From positions 62,001 through 126,000 of the forward strand of contig JAPDFW010000131.1 in assembly GCA_028826165.1 (NCBI GenBank): a DNA stretch of 64,000 nt, read 5' to 3'. How positions within the stretch are numbered: position 1 is the first letter of the stretch; each line of letters opens with the position of its first letter. Both the position numbers and the translations under genes were made by a program. Positions 1 through 64,000 of this stretch are shown in pieces. The stretch is from Anaeramoeba ignava BMAN (Eukaryota; Protista; Anaeramoebae). Below the pieces are notes generated by a model. The model worked only from the letters and a program-made list of their open reading frames with translations, ran no database searches and was not told the DNA's origin.

Positions 1-1
1 A

Positions 2-3000
2 AATCAAAATATCAATCGTACGAGTCCAAATCCAAATCGAAATCAAAATTTGCTTAGAAGTTCAAATTCAACTAGAAATTTAAATTCAAATAGAACTCCA
101 AATTTAAATACAAATAGAAGAAGCCCAAATTTAAATTCAAATAGAACTCCAAATTTAAATACAAATAGAACTCCAAATAAAATAAGTCCAACTAATTTAA
201 ATTCAAATAGAACTCCAAATAAAATAAGTCCAACAAATTTAAATTCAAATAGAACTCCAAATTTAAATACAAATAGAACTCCAAATAAAATAAGTCCAAC
301 TAATTTAAATTCAAATAGAACTCCAAATAAAATAAGTCCAACTAATTTAAATTCAAACAGAACTCCAAATTTAAATACAAATAGAAGAAGCCCAAATTTA
401 AATTCAAACAGAACTCCAAATTTAAATACAAATAGAACTCCAAATTTAAATACAAATAGAACTCCAAATTTAAATACAAATAGAACTCCAAATAGAATAA
501 GTCCAACTAATTTAAATTCAAATAGAACTCCAAATTTAAATTCAAATAGAAAACCAGAAATAATAAGAAATCAAAACGAAAAACAAAGTGATAATTCCTT
601 GAAAAAGTTTGGAAGTATTCATGATAAATTTCCAGGATTTTTTCAAAATCAAAATTCAAATGAAAAAACCGAACAAACAAATTCTCCAAAATGGTCTCGA
701 TTCCAAAGCAAGACATCAAATCTCCCAAAAACAAATGAAACTCAAAATGAAATTAAAAATGAAATTAAAAATGAAATTAAAAATGAAACTCAAAATGAAA
801 CTCAAAATGAAACTCAAAATGAAACCAAAAATGAAACTCAAAATGAAATTAAAAATGAAATTAAAAATGAAACTCAAAATGAAACTCAAAATGAAACTAA
901 AAATGAAAACACAAATTTCAAAAAACTCGAACCTCCAAAAACAAAACCACCAGAACTCCCATTACCAAAACCACCAGAACTTCCAAAGAGAGATATAGAT
1001 ATAGAATCAAAAAAGTTAAATCAAAATGAAACAACAAATTTAAATACAAATCCAAATAAACGACCACCATTACCAATGAGAAATCAAGATTTAGAGAAAA
1101 TGATTCCAAAAGAAATTCCAAAAGAAATTCCAAAAGAAATTCCAAAAGAAATCCCAAAAGAAATTCCAAATGAAATTCCAAAAGAAATTCCAAAAGAAAT
1201 CCCAAATGAAATTCCAAATGAAAAAAAAGATCCAAAAATTGAAACACAAAAATTACTTGAAAAAATTAAGAATAAACCAGGTCCGCCAAAAAAACCTCCA
1301 ATTTCACCACCAAGAAAAAATTCAATAAGACCACCACCTCCAGATAAAAAACCACCACCACCACCAATGGCAGAAAATCAACAAACAACTACAGATTCTG
1401 ATTCTCAAAAAAAACAAAAAGGAAACAAAAATCAAAATTTTAAAAATAATTTACAAAATGTTCTTTCAAGAGAAAAACCACTTCCAATAAAAATTGAAGA
1501 AACAGAAGTAAATAATGATAATCAAAAAAAATCTAGTCCTACTGAACCTCAAATTGAAAGCAGTAAAGATGATGATCTTATTGTAGAAGTTAAAGATGTA
1601 AAATTGTCAAAGAAAGAACTCAAACAAAAAGAAAAAGAAAATAAAAGATTGGAAAGGGAAAACAAAAAGAAAGAAAAAGAAAAAGAAAAAGAAAACAAAA
1701 GATTAGAAAAAGAAAAAGAAAAAGAAAGAAAAAGATTGGAAAAGGAAAAATCAAAACAAGAAAAAGTAAAAGTAAAAGAACCAGAAAAAGGCAAAAATCA
1801 AGAAATAGATTTAGAATCAGAATCAGAATCAGAATCAAAATCGGAAAAAGAAAAAGAAAAAGAAAAAGAAAATCAAAATCAAAATAAAAATAATAAAAAT
1901 CAAAATCAAAATCAAAAAGAATCAGAAAAGGAAAATGAATTAGATTTAAAAGAAGGTCCAGATATTGTTGATTTTTCGAAACAAACTTTCGAAATTACAA
2001 ACAAATTATATTGGAATATAAAGGATAAAATAGTATATAAAGTATCAATAATTGGAACTGAAAAAAGAAAGAAAAAAAAAAGTTACACAGTGTATAAAAT
2101 TCAATCCAAACCAGGAAATCATCTTGTTTATCATCGTTATTCCGAATTTTTTTGGTTGTGGAAAAGATTAAAGAAATTATTTCCGAATTTACCAGTTCCA
2201 CCAATTCCTCCAAAAAAGGCAACAGGAAATTTAAAGGAGGATTTTGTTGTCAAAAGAAAAGAAGGTTTGGAGATGTTTCTTAACCGTACAGCAATGCATC
2301 CCATTCTTTCAGAAGCTGGTATTTTTCTTGATTTTATTCGAATTGGTGATCCAAAGTTATGGAATAGAAAACGTCAAATGGAAAAAAGTAAAACTTCCAA
2401 ATCATTTCTTGAAAAAGTGACAGTTTCCCGAGAAGTTTCAAAAGAAGAAGTTAAAAAGAGTGTTGATCTATTTAAGCCTCATATTCAGCAATTTGAATCA
2501 GTTATTGAAAATCTTCAATCAACAATGAAACAAGTTAATTTTACTTTCAAAGAATATGGAATGTCTACTTTTCCTTTGATTGAATCTTTAGGAGATATTG
2601 CAAAAACTGGATTTGATTGGAAAGTAAAGGGTAATTCAGGTAAAGATGCACAAGAAATGGTTGATGTATTTCAGAAACTTCAGACATCTTGGCATGAATC
2701 AGTGAAATTAATTAAAGGAAAAGTGAATAATTTAATATTAAATATTTTAATATTTTAATATTTTAATATTTTAATATTTTAATATTTAATATTTTAATAT
2801 TTTAATAATTTAATATTTTAATAATTTATTATTTTAATATTTTAATAATTTAATATTTTAATATTTTAATATTTTAATATTTTAATATTTTTAATATTTT
2901 AATATTTTAATAATTTAATATTTTAATATTTTAATATTTTAATATTTTAATATTTTAATATTTAGTTTGAAGAAGAAGAAAAAGTTATTGCTAGATTTCG

Positions 3001-3342
3001 TAATTTTGGTGCTTTTGCAAGTTCTTTTGAATCTCTTATTAGTCAAGTTAATAAAAATGTTCCACAAGATAAAAAAAATGTTCAATATAATATTATTCTT
3101 ACAGAATTGGAAAATTATCGATTTCAAAGAATGGTTGAAATGAAAAAATTAATTACAGATTATATTTCTTTACAAAGAAATTTCTTTCGACAAGTAATTA
3201 AAAATAAAAATTAAAAATTAAAATTAAAATCTAAATATTTTTTATTCCAAATTTTTTAATTTAGTTAAGTGAAAATTTTAAAACTGTTGAAACAAAAGCA
3301 GTTGGTTTAAAAATTGAAAAAGGAATGAATTTGGATATTTAA
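2..3342 (+). CDS. PX-BAR sorting nexin (SNX9/18/33-like C-terminus) with long low-complexity, proline-rich N-terminus; 5' partial; exons 2-2722, 2966-3193, 3265-3342
   Basis: PX motif YTVYKI...VYHRYSEFFWLWKRL...PPIPPKK...RKEGLEMFL...HPIL. GT-AG introns 2723-2965 and 3194-3264 join to a BAR-type helix (TELENYRFQRMVEMKKLITDYISLQRNFFRQ) and stop TAA at 3340-3342. The frame is open from base 2. Confidence 0.85.
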
Positions 3343-3597
3343 AAAGAAAAGAAAAGAAAAGAAAAGAAAAATAAGATTTATTTTTTTTTTTAATCAAAAT
3401 TCTTTTTGATGAAATAATTCTTTTTTTTTGATTACTTTAATTGAGAAAAACAAACAAAAAAAGAAAAAAGAAAATTAAAAAGAAAAACCAAAATTAATGT
3501 TTTTTTAACACAAAAATTAAAAAAAAACTCAAAAAAAAACTTTTCCATTTTTTTTCTTTTCTTTTCTTTTCTTTTTTTTAATTTTTATTTTTTTGAA

Positions 3598-6500
3598 ATG
3601 GATTCATTAAAAATAGCACGAATTTTTTGGAATTTTCTTGAACCACCAAAATTTAAAACAACATTTACACTTTTATCATCAAATAAAAAATTTATAGCAA
3701 TCGGTTCAGAAGAAGGATTTATACCAATTTTACAAATAATGAAAAATGGAGAAATTTTCCCTAAATTTTTATTCATTGCTCACACAAGCAAAATAACATA
3801 TATGACTAATACATTCCATTCAATTATGCCTTCATTTGCGAGCGGTAAAAAGAACAATTTGAATGAAAAAAGCAAAAATTTATTCGTTTTTTTTTTATTC
3901 TTTTTTTTTTCAATTTCCGTTATTAATTTTATTTAGTTTCTGCTGATGGAACTTTATGTGTTTGGGCTTATGATGGAATTTGTCTTTCTCACAGTAAAAA
4001 TTTACTTTCTTGTTCTCCTACTTATATTAGTCTTCATAAAAATGATCCAAGATGTTTAATTGTTTCAGGAAAAAGAAATTTTATTGAAATTGTTGATTTA
4101 TATCGTTTGCAAGTTATTCATAAATTTTCTTATTCTGGTGGTTTAATTAATGATTTTACTTTTTTTTCTTCTTCTGGTTTGTTTTCTTTTTCAATTTCAA
4201 ATTAAAATTCATTTATAAAATTAAAATTAAAAATTAAAATTATAATTAAAATTAAAATTAAAATTAAAATCAAAATTAAAATCAAAATTAAAATTAAAAT
4301 TAAAATCAATATTAAAATCAAAATTAAAATTAAAATTAAAATTAAAATTAAAATTAAAATTAAAATTAAAATTAAAATTATAATTAAAATTAAAATTAAA
4401 ATTAAAATTATAATTAAAATTATAATTAAAATTATAATTAAAATTAAAATATAAAATTAAAATTAAAATTAAAATTAAAATTAAAATTAAAATTAAAATT
4501 AAAAATTAAAATTAAAATTAAAATTAAAATTAATTTATAAAATTAAAATCAAAATTCATTTATAAAATTAAAATTAAAATTAAAATTAAAATTAAAATTA
4601 AAATTAAAATTAAAATTAAAATTAAAATTAAAATTAAAATTAAAATTATAATTAAAATTATAATTAAAATTAAAATTAAAATTAAAATTAAAATTAAAAT
4701 TAAAATTAAAATTAAAATTAAAATTAAAATTAAAATTAAAATTAAAATTAAAATCAAAATTAAAATTAAAATCAAAATTAAAATTAAAATTAAAATTAAA
4801 ATTAAAATTAAAATTAAAATTAAAATTAAAATTAAAATTAAAATTAAAATTATAATTAAAATTAAAATTAAAATTCATTTATAAAATTCAGATGTTAACT
4901 CAAAAAGAAAAGATATCTTCATTTCTATTGGATCTAAATTAGTTATTTTTTGGGAATTTCCAAAACAGAAAAAATTACTTACTCCACAAGATGAATCTCC
5001 AAAAAAATACTATTTTCATGAAGTGAAATTAAATGAGAAACATCATCATTCAATTTCTGTTTCTCCAAATAAAACAATGATATTAATAGTGAATAACAAG
5101 AATTTTACAATTTATGATATTTCAGTTTCAAAAGTGTTAATTTCTCAAGAAATTGATCAAAATCCTTTTTTTGATTGGAGAGGAAAATTTATTACTGATA
5201 ATCACATTTGTCTTTGGAGTTCAAAAGAAGGAATATTCGATTTATTTGAAATTCAAATGCAAAAATCAAACGAAGAAGATCAAAAAAAAGTAGATATTAT
5301 GATTGAAAATTGGAAAGAAGGAAAAATATTGGAAGGAAATTTACCAAAAAATAAAAATAAAAATAAAAATAAAAATAAAATCATTTCGGAAAAACATGAT
5401 AAAGAAATTAATTTAGAAGAAAAATCACATCAATCAGTTAATAATAATAATAACAATAATAACAACATTATTATTAATGTTAATGATCATGGAAATAAAA
5501 AATTGAATAAAAATGAACAAAACGAAAATATTCAACAAGAAAAAAAGAAAAAAATTGAAACAAATCAAAATCAAAATCAAATAAATCAAAATCAAAAAAT
5601 TAATCAAAATCAAAAAATTAATCAAAATCAAAATCAAAAAATTAATCAAAATCAAAATCAAAAAATTAATCAAAATCAAAATCAAAATCAAAATCAAAAT
5701 CAAAATCAAAATCAAAATCAAAATCAAAATCAAAATGAAAATCAAAATGAAAATCAAAATGAAAAACAAAAAAACAAACAACGTATTATTCGCATAGAAT
5801 CAATCTCAATAACTGAAAAAAAAATACTTTCAATTCACAAAATTGCAACATTTAAAAATCAAGATGAAGAACAACCATTTTATTATTTTAGTTCTATAGA
5901 AGAAAAAGAACAAGAAAAAACACTATTTGTAATTTGCACAAATTTAATTGGAAAAGTGAAGTTATACAAATATAAAATCAAAATAACCGAAAACCTTGAA
6001 AATTCAAACGAATTGGAAACCAAAGAAATACTTCCGAAATCAATTAGTTCAATTTCGGATTCATGGAGCTTCAATAAAACAAATTATTTCATAACAATAA
6101 ATCATCTAATCAAGGATGAAAATGATATTCCAACGCAAATTATCGAAGGATATAATTCAGGACAGATTATAATGAAGCCAATTCCATTTGAACCATCAAG
6201 ATTACCTCACAAATTCACTCAATTTGTTGGACATTCAGATCGAATCACAGCATTATTTGCTCCCTATGATTATATCAATGAAACCGAGAAATTTTTATCA
6301 GGAATTCTTGTCTCGGCTTCTCAAGATTTATCGCTGGTATTTTGGGATCTTTCATCAGGAAATCAACTCAAAAAATTCCAACTTAGCACAGCCCCAATCA
6401 TCCAGATATTGCAAATACCTTCCTTTTCAAATCCTCACGATCAATTTTATAAAACTATTTGCGCAATTGGAAAAGATAATTTAGTTTCTATTTATTCATT

Positions 6501-8377
6501 CCAAAATTTCCGGTTCAAATATTCTTTTAGTCATCCTGATGTGATTAAAAGGCTTTTTTGGGAATCAAACAATCACTATTTAGCTGTTGAATGTGGGGAA
6601 AATACAATCTATGTCTGGAGATTGATTACTGGCCAATTGGAAAGAATTATTACAAAAGCAAATTATTCTTCTTTTCTTAATCATTTGGAAGAAGAATTTG
6701 TTGAATTTAGAACTTCTGTGAATATCAAAGAAACCAAATCAAAGAAACAAGATCTAGTTGATACTTTGACAATTCAATTCCCATCGATGAAATCTGTTGA
6801 TGGGATATTATTGAATATCGAGCAAATTGTTGAATATATCAAGAAAATTGAACGCATACCTGATCCATATGTATTGAATATTTATTAATAATTTTGAAAT
6901 GATTTAATTTTAATTTTAATTTTAATTTTAATTTTAAAAATCAAAGAATTTCCTCCGATTTATCACTTATTTTATCCCTTGGAATTTCACAGAAGAACTT
7001 GATCAAATGGTTCAAAATCACTTATCAATATTTCCTGAAATTAGTCCATCATCATTTGCATTTTTTACGAAAACCAATTCACTTTGTATTACATTTCCGA
7101 AACTTGACAAAAAACAATCCAATCTTTGCATTTCCAAAATAATGACAGCATTAGAAATATTATCAGCAGTTACATTAGGATATGGATTGATTTATTCTGA
7201 ATATGTTGAACTAGTCAAAATTGGGAATGAATTAATTACTCATTATTGCGAATTTATTCCAGAAAATTTGCAGCAATTTAAATCGCCTTCTTTTGATATT
7301 CTCTGCCGATTTGCACAGAAATCACAAAGAGAATTATGCGAATCATCTGAAATTATTATGCAAAATTGTTTTGATAAAATGGACAGTCAAAAAATCACAA
7401 AAATAGCAAAAAAATATTCGATATGGATTGAAAAAAAACTGCCATTAAGAATGAAGACGGATCTTTATATTATTTTGGGGAATATTGGATGCTCTTCACA
7501 TAAAGCAGTTGAACCAACAATTGCGAAAAAGGTTCTTATCAATTTGATAAAAACATTAAGGAAAAAGGATAAAAAAGCAATTCTTGCAGTGAAAGTAATT
7601 GGAAAAGGATTTGAGCTATGGAAAAAATTCACAAAGAATCCCGAAACAATAATCAAAGATTTGCTTTTTTTGGCAATGGATGGAGAAGGAGAATTTCAAT
7701 CAGAAACAAAGAAGAGTTTAATTACAATTGGCAAATCGAGTCCAGCTCTTTTTCTGTTTGCAATCAGAAAAGAGCTTCTTCGCCCGCAAACAACAATCCA
7801 AAATAAAACATTCTCCATTTCTTTAGTCACGCTGTTGTCGCAAGACTCAGTGCTTCATTTTTTAAATTGTCTTGAAGAATTGATCCAAATTTTCATCATT
7901 CTTGTTTTTTCAAAATCAAGTCAAGAAAACAAATTATTTTATGAATATTCTTTATCCTGTTTTAATTCAATTGTGTCTCATTTCCCAATGATTGATTATA
8001 ACAAGAAAAAATCAAGAATTGCAATTGGAAATCATGTTGGCGAATTGCTTCTTTTTGATTTTAATCAACAAGCTTCTTACAGAACAAAGATACATAAGCA
8101 TTTAATTTCTGCTTTGAAATTTAGTCCAAATGGTAAAAATCTTGCTTCTTTTTCTTTGAAAGAAAATAACGTCAAAATTTATCAAGTTTATACTTCGTTT
8201 TTTAATTCTTTCAATTTGAAAATTAAATTGACTTCAAAACATAAATCAAGTAAAACTGAAAATTTTTCTGTTGATAAACTTTGGATGTTACAAAAAATTG
8301 GGTTTAATTGGGGATCTGATAATATATTATCTTTACATATTGATAATCAGGAAATATTTAATTCAAAAATGAAATGA
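3598..8377 (+). CDS. WDR7: WD40 protein, WDR7/WDR72 (rabconnectin-3 beta)-like; exons 3598-3844, 3937-4176, 4892-6870, 6947-8377
   Basis: AHTSKITYM...SVSADGTLCVW, VGHSDRITALFAP...LVSASQDLSLVFWD, YLAVECGENTIYVW..TGQLER, C-terminal RIAIG...HKHLISALKFSPNGKNLASFS. Three GT-AG introns (3845-3936, 4177-4891, 6871-6946) join all ORFs in frame. Confidence 0.8.
4200..4890. repeat. (AAAATT)n hexamer array filling WDR7 intron 2; same family in TOR introns 9379-9693 and 10078-10387, Rab24 intron 34170-34598, Rab introns 42616-42996 and 43117-43741
   Basis: Direct reading of the tandem units. Confidence 0.92.
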
Positions 8378-8685
8378 TTAAAAAAATTTTTTGATTAAAA
8401 AAAAGAAGAATTAAATTAAAAAAAGATTTTATTTTAATCAATTGTTTTTTTTTTTTGTTTTTTTTTTTATTTTTCTTCTTTTTATTTTGATTTTCGACTT
8501 TTTTATTTTAATTTAAAAAAAAATTTTTTTTTCATTTTTTTCATTTTTTCTTTTCTTTTCTTTTCTTATTTTCATTTGTTTTTGTTTCTTCTCCATTTTA
8601 TTTTAAAATAAACCAAATTTAAAAAGAAAAGAAAAATCAAATAAAAATAATCAAAAAAATAAAAAATAAAATAATAAAAAAATAA

Positions 8686-11600
8686 ATGGATTATTTTGCT
8701 AAATTAGATTTTTATTTGAATAAACTAACAGATGAAAAAACAAATCAAATTGAAATCAATCAAACAAAGCATTCAATTCAACTTTTTATTGAGCAACAAC
8801 ATTCATTACTTTCACGTTCAAATTTTACTTCATTAATGAATATTTTGAACAAAAAAATCACAGAAATAATCAATTCATCAAATATTAAAAATCAAAAAAC
8901 AATAATTTCACTAATTAATATATTGACAAAAATTCCTGATGAAGATAACTCACTTAATTTATCTGATATGATTCCACATTTGGATTCAATTCTTGAAAAA
9001 TTTCCAAATGATTTTAATTTAATTAAAGAAACTGCCAAAATTTTAAGTAAAATTATTCAATTAATTGGAGTTTCAAAAAGTGAAGCCACACAAACAGAGT
9101 TAAAAAAGGCAATTGAATGGCTTCAGAATGAGAAAAATGAATTTAGAATATTCTCTGCTCTGCAAATTTTTAATTATTTGTCTGTGGATTTTCCTACTAT
9201 TGTTTATTCTCATCTTCAAGTTTTTTTTAATGTTTGTTGGATCGGTCTTTTACATCAAAAAATTGACATTAGAAAATCAGCTGCTGAATCTCTTCATAAT
9301 TGTATTTTGATTTTGAATTCTCGTGAACAAAGAATAAGAGAACAACTTTTTTCTCAACTTTATTCAGAAACTCAAAAAGTAATTAAAATTAATAAAATTT
9401 ATAAAATTATTAAAATTAAAATTCATTTATAAAATTAAAATTCATTTATAAAATTAAAATTAAAATTAAAATTAATATTAAAATTAAAATTAAAATTAAA
9501 ATTAAAATTAAAATTAAAATTAAAATTAAAATTTATTTATAAAATTAAAATTAAAATTAAAATTAATATTAAAATTAAAATTAAAATTAAAATTAAAATT
9601 AAAATTAAAATTAAAATTAAAATTAAAATTAAAATTAAAATTAAAATTAAAATTAAAATTAAAATTAAAATTAAAATTAAAATTCATTTTTAGAACTTCA
9701 CTCAAAAACAATTTGCTGCAATTCATGGAAGTCTTCTTGTTCTCTGTAAATTAATAATTTATTAAAAAAAATTTTGATTTAAATTTTCTAATTAAATTTT
9801 CTAATTGAATTTTTTAGATGAATTATTTGAAAATGGAGGATTATTTATGGAAACATATTTAGAAGATACAGTTAAAAAAATATTTAGATATCAAAATTTA
9901 AAATCAAGTAGTATTCATCAAGGAGTTGTAAAATTAATTCCAATTATTGCTCAATTTGCACCTGATTTTTTCAAAGAAAAATATTTGGATCAATCTATTA
10001 AATATCTTCTTAAATTAATTCAAAAAGATATTATTCCAAAAAAATTTGCATTTAAATCATTAGGAGAATTATCATTAGTTAGTGTTTTTTCCTTTTAAAA
10101 ATAATTCAAAATTAAAATTAAAATCAAAATCAAAATTAAAATTAAAATTAAAATTAAAATTAAAATTAAAATTAAAATTAAAATTAAAATTAAAATTTAT
10201 TAAAATTAAAATTAAAATTAAAATTAAAATTAAAATTAAAATTAAAATTAAAATTAAAATTAAAATTAAAATTAAAATTAAAATTAAAATTAAAATTAAA
10301 ATTAAAATTAAAATTAAAATTAAAATTAAAATTAAAATTAAAATTAAAATTAAAATTAAAATTATAATTAAAAATTCTTTTGAAAAGGTTGTAAAATATT
10401 CAATTAAACCATATCTTTTAGATATTATGAAAAAAGTTTGTATTGCAATTAATCCTACTAAGAAAAAAACATTTTGTGAAGAATCAATGCTTTGTTTAGC
10501 AAATATCTCAAAATTTTGTGATACAAGAGATGAAATGAAAAAAAGAAAAACAATTGGTATTTTTTTCATATTAAAAAAAATATTTTTATTCAAATTAATT
10601 TTATTTGATTTTTTTTTATAGATATTATTTTAGATGGACCTTTATCAGAAATTAAAATATTTGCCTTATTTTCATTTACAGAATCATTTCCTGAACTTGA
10701 AGCGGAAATAAATTGCAAATTAATTAATATTTTATCTATAATTTTAACAAATCAAATTTATGCTCCAAATAGTTTACTTTATTTACAATTTCAAGAAATT
10801 ATTAAAAATTCAGGAATTAAAAGAATTGATTTAATTTCTGAAAATCAAAAAACGGAAGAAGAACAAATTATTTTGGCTTTTAAAACAATTTCTCAACTTA
10901 ATTTTGATGATTTAATTTTACTTGATTTTGTTCAAAAAAATGTTTTTCCTTATTTTTATCATTTAAATTATAAATTCGCAAAGAATCAAGTTTAGCAACT
11001 TTACAAATAATTACAAAAAATTATTTACCTGATGATATTATTAATCCTTTTTTACAAAAATTAATATCACTTGGAATTACTGATCCTGGTAAAATAATAT
11101 TAAAATTAAAACTAAATCAAATTAATTTAAAATTAAAATTAAATCAAATTAATTTAAAATTAAAATTAAATCAAATTAATTTAAAATTAAAATTAAATCA
11201 AATTAATTTAATATTAAAATTAAATTTAAAATTAATTTAAAATTAAAATTTAATCAAATTAATTTAATATTAAAATTAAATTTAAAATTAATTTAAAATT
11301 AAAAATAAATCAAATTAATTTAAAATTAAAATTTAATCAAATTAATTTAAAATTTAAAAGAATATTTGATTAGATCAAAAATTTTAGAAGGAATTTACAA
11401 AAAATTTCCTGAAAAATTATTTAGAATTGAAAATGTTAGAAAATTATTTCTTGTATTAAATGATGAAGATCCAAAAGTTAGAATACTTGGAATAAAAATA
11501 TTAGGGAATATTGCAAAACAAAATCCAATAGATATTATTCCTGAATTAAGAGTATTTTTTATGGGACTTATTGCAGAATTTGAATATACTCAAGATGAAT

Positions 11601-14600
11601 CAACAAGAGAAGAAAGTATTGAATTATTTGGATATTTAGTGAAATCATCACCACAATTAATTGAACCATATTGTGATTCAATACTTCAATCATTTATTCC
11701 CAAAATGAAAATTTTAACTCAAGTTTCTGGAAATAAAATTTTGATACATTTACTTTCAGCAATAGGATCAGTTATTGAAGTTGGAGGAGAGAAAATGGGG
11801 AAATATTTAGAAGAATTATTACCAATAATTATTGAAATTTTTCACAGTCGAGGATCAACATCAAGAAGAGTATAAATCCAAAAATATTAAAAATATTAAA
11901 TATTAAATATTAAATATTAAAATATTAAATATTAAATATTAAAAATATTAAATATTAAATATTAAATATTAAAAATATTAAATATTAAATATTAAAAATA
12001 TTAAATATTAAATATTAAAAATATTAAATACTAAAAATATTAAATATTAAATATTAAATATTAAAAATATTAAAATATTAAATATTAAATATTAAAAATA
12101 TTAAATATTAAAAATATTAAATACTAAAAATATTAAATATTAAATATTAAAAATATTAAAATATTAAAATATTAAATATATTAAAATATTAAATATTAAA
12201 TATTAAAAATATTAAAAATATTAAATATTAAATATTAAAAATATTAAATACTAAAAATATTAAATATTAAATATTAAAAATAAAATATTAAAATATTAAA
12301 TATTAAATATTAAATATTAAATATTAAATATTAAAAATATTAAATATTAAATATTAAATATATTAAATATTAAATATTAAAAATATTAAATACTAAAAAT
12401 ATTAAATATTAAATATTAAAAATATTAAAATATTAAAAATAAAATATTAAAAATATTAAATATTATAAAATTTAGGTTGCTTTGGAAATACTCGGACAAT
12501 TAATTAGAAATACAGGATATGTTATTGAACCTTATAGAAATTACCCAAGATTGCTTCCTTTATTATTAAAATCTATCAAAAGTGATGATAATGTTCATAT
12601 CAAAAAAGAAGCTATTAAAATAATTGGAATAATCGGTGCTTTAGACCCTTTTAAATTCAAAAAAAATCTTAGAACTTTATATTCAGCAAAATTATTAAAC
12701 CAGAAAAAAAATGAACAAAAAGAAGAAAATGAAAATGAAAATGAAAAGAAAAAAACAACAGAATCAGTTAAAAATAGTTTGAAAAAAAGCAACAGTTATA
12801 TTGGACAAACATTCAAATCATCATTAAATAGAAGGCAAATACTTGGAAAAAGCATAGAGCATTCAACAAATATTCACAATTCATTTATTACAGATTCGAG
12901 CCAAAGCTTTATGTCTGATAAAGAAGATATGGGTGAAGTAAATGCTCATGAACCAAAGGAAGAAAAAGATATTCATGATATTGTGAATATTACACACTAT
13001 TTTACAAACACATCCGATCCATCAGCAACAGAAGAGCTGTATTTGAAAATCACAGTGTCTTCTATTATCAGAATTTTATCAGACTCTTCACTAAGCGCTC
13101 ATCATGGAATGGCGCTATCTTCACTCACTTTAATATTCAACTCTTTGGGTGATACTTCAACATCATTTCTTAAACAAACATTGAAAACATTCTTCAAAAT
13201 TATAAGGAAATCAAGTAGCATGTCAATTGATTTCATTTTCCAGCAGTTGTATTCCCTTGTGAATAATTTTAAATACCAAATGAAAGACTATCTTGAGGAA
13301 ATTCTTTCGTTTATTTTTGAAAATTGGTCGTCGCACTTAATGTCCTCAATTGTAAGTTTGATTCAAGAATTATCACTTGCATTTCCTGATGATGTTTCTG
13401 ATTATTTGCCAAATATCATCCCAAGATTCATCCAAGCAATCAATTTGGAAAGAATAAACAACAAAAATTTTATATCGGATATTTTCTATTGTTTCCAAAT
13501 GTTTGGCAAAAAACTGGAGGATTTTTTACAGATTGTAATCCCAGTTATTTTAAGAGTTTTTGAAGATGAAACTGAAGAAAAAAGTTTAAGAATGGTTGCA
13601 GTTCAAACACTGCGCAAAATTATATACAAAATGGACATATCAATATTTAGTTCCAGAATAATACATTCTTTTCTGAGAGTTTTGGAATCAAAAAACACTG
13701 AGCTTCAGAAACTGATTTTCCAAGTTTTGATGCAATTTACGGCTCAATTCAAAGAGATATTCAAAATTTACATTCCTTTTATAAAAACAAGGATCGAAAA
13801 CATAGAGACAAAAGAAAGTATCCAACTTTATGTATTACTTGAGGAGGTGGAAAACGAACAGGAATCTTTATTATCCTTTATGAATAATAATTCGGAAGAT
13901 AATATAAATATGTCTCTACTTCATAGACAATCAACATCAATAATTCCAATACTTGATGAAAAAATGCAGTTGAATCAATTCAATCTCAGGAAGGCATGGG
14001 AAGTCAAGCAGTGCACAACAAAAGAAGATTGGGAAGAATGGATAAGAAGGTTCGCGATCGAATTGCTTCGCGAAAGTCCTTCTTTGGCACTGCGCTCATG
14101 CTCTGCACTTGCACAAATATATTATCCACTTGCAAAAAATTTATTCAATGTTTCTTTTCTAAGTTGTTGGAATGAAATATTAGATCATCATCAAGAAAAT
14201 CTTATTGAAAATCTACATACAGCATTTTTATCACCGAATATCCCACCAGAAACACTTCAAATGCTTCTTAATTTGGCAGAATTTATGGATCATGTAAATC
14301 AACCGCTTCCGATATCCTCTTCTGTGCTTGGAAATCTCGCAAACAAATGCCAAGCATATGCCAAAGCATTGAGATATAAAGAACTTGATTTCCCAAAAAA
14401 CCCATCAGAAGCGCTTGATTCATTAGTCTCAATTTCAAGTAAATTGCACCTGCTTGATTCAGCTATGGGAGCAATCAAATATGCAAATAAATATTATAAC
14501 ATTGAGTCTGAAGAGTCTTGGTATGAAGAACTAAAACAATGGGAACATGCACTTGAAGTTTATGAAAAAAAACAATTGGAAAACCCAACGAATATGGACT

Positions 14601-17600
14601 TAATGGTTGGGAGAATGAGATGTCTTCATTCTTTGGGTCAATGGGAGCAATTACTAAAATTGGGCGAACAAGCCTGGCAAATTACTGATGAAAATCATAG
14701 ATTCGATATAGCATCAATGACTGCAGATTCTTTGTGGATGCTTGGAAACTGGAAATCAATGCAAAAATATGTTTATTCAATGGATGAAAAATCTTCTCAA
14801 GGCGCATTTCTTCGCGCAGTTATTTCTGTCCAAGAAAATGATTTCGATGCTGGTTTGAATTATGTCACAATCGCAAGAGAAGCAATCATCCAATCCTTAA
14901 GCACATTACTTAATGAATCTTATTCAAGAGCGTATTCAGAAATTATCCGAACTCAACAACTTGCGGAACTTGAAGAAATTGTTGAATACAAAACAACCCA
15001 CAATTCCAAGAAAAAGGAACTTATTAAGAAATCTTGGGAATCAAGATTGTGGGGATGCGAAAGGAATTTTGAAACTTGGCTCAGGATTTTGGCTGTTAGA
15101 ACAATTACATTGGGAAGAAATGAAAATATGAAATCATGGCTTAAATTTACAAGAATTTGTGATAAAACTGAGAATTTTAGACTTGCAGAAGAAACTTTGA
15201 AGAACCTATTAAAAATAGACACAGATTTGCATGATTTACCAATTGAAATTCATGAGAATAAGATTGATTTGTGGAGTGAAAGATGCAAAACTTATCCTCA
15301 ATCTATTTACAAATATTTGCAACATTTATGGCAAAATAATAAAAAACAAACCGCATTTAATGGGTTGTATATGTTTATTAAGAAAATACCCGAAATAGAC
15401 GAACTAAAGAATCTGAGAGAATTCGACTCTTCCCATTTTCTGTCTAAAATTTATGTTTCTTTTGCAGAATGGAAGTTTGCTTTACAAGAAGGAAAATTTG
15501 ATGAGAAAGCAATGATTGAAATTTTAAATTCACTTCAACAAGCAATTCATTTTGATCCAAATCGCACAAAGGTTTGGCATTTATGGGCTCAAATGAATTA
15601 CGATATGATCTCAAAACTTGAGAAAATGAAGCATCTTCTTTCGGATTCCTTGATAAATAATTATTTGGTTCCAGCAATAAATGGATTTTTCAAGGCAATT
15701 TCTTTAAGTACAATTAGTAAAAGTATTAGGGATACATTGAGACTATTAACTCTTTGGTTCAAATATGGGAAAAATCGTAAAGTTTCAATGGAATTAAAAA
15801 ATGGATTTAAATCAATTTCAATTGATGTTTGGTTGCAAGTTATTCCTCAACTTATTGCGAGAATAAGCACTCATCATTTAACAATTAAGAAATTAATCCA
15901 TCATGTTCTTATTGAAATTGGGAAAGCTCATCCGCAAGCGTTAGTGTTTTCCTTGATTGTTGCTGAGAAATTTCAACAGTATGAAATGGATTTTCATAAA
16001 CAATTTCAGGATAATTTGTTTCCTTCAAGAGATACGATAACTTCAACCACAACTTCAACTCCAAATACAAATACAAATACTAATACTAATACTAATACTA
16101 ATACTTCTTCAAATTCTCAATCATCAAATCTTACTTTTTCTGGTGATGAATCTTTTATAAAAAATTTGGATCAGAAATATACTTCAAATAAATTTTCTCG
16201 TGTTTCTCAAAATGATGAAAATTTTGAAAATGATGAAAATAATGAAAAAATTGGTTTTCAGAATTATATTAAATATAAGGAACAACTTAAAGCAAAAATG
16301 AATATGAATGAATCAACATTTAGTGAAAGTGATAGTGATTATTATGATGATGAAAATCAAAATGAAAATGAAAATTCAAAATCAAATTCAAAATAAAAAT
16401 GAAAATGAAAATGAAAATCAAAATGAAAATCAATTAAAAAATGAAAATCAAAATAAAATCAAATTCAAATTCAAAATCAAATTCAAAATAAAAATGAAAA
16501 TCAAAATGAAAATTCAAAATGAAAATAAAAAAAAAATCAAAATCAAAATGAAAATCAATCAAAATCAAATGAAAATAAAATTCAAAATAAAAATCAAATT
16601 GAAAATCAAATTGAAAATCAAAATCAAAATGAAAATATAAATAAAAATCAAAAAAATCAAAATCAAAATGAAAAAAATCAAAATAAAAATCAAATTGAAA
16701 ATAAAAATCAAAAAAATCAAAGAAAATGAAAATATAAAATGAAAATAAAAATCAAAATCAAAATCAAAATGAAATCAAAATCAAAAAATGAAAATCAAAA
16801 ATCAAAATGAAAATAAAAATAAAAATCAAAATGAAAATAAAATTCAAAATGAAAATCAAAATAAAAATCAAAATGAAAATATAAATCAAAATCAAATTGA
16901 AAATGAAATGAAAATCAAAATATAAATCAAAACGAAAATCAAAATCAAATCAAAATGAAAATGAAAATAAAAAAAAAATGAAATTGAAAATGAAAAATGA
17001 AAATCAAAAATGAAAAGAAAAAAAAATCAAAACGAAAATATAAAATAAATCAAAAATCAAAAAATCAAAATGAAAATGAAAATGAAAATAAATCAAAAAA
17101 AATGAAAATCAAAATGAAATTGAAAATCAAAATGAAAATCAAAATCAAAATGAAAATATAAATAAAATCAAAATGAAAAAAATAAAAATCAAAATGAAAA
17201 TAAAAATAAAAATCAAAATCAAAATGAAAACAAATCAAAATGAAAATGAAATCAAAAATCAAAATCAAAATCAAAATCAAAATCAAAATAAAAATCAAAT
17301 TGAAAATGAAAATCAAAATGAAAATCAAAATCAAAATGAAAATATAAATCAAATTGAAAACGAAAATCAAAACAAAATTAAATCAAAATGAAAATCAAAA
17401 TGAAAATCAAAATGAAATCAAAAATCAAATTCAAAATGATAATGAAAATAAAAATCAAATTGAAAATAAAAATCAAAATGATTATAGTCAAAGTGAAAAT
17501 GAAAATGAAAGTGAAAATGAAAATGAAAGTGAAAGTGAAAGTGAAAATGAAAGTCAAAGCGAAAGTGAAAGTGAAAGTGAAACACTTTCATCAAACGAAA

Positions 17601-19546
17601 AATTACTTTATTCAAAAAACCAGCAATATTTACCAATCAATCAAACACCAAATATTTCATCAAACATATCATCACAAAAAATATCATCAAGCGGTTCTTT
17701 TTCAGATTCAGATTCAGATTCAGATTCAAATTCAGATTCAGATTCAGATTCAGATTTTAAGGAAGAATCAAGAGAAAAAAATAGTTTCCTTGAAAGTTAC
17801 AAAAATGAAAAAAAAGTACCATTTTATCAATTAGCAAACAAAAAAGAAAATTTAAAAGGAAATTCACGAAAAACAAGACAGAAAACAAGGAAACAAAATA
17901 AAATTGAAAATAGTGAAAATCATCATCGCTCACATAAATACGTAAATGATGCAACGTTAATAATAGAAGGATTGAAGCCATTTCATCCCGAAATCATTGA
18001 AGAAGCAAAAATGATCAGCACTGAATTAATAAGAATTGCAATTTCTTGGCATGAAATGTGGTTTGATTCACTTGATGAAGCATCACAATATTATTTTTCA
18101 GAAAAAAATTTCCCTGGAATGATGGCAACACTTACTCCATTACATGAAATTATTGAAAAAGGAGGAGAAACCAAAAGCGAGATTGAATTTTTAAATGATT
18201 ACGGAGATGAACTTGTAACTGCAAGAGAAAATTGCCGACAATTTTCCAAAACAAGAAATGAAAACTTCATTTCAGAAGCTTGGGAAAACTACTTCAGATG
18301 CTTCAGAAGAATCAAGAAGGATATCTCAATGATAAAATCACTCAAACTTGAAACAGCATCTCCACATTTGTTTGATTTGCAAAACTCACACATTTCAATC
18401 CCAGGAACTTATCGACCTGGATTAAAAGAAATTTACATTGAAAAATTCGATCCCGAAATTGTCATCTTGAAAACCAAACAAAGACCAAGAAAAATTAAGA
18501 TTTACGGATCTGATAAATTGAAATATCAGTTTCTTTTGAAAGGAAAAGAAGATATTCGACAAGATGAACGAGTAATGCAACTTTTTGGATTAGTAAATAC
18601 ACTCCTTGCAAATTCATCAACAAAATCATCAACAAAAACAAAACTTCATCTGAATATTCAACGATATGCGGTTGTTCCACTTTCGCCCAATTGCGGATTA
18701 ATTGGATGGGTTCCTCATTCAGATTCTCTTCATGATTTAATCAAGGAATATCGCGAGGCAAATGGAATTGTTTTGAATCGTGAACATCTTGGTATTTCTG
18801 ATTTTGCCCCCGAATTTCACAAGTTGCAAATACCTCAGAAGGTTGAAGCCTTTGAATATGCATTATCACTTGGTGATGGGATGGAAATCAATAAAGTTTT
18901 ATGGTTGAAATCACAAAATTCAGAAATTTGGTTGGATAAAAGAACCAACTACACGACTTCTTTAGCTGTCATGTCAATGGTCGGATATATTCTTGGTCTT
19001 GGTGATCGTCATCCTTCAAACATTCTCATGAACCAATACTCAGGTCAAATTTCACATATTGATTTTGGAGATTGTTTTGAGGCTGCAATGGAAAGAAGTC
19101 AATTTCCTGAAAAAATTCCCTTTCGTTTAACAAGAATGCTTTGGAATGCAATGGAGATTTCTGGTGTTGATGGGATATTCAGATCTACTTGTGAAAAAAC
19201 TATGAATATTTTGAGATCTAATCGTGATTCTTTGATGGCAATGTTGGAAGCATTTGTTTATGATCCTTTATTTTCTTGGAAATTAAATTCTCATGAAGAA
19301 AATAATAATAATAATAAAAAATTAAAAAAATTGCAAACAAGATCAAGTACAATGCTTCCTCTTTATCTTCGTAATACTTCAAATCAAGACAGCGCTCTTG
19401 ATTTTGAAAATGAAGAAACTAATGAAAAAGCTGTTAGTATTGTTCTTAGAATTGTTAATAAATTATCTGGAAGAGATTTTGATGGTTCAATTAAATTGGA
19501 AATTGATCAACAAGTTCAGAAATTAATTGAAGAAGCAACTTGGTGA
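8686..19546 (+). CDS. TOR: Target of rapamycin kinase (HEAT-FAT-FRB-PI3K/PI4K); exons 8686-9378, 9694-9745, 9818-10077, 10388-10556, 10622-11088, 11361-11869, 12476-19546; apparent frameshifts at ~10973 and within 16380-17390
   Basis: IHGSLLVL, LGITDP, LGQLIRNTGYVIEPY, IGIIGALDP, DWEEWIRR..IELLRESPS.ALRSC, CQAYAKALRYKE, DTLRLLTLWF, WLQVIPQLIARI; FRB WHEMW...EAS; kinase TKQRPRK, FLLKGKEDIRQDERVMQLFGLVN, GYILGLGDRHPSN, HIDFGDCFE, PEKIPFRLTRM. Six GT-AG introns join the ORFs. Confidence 0.97.
11880..12465. repeat. (AAATATT)n-type heptamer array filling TOR intron 11870-12475
   Basis: Direct reading of the tandem units. Confidence 0.9.
16340..17580 (+). repeat. Degenerate hexamer array (AAAATC/AAAATG; EN/QN-coding) inside TOR, with frame breaks
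   Basis: Near-continuous GAAAAT/CAAAAT repeats. The ORF stops at 16396 and resumes at 17354. Confidence 0.85.
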
Positions 19547-19751
19547 TTTTTTTATTTTTGAATTTTGATTTATTTTTTCAAACAATTTTTTCCAATAATT
19601 CTTTTTGTTTTTCTTTTTTTCTTTCTAATAAAAACAAAAACATGAAATTTTAATAATAATATTTCATTTCATTTCATTTCATTTCATTCAACAAAAATCC
19701 AAAACAAAAACAGAAAGAGAGAATAATGTTTTCTTAAAAAAAAATTAAATT

Positions 19752-22045
<2,294 letters not shown>

Positions 22046-22171
22046 TTGTTTTAGATAAATTTTAAAATAAATTTTTTTTGAAATGTCAAAAAAAAAAGAA
22101 GAAAAAATCAACTAAGGAAATGAAAAAAATGAAAAATGAAAAAATTTGATAAAAAAATTTTTTATTGTTCT

Positions 22172-25100
22172 TTAATTTTTTTCATTATCATTATCATTAT
22201 CATTATCATTATCATTATCATTTTCATTATCATTATCATTTTCATTATCATTTTCATTTTCATTTTCATTATCATTTTCATTTTCAATTTCATTTTCATT
22301 ATCATTTTGATTATCATTATCATTATCATTATCATTTTCATTATCATTATCATTATCATTATCATTATCATTTTCATTATCATTTTGTTTTAGTTTTTTT
22401 AATAATTCTTCTTTTTGTTTTCTTAATTCTTCTAAATATTCTTCTTTTTTTTGGGAAGAATTTAAAAGTTGTTGATATGAAGTTGCTAATGCAACCATTC
22501 TTGCTGGAGATTTATTAATTAATTCAGGAGCTATATACTTTAGATAACAACTAAATTTTAAATCAATTTTATATCAATTTTATATCAATTTTATATTAAT
22601 TTTATATTAATTTTATATTAATTTTATATTAATTTTATATTAATTTTATATTAATTTTAAATTAATTTTATATTAATTTTATATCAATTTTATATCAATT
22701 TTATATTAATTTTATATTAATTTTATATTAATTTTATATCAATTTTATATCAATTTTATATTAATTTTATATCAATTTTATATTAATTTTATATCAATTT
22801 TATATTAATTTTATATTAATTTTAAAATAATTTTTATTAATTTTATATTAATTTTATATTAATTTTATACACATATCAATTTTATATTAATTTTATATTA
22901 ATTTTATATACAATTTTTATATTTTATATTAATTTTATATTAATTTTATATCAATTTTTAATTTTATATCAATTTTATATCAATTTTAATATCAATTTTA
23001 TATTAATTTCTATGAAATATTTTAAATTAATTTTATATTAATTTTATATTAATTTTTTAATTATATTAATTTTATATTTTTATCATTTATTTTTATATTA
23101 ATTTTTATATCAATTTTATATTAATTTTATATTAATTTTTTTTTTAAATTAATTTTATCATTTTTTTATTATCAATTTTATTAATTTTTAATATTAATTT
23201 TATATTCAATTTTTTATTAATTTTATATTAATTTTATATTATTTTTATTATAATTTTAAATCAATTTTTATTTTATTTTATAATTTTATATTAATTTTTT
23301 TATATATAATTTTATAAATCAATTTTATTTTTTATATTAATTTTTAAATCAATTTTATATTAATTTTTATAATAATTTTAAATCAATTTTTTATATTAAT
23401 TTTATATTAATTTTATATTAATTTTAAATTAATTTTATAACTCAATTTTAAATCAATTTTATATTAATTTTATATTAATTTTATATTATTTTATAATTTT
23501 TATTAATTTTATATTAATTTTATATTAATTTTATATCAATTTTATATCAATTTTATATTAATTTTATTTAATTTTATATTAATTTTTTTATATTAATTTT
23601 AAATCAATTTTATATTAATTTTAAATCAATTTTAAATTAAATTTTAAATTAATTTTATATTAATTTTATATTAATTTTATTAATTTTAATTTTTTAAATA
23701 ATTTTATATTAATTTTAAATCAATTTTATATTAATTTTAAATCAATTTTATATTAATTTTAAATCAATTTTATATTAATTTTATATTAATTTTATATTAA
23801 TTTTAAATCAATTTTATATCAATTTTATATTAATTTTATATTAATTTTATATTAATTTTATATTAATTTTATATCAATTTTATATTAATTTTATATTAAT
23901 TTTATATTAATTTTAAATCAATTTTAAATCAATTTTATATCAATTTTATATTAATTTTATATTAATTTTATATTAATTTTAAATCAATTTTATATTAATT
24001 TTATATCAATTTTAAATTAATTTTATATTAATTTTATATTAATTTTATATTAATTTTATATTAATTTTAAATTATATGAATTTGTTTATACCCTTCCCAA
24101 AATTTAAGATATTGCATGCTAATACTTGGTGAAATTGGTTCATTAACTGGGAAATAAGCTGGATTAACAAATTTTGATTTATTATTTAAAATATAAGTCC
24201 AAAGTGAATATGTTTCCTGAGAAAGGTTATTGTCTTTTCTTTCTTTATCATTATTATATAAAAAGGTTCCAAATCTCATTGAAAATAAATGTTCAACAAT
24301 TGCAATCAAAAAATTCTCATTAAATTCAAAAGCAGTTGGAAATTGATTCCAAACTTGAAAAACACTATCCATAAATTGAAGGAAAATTGGAGATCTTTGA
24401 TGATCAGAATAATGTGAATCTGCATGACCAGTTCTTTGTGAAAATTTATGTCCAAAAGAAAGCCATTCCTTTTCAATAATCACAATCATTCCTTCAATTG
24501 TTCTGTAATAAGAATCCAAAAGGATTTCTGATAATCCACAAACTTGGGAAGTTCTATCCCAACCATCAGAACAATGTACCAAAACAGAATAATCATTTTC
24601 AATCAAATGACATATTTTTCTTGATGAATTGATGATTTTTTGAATGTGCCAAAACCAATTTGATTCTTCTAATCCTGAAAGTAGTTTTTTGTCATCATTA
24701 AAATTTCCACTTGTGAAAAGTGTTTTTAATTTATTCAAACTATCTCTCATAACATGAATATTATCAATTCCAAGAAATTTCACAATACAATTTTCATAAT
24801 GTTCTGATGATTCAAATCCTGCTCCTTTTGCTGTGTTTGCAACAGCATTTTTTTTGGGTCGGCAATCCATAATATATAATTTTGTTCCTTTTGGATTTGA
24901 TCTAAATATTTGAGATATTATTTTCTCATCTTCAGTATTTCTTGAGCGTGTTAATCCTTGAAAACCAATTTAAATATTATTTTTTTCAATTATTTTGAAT
25001 TTAATTATTTTTTTTTCAGTTATTTTATCATGTACCAACTTTTGGTTGAGAAGATCTTGTTATTGATGAATATTTTGTTGGATGTATCCATGATAAAATT

Positions 25101-26498
25101 GGTATTCTTCCTTTCGTTCGAAATTTTGCAATTGAAATTATATCCTTCTCTGAAATTACTGCAGGAACTCCAAATATTTTTGGATATGTTGGTGAAACTT
25201 TATAATTTTTGTTTATATAAGTTAATCTCCATTGTTTATTTGATTCGGATGTGATTCCTGTTTTTTGTTTTTTTTGTTTATTTCATTATGATTTTGATTT
25301 TGATTTTCAAAAAGATTTTTTTTTGCCTTGTCTTTCATATTCTTTCTTGGGATTATAAATTGTCCATCCTATATCTTCATGTTTAAATGACTTATGATTA
25401 AAAGGAAAGGAATCTTTAATATTTGTGAAAAAAGAAAATTGAATTAACTTAATCACAAATTCTCTTCGACTGTGATTTTTTCTTGGAAAGAAAAATTTAT
25501 ATCCTTGAAAATCTTTGCATTTAATTTCGAATCCATATGAATATTTTCCTGATCAAGAAGAATTGAGAGATAATATTAATAATAAAAATAATAATTAAAA
25601 AAATTCAATTCAATTCAATTCAATTGTTTGCTTTTAATTCTTTTTAAATTAAATTATTGAATACCCTTGCTAGTTTTTTGTCCTCCAATTTTCTCAATTC
25701 TTGAAATTAAACCAAGTGGAACTTGAGGAATTTCTTGTAAATTAATTTTTGACTAAGAATAAATAAATAAAAATAATTGATAATTTGTTTTGTTTTGTTT
25801 TGTTTTGTTTTGTTTTGTTTGTTGGTAAATTTGAAAATTAAAATGATAATAATGAATTAACTAACATAAATTCCACTATCATAAGGTGAATAAATCATCC
25901 TGTAATTTGTTAAAATTAATTTTCCTTTTGCAATAAGAGGTACTGATTCATATTGTCTGAAAAAATAAGAAACATTTTCTGATTGAATAATAAATTTTTC
26001 ATTTTCAATTGATTCAATTGATTCATTTAGATAAGAATTTAAAGTTTCAATTGGATTAAATTTTTGTGAATTATTTGAAAGATAATTTCCTGTAATTTGA
26101 CTAATATTTCCCATATTATAAGTATTATGTGGTTTATTATCTGCAACTTTTGCTGATGTTTTTAGAATTGATAAAGCAAGTGTTGTTGTTGCTGTTCTTT
26201 TTCTTTCCAAATTTTTCAAAATATTTTGATTTAATTTCATTTCATTTTTTTCCTTGTTTTGAGTTTGTTTTTCATTTTGATCTTTTGAATTATTTCCACT
26301 GTTTAAATTTTGAATTTCTTTTTCAATTTCTTTTTCTTTTTCAATTTCAATTTCTTTTTCTTTTTCATTTAATAAAATTCCATTTTGAGAAGTTGAAGTT
26401 AAAGCAATAGTCATAGATTTTTCATTTCTTTCTTGTGTTTTATCTTTTGGTTTGATTCTAAATTGTTGTTTCTTAAATAAAGGTCGAAAATTTGACAT
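22172..26498 (-). CDS. Myotubularin-family PI3P/PI(3,5)P2 phosphatase (active MTM1/MTMR1/2 type); exons 26498-25866, 25752-25665, 25548-25327, 25257-25036, 24956-24092, 22550-22172
   Basis: PH-GRAM segment GKLILTNYRM..VPLGLISRIEKIGG, SPTYP, FRTKGRIP, RSSQP, DCRPKKNAVAN, catalytic VHCSDGWDRT, IEKEWLSFGHKF, RSPIFLQFMD. Splice junctions restore the frame. C-terminal coiled coil plus (ND/NE)n tail. Confidence 0.95.
22555..24068. repeat. 11-mer minisatellite (ATTTTATATTA/ATTTTATATCA) filling the myotubularin intron 22551-24091
   Basis: Direct reading of the tandem units. Confidence 0.9.
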
Positions 26499-26574
26499 TT
26501 TTGTTTGTAAATTTAATTAACTTTTTTTTTTTTTAAAAATGAAAAAAATGAAAAACAAAATAAAAAAAAACGTT

Positions 26575-28527
26575 TTATAAAAATAAACTTTTTGAATTGT
26601 TTTCTTTTTGTTCAATTTTCTTGGAATTTTTCACTTTATCCGTTTTTAATTTTCCTTCTTTTTTTAATTTGGAAATTTGATTAATTTTTTTTCCATTTTT
26701 CTTTTGAATTGGATTTAAATTCGAAATATTTTTTTGAGAAGAAAAAACCATTTTGTTAGAATAATATTTTTGATTTGATTGAATAGAACGATTTTGAATT
26801 TTATGAAGATTATCTTTTTGTTCAGATTTAGGGACTTTTATGTTTGAATAATAACCAATTTTTTCAAGAATTTTTGAATGAGAAGATAAATTTTTCAATC
26901 TTTGTTCTTTTTGCTCAAGATATTGAGAAATTGAAAGTGATTTTGAGTTTTGGTTTTCATAGATTTTATCCCAATTTGGGGTATTCTTCTTATTTTTGGA
27001 AGAAATTTTTGTTGGTCTTAAATTTGGATTTCTTTTATCAATTTGAGTTTTTTTGGAGTTTCTTTTCAATTGAAATGCTTTTTTAACTGAAAATATTGAT
27101 TCTCTTTTTCGGTTTTCAAAGATTTCTTTCCTTCTTTTAGCTTGAATATTCATTTCAATTTCTTTCATAATTTGATCTTTTAATGCATTTTGATTTTCAT
27201 TCTGTAAAATTTTTGGGGGATTTTGATTTTCTGTTTGCATTTTTGAATCCAAATTTGAAATTAAATTTTGATTTGAAATTAAATTTGATTTTTGATTAAA
27301 ATTTGTATTAAAAATTGAATTTGTGTTGAATTTAAAAATTGAATTTGTATTAAAAATTGAATTTGGATTTGAATTTAAATTTGAATTTGAATTTGGATTT
27401 GGATTTGGATTTGGATTTAAATTTGAATTTGAATTTGAATTTGAATTTGAATTTGAATTTGAATTTGAATTTGAATTTGGATTTGGATTTGGATTTGGAT
27501 TTAAATTTGGATTTAAATTTGAATTTGAATTTGAATTTGAATTTGAATTTAAATTTAAATTTGAATTTGAATTTGGATTTAAATTTGAATTTGGATTTAA
27601 ATTTGAATTTGGATTTAAATTTGAATTTGAATTTGAATTTGAATTTGGATTTGAATTTGAATTTGAATTTGAATTTGAATTTGAATTTGAATTTGAATTT
27701 GAATTTGAATTTGATTTAGGTTTTGTTTCTATTTTTAATTTTGTTTCTGATTTTAATTCTGTTTTAAATTTTGGATTGAAATTTGGATTAAAAATTGAAT
27801 TTGGATTTGGATTCGAATTTGGATTTGTATTTATTTCTTTTTTATTTGATTTTGAATCTGTTTTATGTTTTGATTTTGAATCTGTTTTAGGTTTTGATTT
27901 TGATTTTGATTTTGATTTTGATTCTGTTTTAGGTTTTGATTTTGATTTTGAATGTGTTTTATGTTTTGATTTTGATTCTGTTTTAGGTTTTGTTTCTATT
28001 TTTAATTTTGTTTCTGATTTTAATTCTGTTTTAAATTTTGGATTGAAATTTGGATTAAAAATTGAATTTGGATTTGGATTCGAATTTAGATTTGTATTTA
28101 TTTCTTTTTTATTTGATTTTGAATCTGTTTTAGGTTTTGATTTTGATTTTGATTTTGATTCTGTTTTAGGTTTTGATTTTGATTTTGATTTTGATTCTGT
28201 TTTAGGTTTTGATTTTGATTTTGAATGTGTTTTATGTTTTGATTTTGATTCTGTTTTAGGTTTTGATTTTGTTTCTAATTTAGGTTTTGATTTTGATTCT
28301 AATTTAGGTTTTGATTTTGATTCTGTTTTAGGTTTTGTTTCTATTTTTAATTTTGTTTCTGATTTTAATTCTGTTTTAAATTTTGGATTGAAATTTGGAT
28401 TAAAAATTGAATTTGGATTTTGATTTTGATTTGTATTTGAATTTATTTCTTTTTTATTTGATTTTGATTTTGATTTTGATTTTGATTTTGATTTTGAATT
28501 TGATTTTGAAAATTTTAACGATTTCAT
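26575..28527 (-). CDS. Hypothetical low-complexity basic protein with three ~45-aa internal repeats and NS/NP runs
   Basis: 650-codon ATG-initiated ORF with a non-repetitive, codon-like C-terminal third and a TTTTTCACTTTT motif upstream. No recognisable domain. Confidence 0.55.
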   Translation of the reverse strand: MKSLKFSKSNSKSKSKSKSKSKSNKKEINSNTNQNQNPNSIFNPNFNPKFKTELKSETKLKIETKPKTESKSKPKLESKSKPKLETKSKPKTESKSKHKTHSKSKSKPKTESKSKSKSKPKTESKSKSKSKPKTDSKSNKKEINTNLNSNPNPNSIFNPNFNPKFKTELKSETKLKIETKPKTESKSKHKTHSKSKSKPKTESKSKSKSKSKPKTDSKSKHKTDSKSNKKEINTNPNSNPNPNSIFNPNFNPKFKTELKSETKLKIETKPKSNSNSNSNSNSNSNSNSNSNSNPNSNSNSNSNLNPNSNLNPNSNLNPNSNSNLNLNSNSNSNSNSNLNPNLNPNPNPNPNSNSNSNSNSNSNSNSNSNLNPNPNPNPNSNSNLNSNPNSIFNTNSIFKFNTNSIFNTNFNQKSNLISNQNLISNLDSKMQTENQNPPKILQNENQNALKDQIMKEIEMNIQAKRRKEIFENRKRESIFSVKKAFQLKRNSKKTQIDKRNPNLRPTKISSKNKKNTPNWDKIYENQNSKSLSISQYLEQKEQRLKNLSSHSKILEKIGYYSNIKVPKSEQKDNLHKIQNRSIQSNQKYYSNKMVFSSQKNISNLNPIQKKNGKKINQISKLKKEGKLKTDKVKNSKKIEQKENNSKSLFL

Positions 28528-28725
28528 TTTAGAAAATAAAATAAAATAAATTTTTAAAGAAGAAAAAAAAAAGTGAAAAAATAAAGTGGAATTTGTTTTT
28601 TTGTTTTTTGTTTTTTGTTTTTTTTTAACGAATTTTTTTTTTCTTCTTTCTTTTTTATTTTTCTCCTTTTTAAAATTATTTAAAAAAATTTTTTTTTTTT
28701 TTCATTTTTTTTTTTCATTTTTTTA

Positions 28726-31338
28726 ATGTCTCTTCTTTCAATTATAAATCAATATTTAGATCAAAAAGAAAATATTCAAGAAAATATTTCACATTTAATT
28801 CAAATTCTTTCACAAAATAAAAACATATTTTTTTCTTCAAATCATTTTTTTATTCAATGGAATTCAAAAATTGAAGAAATTATTGATAAAAATGATATTT
28901 TCTCAAAATGGTCTGGATTTTGGCTTTTAAATTTTACAATCAAAAATTCTCCAAATGAAATTATTGCAAAAAATTCAACAAAATGGATTGAAATATTTTA
29001 TAATTTATTGATACAAAATCGAAATGAAAAATCAATTAAAAATCAAAATATTTTAAAGAAACTTCAAAAAAATAAAAATAAAAATGGAAATGAAAATAAA
29101 AATGGAAATGAAGAATTTTTAATCATCAAAAAATTATGTCTACAAACTTTTCAAGAATTAATTTGCAGATTATCTGAACAAGAAATTAAAATTAAAAAAA
29201 ATAATAATAAAAATAAAAATAAAAATAAAAATGAAAATCAGAACAAAATCAAAAAAAATAAAAACGATAATATATTCAATATCATCCAAAAAATTATTCA
29301 CATTTTAATTGAGGATTTACAGAATTTTGATTTGGAATCGATCAACACAATTCTTAGTTTGATGAAATACAAACCAAATTTATTATCGCCTTTTTATCCA
29401 CAAATTGAGAGAAGTTTATTTGAAATGACCAATTTGCAAGCAATTGAAATTTTAGAATTTTCAAATGATTTAAATCAAAATTATTTTGATGTCATTTCAG
29501 ATTGTTTAGTGAATTTACCAATGTGTTCTTTAAAAGCATCAGGAAACCAACCCAAACAGCCCAATATGCAGAAAGATGAATATATAGCGTTCCATTATGG
29601 GAATCGATTGCCAACTTCAAAGAAATGGAATGAAATTCTGATGAAAATCATTTTCAAATTGAATTTATTATTAAACCAACTTTTTCGGAATTTGGAAGAA
29701 GAAAAGCTTCCTCAATTTCTCAACAACATTGAATCATATACATTTCAAGAAAACAACGAGAATACGAGAAATCAAGCAAAGAAGAAAAAGGATGAATCAA
29801 TGAAAGAAGAGATGGGAATGCAAATTGAAATTGATACAGAAACCAAAAAAGAAAACAATGAAAACATAAAATTTGAAGAAAACAAAATACTTGAACAAGC
29901 AAAATTTTATTTCATCTGCATCAACAAGTTTTTAACAACACCTTTAAATATAGATGTTTTATTTCCTATTGAGCAATGTTTTGCTTTGTTTTATCGAATT
30001 TTGCTGAATGATGGCACTCGCACAAAAATATCGACTGATGAATACACCAAATCAACAGAAATCAAAAAACTAGAAATATATTTGCCATCACTCCACATAT
30101 GGAGTCTTGAATCCATGCAGAATCTCATTTCATTTTCAAAAGGACATTTTTCCTCGTTTGCAATATTTCTATCTCAATCACTTATTTTTTCACTCAAAAG
30201 AACACAACCAAAAACACTTTCCAAAAATCCTCAAGTAATAATCAGTCTTTTGAACACAATCAAAAGCTTGGTTTGTGAGTTTGGAGCTGGTTTGCCTTTT
30301 TCTTTTTACCAAGAAATTGTTCTTATTATTTTTACTCATTTAAGATTTATTTTGGAGAAAATTACAATTAATGCAAGAAATTCACAAAATTCAATTCAAT
30401 CCAAAACAGAATGGGTTTTCAAAACAAAAAAGCGCAAAAAACACAATCAAGAACCAGTTCAATATTTGAGCAAAATTCATCACGATGATTTAGTTCAATT
30501 GCTTTCATCTTTGACAAATACTTTGAAAATGATTATTCTTTCTTATGAAAGTTATTTTCCTGTTCGAATTCAATCTGAAATTGATCACAGAATAGCAACA
30601 TTAAGTTATTTGGTTCTTGATCTAACCAAAAATAACGAATTTTGTAGTTGGATTTTTTCAAAAATGATTGAGATTTTGATTTCTTGTTTGGAATCTCAAA
30701 AGCCTCATCAACCAGCATTTATTGGAATTGCATCAGATATTTTTACTCGCGCATTTTCACTTCAATTAACTTCTCAAGAAAGTTTTGTCAATGATATTCA
30801 AACTCAATGTCTTCATGGATTGAATGTTTGCAGTATTTTTTTATATCCTCATTCTTTTGCTCTTAAAGGAACAAGTTTTGGTGATTTTAAGTCTTTTAAT
30901 AAGGAAGAGCAATTACATTTACTTAATTTCCAAGAAAAAGATATTGAGGATTTTTCTTCAATTCAAAAAAATAATTCGATTCAAAGGGATGTATTTTTTT
31001 TTGAATCTGAACTTGAAAATTTAAATGAGAAAATTGATTTTGAAAATTTGAATGAAAAAATTGATTTTGAAACTAATTTAGAAATGAATTTGGAAAAAAA
31101 AGAAGAAATTAAAGAAATTAAAAAAGAAGAAATTAAAGAAATTAAAGAAATTAAAGAAATTAAAAAAGAAATTAAAGAAATTAAAGAAATTAAAGAAATT
31201 AAAAAAGAAGAAATTAAAAAAGAAGAAATTGAAAAAGATTTAATAAGTAATTTAGTTGAAGATTTTCAAGAAGAGCAAATTGATGATTTTCCTGAAATAA
31301 TTCAATCACCTCCTGATTCAAATGATTCAGATTTTTAA
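28726..31338 (+). CDS. PELP1: PELP1/Rix1-like ribosome biogenesis (rixosome) protein
   Basis: N-terminal KWSGFWLL...KW (RIX1-like), LPSLHIWSLESMQNLI, acidic C-terminus ending FPEIIQSPPDS. Single 870-aa ORF. Confidence 0.65.
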   Translation: MSLLSIINQYLDQKENIQENISHLIQILSQNKNIFFSSNHFFIQWNSKIEEIIDKNDIFSKWSGFWLLNFTIKNSPNEIIAKNSTKWIEIFYNLLIQNRNEKSIKNQNILKKLQKNKNKNGNENKNGNEEFLIIKKLCLQTFQELICRLSEQEIKIKKNNNKNKNKNKNENQNKIKKNKNDNIFNIIQKIIHILIEDLQNFDLESINTILSLMKYKPNLLSPFYPQIERSLFEMTNLQAIEILEFSNDLNQNYFDVISDCLVNLPMCSLKASGNQPKQPNMQKDEYIAFHYGNRLPTSKKWNEILMKIIFKLNLLLNQLFRNLEEEKLPQFLNNIESYTFQENNENTRNQAKKKKDESMKEEMGMQIEIDTETKKENNENIKFEENKILEQAKFYFICINKFLTTPLNIDVLFPIEQCFALFYRILLNDGTRTKISTDEYTKSTEIKKLEIYLPSLHIWSLESMQNLISFSKGHFSSFAIFLSQSLIFSLKRTQPKTLSKNPQVIISLLNTIKSLVCEFGAGLPFSFYQEIVLIIFTHLRFILEKITINARNSQNSIQSKTEWVFKTKKRKKHNQEPVQYLSKIHHDDLVQLLSSLTNTLKMIILSYESYFPVRIQSEIDHRIATLSYLVLDLTKNNEFCSWIFSKMIEILISCLESQKPHQPAFIGIASDIFTRAFSLQLTSQESFVNDIQTQCLHGLNVCSIFLYPHSFALKGTSFGDFKSFNKEEQLHLLNFQEKDIEDFSSIQKNNSIQRDVFFFESELENLNEKIDFENLNEKIDFETNLEMNLEKKEEIKEIKKEEIKEIKEIKEIKKEIKEIKEIKEIKKEEIKKEEIEKDLISNLVEDFQEEQIDDFPEIIQSPPDSNDSDF

Positions 31339-31423
31339 ATTTAAAATAAAACAAAAATAGATTTTTTTTTTAAATAAATTTTTTTTCCCATTTTTTCATT
31401 TTTTTCATTTTTTTCAAATAAAA

Positions 31424-33288
31424 ATGTTTGGAAATTTACAAACTCAATTTCCTCCAATTACAAAATGGTGGACAATTTCAATTGTTGCTATAACTGTTTT
31501 AAGTTCTTTAGGAATTATTCAAGCAGCAAGTTTACTTTATTTTTTTCCTTTTGTTTGGTACAAATTAGAAGTAATTTTTATAAATAAAACAAATTTAATT
31601 TAAACAATTTTAATTTAAATTTTTTTAATTTAATTTTAAAAGATTTGGAGAATTGTTACTTCATTTCTTTATCTTGGACCTCCTTCTTTTTCATTTTTAA
31701 TGGGAATACTGTTTTTTTTTGCTTCTGTTGGAAGAGCTGAAACAATGTTTTTTGAATTATATGATTTTGTTTATATGAGTATTATCTTTGCTGGTTTTTT
31801 ACTTGTAAATAATCTTGAAACTTAAGATTGAATTTATTTTAAAATTTATAATTAAACTTATAATTAGATTTATAATTAAATTTATATCAAAATTTATAAT
31901 TAAATTTATAATTATATTTATATCAAAATTTATATCAAAATTTATATCAAAATTTATATCAAAATTTATATCAAAATTTATATCAAAATTTATATCAAAA
32001 ATTATTTCAAAATTTATAATTAAACTTATATCAAAATTTATAATTAAATTTATAATTAAATTTATAATAAAATTTATAATCAAACTTATATTTATATTTA
32101 TAATAAAATTTATAATTATATTTATATTTAAATTTATATCAAAATTTATATTTATATTTATAATTATATTTATAATTAAATTTATAATTATATTTATAAT
32201 TAAAATTTATAATTAAATATATAATTAAATTTATAATTATATTTATAATTAAATTAATAATTATATTTATAATTAAAATTTATAATTAAATTAATATCAA
32301 ATTTATATTAAAATTTATAATTAAATTTATATTTATATTTATATCAAAATTTATAATTAAATTTATAATTAAACTTATAATTAAATTTATAATTAAATTT
32401 ATAATTAAATTTATAATTAAATTTATAATTAAATTTATAATTAAATTTATAATTAAATTTATAATTAAATTTATAATTAAATTTATAATTAAAATTTATA
32501 ATTAAATTTATATCAAAATTTATAATTAAACTTATATCAAAATTAATAATTAAATTTATATCAAAATTTATAATTAAATTTATATCAAAATTTATATCAA
32601 AATTTATAATTAAATTTATAATTAAATTTATAATTAAATTTATATCAAAATTTATATCAAAATTTATATCAAAATTTATATCAAAATTTATATCAAAATT
32701 TATATCAAAATTTATATCAAAATTTATATCAAAATTTATATCAAAATTTATATCAAAATTTATATCAAAATTTATATCAAAATTTATATCAAAATTTATA
32801 ATAAAATTTATATCAAAATTTATATCAAAATTTATATCAAAATTTATATCAAAATTTATATCAAAAATTATTTCAAAATTATTTCAAAATTTTAGTTTAT
32901 TGCAAGCTTTATTCCTTTGGGAATTCTAGCACCAGGTTTTTCTTTTGCATGTCTTTATTATTATTGTAGAAAAAATCCAAATGGAGTACAATCAGTTTAT
33001 GGAATATTTACAGTTCCAACAAAATATTTCCCTTGGATAAGTTTAGTTATTTCACTTTTAATGGGAGGATTACCTATAGTTCAATTTTTTGGTCTTTTAG
33101 TTGCACATTTTTATTTTGTTATGAAAACTTATTATCCAAATTATATTCAAACTCCTAATTTTTTAAAACAATTATTTCCTTCTAGAAATTTTAGAGTAAG
33201 AGAAGATAATTTAAGACAAAATATTCCTCAAAATGATCCATTTCCTTGGGGTCATGGTCAAAGATTAGGAGAAAATTTTAATAATTGA
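31424..33288 (+). CDS. Derlin (Der1-like ERAD membrane protein); exons 31424-31570, 31643-31804, 32896-33288
   Basis: FPPITKWW, E|[34 protein letters not shown]-terminal SHP-like [14 protein letters not shown] introns 31571-31642 and 31805-32895. Confidence 0.92.
31830..32890. repeat. 12-mer-type minisatellite (TTTATATCAAAA / TTTATAATTAAA) filling Derlin intron 2
   Basis: Direct reading of the tandem units. Confidence 0.9.
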
Positions 33289-33629
33289 ATAAAATAAAAT
33301 AAAATAAAAAAAAAATGAAAGAAACTTGAACTAGCAAAAAAATATATTTTCTTTTTCTTTTTCTTTTTCTTTTTAAAATAAAGCAATATTAAAATGAATT
33401 TAATTTTTTTGTTTTTGTTTTTGTTTTTGATTTTTTTTTTTTGATGAATTAAAACAAAAAGAGAAATTAATTTTTGGAAAAAATAAATGTTCCAAAAAAA
33501 AATTCCAAAAAAAAAAAATTATTTTCTTTTTTCTTCTTTTTTGAGATTTCAATAATTTAAAAAATAAATTGAATTTGATTTTGAATCTTTTTTTATTCCA
33601 TTTTTTTTTGCTTTTATTTTGTTTTTTTT

Positions 33630-34919
33630 TTAACAACATCCTGATTTATCTTTTTTTAATGTAGGTTCAATTATAATTTGATTTGGTTTTTTTTTTCCTG
33701 ATTGAATTACTTTTCCATTTTTTTTATTAAGAAAATCTTCAGCAATTGTTAAAAATAATTCTTCAACTTGAATTGATTTTTTAGCACTTGTTTCAAAAGT
33801 TTTTGCTTCAATTTCAGAACTAAATTCAGAGACTTCTTGAGCAGAAACTTGTCTTGTTTTTCCATCCATAATTGCATCAACTTAATTTTAATTTTATAAA
33901 TGAATTTTGATTTTATAAATGAATTTTAATTTTATAAATGAATTTTAATTTTATAAATGAATTTTAATTTTATAAATGAATTTTAGTTTTATAAATGAAT
34001 TTTAATTTTATAAATGAATTTTAATTTTATAAATGAATTTTAATTTTATAAATGAATTTTAATTTTTTACGTTTTGTTCCAACAAGATAAATTGGACAAT
34101 TTTTTTCATTTTCTCTAAGTTCATTTACCCAAAATCTTAATCTATCAAAAGTATCATGATTTGTCATATCTAATTTAATTTTAATTTTAATTTTAATTTT
34201 GATTTTAATTTTAAATTTTATAAATGAATTTTAATTTTAATTTTAATTTTAATTTTAATTTTAATTTTAATTTTAATTTTAATTTTAATTTTAAATTTAA
34301 TATTAATTTTAATTATAATTTTAATATTGATTATAATTTTAATTTTAATTTTAATTTTAATTTTAATTTTAATTTTAATTTTAATTTTAATTTTAATTTT
34401 AATTTTAATTTTAATTTTAATTTTAAATGAATTTTAATTTTAATTTTAATTTTAATTTTAATTTTAATTTTAATTTTAATTTTATAAATGAATTTTAATT
34501 TTAATTTTAATTTTAATTTTAATTTTAATTTTAATTTTAATTTTAATTTTAATTTTAAATTTAATTTTAATTTAAAATAGGAATATGAAGAAAACTACCA
34601 TAACAAACAATAGCAGCACCAGCACCTCTATAATACATTTTAGATAAACTTTCATACCTTTCAGAACCAGCTGTATCCCAGATTCCTAAAGTTAATTTAT
34701 TATCTTGAACAAAAACTGTTTTTGATCCAAATCCAGCAGCAACAGTCTTTATTATTTTTTTAAATTAAAAATTAAAAATTAAAAATTTTGTTTTGTTTTT
34801 TTTTTTACTGGTTGTTGTCCTTCAGTAAATTTATCATAAAGAAATTTTTCAACTAAACAAGATTTTCCAACAAAAGATGCACCAAGTAAAACAATTTTTA
34901 AATCTGCTTTTTGAGCCAT
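33630..34919 (-). CDS. RAB24: Rab24 GTPase; exons 34919-34809, 34746-34599, 34169-34071, 33880-33630
   Basis: [45 protein letters not shown] (the DTAGSE and AAIVCYD motifs are typical of Rab24), VGTKLD, FETSAK, C-terminal CC. Three GT-AG introns. Confidence 0.88.
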
Positions 34920-35124
34920 TTAAAAAAAAAATAATAAAAGATAAAAAAAGAAAAGAAAAAAATGAAAAAAAACCAAAAATTATTTTTTCTTTCAATTTTT
35001 TATTTATTTAAAAAAATTTTCATTTCAATTCCAAAAAAAAAAACAAAGATTCTTTCAAATTTCATGTTATTAGAAATTATTTTATATTTCAAATTTTATA
35101 TTTTAAATTTTAAATTTTAAATTA

Positions 35125-36285
35125 TTAGAAATTATTTTGGATTAATTCAATTCTTTCAACCATTTCTTTCCCTTCTTTCTCACTTCCTTCAATTAAATTC
35201 CCACTTGATTTTAAAATTCTTGATATGAAAATCAACTTCAAAATTAAAGTATTGGAATTATTTTGGATTTGTTCCAATTCAAATCCATCATTTTCATTTA
35301 AATATTTTTCATTATTTAAAATTTCATGAATTTCTTCTTGATAGAGAAAATTAGGATTATTCAAATTAATTTTTTGAATCTCTTTCTGAATAAATTTAAA
35401 ACGGAGAAATTTATCTTCAATTTTTTTCTCAGATTCATTAATTTTTTCTTGAATGTCTTGTGAAAGGATTTTTTCTTGATCAATTTCCTTTTGAATTTTT
35501 TCAAGATCTAATTTAAGTTGTTCAGAATCATCGATTTGATTTTTTGTTTTTGAATCTTCAAGTTCCAAAACTGATTTTGTTTTTGTCAACAAATCAATCA
35601 ATTGTTTTTTCATATCTTGAACTTCTTGCAGGTTTTTTTCAATTGAGCTGTCATCCAAAGGTTGTGGAGTGACTGTTTTTTTCTTTAAAGATCCACCAGA
35701 TAATCTTCTTGAAATTTTTTCTGTGTCTTGTTCTTGTGCAAATGTTTCATTTTTTTGCAGATGATATTGAGGTTTTCTGATTTCTTGTTTTTTACTAACT
35801 GAAAAAGATCTTTTTGATCTTTGATTTTTAATTGAATTTACCGGTGATTTTTTCACTTCATTTGTTGGCGATTTTGAAACTGGTTTAACTAAATCAAAAT
35901 TTGCTTTTTTTTCTTTTGAATCCTTTACATTTTTCGATTTTTCTTTTGAATCTTTTAAATTTTTCGATTTTTCTTTTATATTTTCTGATTTTCTTGATTT
36001 TGTCGTTTTTGCTTTTCCTTTTGTTTTTTTTGCTTTTGATTGATTTTCTTCTTGGTTCAAAATTTTCAATTGACTTTTTCTATAAAACATTCCATGCATT
36101 GCTGGACATTCAAAATGTTTAATTCCTAAATTATCTCCTGAGCAATTTCCAACGGCTTCGTTTAATTCAACTCCGATTAGATTCGATTGCATACTGTTTG
36201 CTGCCCCAATAAATCGTACAGTCCCAATGTTTCCTTTTCGATCTTCAACTATGCATCCAATTGTAAATTCTTTATTTTTTGACAT
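35125..36285 (-). CDS. CAP-Gly domain protein with basic linker and coiled coil
   Basis: GTVRFIG..LIGVELNEAVGNCSG...FECPAMHGMF fits the CAP-Gly pattern. Confidence 0.85.
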   Translation of the reverse strand: MSKNKEFTIGCIVEDRKGNIGTVRFIGAANSMQSNLIGVELNEAVGNCSGDNLGIKHFECPAMHGMFYRKSQLKILNQEENQSKAKKTKGKAKTTKSRKSENIKEKSKNLKDSKEKSKNVKDSKEKKANFDLVKPVSKSPTNEVKKSPVNSIKNQRSKRSFSVSKKQEIRKPQYHLQKNETFAQEQDTEKISRRLSGGSLKKKTVTPQPLDDSSIEKNLQEVQDMKKQLIDLLTKTKSVLELEDSKTKNQIDDSEQLKLDLEKIQKEIDQEKILSQDIQEKINESEKKIEDKFLRFKFIQKEIQKINLNNPNFLYQEEIHEILNNEKYLNENDGFELEQIQNNSNTLILKLIFISRILKSSGNLIEGSEKEGKEMVERIELIQNNF

Positions 36286-36359
36286 TTTGAAAAAAAAAAA
36301 TGAAAATGAAAAAAAAAATGAAAATTTTATTTTTTAAATTTTTTTTGATTTTTAAATAA

Positions 36360-38060
36360 CAATTAATTTAATATTTAATTTATATATTACTTTAAAAATA
36401 TAATTTAATATTTAATTTTATTATTAAAATAATAATTTAATGTTTTAGATTAAAATATTTTATTATTTAAATATTTAACATATAAATATAAAAAATAAGA
36501 ATAGATTTAATTTAATATTTAATTTATAAATCAATTTAAAAATATAATTTAATATTTAATTTTATGTTTAAAATAATAATTTAATGTTTTAGATTTAAAT
36601 ATTTTATTATTTAAATATTTAACATATAAATATAAAAAATGAGAACAGATTTAATTTAATATTTAATTTATAAATTAATTTAAAAATATAATTTAATATT
36701 TAGTTTTATTATTAAAATAATAATTTAATGTTTTAGATTTAAATATTTTATTATTTAAATATTTAACAAATAAATATAAAAATGAGAATAGGTTTAATTT
36801 AATATTTAATTTATAAATTAATTTAAAAATATAATTTAATATTTAATTTTATTATTAAAATAATAATTTAATGTTTTAGATTTAAAATATTTTATTATTT
36901 AAATATTTAACATAAAAATATAAAAAATAAGAATAGATTTAATTTAATATTTAATTTATAAATTAATTTAAAAATATAATTTAATATTTAATTTTATTAT
37001 TAAAATAATAATTTAATGTTTTAGATTTAAATATTTTATTATTTAAATATTTAACATATAAATATAAAAATAAGAATAGATTTAATTTAATATTTAATTT
37101 ATAAATTAATTTTAAAAATATAATTTAATATTTAATTTTATTATTAAAATAGTAATTTAATGTTTTTAGATTTAAATATTTTATTATTTAAATATTTAAC
37201 ATATAAATATAAAAATGAGAATAGATTTAATTTAATATTCAATTTATAAATTAATTTAAAAATATAATTTAATATTTAATTTTATGTTTAAAATAATAAT
37301 TTATTGTTTTAGATTTAAATATTTTATTATTTAAATATTTAACATATAAATATAAAAATGAGAATAGATTTAATTTAATATTTAATTTATAAATTAATTT
37401 ATAAATATAATTTAATATTTAATTTTATTATTAAAATAGTAATTTAATGTTTTAGATTTAAATATTTTATTATTTAAATATTTAACATATAAATATAAAA
37501 AATGAAAATAGATTTAATTTAATATTCAATTTATAAATTAATTTAAAAATATAATTTAATATTTAATTTTATGTTTAAAATAATAATTTATTGTTTTAGA
37601 TTTAAATATTTTATTATTTATTTAAATATTTAACATATAAATATAAAAATGAGAATAGATTTAATTTAATATTTAATTTTATAAATTAATTTATAAATAT
37701 AATTTAGTATTTAATTTTATGTTTAAAATAATAATTTATTGTTTTAGATTTAAATATTTTATTATTTAAATATTTAACATATAAATATAAAAAATAAGAA
37801 TAGATTTAATTTAATATTTAATTTATAAATCAATTTAAAAATATAATTTAATATTTAATTTTTTTATTATTAAAATAATAATTTATTGTTTTAAATTTAA
37901 ATATTTTATTATTTAAATATTTAACATAAAAATATAAAAATAAGAATAGATTTAATTTAATATTTAATTTATAAATTAATTTAAAAATATAATTTAATAT
38001 TTAATTCTATTATTAAAATAATAATTTATTGTTTTAGATTTAAATATTTTATTATTTAAA
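36360..38060. repeat. Tandem satellite, ~144-bp unit, ~12 copies
   Basis: The AATAGATTT anchor recurs at 36501, 36644, 36787, 36932, 37075, 37220, 37363, 37507, 37654, 37799, 37945 (spacing 143-147). Confidence 0.95.
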
Positions 38061-38098
38061 AATATTTTGAAAATTGATTTTTGAAATTAAAATTTTAT

Positions 38099-38330
38099 CT
38101 TTTTGAATTAAATTGAATTAATATTAATTTGGAAATTTGTTTTTAAATTTAAATTTATTAATAATTTTAAATTCCAAAAATTAAATTAAAAATTAAATTA
38201 AAATAATTTTCCTTTTTGAATTAAATTGAATTAATATTAATTTGGAAATTTGTTTTTAAATTTAAATTTATTAATAATTTTAAATTCCAAAAATTAAATT
38301 AAAAATTAAATTAAAATAATTTTCCTTTTT
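38099..38330. repeat. Two-copy ~113-bp tandem duplication
   Basis: TTTTGAATTAAATTGAATTAATATTAATTTGGAAATTTG at 38101 and 38214. Confidence 0.9.
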
Positions 38331-38543
38331 AATAAAAATTAATAAAAATAATAATAATTTATTAATAAATTAATTTAAAATAATAAATTAAAAAGAAAAT
38401 TAAATTAATTATTAATTTAAATTTATTCTCATTTTTATATTTTTATTTATTTTCAAAATCCACTTTTTATTCATTTTTAAATTTTTTTTCATTTTTTCCT
38501 TTTTAAAAACACAAAAACACAAAAACAAAAACACAAAAACAAA

Positions 38544-39264
38544 ATGGATAATAATAATAATAACCAAATTCAAAATGCAAATCAAAATGAAAATGAAAAT
38601 GAAATGAAAAATTTAGAAAAAAAAGTAACAAAAAATTTAATTAAAAATTATTCAAACCTTTTAAATGGAAATTCATTTAAAGATTTTTCAATTTTTGTTG
38701 AGAATAAATCAAATCCTTTTGAAATTAAAGTTCATAAATCAATTTTATCTTCAAGATCTCCTTTTTAATGAATCATTAAGGCAAGAATCTCTTTCTATTT
38801 TTAAACCAATTTAATAAAAAGAAATGGAATCAATTTTGAGTTATATTTATTATGGAAATATTTCTTTTGAGAATCAAGAAAATCTTATTCAATTATTAGA
38901 AATTTCAATTTATTTTAAATTAAATTTATTGAAAGAAATTATTCAAAAAAAAATTTTAAATTCAATTAATTATTCAAATTTTTTCCAATTTTTATTCCAA
39001 AATCGAAATTTAAATTCAAATGAAATTGAAATAAAATGTTTTGAATTAATAAATCAAAATTTTTCCCAAATTCAAAATAATGAAAATTTATTCAATTTAA
39101 CTAAAGAAGAAATTATCAAATTTATTCAATTTAAACAAGAAAAAAAAGAAATTTTTCAATTTGATTTTTTTCAATTTTTAAATAATTGGATTGAAAAAAG
39201 AAATGAAAGATCAAAAAGAAAGAAAAAGAAAAAGAAAAAGAAAAAGAAAAAGGGAATTGATTGA
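38544..39264 (+). pseudogene. BTB/POZ(-BACK) domain gene with frameshifts at 38760-38823 and a truncated end (pseudogene or homopolymer errors)
   Basis: FKDFSIFV..EIKVHKSILSSRSPF, then after a frame break MESILSYIYYG..LLEISIYFKL..LK. The breaks lie in T/A runs. Confidence 0.8.
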
Positions 39265-39399
39265 GAAAATGTGCATAAATTTGTGATAATAAAAGAAATA
39301 TTTGATCTCTTTTCCAAAAATCAAATCATCTCTTTAATTAACTTGATTTAAGATAAAAGTTGAAAATAGAAATTAATAATAAAGGAAAAACAGAATTTC

Positions 39400-41085
39400 T
39401 TAATTAAATCCTTTTCTATGAAGATTTAATTAAATTATTGAAAAGAAAAGATTGATTTAAGATGAAAAATAAATTGAGAAGAAACAAAGTGTTTTTAATT
39501 AAATCCTTTTCTATGAAGAAGATTTGATTAAACTATTGAAAAGAAAAGAATTTTTGTGGGAAATTCTTTTATAAGAAAAAAAGAAATCTAAATAAGATTT
39601 AATTAAATTATTGAAAAGAAAAGATTGATTTAAGATGAAAAATAAATTGAGAAGAAACAAAGTGTTTTTATTTAAATCCTTTTCTATGAAGAAGATTTGA
39701 TTAAATTATTTAAAAGAAAAGAATTTTTGTGGGAAATTCTTTTATAAGAAAAAAAGAAATCTAAATAAGATTTAATTAAACTATTGAAAAGAAAAGATTG
39801 ATTTAAGATAAAAAAGAAATTAAGAAGAAACAAAGTGCCTTTAATTAAATCCTTTTCTATGAAGAAGATTTGATTAAACTATTGGAAAGAAAAGATTGAT
39901 TTTAGATGAAAATAAATTAAGAAGAAACAAAGTGTTTTTATTTAAATCCTTTTCTATGAAGAAGATTTGATTAAACTATTGGAAAGAAAAGATTGATTTA
40001 AGATGAAAAATAAATTAAGAAGAAACAAAGTGTTTTTAATTGAATCCTTTTCTATGAAGAAGATTTGATTAAATTATTTAAAAGAAAAGAATTTTTGTGG
40101 GAAATTCTTTTATAAGAAAAAAAGAAATCTAAATAAGATTTGATTAAACTATTGAAAAGGAAAGATTGATTTAAGATGAAAAATAAATTGAGAAGAAACA
40201 AAGTATTTTTAATTAAATCCTTTTCTATGAAGATTTGATTAAACTATTGAAAAGAAAAGATTGATTTAAGATGAAAAATAAATTAAGAAGAAACAAATTA
40301 AAATAAGATTTAATTAAACTATTGAAAAGGAAAGATTGATTTAAGATGAAAAATAAATTGAGAAGAAACAAAGTATTTTTAATTAAATCCTTTTCTATGA
40401 AGAAGATTTGATTAAACTATTGAAAAGAAAAGATTGATTTAAGATGAAAAAGAAATTAAGAAGAAACAAAGAAATCTAAATAAGATTTAATTAAATTATT
40501 GAAAAGAAAAGATTGATTTAAGATGAAAAAGAAATTGAGAAGAAACAAAATGCTTTTATTTAAATCCTTTTCTATGAAGAAGATTTGATTAAATTATTTA
40601 AAAGAAAAGAATTTTTGTGGGAAATTCTTTTATAAGAAAAAAAGAAATCTAAATAAGATTTAATTAAACTATTGAAAAGGAAAGATTGATTTAAGATGAA
40701 AAAGAAATTGAGAAGAAACAAAGTATTTTTAATTAAATCCTTTTCTATGAAGAAGATTTGATTAAACTATTGAAAAGAAAAGATTGATTTAAGATGAAAA
40801 TTCTTTATAAGAAAAAAAGAAAATTAAAGAAGATTTAATTAAATTACTCAAAAGAAAAGATTGATTTAAGATAAAAAAGAAATTAAGAAGAAACAAAGTG
40901 CCTTTAATTAAATCCTTTTCTATGAAGAAGATTTGATTAAACTATTGTAAAAGAAAAGAATTTTTGTGGGAAATTCTTTTATAAGAAAAAAAGAAATCTA
41001 AATAAGATTTAATTAAATTATTGAAAAGAAAAGATTGATTTAAGATGAAAAATAAATTGAGAAGAAACAAAGTGCTTTTATTAAA
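39400..41085. repeat. Modular higher-order satellite (~90-100-bp modules), five copies carrying a 10-bp-stem hairpin
   Basis: Recurring AAATCCTTTTCTATGAAGAAGATTTGATTAAA, AAAAGATTGATTTAAGATGAAAA..GAAGAAACAAAG and AAAAGAATTTTTGTGGGAAATTCTTTT blocks in variable order. Confidence 0.92.
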
Positions 41086-41169
41086 AAAAGAACTGAGAAG
41101 AAAAATGAAATTGATTAGAAAGAAAAGAAGAAAAGAAAAAGAAAGAAAAAGAAAAAGAAAAAGAAAAAC

Positions 41170-42273
41170 CTAATCAAGAATAGAAACTGAAACAATAGCA
41201 GTTCCAACAACTGAATCAGCACCGCCATAAAAAACCAAGAACTTATCATTACCAAGAGGCATTGCTCCTTCAAGAAAAACAACATTTGGCGTGAGACCCA
41301 AATAAGGATCCAAACCTTTTTCCCAAGCAAGGACTGGAGAAAGCAAAGGTTGTTGGCATCTTTGAAGAACATTAGTGGGATTTTCTTCATCCAAAATGGC
41401 CCAACCAACATTATATTCGAGATCATAACCGGGTTTAGGAGTGGGACCTACAACACGAGCAGAATTATAAAGAAAAAGATAACTCCCATCGGATAGCTGA
41501 AGAGGATAAGGACCGGCTTCGACTAATTTACTGTCAAAAGAATCGGGTCGAATAGGGAAAAAAACTGCCGGATTTAGGGACCAATTGAGAAGATTATCTG
41601 AAGTGGCAAATTGTAAACCGTTTACAATTGACGAGTCGCCAAAAAATAAATAATGTGGAGAATCGTAACCGTCGCGAATCAATAGCGATCCGGACTTGGA
41701 TTCTGCCAACTGAGGAAAAAGAGCGCCATAGCGTTTCCACGAATCCTTTTTATAAGGTTCGGCACTTGTGGCTAACGCAAGTCGCGGAAAAACCCCTGAA
41801 CTATTCTGCTCTGCTGCAGTATATAACAAATAATACGTTGAATCCTTCTCACGAAAAACAACACGTGGATCTTCCACTCCATAATTATCTAACGGTCCAC
41901 TTGGTGCTAATGTCACATCATCGTCTGTGATGTTGTTGAAGACGATGTTGTCAAAGTCGGTGATTAATCCGCCCCTTGCAGTTGTAAATGTCACCACGGA
42001 TTGTTTCACTCCGTATTTTGTTCCTGATGTATTTTGGCTTCTTATCATTAAGGCATCCACTACTTTTTTTCCGTTTTGATATAACGGACAATAGGATGGA
42101 TTGTAATTGTATGTGAAAATTGATTGTTGAAATTGAGAATTGAATAACGGAATTTCTTTATTAACTCGTGTCAATGACACATTGTATTGTTTGCAATAAA
42201 TTGTTTGAGTTAATGTCAAGATTATTATAACTTGACAAGAAAAAAAAAGCAAAAAATTTATTTTAAAATCCAT
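41170..42273 (-). CDS. Glycoside hydrolase family 130 (beta-mannoside hydrolase/phosphorylase-like, five-bladed propeller) with signal peptide; intronless
   Basis: YNYNPS, YGVEDPRV, YYLLYTA, RLALATS, SKSG, FDSKLVEAGP, YNVGWAILD, PNVVFLEG, FYGGADS; hydrophobic N-terminus. Confidence 0.88.
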   Translation of the reverse strand: MDFKINFLLFFSCQVIIILTLTQTIYCKQYNVSLTRVNKEIPLFNSQFQQSIFTYNYNPSYCPLYQNGKKVVDALMIRSQNTSGTKYGVKQSVVTFTTARGGLITDFDNIVFNNITDDDVTLAPSGPLDNYGVEDPRVVFREKDSTYYLLYTAAEQNSSGVFPRLALATSAEPYKKDSWKRYGALFPQLAESKSGSLLIRDGYDSPHYLFFGDSSIVNGLQFATSDNLLNWSLNPAVFFPIRPDSFDSKLVEAGPYPLQLSDGSYLFLYNSARVVGPTPKPGYDLEYNVGWAILDEENPTNVLQRCQQPLLSPVLAWEKGLDPYLGLTPNVVFLEGAMPLGNDKFLVFYGGADSVVGTAIVSVSILD

Positions 42274-42549
42274 AAAGAAAAAAGGAATAGAAAATGAAAA
42301 AAAATGAAATTAAAAAAAAATTTTTTTAAATTAATTTAAAAGGAGAAAAATTAAATGCGAAAAAATAAATAAAACGTTTTTTTTTAATTTTTTTATTTTT
42401 CATTTTTTTAATTTTTATTTTTTTTTTCTCAATTTAAATTTAATTTAAAATTTTAATTTAAATTTCAATTCAAATTCATTCTTCTTTTTATCAATTTTTT
42501 ATTTTATTTTTTAATTTTTTAATTTTTTAATAAATAATATTTATTTACA

Positions 42550-45450
42550 ATGACAAATGTATTGGAACCAAAAACTCTTAAAGTTGTTCTTTTAGGCAAT
42601 TCTCAAGTTGGAAAAGTATTTTATTTTCAATCAAGACAAAAAGAAACAAAAATTTAAAAAAAAAATAACGGAATTTATTATTATTTTTAATTAAGAAAAC
42701 AATTAAATAATTAAATAACCATTTGATTACAAAAATTAAAATTACAATTCATTTATAAAATCAAAATTAAAATTCATTTATAAAATTAATATTAAAATTA
42801 AAATTAAAATTAAAATTCATTTATAAAATTAAAATTATAATTATAATTAAAATCAAAATTAAAATTAAAATTAAAATTAAAATTTAAAATTAAAATTAAA
42901 ATTCATTTATAAAATTAAAATTAAAATTAAAATTAAAATTAAAATTAAAATTAAAATTAAAATTCATTTATAAAATTAATTAAAATTTTCTTTTAGAGTT
43001 GTTTACTTCATCAATTTTGTGATGGAAAATTTAATAGAAATACTATTTCAACAGCAGGTGTTGATTTTAGATTTTCTGAACTTGTTGTTAGAGATCAAAC
43101 TATAAAATTACAAATTGTATACACATTCTTTTAATAATTCAATTCCAAATGAATTTCAATTTAAAATTAAAAATTAAAATTAAAATTAAAATTCATTTAT
43201 AAAATTAAAATTAATATTAAAATTAAAATTAAAACCAAAATTAAAATTAAAATTATAATTAAAATTAAAATCAAAATTAAAATTAATATTAATATTAAAA
43301 TTAAAATTAAAATTAAAATTAAAAATTAAAATTAAAATTAAAATTAAAATTAAAATTAAAATTTAAAATCAAACCAAAATCAAAAATTAAAATTAAAATT
43401 AAAATTAAAATCTAAATTCAAATTAAAATTCATTAAAATTAAAATTAAAATTAAATTAAAATTAAAATTAAAATTAAAATTAAAAATTAAAATTTAAAAT
43501 CAAAACCAAAATCAAAATTAAAATTCAAATTAAAATTCAAATTTAAATTAAAATTTAAATTAAAATTAAAATTAAAATTAAAATTAAAATTAAAATTAAA
43601 ATTAAAATTAAAATTAAAATTAAAATTAAAATTAAAATTAAAATTAAAATTAAAATTAAAATTAAAATTAAAATTAAAATTAAAATCAAAATTAAAATTA
43701 AAATTCATTTATGAAATCAAAATTAAAATTCAAAATTTAAGTGGGATACTGCTGGTAAGTTTATTAAGTTTATTTTATATAAAAATTATACAAAAAAGAT
43801 GAACAATTTAATAAAATAAAAAAATAAAAAAAGGTCAAGAAAGATTTCGGACAATCACAAGTTCTTATTATCGAGATGCTGATGGAGTTATGGTTGTTTA
43901 TGATATTACAAATAGACCTTCTTATGATCAAATTCAATATTGGATTAAAGATATAACAAGTAATGGTCCTCCAAATATTGCTAAAATGATTTTTGCAAAT
44001 AAAAACGATCTTGATACAGATCGTAAAGTTGAAAAATCAGAAGGAGAAGTATTTAATTATTTTATCCGATTTTACATTTAATAATTAATAATTTTAATAA
44101 TAATTTTAATAATAAATTTAATAATAAATTTAATAATAATTTAATAATAATTTTAATAATAAATTTATTAATAATTTTAATAATTAATTTAATAATAAAT
44201 TTAATAATTAATTTAATAATAAATTTAATAATAATTTTAATAATAAATTTAATAATAATTTTAATAATAAATTTAATAATAATTTTATAAATAATTTTAA
44301 TAATAATTTTAATAATAAATTTAATAATAATTTTAATAATAATTTTAATAATAATTTTAATAATAATTTTTAATAATTAATTTAATAATTAATTTAATAA
44401 TAATTTTAATAATAATTTTAATAATTAATTTTAATAATAAATTTATAAATAATTTTAATAATAAATTTAATAATAATTTTAATAATAATTTTAATAATAA
44501 ATAATTTTAATAAATTTAATAATAATTTTAATAATAATTTTAATAATAAATTTAATAATAATTTTAATAATAATTAAATTAATAAATTTAGTAATAAATT
44601 TTAATAATAATTTAATAATAATTTAATAATAATTTTAATAATTAATTTAATAATAAATTTATTATTAATTTTAATAATTAATTTTAATAATAATTTTAAT
44701 AATTAATTTTAATAATATTTTTAATAATAATTTTTATAATAATTTTAATAATAAATTTAATAATAATTTTAATAATAAATTTTAATAATAATTTTAATAA
44801 TTTTAATAATAATTAAATTAATAATTTTAATAATAATTTTAATAATAATTAAATTAATAATTTTAATAATAAATTTAATAATAATTTAATAATAAATTTA
44901 ATAATAATTTTTATAATAAATTAAATAATAATTTTAATAATAAATTTAATAATAAATTTAATAATAAATTTATTAATAATTTTAATAATAAATTTAATAA
45001 TAAATTTATTAATAATTTTAATAATAAATTTAATAATAATTTTTATAATAAATTTATAAATAATTTTAATAATAATTTTAATAATAATTTTAATAATAAT
45101 TAAATTAATAATTTTATAATAATTTTAATAATAAATTTAATAAAAATTAATAATAATTTTAATAATAAATTTCTATATTTTAAAAAATTTTAGAAACTTG
45201 CTTCTTCTTTAAATTGTAGTTTTTTTGAAGGAAGTGCAAAAACAGGAGAAAATGTAGGTCAAGCATTTTTTAAACTTGCAGAACAAGCTGTTGACAGGTA
45301 AATAAAAATAAATAAATAAAAATAGATAAAAATTAATTTCAAAATTAAATTAAAATTTAAAAATAAAGAGGATTTATTCATGAACCTGAAAATGATACAG
45401 TTAAAATAAGAAAGAATTTAACTACAAAACAAAAAAGCAAATGTTGTTAA
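42550..45450 (+). CDS. Rab GTPase (Rab1/Rab8-like); exons 42550-42615, 42997-43116, 43742-43754, 43834-44048, 45194-45297, 45369-45450
   Basis: LKVVLLGNSQVGK|S, STAGVDF, IKLQI|WDTAG|QERFRTITSSYYR, ANKND, FEGSAK, KSKCC*. Five GT-AG introns. Confidence 0.92.
44075..45175. repeat. AATAATAATTTT-type minisatellite filling the Rab intron 44049-45193
   Basis: Direct reading of the tandem units. Confidence 0.9.
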
Positions 45451-45919
45451 AGGAAAAGAAAAAAAAAAGAGGAATTTCCACAAAATAAAAATTTATTCCT
45501 TTTTTTTTTTTTAAAAAAAAAACAAAATTAAAAAACAAATTAATAAAAAATAATCTTTCTTATAAAAAGAAACAAAATTATTTTTTTTTTTCATTTTTTT
45601 TTTCATTTTTTTCTTTTTGAATTATCGTTAAATTTTTAATTTATTGTTTTTTTCTTTTATCTTTTTTTTCCTTTATTCTTTCAATATTTGTTTAAGATTT
45701 CCTTTCAAACAAATTTTATTGTTATTTTGTCTTAACAAAATTGAAAAATTTTCCTTTATTCTTTCAATATTTGTTTAAGATTTCCTTTAAAACAAATTTT
45801 ATTATTATTTTTATTTATCTTAACAAAAAACTAAGAGGTTTTTATGATAGGTTGATTTTATCAATTTATTCTTTTAATATTTGTTTAAGATTTCCTTTAT
45901 TTCCTTTAAAAAAAGAAAT

Positions 45920-47245
45920 TCAAATTTAAAAGGAAATTCAAAAAGAAATTAAAATTCAAATTCAAATTCAAATTCAAATTCAAATTCAAATTCAAATTCA
46001 AATTCAAATTCAAATTCAAAGAGAAATTCAAAATGAAATTAAAAGAGAAATTCAAATCAAAAAGAAATTCAAATCAAAAAGAAATTCAAATTAAAAAAGA
46101 AATTCAAATTTAAAATGAAATTCAATTTCAAAAAGAAATTCAAATTCAAATTAAAATTCAAATTCAAATTCAAATTCAAAATTCAAATTCAAATTCAAAT
46201 TCAAATTCAAATTCAAAAAGAAATTCAAAAAGAAATTCAAATTCAAATTTAAATTTAAATTCAAAATCAAATTCAAATTCAAATTCAAAATTAAATTCAA
46301 AAAGAAATTCAAATTCAAAATGAAATTCAAATTAAATTCAAATTAAAATTCAAATTCAAATTCAAATTCAAATTCAAATTCAAAATTAAATTCAAAAATA
46401 AATTCAATAAGAAATTAAAAGAGAAATTCAAAAAGAAATTCAAATCAAAAAGAAATTCAAATCAAAAAGAAATTCAAATTAAAAAAGAAATTCAAATTCA
46501 AATTCAAATTCAAATCCAAATTAAATTCAAATTGAAAGAGAAATTAAAAAAGAAATTAAAAGAGAAATTCAAAGAGAAATTCAAAAAGAAATTAAAAATG
46601 AAATTAAAAGAGAAATTCAAAGAGAAATTAAAAATGAAATTAAAAGAGAAATTAAAAGAGAAATTAAAAAAGAAATTCAAAATGAAATTAAAAAAGAAAT
46701 TCAAAATGAAATTCAAAAAGAAATTCAAAATTAAATTCAAATTCAAATTCAAATTCAAATTCAAAAAGAAATTCAAATTCAAATTCAAAAAGAAATTCAA
46801 AAAGAAATTCAAAAAGAAATTAAAAAAGAAATTCAAAAAGAAATTAAAAGAAATTCAAATTCAAAATTCAAATTCAAAATGAAATTAAATTCAATTTCAA
46901 ATTCAAATTAAAAAAGAAATTCAAATTCAAATTCAAATTCAAATTCAAATTCAAATTCAAATTCAAATTCAAAATCAAATTCAAAATGAAATTCAAAAAG
47001 AAATTCAAATTCAAATTCAAATTAAAAAATAAATTCAAAAAGAAATTCAAAAAGAAATTCAAATTCAAATTCAAATTCAAAATTAAATTCAAAATCAAAA
47101 TCAAATTCAAATTCAAATTCAAATTAAAAAAGAAATTCAAATCCAAATTCAAATTCAAATTCAAATTCAAAAATGAAATTAAATTCAATTTCAAATTCAA
47201 ATTCAATTTCAAATTCAAATTCAAAAGAGAAATTAAAAGAGAAAC
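45920..47245. repeat. Intergenic (AAATTC)n / (AAAAAGAAATTC)n array
   Basis: Direct reading. It lies between the convergent Rab and NSS genes. Confidence 0.9.
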
Positions 47246-47298
47246 AATTTTCATTTTGATTTGAAATTATTTTTATTATTTCAAAAAAAAACTTAATT

Positions 47299-50152
47299 TT
47301 AATTATTATTATCAATTAATTTTTCATTTAAATTTTGATTTAAATTTTGATTTAAATTTTGATTTTGATTTTGATTTTGATTTTCATTTAAATTTTGATT
47401 TAAATTTTCATTTTGATTTAAATTTTGATTTAAATTTTCATTTAAATTTTCATCTTCATTTTCATCTTGAAATTGTCTATAATCAGTAATTTCCAAACTT
47501 TCCATTTGTTTTGCTTGATCAATTTTTAAATGATCTGATCTATATTTCAACCATTTTCGAGATTTTTTACAAGCAATAAAAATAATCAAACAAAGAACAC
47601 CCCAATGAAGAATACAACTCATAACACTTGGTTCAATAGGATTAAACCAAGTATGAGGATTATCAATAATAGAATTAATAAACCACCACAAAAAGATTGC
47701 GATTCCTTCAAAAGGAATAAAATATTTAATAACAATCTCAAACCACTTTCCAACAGAAAAATTTAAAATAACACTTCGAAAAGAATGAGGATTCATTTTG
47801 ATGATTAAAACATCCAAAAAAAGACCGGATAAAAGAAGACCATTTCCCCAAACGAAGTCTTGAACACTGAGAAATTTGGTGCTGATTGCGGAAGGAAGAC
47901 CGAGAATAAAATTGATAATTCCGAGGAAAATGAGCGATTTTTTTCTTGAGTAATTAAGATCGGATAAAAATTTCAACGGAACTTCAATCATTGAAATAAG
48001 AGATGAAAGAATAGCAAAAACAAGAGCCAAGAAAAAAAGGATGGCGAGGAATCTTCCGAAGCCTCCCATGCTTTCAAAGAGGACGGGGAAGAGCTTGAAA
48101 GCCAGTGCGGTGCCGGCATCACCTGAGCTAGCCATATCATCAATGATTGATTTTGATGAATTATCTTGATACATGAGACCGAATGTTGTCCCAAAAGTCA
48201 ACATTCCGCACAGTAACGAGATCATGTTGTTGGTGATCGGCGTCAGGATACCTGCTTGTGCTGGAGAGTGCGACTCACGCATGTAGGTCGCATATGTCAG
48301 AAAGATACCCTGCGCCGCACTTGTGTCAAATGAATTTTGAACAATTGCGTTGAACCAAACTGACGGTTTATAAAAAAGTTTTGGATCGGGATAATAAAAT
48401 GTCTTCATTCCTTGTTTGGAGTCTTTCAATGTGAGCGACTTGATAAAACATATTAAAAGTATCACAATCAAAATGGGGACAAGAATTAAGTTCACTTTTT
48501 CAATGGATCGAATTGAGTTGTAACTTGATAGAGTTACTGCTAAAATCACAATTACAAGCATTAAAATTGGCCAACCTTTCTCCATTTCATCAAAAACTGC
48601 TTTTGATTCTTCCATGTCTTTTGGTAAGGAGTAGAAGATTGAGTGAATGAAATAGTATAAGCACCAACCTGATAATACTGCGTAATAGAAATTGATGAAT
48701 ACAATACATGCAGATATGAAAAAACCAAGGAATAATCCTTTTTTTCTCAAAAAGAAGTGGAATGTGCTTGGTGTCGAGAGTTTTGTATATTTTCCCACTA
48801 TTATTTATAAAATTTAAAATTATTTATAAAATTAATTATAAAATTATTTATAAAATTATTTATAAAATTATTTATAAAATTATTTATAAAATTATTTATA
48901 AATTAATTATAAAATTATTTATAAAATTATTTATAAAATTATTTATAAAATTATTTATAAAATTAAATATAAAATTGAATATAAAATTAAATATAAAATT
49001 AAATATAAAATTAATTATAAAATTATTTATAAAATTATTTATAAAATTATTTATAAATTAAATATAAAATTATTTATAAATTAAATATAAAATTATTTAT
49101 AAAATTATTTATAAAATTATTTATAAAATTATTTATAAAATTATTTATAAAATTATTTATAAAATTATTTATAAAATTAAAATATAAAATTATTTATAAA
49201 ATTAAATATAAAATTGTATATAAAATTATTTATAAAATTTAATATAAAATTAAATATAAAATTATTTATAAAATTATTTATAAAATTTAATATAAAATTA
49301 AATATAAAATTATTTATAAAATTATTTATTAAATTATTTATTAAATTATTTATAAAATTAATTATTAAATTAATTATAAAATTAAATATAAAATTATTTA
49401 TAAAATTAATAATAAAATTAAATTATTTATAAAATTATTTATAAAATTATTTATAAAATTAATAATAAAATTAAATATAAAATTATTTATAAAATTATTT
49501 ATAAAATTAAATATAAAATTATTTATAAAATTATTTATAAAATTATTTATAAAATTAAATATAAAATTAAATATAAAATAAATTATAAAATTAATTATAA
49601 AATTATTTATAAAATTAAATATAAAATTATTTATAAAATTATTTATAAAATTAAATATAAAATTATTTATAAAATTAATTATTAAATTATTTATAAAATT
49701 ATTTATAAAATTAAATATAAAATTAATTATAAAATTATTTATAAAATTCTTGATAAAATTCTTGATAAAGTTGTTTATGAAGTTGTTTAAATTCGTTTCT
49801 AAAATTTTGATTCTTGAAATACAAACAGCCATATTCAGAAATTATTAAAGGAATAGACCAAACAAATAAAAACATAAGCCATAAAATTAAAAAAACACCA
49901 GAACCAGTTCCATTCGAATCAGATAAAGAAAGAGCAACAACTGGATAAAAAAATCAAAAAAAAATTTTTTTACATTTTCAAATTAAAATTAATTTTTATC
50001 TAAAATTTACTTCTTGGAAATCTCCATGTATTTCCTATTCCAACTGCAGCTCCTAATGAAGATAAAAATAATAATAAACGATTTGTAAAAACTGGATTTT
50101 TTGATTTTGTTTTCATTGCAAAATCATCTTGATTTGAATCTTCAGAACTCAT
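47299..50152 (-). CDS. Neurotransmitter:sodium symporter (NSS/SLC6, LeuT fold) transporter; exons 50152-50011, 49940-49827, 48797-47299
   Basis: TM1 LGAAVGIGNTWRFPR, FLILWLMFLFVWSIPLIISEYG|LG, FYYAVLSGW, IEKVN, GTALAF..FP, FFLALVFAILSSLISMIE. GT-AG introns 49941-50010 and 48798-49826. Confidence 0.92.
48800..49780. repeat. 12-mer minisatellite (AAAATTATTTAT) filling NSS intron 2
   Basis: Direct reading of the tandem units. Confidence 0.9.
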
Positions 50153-50306
50153 AATTTAATTTAATTTAATTTAATTGTTATTTTAATTTTATTTTAATAT
50201 TAATAAAAAAATGAAAAATAAAAAATTGGAAAATCTTAATTATTTTTTTTTTAATTATTTTAATAAAAAAAATTGAACAAAATTTTCCTTTTTAGATAAA
50301 AAAAAA

Positions 50307-52376
50307 TTAATTCAAATTCATTTTAGAATTAAATTCAGAATCCAATTTTGCTTGATCAAATATTTGTTGAGCATAATTTTGAAGATCTTTTAATTGTTTT
50401 GAAATGTATAATTTTAAGTTAGTTAAATCTTCAAGAATTGGAAACAAATCTTTTTGCCAAATTGATTGTTCTTCTTGAGATTTTTGAATAAATCGATTGA
50501 ATTCATCTGTTAAAGATTGCAGTTGATTTTGTTTTTGCAAAATTCGCGAAGATCCATCTTTTTGGATCTGCGAAATTTCATCTTGTAGTGCTTTTTGTTG
50601 ATTTTCCAATTCTTGATGATAGAAAAATAGCTCTTCTTTGAACTTATTATATTGTTGTTCATTTTTATCATTTTCATTTTGAAGTTGAAAAATATGAGTT
50701 TTTTTTTCGTTAATTTGAGAATCCAAATGATTCTGCTTTTCGCGCAACTGAGTAATGTCGTTTTGGATCTGTTGGGAATTGCGATTGAAATACTCGGCGA
50801 GATTAGTCAATCCTTGTTTGATTTGGGGCAAATTATCTGACAGCAAAGAAATCCCATTTTGGAGTGAATTTTGATTTTGTTTGGAAAAAGTATGTTCCGT
50901 TGAATCATCGATATCCTTCAGCGAGACTTGATTGGAATTGTAATCGCGGTTGATGGACAGTTGATAGTTGATGCCGTCGGTGTTGTTTTTGGCGCCCGAA
51001 GGGATCAAACGAAGAGTCATTGCGGATTGGTGATATTCACTCAATAATTTTTCCAATTCATCCATTTTATTTGAAACATTGATTTCCAAATCCCATGTTT
51101 TCTTCTTGATCTCCTGTTTGTGTTTTTCCACAGTCGCGATCGACTCTTCCATCTGTTTTTTTCGGATCATCATTCTTTGGTGGTCCTCCACGCTGATGTT
51201 CTGCGAACCAATCTCCTCCTGAAGCTGAGCTTTGCTTTGCAGAACACGTTGATATTCGGTGTTTAGTAACTGATTTTCTTGTTGTAGTTTCACACAGTAA
51301 TTCTCCAAGTTGCTGTTCTGGAAGGTAACATTGTTTGTCTCTTTTTGGAGATCGAAAATCTCTTCCTGCATTTGCTTCTTCTGGCCCTCAAGCTGCTGCA
51401 TATTGGAGAAGGCGGATTCGGAACTTTGGATGTGATTTTGAAGTTGAGAAATTTGTTCATTGAGTTCCTCAATTTCCTTGAGAACAAACTGGTTTTTTTG
51501 AGAGAACTCATCCTCAAGCTCCTTTTCGAGGTTCTGGAACTGCTCATCTTCGCCAGACATGAAGCACTGGTATATCTTAGTCAAGTATTCAAAAAAAGCT
51601 AGTTCATTTGCTTGTGGTTCAATAGTGGCATCTTGCAGATCTAATGTTGGCTCGCCATCAAGCACCGCTCCCGAATTGGGCTGAGAAACCTGCTCGTCAT
51701 ATGTCAGTAACTCAACCAACCAGGCCAGCGCTGCAAGAAGTGATGGCCACGCATGAGGCGATCCGACTGCGTGCAAGGATGATTTGTTAATGATAAAAGG
51801 ATATTTTAATCTTTTGAAAATCAAAGGAACATCATTTTCCCATTTTGTCCCGAAAGTGAAAAGCGGGTCGATTTGTTGATACAGAAACTCCAGAATGGAC
51901 GCGAAATCCTTCGCAGTTGGCTCTTTAAGCATCTTCGTTGTCACTGTTTTGCTGTAGCTGTGATTGCTCAAATAGCGAATGATGTTCCGTATTTGTTTTT
52001 CTTGATATTGCTTGTCCCGAATAGGTCTTGGATCGTCCATTTGCTTACTTTGATTCGGATTCACAAATACACTCGATTTTCGTGCTTGTGTTTTTCTTTT
52101 GGGAACAACTTCCGATTGTCTTGTTGGTTTCGCTTTGAGCATCCTTTTCGGTTTGGATCGTTCGATTTCTGATTGTCTTGGTTTATTTCCTTCTTTTTTT
52201 CGTGGCTTTTTGATCGTTACTTTTTTCCGAATTGGTTTCTCCATGTTTGTTGATCTTTTTTTTTTGTTTTGATTTCCATTTCCATTTCCATTTCCATTTC
52301 CATTTCCATTTCCATTTCTGTTTCGAAGTATATTTGATGGTCTTTCGTTTTGATTCATAATTGTTCTTGTATTCAT
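50307..52376 (-). CDS. NDC80: Kinetochore protein Ndc80/HEC1 (CH domain plus coiled coil), intronless
   Basis: DPRPIRDKQYQ, LKEPTAKDF..ILEFLY..IDP, LKYPF..NKSSL.AVGSPHAWPSLLAALAWL, long coiled coil, loop LRLIPSGAKN. Confidence 0.95.
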   Translation of the reverse strand: MNTRTIMNQNERPSNILRNRNGNGNGNGNGNGNGNQNKKKRSTNMEKPIRKKVTIKKPRKKEGNKPRQSEIERSKPKRMLKAKPTRQSEVVPKRKTQARKSSVFVNPNQSKQMDDPRPIRDKQYQEKQIRNIIRYLSNHSYSKTVTTKMLKEPTAKDFASILEFLYQQIDPLFTFGTKWENDVPLIFKRLKYPFIINKSSLHAVGSPHAWPSLLAALAWLVELLTYDEQVSQPNSGAVLDGEPTLDLQDATIEPQANELAFFEYLTKIYQCFMSGEDEQFQNLEKELEDEFSQKNQFVLKEIEELNEQISQLQNHIQSSESAFSNMQQLEGQKKQMQEEIFDLQKETNNVTFQNSNLENYCVKLQQENQLLNTEYQRVLQSKAQLQEEIGSQNISVEDHQRMMIRKKQMEESIATVEKHKQEIKKKTWDLEINVSNKMDELEKLLSEYHQSAMTLRLIPSGAKNNTDGINYQLSINRDYNSNQVSLKDIDDSTEHTFSKQNQNSLQNGISLLSDNLPQIKQGLTNLAEYFNRNSQQIQNDITQLREKQNHLDSQINEKKTHIFQLQNENDKNEQQYNKFKEELFFYHQELENQQKALQDEISQIQKDGSSRILQKQNQLQSLTDEFNRFIQKSQEEQSIWQKDLFPILEDLTNLKLYISKQLKDLQNYAQQIFDQAKLDSEFNSKMNLN

Positions 52377-52450
52377 TTATAAAAATTTAAAAAGAAAAAA
52401 ATAATTTTAAAATATAAAAAAGAAAAAATTTAAATTAAAAAAATAAAAAA

Positions 52451-52532
52451 AAACCGTTAAAATTAAAATTAAAATTAAAATTAAAATTAAAATTAAAATT
52501 AAAATTAAAATTAAAATTAAAATAACCGTTAA
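52451..52532 (-). promoter_or_regulatory. Two TTAACGGTT Myb-type boxes upstream of NDC80
   Basis: AAACCGTTAA at 52451-52460 and TAACCGTTAA at 52523-52532. These are the only CpG-containing words in an almost pure A/T intergenic stretch. Confidence 0.45.
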
Positions 52533-52561
52533 AATCTTTTTTCATTTTTTTTCTTTTCAAA

Positions 52562-52666
52562 TTTAAACCAAAATTAAGAAAGGAAAATGAAAAACAAATT
52601 AAACAAATTTCATCAAGTTTATCTTCAACAATTTTCCTTTTTAAAAATGGAAAAGCAATAGAATAT
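52562..52666 (+). pseudogene. 5' fragment of an RCC1-repeat gene interrupted by the transposon
   Basis: Frame FKPKLRKENEKQIKQISSSLSSTIFLFKNGKAIEY ends at the TSD and continues in frame at 63683. No in-frame ATG before an upstream stop at 52523. Confidence 0.75.
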
Positions 52667-52720
52667 GGTAGGGGTAAATTTGACCTATTTTGATCTACTG
52701 CCTATTTTTATCTACTTTTT
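52667..52720 (+). repeat. Left terminal inverted repeat
   Basis: GGTAGGGGTAAATTTGACCTATTTTGATCTACTGCCTATTTTTATCTACTTTT. Confidence 0.85.
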
Positions 52721-54964
52721 TTACAATTTTTTTGATTTTCATTTTAAACACATTTTTGATGCTTAATTCTGATTAAAATAATTCTCTTTTCATCAATTTC
52801 CCTTATCACAATTCAAAATATGAAAAATTTATGATCTATTTTTTATTTTTTTTTTGGTGCAAACAATTTAGAAGCAAACATAAATCAATTTTATTTATAT
52901 AATTACTTCTCATTATTATGTTTAATTTTCCTTTTTTAATTCAGAATCCCGAAATAATTACACTGAAATATTCATTCCCATTTTTTCATTTTTTTGATTC
53001 TCTTTAAAATATTTTTCTGCTTCATAAATCCTCACTTTCTTCAAGTTAACTATCTTTTTTTTTATTTAATTTCTTTTTTTCTTATTTCTTCTCCTAATTA
53101 CTTTTCTCATTTTGTTTTATTTAATATATCTTTTTCATTCTCAAAAAAAATTATTTGCTCTTAATTGTTATTCTTTTTCATATTTTTTCTTAAATTAGAT
53201 ATTTCATCTATCTTTGCTTTTGATTATTTTTTACCATTTAATTAATTTTTTATTTTCCAACTCTATTTTCACTTATTATTTTATCAATCTATTCAGATCA
53301 TTTGCAAATAATATCTCACAAATTTAAGATGAATTTTTCCTTTATTCCAATAATTCAAAAAAGTTATCAAGTTTAAATTTCCAAAAAGCTCTCAATTTTT
53401 TCTTCAAGATATTTAAATTTTAATTTTATGTCTTGCTCTTTTTAATTTAATTCTCTTTTTCTAAATTTTGATTACTCAGCTCTAAAAAATATCATTTTTT
53501 CAATAAAGAAATATCAAGTTTTTTTATTTACTTTTTTTAAATATTAATTACAAACATGTAATAGTAATTTTGGAAATTCATTTTTGTTGTTTATTCTCTA
53601 CTTTTTATTGTATTCAAAAATGAAATAAATTGAGTAAATTCAAAATACTCATATTTTCTTTTTTTTTGTTGTCTCAAATAAAATCTTAAGTTTTAATATT
53701 TTTAATAAATATCTCCCAGAAATATTCTTTTATTATTTGATTTTTAATTGATTTATATTCCTGAAGCTTTAATTATAAGTTTTATTTTCTTGATTAAATC
53801 ATATTAAATAATTTCATAAATTATTAAAATATTCTTTTATTATTTTCGATAATTAATTCTATATTCATAAAAGTTTTTTTGTAATATTTTTTTATATTTA
53901 TTTATTTTAGAATGTTTTATTTTTTTAATCTTAATTTTTATCTTCACAAATCAAAAATTAAATTAAAAAAATAAAATCGGAAAAAAATAATAAAATAAAG
54001 ATTTTTCTTAAAGTTTATAATTTAAAAGAAATTCCAATTTAATCAAAAAAAAACTATTTTTATTATGATTGAATGAATTTTAAATTATAAATTTTTTTTA
54101 TTTAATTATTTAATTCAAAAAATCAAATTGTTTTTTAATTTAAAGTTTCCATTTTTATTTTTTTTGGAGTTTAATTTTCATTTACTTTGATAGAAATATA
54201 AAGATTTTATCAATTTATAGAATTCAGTTTAATATTATATTCATTGTTTAAAAATTCTGAAAATTATTTCAAATTAGAGAATTAGAAAGAATTAAATCAA
54301 TTTTAATCTGAATCAAAATCTAATTTCACTTTTGTTATTATTAATTTTATAATTGAATTGAAACCATTTCATTCTTTTTTTTGATAAATTTGATTTTAAT
54401 TAAGAAATAAAATATATTTAAAACATCTCTTATGACTCTCTAATATTTATTTTTTAAATAATATATTAAATTAATCCTTAAATATTTCTTGATTTTTTTA
54501 TTCCAAATTTTTTTTAAATTCTTTTTTTAAAATTATTCAAAATATCAATTTTCATTCTGATAAATATAAAAATACCTAAATAAGTAAAAATTCTTATTTT
54601 AATTAATATCTGAAATCAAATTACAAATTAATTATTTATTAAAATTATTAAAAATAGTTGAAATAAATTTATTAATTTTTTTTAATTTCTTTTCAAAATT
54701 TATAATATTTAGCATTTGAATATAAGAATTGGAAGAATAAAAATTAAGATAAAAATAAATAAATGTTCATTAATTATAATTTTAAAATTGAATTTGATTT
54801 AATATAAAATATTTATTATCCAAAAAAAGAAAAAAAATGGATTTGATTATTTTTTTTTGAGTTATAAAAATATCATAATTTTTGATTTAAATTGAATAAA
54901 TAATTTCCATTAAAAATTAAATTCAAGTAATTTTAAGAAAATTGGAATTTTTTTTGATTTTTTT

Positions 54965-55780
54965 TGATTTTTTTTCTCAATAAAGAAAATCTATTTAAAA
55001 ACAATTTTATTTCTTTTCTTTTTTTTGTTCTTATTTCTTTTTATACAAAATCTTTAATTAAAATTAGAAAGTTTTTTAATTATTAATTTTATTTTAAATT
55101 TATGTTATTTTATAAATTATTTTTAATTCCAGATTTTTTTTTCAATAAAGAAAATCTATTTAAAAATAATTTTATTTCTTTTCTTTTTGTTCTTATTTCT
55201 TTTTATATAAAATATTTAATTAAAATTAGAAAGTTTTTTAATTTTTAATTTTATTTTAAATTTATGTTATTTTATAAATTATTTTTAATTCCAAATTTTT
55301 TTTTCAATAAAGAAAATCTAATTAAAAATAATTTTATTTCTTTCTTTTTGTTCTTATTTCTTTTTATATAAAATATTTAATTAAAATTAGAAAGTTTTTT
55401 AATTTTTAATTTTATTTTAAATTAATGTTATTTTATAAATTATTTTTAATTCCAATTTTTTTTTTCTCAATAAAGAAAATCTAATTAAAAACAATTTTAT
55501 TTCTTTCTTTTTTGATCTTATTTCTTTTTAATAAAATCTTTAATTAATTTAGAAAGTTTTTTAATTTTTAATTTTATTTTAAATTAATGTTATTTTATAA
55601 ATTATTTTTAATTTCAGATTTTTTTTTTCAATAAAGAAAATATATTTAAAAACAATTTTATTTCTTTCTTTTTTTGTTATTTCTTTTTATATAAAATCTT
55701 TAATTAAAATTGGAAAGTTTTTTAATTATTAATTTTATTTTAAATTAATGTTATTTTATAAATTATTTTTAATTCCAATT
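54965..55780. repeat. Tandem satellite, ~163-bp unit x5, inside the transposon
   Basis: The CAATAAAGAAAAT anchor recurs at 54978, 55143, 55305, 55468, 55629. Confidence 0.92.
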
Positions 55781-56505
55781 TCGTTTTACAATTAGAATCG
55801 AAATAAGATGAAAATGAAATTCCAGAAAAATCGATTTATCAAAAAAATCTATCCCAATTCAAAATGATAAAATTATATAATAGTGAGAGTAATCAATCCT
55901 TTTTTTTCTGTTTTTCCAATGTATCTATCATTATTTCTCTTTTCCATTTTTTTTTCTAATCAAATAATTATGGGAAAATCATCTCATCTTACTTTTACCT
56001 AAAATATTCAATTCAATTCAATTCAATTTAATTTAATTCAATTTAATTCAATTCAATTTAATTTTGAATCGATTTTAATTGATAAATACGTTTTCCGTTT
56101 GTGCAGAACTTATTTCTTTATGATTTTCTCTAGAAATTGAAAAGTCAACAAAAAAATGCAATTAATTGATTTCGAGTTAACATAAGAAGAAAAAAAACAA
56201 AAGAACTTAGAAGCTTTTTCTTCATTTATTATTATTATTGCTCAGTTATGATCCCAATATTTGATTCTTCTTCTCCTTTAAATTAATAAAGAAAAAAAGT
56301 GGAAAAAGAAAATTGTTGAAGATGAATTTTATTAATTGATTCCATGAATTGAAAAAAAAAAAAGAAAAATGAATTTTAAAAAAAAGGGATGAAGAATTAT
56401 TGATCGAGAATATTTTGAATTTCAATCAAAAAAAATCGATTAAAAACCAAGAAAATTCATTAAAATAATTAAAGAAATTGATTGTGTTCTAAGGGATTTC
56501 CCTTT

Positions 56506-58756
56506 TTAATCCTCATCTGAATCTGTTTCAGAATTTGAATTTGATCTTGATTTGAAATCTGAATCTGAATTTGAATCTGAATCTGAATCTGAATCTGAAT
56601 TTGAATTTGAATTTGATTCTGAATCTGAATCTGAATCTGAATTTGAATCTGAATTTGATTTTGAATCTGATTCTGAATTTGAATTTGATTTTAATTTTGG
56701 TTTTGGTTTTGAATCTGAATCTGAATTTGAATCTGATCTTGATTTTAATTTTGATTCTGATTTTGATTTTGATTTTGATTTTGGTTTTGATTTTGATTTT
56801 GATTTTGATTTTGATTTTGATTTTGATTTTGATTTTGATTTTTGATTTTGGTTTTAATTTTAGCTTTCTTTTTTTTCCTTTTTCTGAATGTGAATTTGAA
56901 TTCAAAATATTTAAATTGTAATCATCATTTCTTTTTGGGATTCTTTTTGATTTTCTTTGTAGAATTTTTTTTGATTTTAAAATTGAATTAGTTTTCGAAA
57001 TGGAACTAAAATCAATATTAGACTCAATACCAACATTTGTTTCCTTTTTCTTTTTTTCTTTTTCTTTTTCTTTTTCTTTTTCATTTTCATTTTCTTTTTC
57101 ATTTTGTTTTTGTTTTTGTTTTTGTTTTTCATTTTGTTTTTCATTTTGTTTTTCATTTTGTTTTTCATTTTGTTTTTGTTTTTGTTTTTGTTTTTGGTTT
57201 GATATTGTTTTGCTTCTTGTTTTTCTTGTGAGTTTTTCTTTTTCTTTTTCTTTTTCTTTTTCATTTTCATTTTGGTTTTGATTTTCTTTTTCTTTTTCTT
57301 TTTCTTTTTCATTTTCATTTTGGTTTTGATTTTCATTTTCTTTTGCAAATTGTTGTTTGGATATTTGGGAATTCATGTAATCTGAATCTGAATCTGAATC
57401 TGAATCTGAAAGAAACTCAAAATCTTCATCAAATTCAAAATCTTCATCAATTTCAAAATCAGGATCTAAATATGGATGATTGAGAAAAAGTGAATTTGAA
57501 TTTGAATTTGAATTTGAATTTGAATTTGAATTTGAATTTGAATTTTCAGAACTGAAATCAAAATTTCCATCTCTCGATATTGTGGTAGACCATCTTGTTT
57601 GCCAATACTTTTCTTCTTGTGCTAGATGCGCAGAGAATGACTCCAAATTTGTTCTTGATGTGGGGAAAATATCATTTAATCTCCTGTTATAACGCTCGAC
57701 ACATCCATTGGTTCTTTTTATTTCCTTAGGCAGTTCACTATAGTTCCACATCTGTGATCTGAGATCAGACATAAAAGTTGTACGGAAATATCTAAACACT
57801 CTTTCCTGATTCGGAAATTTTTTTTTGAGCTTTTTTACTTTATCTAAGATATTTTCTTGAGGCACAAATGGTAGTTTTTGTAACTTTCTTTTTAATTTTT
57901 TATGTATAGGTTCATTCAATCCTAGTTCTTGAAATTTTCTATTTAAACATTGACAATAATGAAAATAACACCCAATGATTTTTGAGTTAGGAAAAATCCG
58001 ATCCAGTGACTTTTTCAAATTCAATTCAAAATCAATCGTTATATAATCTGGATTAAGATCTGGAATTAGACCGAGAAGCTGAGCAAAGAAAATTAAGTAG
58101 TTTTGGTATGATTTAGTTTCAGTTAAACCATATAAGACAGGATAAAATAAATTGAGTTTGGGTAATTTGGCCATAACGACTATCATTTGTTTAAATCCTT
58201 TTGGAGCCACTTTAAAAGTGCCGTCTATGAAAATTTGTTCAGCCAAGCTTAAATTATAAATCATAGAACTACTAGCCCATATATAAATATTAAATGGTGA
58301 CATTTGCTCCACTCTGAGAAAATCTGTCTTGGAAAGAGTTTGGTGATTTGAAATTCTGGAAATCTTCTTCTTCTTTTTTTTTCCAGATGGCAATCTGATG
58401 TTCTTTACATAGTTCTTAACTTCTTGATGAGATGGAGTAATATAAGCTTTTTCTAAATCTGAATCAATTCTTACACACATTTCTCTATATACTCTATCAG
58501 GAGTGAAAATATTATCCAGCGCTAATTCCTCCACTAAATTCCACAAATCTGCAACTTCTCTGGATTGACTTATCCTTTGGCAAGTTGGTTTATGCTGTCC
58601 ATTTGTAGTGCATTGGAGATTGGGATTATAGAACAATTTGGCAGTCATTCCACACCTTTTTCTACATCTATACCAACCAGTTGTATTAGTAGAGTTGTGT
58701 CTATTCTTGGAAAATGGGTATCCGTCAATTGTAATTTGAGGTTTGAATTTCTTCAT
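56506..58756 (-). CDS. MULE-family DDE transposase with N-terminal FLYWCH/WRKY-like zinc finger and low-complexity tail (1-nt slip near 56840; ORF track ends 56528, corrected stop 56506)
   Basis: IDGYPF..WYRC...C...H..C; IFIDGTFK (D1), YITIDFE (D2), GCYFH (CxxH), RTNGCVERYNRRL (E). Confidence 0.92.
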
Positions 58757-59889
58757 AAAAAATTTTTTTTTAAATCAAAAATCAAAAATGAAAAATAAAA
58801 TCAAAAATAAAAAATGAAAAATGAAATTGTTAGAATTGCTTTTTCAGTTTGATTTGAGAGATATTTTAGTTCATTTTTATTGCAAAATTTGTTTTGTTTG
58901 TTTTTTTTTTAATTTTATCATCATTAACGAAAAAAGGAAAAATTCAAACCGTTAAATTTCAAATCTTAGTTATTCGAATACTTTAAATAATAAATAATTG
59001 AGAATATAATTGAATATCATTTTTAAATTTTGAATTGATGAATTTTCTTTATTTAGAATTATAATTTAATAATTCTAATAATGATATTCGAATAATAAAA
59101 TATTTTAAATTTGAGAGATTCCAAAACCAAATTGATTAATTTTTTATTAAATTTTTATTCAAGAAATAACAATAATAAATCAATAATTTTGTTTTAAATT
59201 ATCCTTTCAATGATTTCTTCCTTTAATAATAAATTTAATTAAAATCAAATTTTGTTAAATTGTGGATTGAAAAGAACATAAATTGGATTTTTTTATTATT
59301 TAGTTTTAATTAACATAGAACAACTATAAATCAATTTTTAATCAGAGATTCAAGTATTTTCCAATATTTCTTGTTGAATTCAGAACAAAAAAAAACAAAA
59401 TATTGATTTTTTCTAATCCATTTTTTCTCAATTTTTTCCCAATTTTTTTGCTAACTAAAAATAGTTTATCAAATTTATATCTTCAATTACTTATAAAAAT
59501 AATAATTCTAATCAATATATTCTTTCTTAAATATACTTTTAATTATAATTTATAATATTATTTGTAATTAAAAAATTATTAATCATTGTTTTATTTGAAA
59601 ATCCAAATTTTTTTATTTTTTCAAATTTTATTAAAGTTATATAGTTATTGAAATATCTTTTGAATAGATATTCATTTAAAAAATCTTTTCTAAATTACAA
59701 GTTAAACCATTTACTAAATTTTTACAAAAAAAAACATTTTTTCATTTTTTCATTTTTTCATTTTTTTCTTTATTTAATTTATTTTTCCTTTTCATTTTTA
59801 TTTATGTTCTTTTGTTTTCAGTGCTTTTTTTTTTGTGCATATTCTTTGATTTACTTATTTCGTTTTATTTAGAATTTGTATAAACATTT

Positions 59890-60712
59890 TCTTTAATTAA
59901 TAATTTAATAAATAAATTAATTAATAATTTAATAAATAATTTAATTAATAATTTAATTAATAATTTAATAAATAATTTAATAAATAATTTAATAAATAAT
60001 TTAATAAATAATTTAATAAATAATTTAATAAATAATTTAATAAATAATTTAATAAATAATTTAATAAATAATTTAATAAATAATTTAATAAATAATTTAA
60101 TAAATAATTTAATAAATAATTTAATTAATAAATTTAATAAATAATTTAATAAATAATTTAATTTAATAAATTAATAAATAATTTAATTAATAATTTAATA
60201 AATAATTTAATAAATAATTTAATAAATAATTTAATAAATAATTTAATAAATAAATTAATAAATAATTTAATTAATAATTTAATTAATAATTTAATAAATA
60301 ATTTAATAAATAATTTAATAAATAATTTAATAAATAATTTAATTAATAATTTAATAAATAATTTAATAATTTAATAAATAATTTAATAAATAATAATTTA
60401 ATAAATAATTTAATAAATAATTTAATAAATAATTTAATAAATAATTTAATAAATAATTTAATAAATAATTTAATTAAATAATTTAATTAATTTAATAAAT
60501 AATTTAATAAATAATTTATTAATAATAATTTAATAAATAATTTAATTAATAATTTAATAAATAATTTAATTAATAATTTAATTAATAATTTAATAAATAA
60601 TTTAATAAATAATTTAATTAATAATTTAATAAATAATTTAATAAATAATTTAATTAATAATTTAATAATAATTTAATAAATAATTTAATTAATAATTTAA
60701 TTAATAATTTAA
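59890..60712. repeat. 12-mer minisatellite (AATAAATAATTT) inside the transposon
   Basis: Direct reading of the tandem units. Confidence 0.92.
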
Positions 60713-63621
60713 AAAATTGATTCTAAATGTTATTTTCAATAATTTCAAGATTGAATTCTTATATCATTATCCAAAAAAAGCTTGAAAAAGAAAACAAGAA
60801 TTAAAATGTAAATTATGAATTCGTAAAGAATAATCAGGATGAAAAAGGAAAAAGAAAACTGTAAATATATTGGATCAGAAAACAAAAATCTTAATTAAAA
60901 ACAAACTGAAAAATAAAAAGAACATCATATATAATACTAATGAATTTAAATCAAAAATTCAAAAAACAAAATGGAAATTATTCAAATCAAATTGGAAAAA
61001 GAAAAAGAATTAAAATGAAACATTTTTTGAAGATAAATTTTTTCTGTTGAAAATATACTAAAACAATATTAAAATTATTGGGTTTTGTTTTAAAGAAGTT
61101 TTGATAAGAAATTTCATCTATTCTTTATTTTATTCATCAATTTATTATCAAAATCAAATGTGGTTAAATTTGTTGGATAGAAAAAAAAACAATTTTTAAA
61201 TTGAACCTTTTTTCTTTATATTTATGGAATAAATCAATGAAATCATCAATAAAGAATAAGAATTACATAAATTTATTTAAAAATGGATTTTCAAATAAAT
61301 TTAATATAATTAATTAATTATTATTTGATTATAAATAAAACAAATTATCTTCAAATTTTTTCCTTTTTTTAATAATTTGAAATAAGAAAATGTAAAAAAA
61401 AATTATTTTAAAAAGATAAGAATTGGTTTATATTTTGATTGAAATGATTGTATTTGTGAATATTTATTAACTTAAGATTTAATGAAAATGATTTTAATTT
61501 TTTTATTTCCAAATATAAATAAATTTTAATTTAAATAAATCAAAAAGAAAAGGAACTAATTTTTTGGAAGAATTTTCAATAATTTCAAATAATATTATAT
61601 TTAGAAATATTAATCAAAACATTGATTTATAAAAGAATATTTGTTTGATTCTTTGTTTTATAATTGAAATTAAATTAAAAAATGAAAAAAAATAATTTGC
61701 AATTTTCGTTCCAATTTTCATTTTGATTTTTATTAAAATTATAAAAAGAATTTGGAAATAAAATCATTTATAAAATAACAATAATTTAAAAGGAAATAAA
61801 GAGTTAAAAAACTTTCCAAAATTAATTAAATATTTTATATAAAAAAAACTTAAAAGAAAAAATAATTCAATAACTTTTTTGATTTTAAATTATTTATTTA
61901 AATTTTCCTTTTTAAAAAAAAAATTTCAATTTTCTTAAAATTATCTGAATATAATTTTTAATGCAAAATACTTATTCAATTTAATTCAAAAATATGGATA
62001 TTTGGTTTATTATAATAAAAATAATTAATATTAATTTTATTGTTTATCCTGGATAATAAATATTTGATAATATAATTAAATTGATTCTTTAAATTATAAA
62101 TTGTTAATGTTTATTTATTTAGATTTTAGTTTTAATGATTTCAATTTTAATATTTAAATTATCAATAATATTCATTTTCAATAAATATTAAATTAATTTG
62201 ATTACTTTATTTCCATTATTTTAAATAATTTTAAATTATAATATATTTATAAATTTTAATTAAAATACTCTCTTAAAAAATAATATTTGTTTAATTTATT
62301 AATTTTAAATTAAAAATTATTTTAAAAACATTTAAATTAATTTTTCATTTTCATTTTATTTTTGATTCTTAATTTAAATTATAAACAAAATTTGAAATTC
62401 AAATAATTTATAAAATAATAAGAATTCATAATAAAATGAGAAATTGAAAAAGTTTAGAAAATTAAATTAAAAAATTTTTTAAAAGAAACAAGAAAAAAAA
62501 TGAAATTTTCTTTTTCCAATCAAAAAAAAATATAAATTAATTTTTTACAATTATTAATAAATAAAAAGTTGAGAACTGATTTTGGAATTTGAGATATTTT
62601 TATTTATTTGCAATTGTTTCAAACCAAGAAATTGTAAAAAAAAGCATTTTAGAAAACGAGAAAAAAACCAAAAAAAAAAGAAAAATAAAGAAAAAATAAA
62701 TTATTCCTTTAATATTTTATTTATAAGAAAATTGATTATGAATTCAAAAATATCTCTTAGATCTTTTTTTATTCATTAATTAGATATAAATGATTAAAAA
62801 AAAAGTGATAGGTTTATTTCACTAAAATTCCACAAAATTAAGAAAAAAAAATAATTCAGTTTTCTTCAAATTCAAATTGAGTTAAGTTTCTCTCAATTCT
62901 AAACTTTAAATATAAATTTAAAGAATTCATAGACAATAAATCTAATCTTGAATTAAGTTTAAAACCTTTTTAAAATCTGAATAATTCTCAGAGAGTGAAA
63001 GAAAATCTAATTTGAAAAAAATCAAATTGAAAACTGGAGATTCAAAATTATTTTTATTTTTGAATTAAGATCATTAAATAAAAGAAATTTATTAATTAAA
63101 TAATCATTCAAATGTATTGAAAAAAATCGTTATTTTGATTATCAAAAAATTTGGGCAATTTCAGACTTTAGGAAATTTCAGATAAATTGAGATTGACCTC
63201 ATATTTTTCATTTAAATCATTAAATTTAAGAAAATTATAATTATTTAAAAATAACCCTTTTTACCAAATTCATTAATCTGTGATAAAATATTTTTTCATA
63301 AAAACAAAAGGAAAATTTAATTGAAAATTTGTGATATCAAAAAAAATCAATTTTGATTTTAAATAAAATAAATAATTTATTTGAAATAAAACATCTCAAT
63401 TTTGATTTAATCCAAAAAAGATTCCTCTTGACCTATTCATTTTTACTTATTGTGGATATTTGAAAAAAAAGTTGGCTATTTTTTATTATTATTCTGGATT
63501 TATAAAAAAAGTAAAATTAAAAATTGTGCAGTAAAATGTTTTTAAATTAAAAAATAAAGAAGATTTTGAAATTGAATAAAAAGTTAAACATATTGAAAAA
63601 AATTGATATTTTATTTAAGAT

Positions 63622-63674
63622 GAAAAATAGACAATAGTAGGCAGTAGATCAAAATAGGCAAAATTCCTATTTCC
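63622..63674 (-). repeat. Right terminal inverted repeat
   Basis: Reverse complement reads GGAAATAGGAATTTTGCCTATTTTGATCTACTGCCTACTATTGTCTATTTTT. Confidence 0.85.
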
Positions 63675-63676
63675 TA

Positions 63677-64000
63677 GAATATTTAAATGAAAGAGATTCA
63701 TATCAAAATATTGAAAAAATCCAAATTGAAGAAAATATTCAAAAAATAACTTTTGGTTATCAAGATAATGAAGCTATTTTAACAATAGAAGGAAATGTAT
63801 TTGCCAAAGGAATAGATATTAATCCAAATAATCCAAAAGAATTTATCAATATTTCATCATTAATTGAAGATACAAATGATAGAATAATTGAAAATATTGT
63901 TTCTGGAGCTAATTCAATTTACTTATTAACTTCAAATCAAAATGCTTATGGAATTGGTTCAAACTCTTATGGTCAACTTGGTTTTGATTATCAAATCCTT
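63677..64000 (+). pseudogene. 3' continuation of the interrupted RCC1-repeat gene (runs off the window)
   Basis: Open frame EYLNERDSYQNIEKIQIEENIQKITFG...ILTIEGNVFAKG...IENIVSGANSIYLLTSNQNAYGIGSNSYGQLG shows the RCC1 repeat signature. Confidence 0.85.

Follow-up and report, generated by a model that had tools for sequence, protein, structure and literature searches.

We identified an 11,008-bp unit at positions 52667-63674 of the window (the whole 64,000-nt stretch of DNA analysed) which, judging from its sequence, is very probably one copy of a low-copy, recently mobile and autonomous Mutator-like (MULE) DNA transposon of the metamonad Anaeramoeba ignava. The copy is inserted in a fragment of an RCC1-family gene and is bounded by terminal inverted repeats (TIRs) and a target-site duplication (TSD). 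Its features and those of its flanks are as follows:

52562..52666, + strand, upstream part of the interrupted RCC1 fragment (...ENEKQIKQISSSLSSTIFLFKNGKAIEY), without an in-frame ATG, the first ~25 codons of the paralogs being deleted
52659..52666, no strand, left TSD copy TAGAATAT, an 8-mer present once in the paralogs
52667..52716, + strand, left imperfect TIR, which begins GGTAGGGG and contains a perfect 21-bp core (52684-52704)
52684-52698 and 52701-52715, + strand, two tandem 15-nt motifs CCTATTTTKATCTAC in the left TIR
54967..55792, + strand, array of 5.1 tandem copies of a 162-bp unit, matching at 93%
56528..58756, - strand, transposase open reading frame (ORF) of 742 aa, 20.2% of the element
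57400-58756, - strand, conserved transposase core (aa 1-452), an N-terminal Cys/His beta-strand domain followed by a DDE RNase H-like core
59892..60717, + strand, 12-bp satellite TTTAATAAATAA, 69 copies, 0% G+C
61714..62505, - strand, diverged inverted copies of the 162-bp unit, relative to 54826-55815
63625..63674, - strand, right imperfect TIR, terminating ...CCTATTTCC, with the 21-bp core at 63638-63658
63675..63682, no strand, right TSD copy TAGAATAT, the same 8-mer as on the left
63683..64000, + strand, downstream part of the RCC1 fragment (LNERDSYQNIEK...GSNSYGQLG...), which runs 268 nt past the window to a TAA stop

The element starts with GG and ends with CC, and the 8-mers abutting these termini are identical (TAGAATAT at 52659-52666 and 63675-63682), both as recorded in the initial annotation; the flanking 9-mers are unequal, which sets the TSD at 8 bp, not 9. 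This length recurs as a perfect duplication in a second copy of the element and in three of three copies of a sister MULE family. Also present as first described was the perfect 21-bp inverted core (CCTATTTTGATCTACTGCCTA), at offset 18 from the left end and, reverse-complemented, at offset 17 on the right. Alignment of the two ends delimited imperfect TIRs of ~50 bp around this core, in agreement with the short TIRs proposed earlier. We searched the 42.8-Mb genome (81% A+T) for the core with up to two mismatches, revealing seven matches, all of them identical and located at ends of element copies, compared with none for the reversed 21-mer used as a control. This arrangement of the ends is above chance.

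The target belongs to the RCC1 family, which comprises well over 150 genes in this genome. At 15 of the 16 RCC1 loci examined, 20 nt ending in TAGAATAT are followed directly by TTAAATGAAA-like sequence, and these 15 paralogs, with one unbroken TAGAATAT at the same position, represent paralogous empty sites. Flanks were compared with the paralogs one at a time, and contiguity is taken from the paralogs, not from a joined, element-deleted sequence. The exact insertion point claimed at the outset was thereby confirmed, and the frame on which that claim was based (...FLFKNGKAIEY followed by LNERDSYQNIEK...) had been read correctly. The paralogous empty sites show that the inserted unit comprises all 11,008 bp and a single 8-mer. 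The accompanying claim that an RCC1-repeat gene had been split held only in part: the insertion does lie within RCC1 sequence, but the target was not intact, having lost its ATG region, and RCC1 homology stops ~613 nt past the TSD, where an ankyrin-BTB gene starts after the TAA stop of the fragment. Compared with its paralogs, the host RCC1 copy was probably a gene fragment or already a pseudogene and, because it lacks the start codon and the distal two thirds, the insertion was probably without functional cost. No allelic empty site was found in the assembly, in which the Ndc80 flank occurs just once and the right flank matches only paralogs at <=91% identity. The junction of an element-free allele would read ...GCAATAGAATAT followed by TTAAATGAAAG.

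Searching the genome with the TIRs and the transposase located three complete copies, of 11.0, 12.1 and 16.7 kb, plus a further one truncated by a contig end. Those outside the window are:

C107:192743-204822, 12,080 bp, with a perfect 8-bp TSD (AAAAAAAT)
C51:26025-42693, complete copy, 16,669 bp, with unequal flanks (ATTTATAT versus AAATTCAA)
C51:1-8785, truncated copy, ending at the contig end

The three full copies occupy unrelated loci and align collinearly over their whole length, from initial G to final C, with different flanks and no homology seen among them past the GG...CC ends. All copies are collinear with the window copy, and length variation is accounted for by satellites and by one nested transposon of 2.46 kb, inside the C51 copy. 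Substitutions between copies range from 0.4 to 2.6%, and no two copies are identical. According to the initial annotation, further copies should be bounded by the same TIRs and by 8-bp duplications; the TIRs were indeed present at all seven ends, and a perfect TSD in the C107 copy (as in the window copy) but not in the complete C51 copy. Its description as a large family was not supported, with only three full copies and one truncated, and no short derivatives in a 21-mer search of the whole genome.

The transposase gene is intact and encodes a DDE enzyme of the MULE/IS256 type. Its core residues are D178, D242 (in a DFE triplet) and C263/H266, together with an RTNxxxERxNRxLN motif. A word-based protein search revealed seven relatives, all with <=35% identity, and in an alignment of nine sequences (the transposase and eight distant relatives) D178, D242, C263 and H266 were invariant, while the Glu of RTNxxxERxNRxLN was kept in every aligned sequence reaching that region, bearing out the intact D-D-CxxH-E motifs reported earlier. 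Assignment to the MULEs was likewise sustained by the Pfam MULE domain PF10551, which matched residues 175-269 above its gathering score (37.7 bits versus a cut-off of 27.6, E = 2.8e-9), and by a predicted fold resembling the IS256-family transposase of ISCth4. Specifically, the AlphaFold model has a pLDDT of 85-94 across residues 140-390, and its top Foldseek matches in the PDB are ISCth4 transposase chains (E = 3e-8 to 6e-5, probability 1.0), with TM-scores that are low (0.31-0.39) because domain placement differs.

The C-terminal ~290 aa of the 742-aa ORF are low-complexity microsatellite read-through, and the other two intact copies have ORFs of only 482 and 504 aa. Three copies keep the 452-aa core uninterrupted, whereas that of the fourth carries a frameshift. 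For the 162 N-terminal residues, no zinc-finger family was matched in Pfam at E values up to 10, a sequence search of the PDB yielded nothing relevant, and the model has a pLDDT of 55-70. The Cys/His pattern and this moderate-confidence model suggest that the N-terminal domain may be a WRKY/FLYWCH-like Cys/His zinc finger.

The share of the transposase, first put at only ~20% of the element, was measured at 20.2%, leaving ~80% that is non-coding, extremely AT-rich and dominated by satellites. This non-transposase DNA has a G+C content of 0-21% and only low-complexity open frames; the window copy contains no other kind of open frame outside the transposase, and no second transposase or other TE ORF. 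Judged from open frames, host gene fragments of the kind that define Pack-MULEs are absent between the TIRs, where the interior consists of satellites. The 162-bp array is 66-69% identical to arrays of a similar satellite that are dispersed through the rest of the genome (942 first-look candidates). Its inverted units are 74-79% complementary over 118-177 nt to 54826-55815, with inverted matches at C132:123714-123924 and counterparts in the C107 and C51 copies, and give the element a long-range internal inverted structure. In the C107 copy the 12-bp satellite has grown to ~2 kb, and in the C51 copy it has expanded into interrupted blocks totalling >2 kb. Overall, the ~8.8 kb beyond the transposase contain no genes and consist of AT-rich satellite DNA whose length varies between copies. 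By sequence similarity, the interior satellites are members of genome-wide satellite families or resemble them and, since they also change length between copies, the large size of the element reflects satellite accretion and expansion, not cargo genes.

Mobility of the element is suggested by its ends, TSD, copies and paralogous empty sites. In the mechanism that we propose, the N-terminal Cys/His (WRKY/FLYWCH-like) domain of the transposase would bind the paired 15-17-nt motifs located 17-18 nt inside each end, a role assigned by analogy; the bound transposase would synapse both ends and cut at the GG...CC termini; the whole 11-12 kb would be inserted at a staggered cut of 8 nt in the target; and repair of the stagger would yield the 8-bp TSD.

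The copies might instead be immobile relics of a past burst, with a transposase that is inactive or an element of 11-17 kb that is too big for efficient mobilisation. Such a history would fit copies that differ by 0.4-2.6% with none identical, a count of just three to four without derivatives, a frameshift in one copy, the breakage of another near its promoter by the nested transposon and a 0.5-kb deletion, and an unstable ORF tail (742, 482 and 504 aa). We consider it unlikely, if a reading to be taken seriously, given that the 452-aa core is unbroken in three copies, where every catalytic residue is present, that the TIR cores are identical at seven of seven ends and that two copies have a perfect TSD.

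Two further readings question the unit itself or its effect on the host gene. The low coding fraction (20%), the occurrence of the interior satellites elsewhere in the genome and the foreign transposon nested in one copy could indicate a nested or composite cluster, or else a segmental duplication in which a MULE gene lies by chance. Against this stand the exact ends and first-G-to-last-C collinearity at three unrelated loci with differing flanks, the perfect 8-bp TSD in two copies, the paralogous empty sites that define an inserted unit of 11,008 bp plus one 8-mer, and the window copy's lack of a second transposase or other TE ORF, all of which render it very improbable. Were the element spliced from the RCC1 transcript as an intron, the reading frame would be regained at the price of two additional codons and the host gene would remain functional; in favour of this are a GT one base inside the left end (TATG/GTAGGG) and an AG created by the right TSD (CCTAG/AATAT), which allow the element to be removed in frame as GT...AG with a gain of 6 nt. 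This AG, however, comes from the TSD of the window copy only and is missing at that place in the C107 copy, the host copy has neither a start codon nor its distal two thirds, and 11 kb is far beyond the usual intron length for a compact genome; we regard intronic removal as extremely improbable. A recently mobile, autonomous MULE remains the reading we favour.

The Mutator/MULE superfamily, founded on maize MuDR, comprises eukaryotic relatives of bacterial IS256. The present element shares with it a DDE transposase with the Pfam MULE domain, a CxxH after the second Asp, TIRs and a TSD of expected length, but its TIRs are ~50 bp and imperfect (versus ~220 bp in MuDR), its TSD is 8 bp (versus the usual 9) and, unlike MuDR, it has a single ORF without mudrB and spans 11-17 kb, ~80% of it satellite-rich and non-coding. 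Both its TSD (8 bp) and its TIRs (~50 bp) fall within the ranges of described MULEs (TSD 8-11 bp, TIR 14-500 bp; PMC6446971). We therefore place it as a new family within the known Mutator (MULE) type; it is not a new kind of element and reveals no new mechanism.

Also close in description are TvMULE1-4 of Trichomonas vaginalis (PMC2725143; TvMULE group, PMC6446971), which also have a protist host, a single ORF and short imperfect TIRs (20-38 bp; PMC2725143). TvMULE1 likewise carries an N-terminal Cys/His DNA-binding domain (FLYWCH there, putative here), and TvMULE copies are also ~1% diverged. In contrast, the TvMULE1 and TvMULE2 consensus sequences measure 2.1 kb and 2.5 kb, respectively, and their TSDs are 9-11 bp or longer, compared with 11 kb and 8 bp here; the 8-bp TSD lies outside the 9-11 bp of the TvMULE group, and the likeness is one of described features. 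As far as the account in PMC2725143 goes, Mutyl of Yarrowia lipolytica is likewise a large MULE, 7.4 kb long, and its imperfect TIRs measure 22 bp, but it has two ORFs and a TSD of 9-10 bp, while the protist element EMULE-Ei1 of Entamoeba invadens has a transposase of ~456 aa (versus the 452-aa core here) but is 2.9 kb long, its TIRs being 187 bp and its TSD 9 bp. Set beside the present element by description only, Spectre has an 8-bp TSD (PMC6446971, Table 1) but differs in its TIRs, which are perfect and 74-76 bp long, in its C2H2 finger ORF and in its arthropod hosts (PMC6446971), and Rehavkus carries a minisatellite (PMC6446971, Table 1) but differs in its PHD finger and in a TSD of 9 bp (PMC6446971).

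Within the same genome, the sister MULE family (loci L007, L008 and L013) consists of 2,739-2,745-bp elements with ends GGTAAAATTTTCGGC... and an 8-bp TSD in all three copies. It resembles the 11-kb family in its GG...CC ends starting GGTAAA, its 8-bp TSDs and its transposase architecture (30% aa identity) but is compact (2.74 kb) and without satellite arrays. Family C, at ~3-3.4 kb, has long inverted ends. Other MULE families in this genome span 2.7-3.4 kb, the 11-kb copy being ~4x longer; large size is particular to this family and not a trait of the lineage. The A. ignava genome paper describes no nuclear transposons (PMC11550330), and the window copy is an autonomous MULE that has well-defined boundaries and looks intact, from a very little-studied protist genome. 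With the compact sister family, it gives the lineage hallmarks of GG...CC ends, 8-bp TSDs and short TIRs, which can help to annotate the genome and to mask transposase ORFs and satellite-rich elements from gene sets. The 2.7-kb and 11-17-kb families, with the same transposase architecture, also form a small natural experiment on satellite build-up in DNA transposons in an 81% A+T genome.

Finally, the two copies on C51 are inverted relative to each other, and 17 kb separates their left ends, which point towards one another. Each of these ends adjoins the same in-phase (ATTTAT)n microsatellite and the same plus-strand 8-mer (ATTTATAT), and the right-end flank of the complete copy is unrelated. 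Two origins of this arrangement were rejected: an inversion by homologous recombination between the copies would pair one left flank with the other's right flank, which was not seen, and an inverted duplication of element plus flank does not match flanks that are reverse complements in element orientation, not identical. Alternative (reversed-ends) transposition is known for Ac/Ds and P elements, and we know of no documented case for protist MULEs. The arrangement at C51 is what would be expected had the left ends of two different copies been used in one such event at a single 8-bp target. It seems doubtful to us that the MULE actively rearranges chromosomes and acts as a carrier of satellite DNA; if true, the 162-bp and 12-bp arrays would be carried to new loci with each jump.

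The boundaries of the element were read directly from the window, and the identical flanking 8-mer, GG...CC termini and 21-nt inverted core at offsets 18 and 17 reported in the initial annotation were all found. The features at and within the insertion are as follows.

50307-52376, minus strand: Ndc80/HEC1 kinetochore gene (Pfam E 3e-47)
52659-52666: target-site duplication (TSD), left copy, TAGAATAT
52667-63674: element, 11,008 bp, first bases GGTAGGGG, last bases TATTTCC
52684-52704: 21-nt core, left, CCTATTTTGATCTACTGCCTA, offset 18 from the end
54967-55792: 162-bp tandem array, 5.1 units
56528-58756, minus strand: transposase open reading frame (ORF), 742 aa, the sole coding region of the element
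61714-62505: diverged 162-bp units in inverted orientation
63638-63658: 21-nt core, right, reverse complement, offset 17 from the end
63675-63682: TSD, right copy, TAGAATAT

The 9-mers on either side of the element are not identical, which sets the TSD length at 8 bp. When aligned, the two ends pair as an imperfect terminal inverted repeat (TIR) of ~50 bp, in which a 15-nt motif, CCTATTTTKATCTAC, forms two tandem units in every left end and, in the right end, one exact unit followed by a diverged second one. With up to two mismatches allowed, the core had seven matches in the 42.8-Mb assembly, all at ends of element copies, and the reversed 21-mer used as a control had none; the match is beyond chance. 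No short derivatives with the same ends were found in this genome search with the core.

Searching the genome with the transposase core and 600 bp of each end revealed the following copies.

Contig C132 (window copy): 11,008 bp
C107:192743-204822, minus strand: 12,080 bp
C51:26025-42693, plus strand: 16,669 bp
C51:1-8785, minus strand: incomplete, ending at the contig start

Every copy is collinear with the window copy from first base to last, with substitution divergence between copies of 0.4-2.6% (unique terminal 2.3 and 3 kb). Three copies have an unbroken transposase core; in the incomplete one, a frameshift falls near residue 142. The expectation that other copies would share these ends and an 8-bp TSD held for C107, which has the TIRs and a perfect TSD (AAAAAAAT), but not for the flanks of the long C51 copy, which are unlike (ATTTATAT left, AAATTCAA right).

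The 742-aa ORF passes Pfam MULE, and its alignment with four distant paralogs from the same genome and four database relatives (24-28% identity) bears out the D-D-CxxH-E motifs first assigned to it: D178, D242 (within DFE), C263 and H266 (CYFH) are invariant, and the Glu of RTNxxxERxNRxLN is present wherever the aligned sequences extend that far. An AlphaFold model has pLDDT 85-94 over residues 140-390 and, in the N-terminal region, a small beta-sheet (strands at 8-52, pLDDT 55-70) bearing a W-x-C...C...H-x3-C pattern. The top Foldseek matches in the PDB were IS256-family ISCth4 transposase chains (E 3e-8, prob 1.0), with retroviral integrase cores next; Mutator transposases have an established bacterial relative in IS256. 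Microsatellite read-through makes up the C-terminal ~290 residues, and this tail is probably dispensable, since it is shortened in other intact copies (ORFs of 482 and 504 aa). Anatomy, copies, TSDs and catalytic residues are direct observations, for which a mechanism can be proposed from established DDE cut-and-paste transposases and MULEs: the N-terminal Cys/His domain would bind the paired subterminal motifs, both ends would be synapsed and then cut at the termini, and strand transfer into the target would occur with an 8-nt stagger.

The interrupted sequence, which includes 63683-64000, belongs to an RCC1-repeat family of extraordinary size. Among 2,239 first-look candidates, at least 150 loci show 78-86% protein identity across 195 aa; most are ~600-aa open frames, and the family is ~90% identical at the DNA level. 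The left and right flanks were each matched to RCC1 paralogs on their own. Uninterrupted paralogs read ...FLFKNGKAIEYLNE..., and at 15 of the 16 paralog loci inspected, the 20-nt stretch that closes with TAGAATAT ran directly into TTAAATGAAA-like sequence. These paralogous empty sites confirm the insertion point, as initially placed, together with the 8-bp duplication. The element was also said to split an RCC1-repeat gene; RCC1 sequence is indeed interrupted, but the gene is not intact, with its start region and distal part gone. Compared with paralogs, the host copy has lost the ATG-bearing stretch and first ~25 codons, retains the common leader motif and has no in-frame ATG after the upstream stop. 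Its homology ends ~613 nt past the TSD at a TAA, beyond which an ankyrin-BTB gene (1,071 aa) begins with its leader and ATG. The resulting fragment of ~230 codons, versus ~600 in full-length paralogs, is most simply a pseudogene. No second haplotype of the locus is present in the assembly.

Several minor observations concern this locus. The leader motif (T-rich, ...TTTTTTCATTTTTTTTCTTTTCAAA, right before the ATG) occurs at window 52535-52560, at L029:697-725 and at paralog loci such as L051; being common to RCC1 paralogs, the ankyrin-BTB gene and the start-less fragment, it suggests a promoter or 5'UTR module common to these expanded families. One base inside the left end is a GT (52666-52669), and the right TSD yields an AG (63673-63677); were the element spliced out as an intron between them, the RCC1 frame would be restored with 6 nt added. 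This geometry is probably a coincidence, because the AG is peculiar to the TSD of the window copy. Directly left of this locus, the Ndc80 gene is present as one copy, and its closest database relatives share only ~30% identity with it, which fits a host eukaryote that is deeply divergent and poorly sampled.

The initial estimate that the transposase takes up only ~20% of the element stands, the other 80% being satellites and AT-rich DNA; the element thus carries satellites rather than genes. Other coding potential in the window copy is nil (G+C 0-21%, open frames low-complexity). A 12-bp satellite (69 units in the window copy) is one source of length difference between copies, spanning 0.8 kb in the window, ~2 kb in C107 and several blocks in C51, and the 162-bp array is a second. 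The 162-bp unit is a member of a satellite family scattered through the genome (942 first-look candidates), which has dozens of ~700-800-bp arrays (at least ~40 loci) that match the array in the element at 66-69% identity; portions of the element's terminal 600 bp resemble tandem arrays elsewhere in the genome. Several dispersed arrays, such as those at C97:52270, C15:80538 and C115:568371, are no more than a few kb from RCC1 paralogs.

On C51 (loci L031, L035, L032, L036 and L033), the two copies are inverted with their left ends facing across 17 kb. Both left ends (C51:8785, minus; C51:26025, plus) adjoin (ATTTAT)n, whose phase is kept from one flank to the other, and on the plus strand both have ATTTATAT as the adjacent 8-mer; AAATTCAA, to the right of the complete copy, is unrelated. 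The arrangement fits a single target struck by two left ends, that is, alternative transposition, although it may be a coincidence or an assembly artefact, as (ATTTAT)n is abundant in the genome (~17,000 30-mer matches). The long C51 copy is further lengthened by a nested foreign transposon, together with which 0.5 kb has been lost ~290 bp upstream of where the MULE transposase begins.

L036:2671-5128 (C51:32671-35128): nested DNA transposon, 2.46 kb, inside the 16.7-kb copy; TIRs ~22 bp, beginning CGAAACTAC
L036:3039-4889: its 616-aa ORF, encoding a helix-turn-helix plus DDE-like motifs; no Pfam family scored significantly

Relatives (31-38% identity) occur on contigs C64, C62, C92 and C74.

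Window G+C of 18.9% agrees with the published genome A+T of 80.65%, in a paper with no description of nuclear transposons (PMC11550330). We found ~25 more loci with MULE transposases at ~30% identity. Among them, the elements of a fully delimited sister family (L007, L008 and L013) are 2,739-2,745 bp long. Their TIR is ~28 bp and begins GGTAAAATTTTCGGC, and each of the three copies has a TSD of 8 bp (ATTTTTTT, AATTATTT and TTATTTTC). Another family (L010-L012, L017 and L018) spans ~3-3.4 kb, and its inverted ends measure 400-600 bp. GG...CC ends and an 8-bp TSD are therefore common to the element and at least the delimited sister family, whereas large size is peculiar to the element's family within this genome.

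Judged by sequence, the element carries all of the sequence-based features that define MULEs and represents a new family in a known superfamily. Its size is unusual but not unprecedented, because plant MULEs of at least 10 kb exist. It is larger than the described protist and fungal MULEs TvMULE1 (2.1 kb), TvMULE2 (2.5 kb), EMULE-Ei1 (2.9 kb, 187-bp TIRs) and Mutyl (7.4 kb, 22-bp TIRs), and its TSD length of 8 bp is less common; TSDs are 9-11 bp in the TvMULE group, where TIRs are 20-38 bp, and 9 bp in EMULE-Ei1 (PMC2725143, PMC6446971). An 8-bp TSD has likewise been reported for Spectre (PMC6446971).
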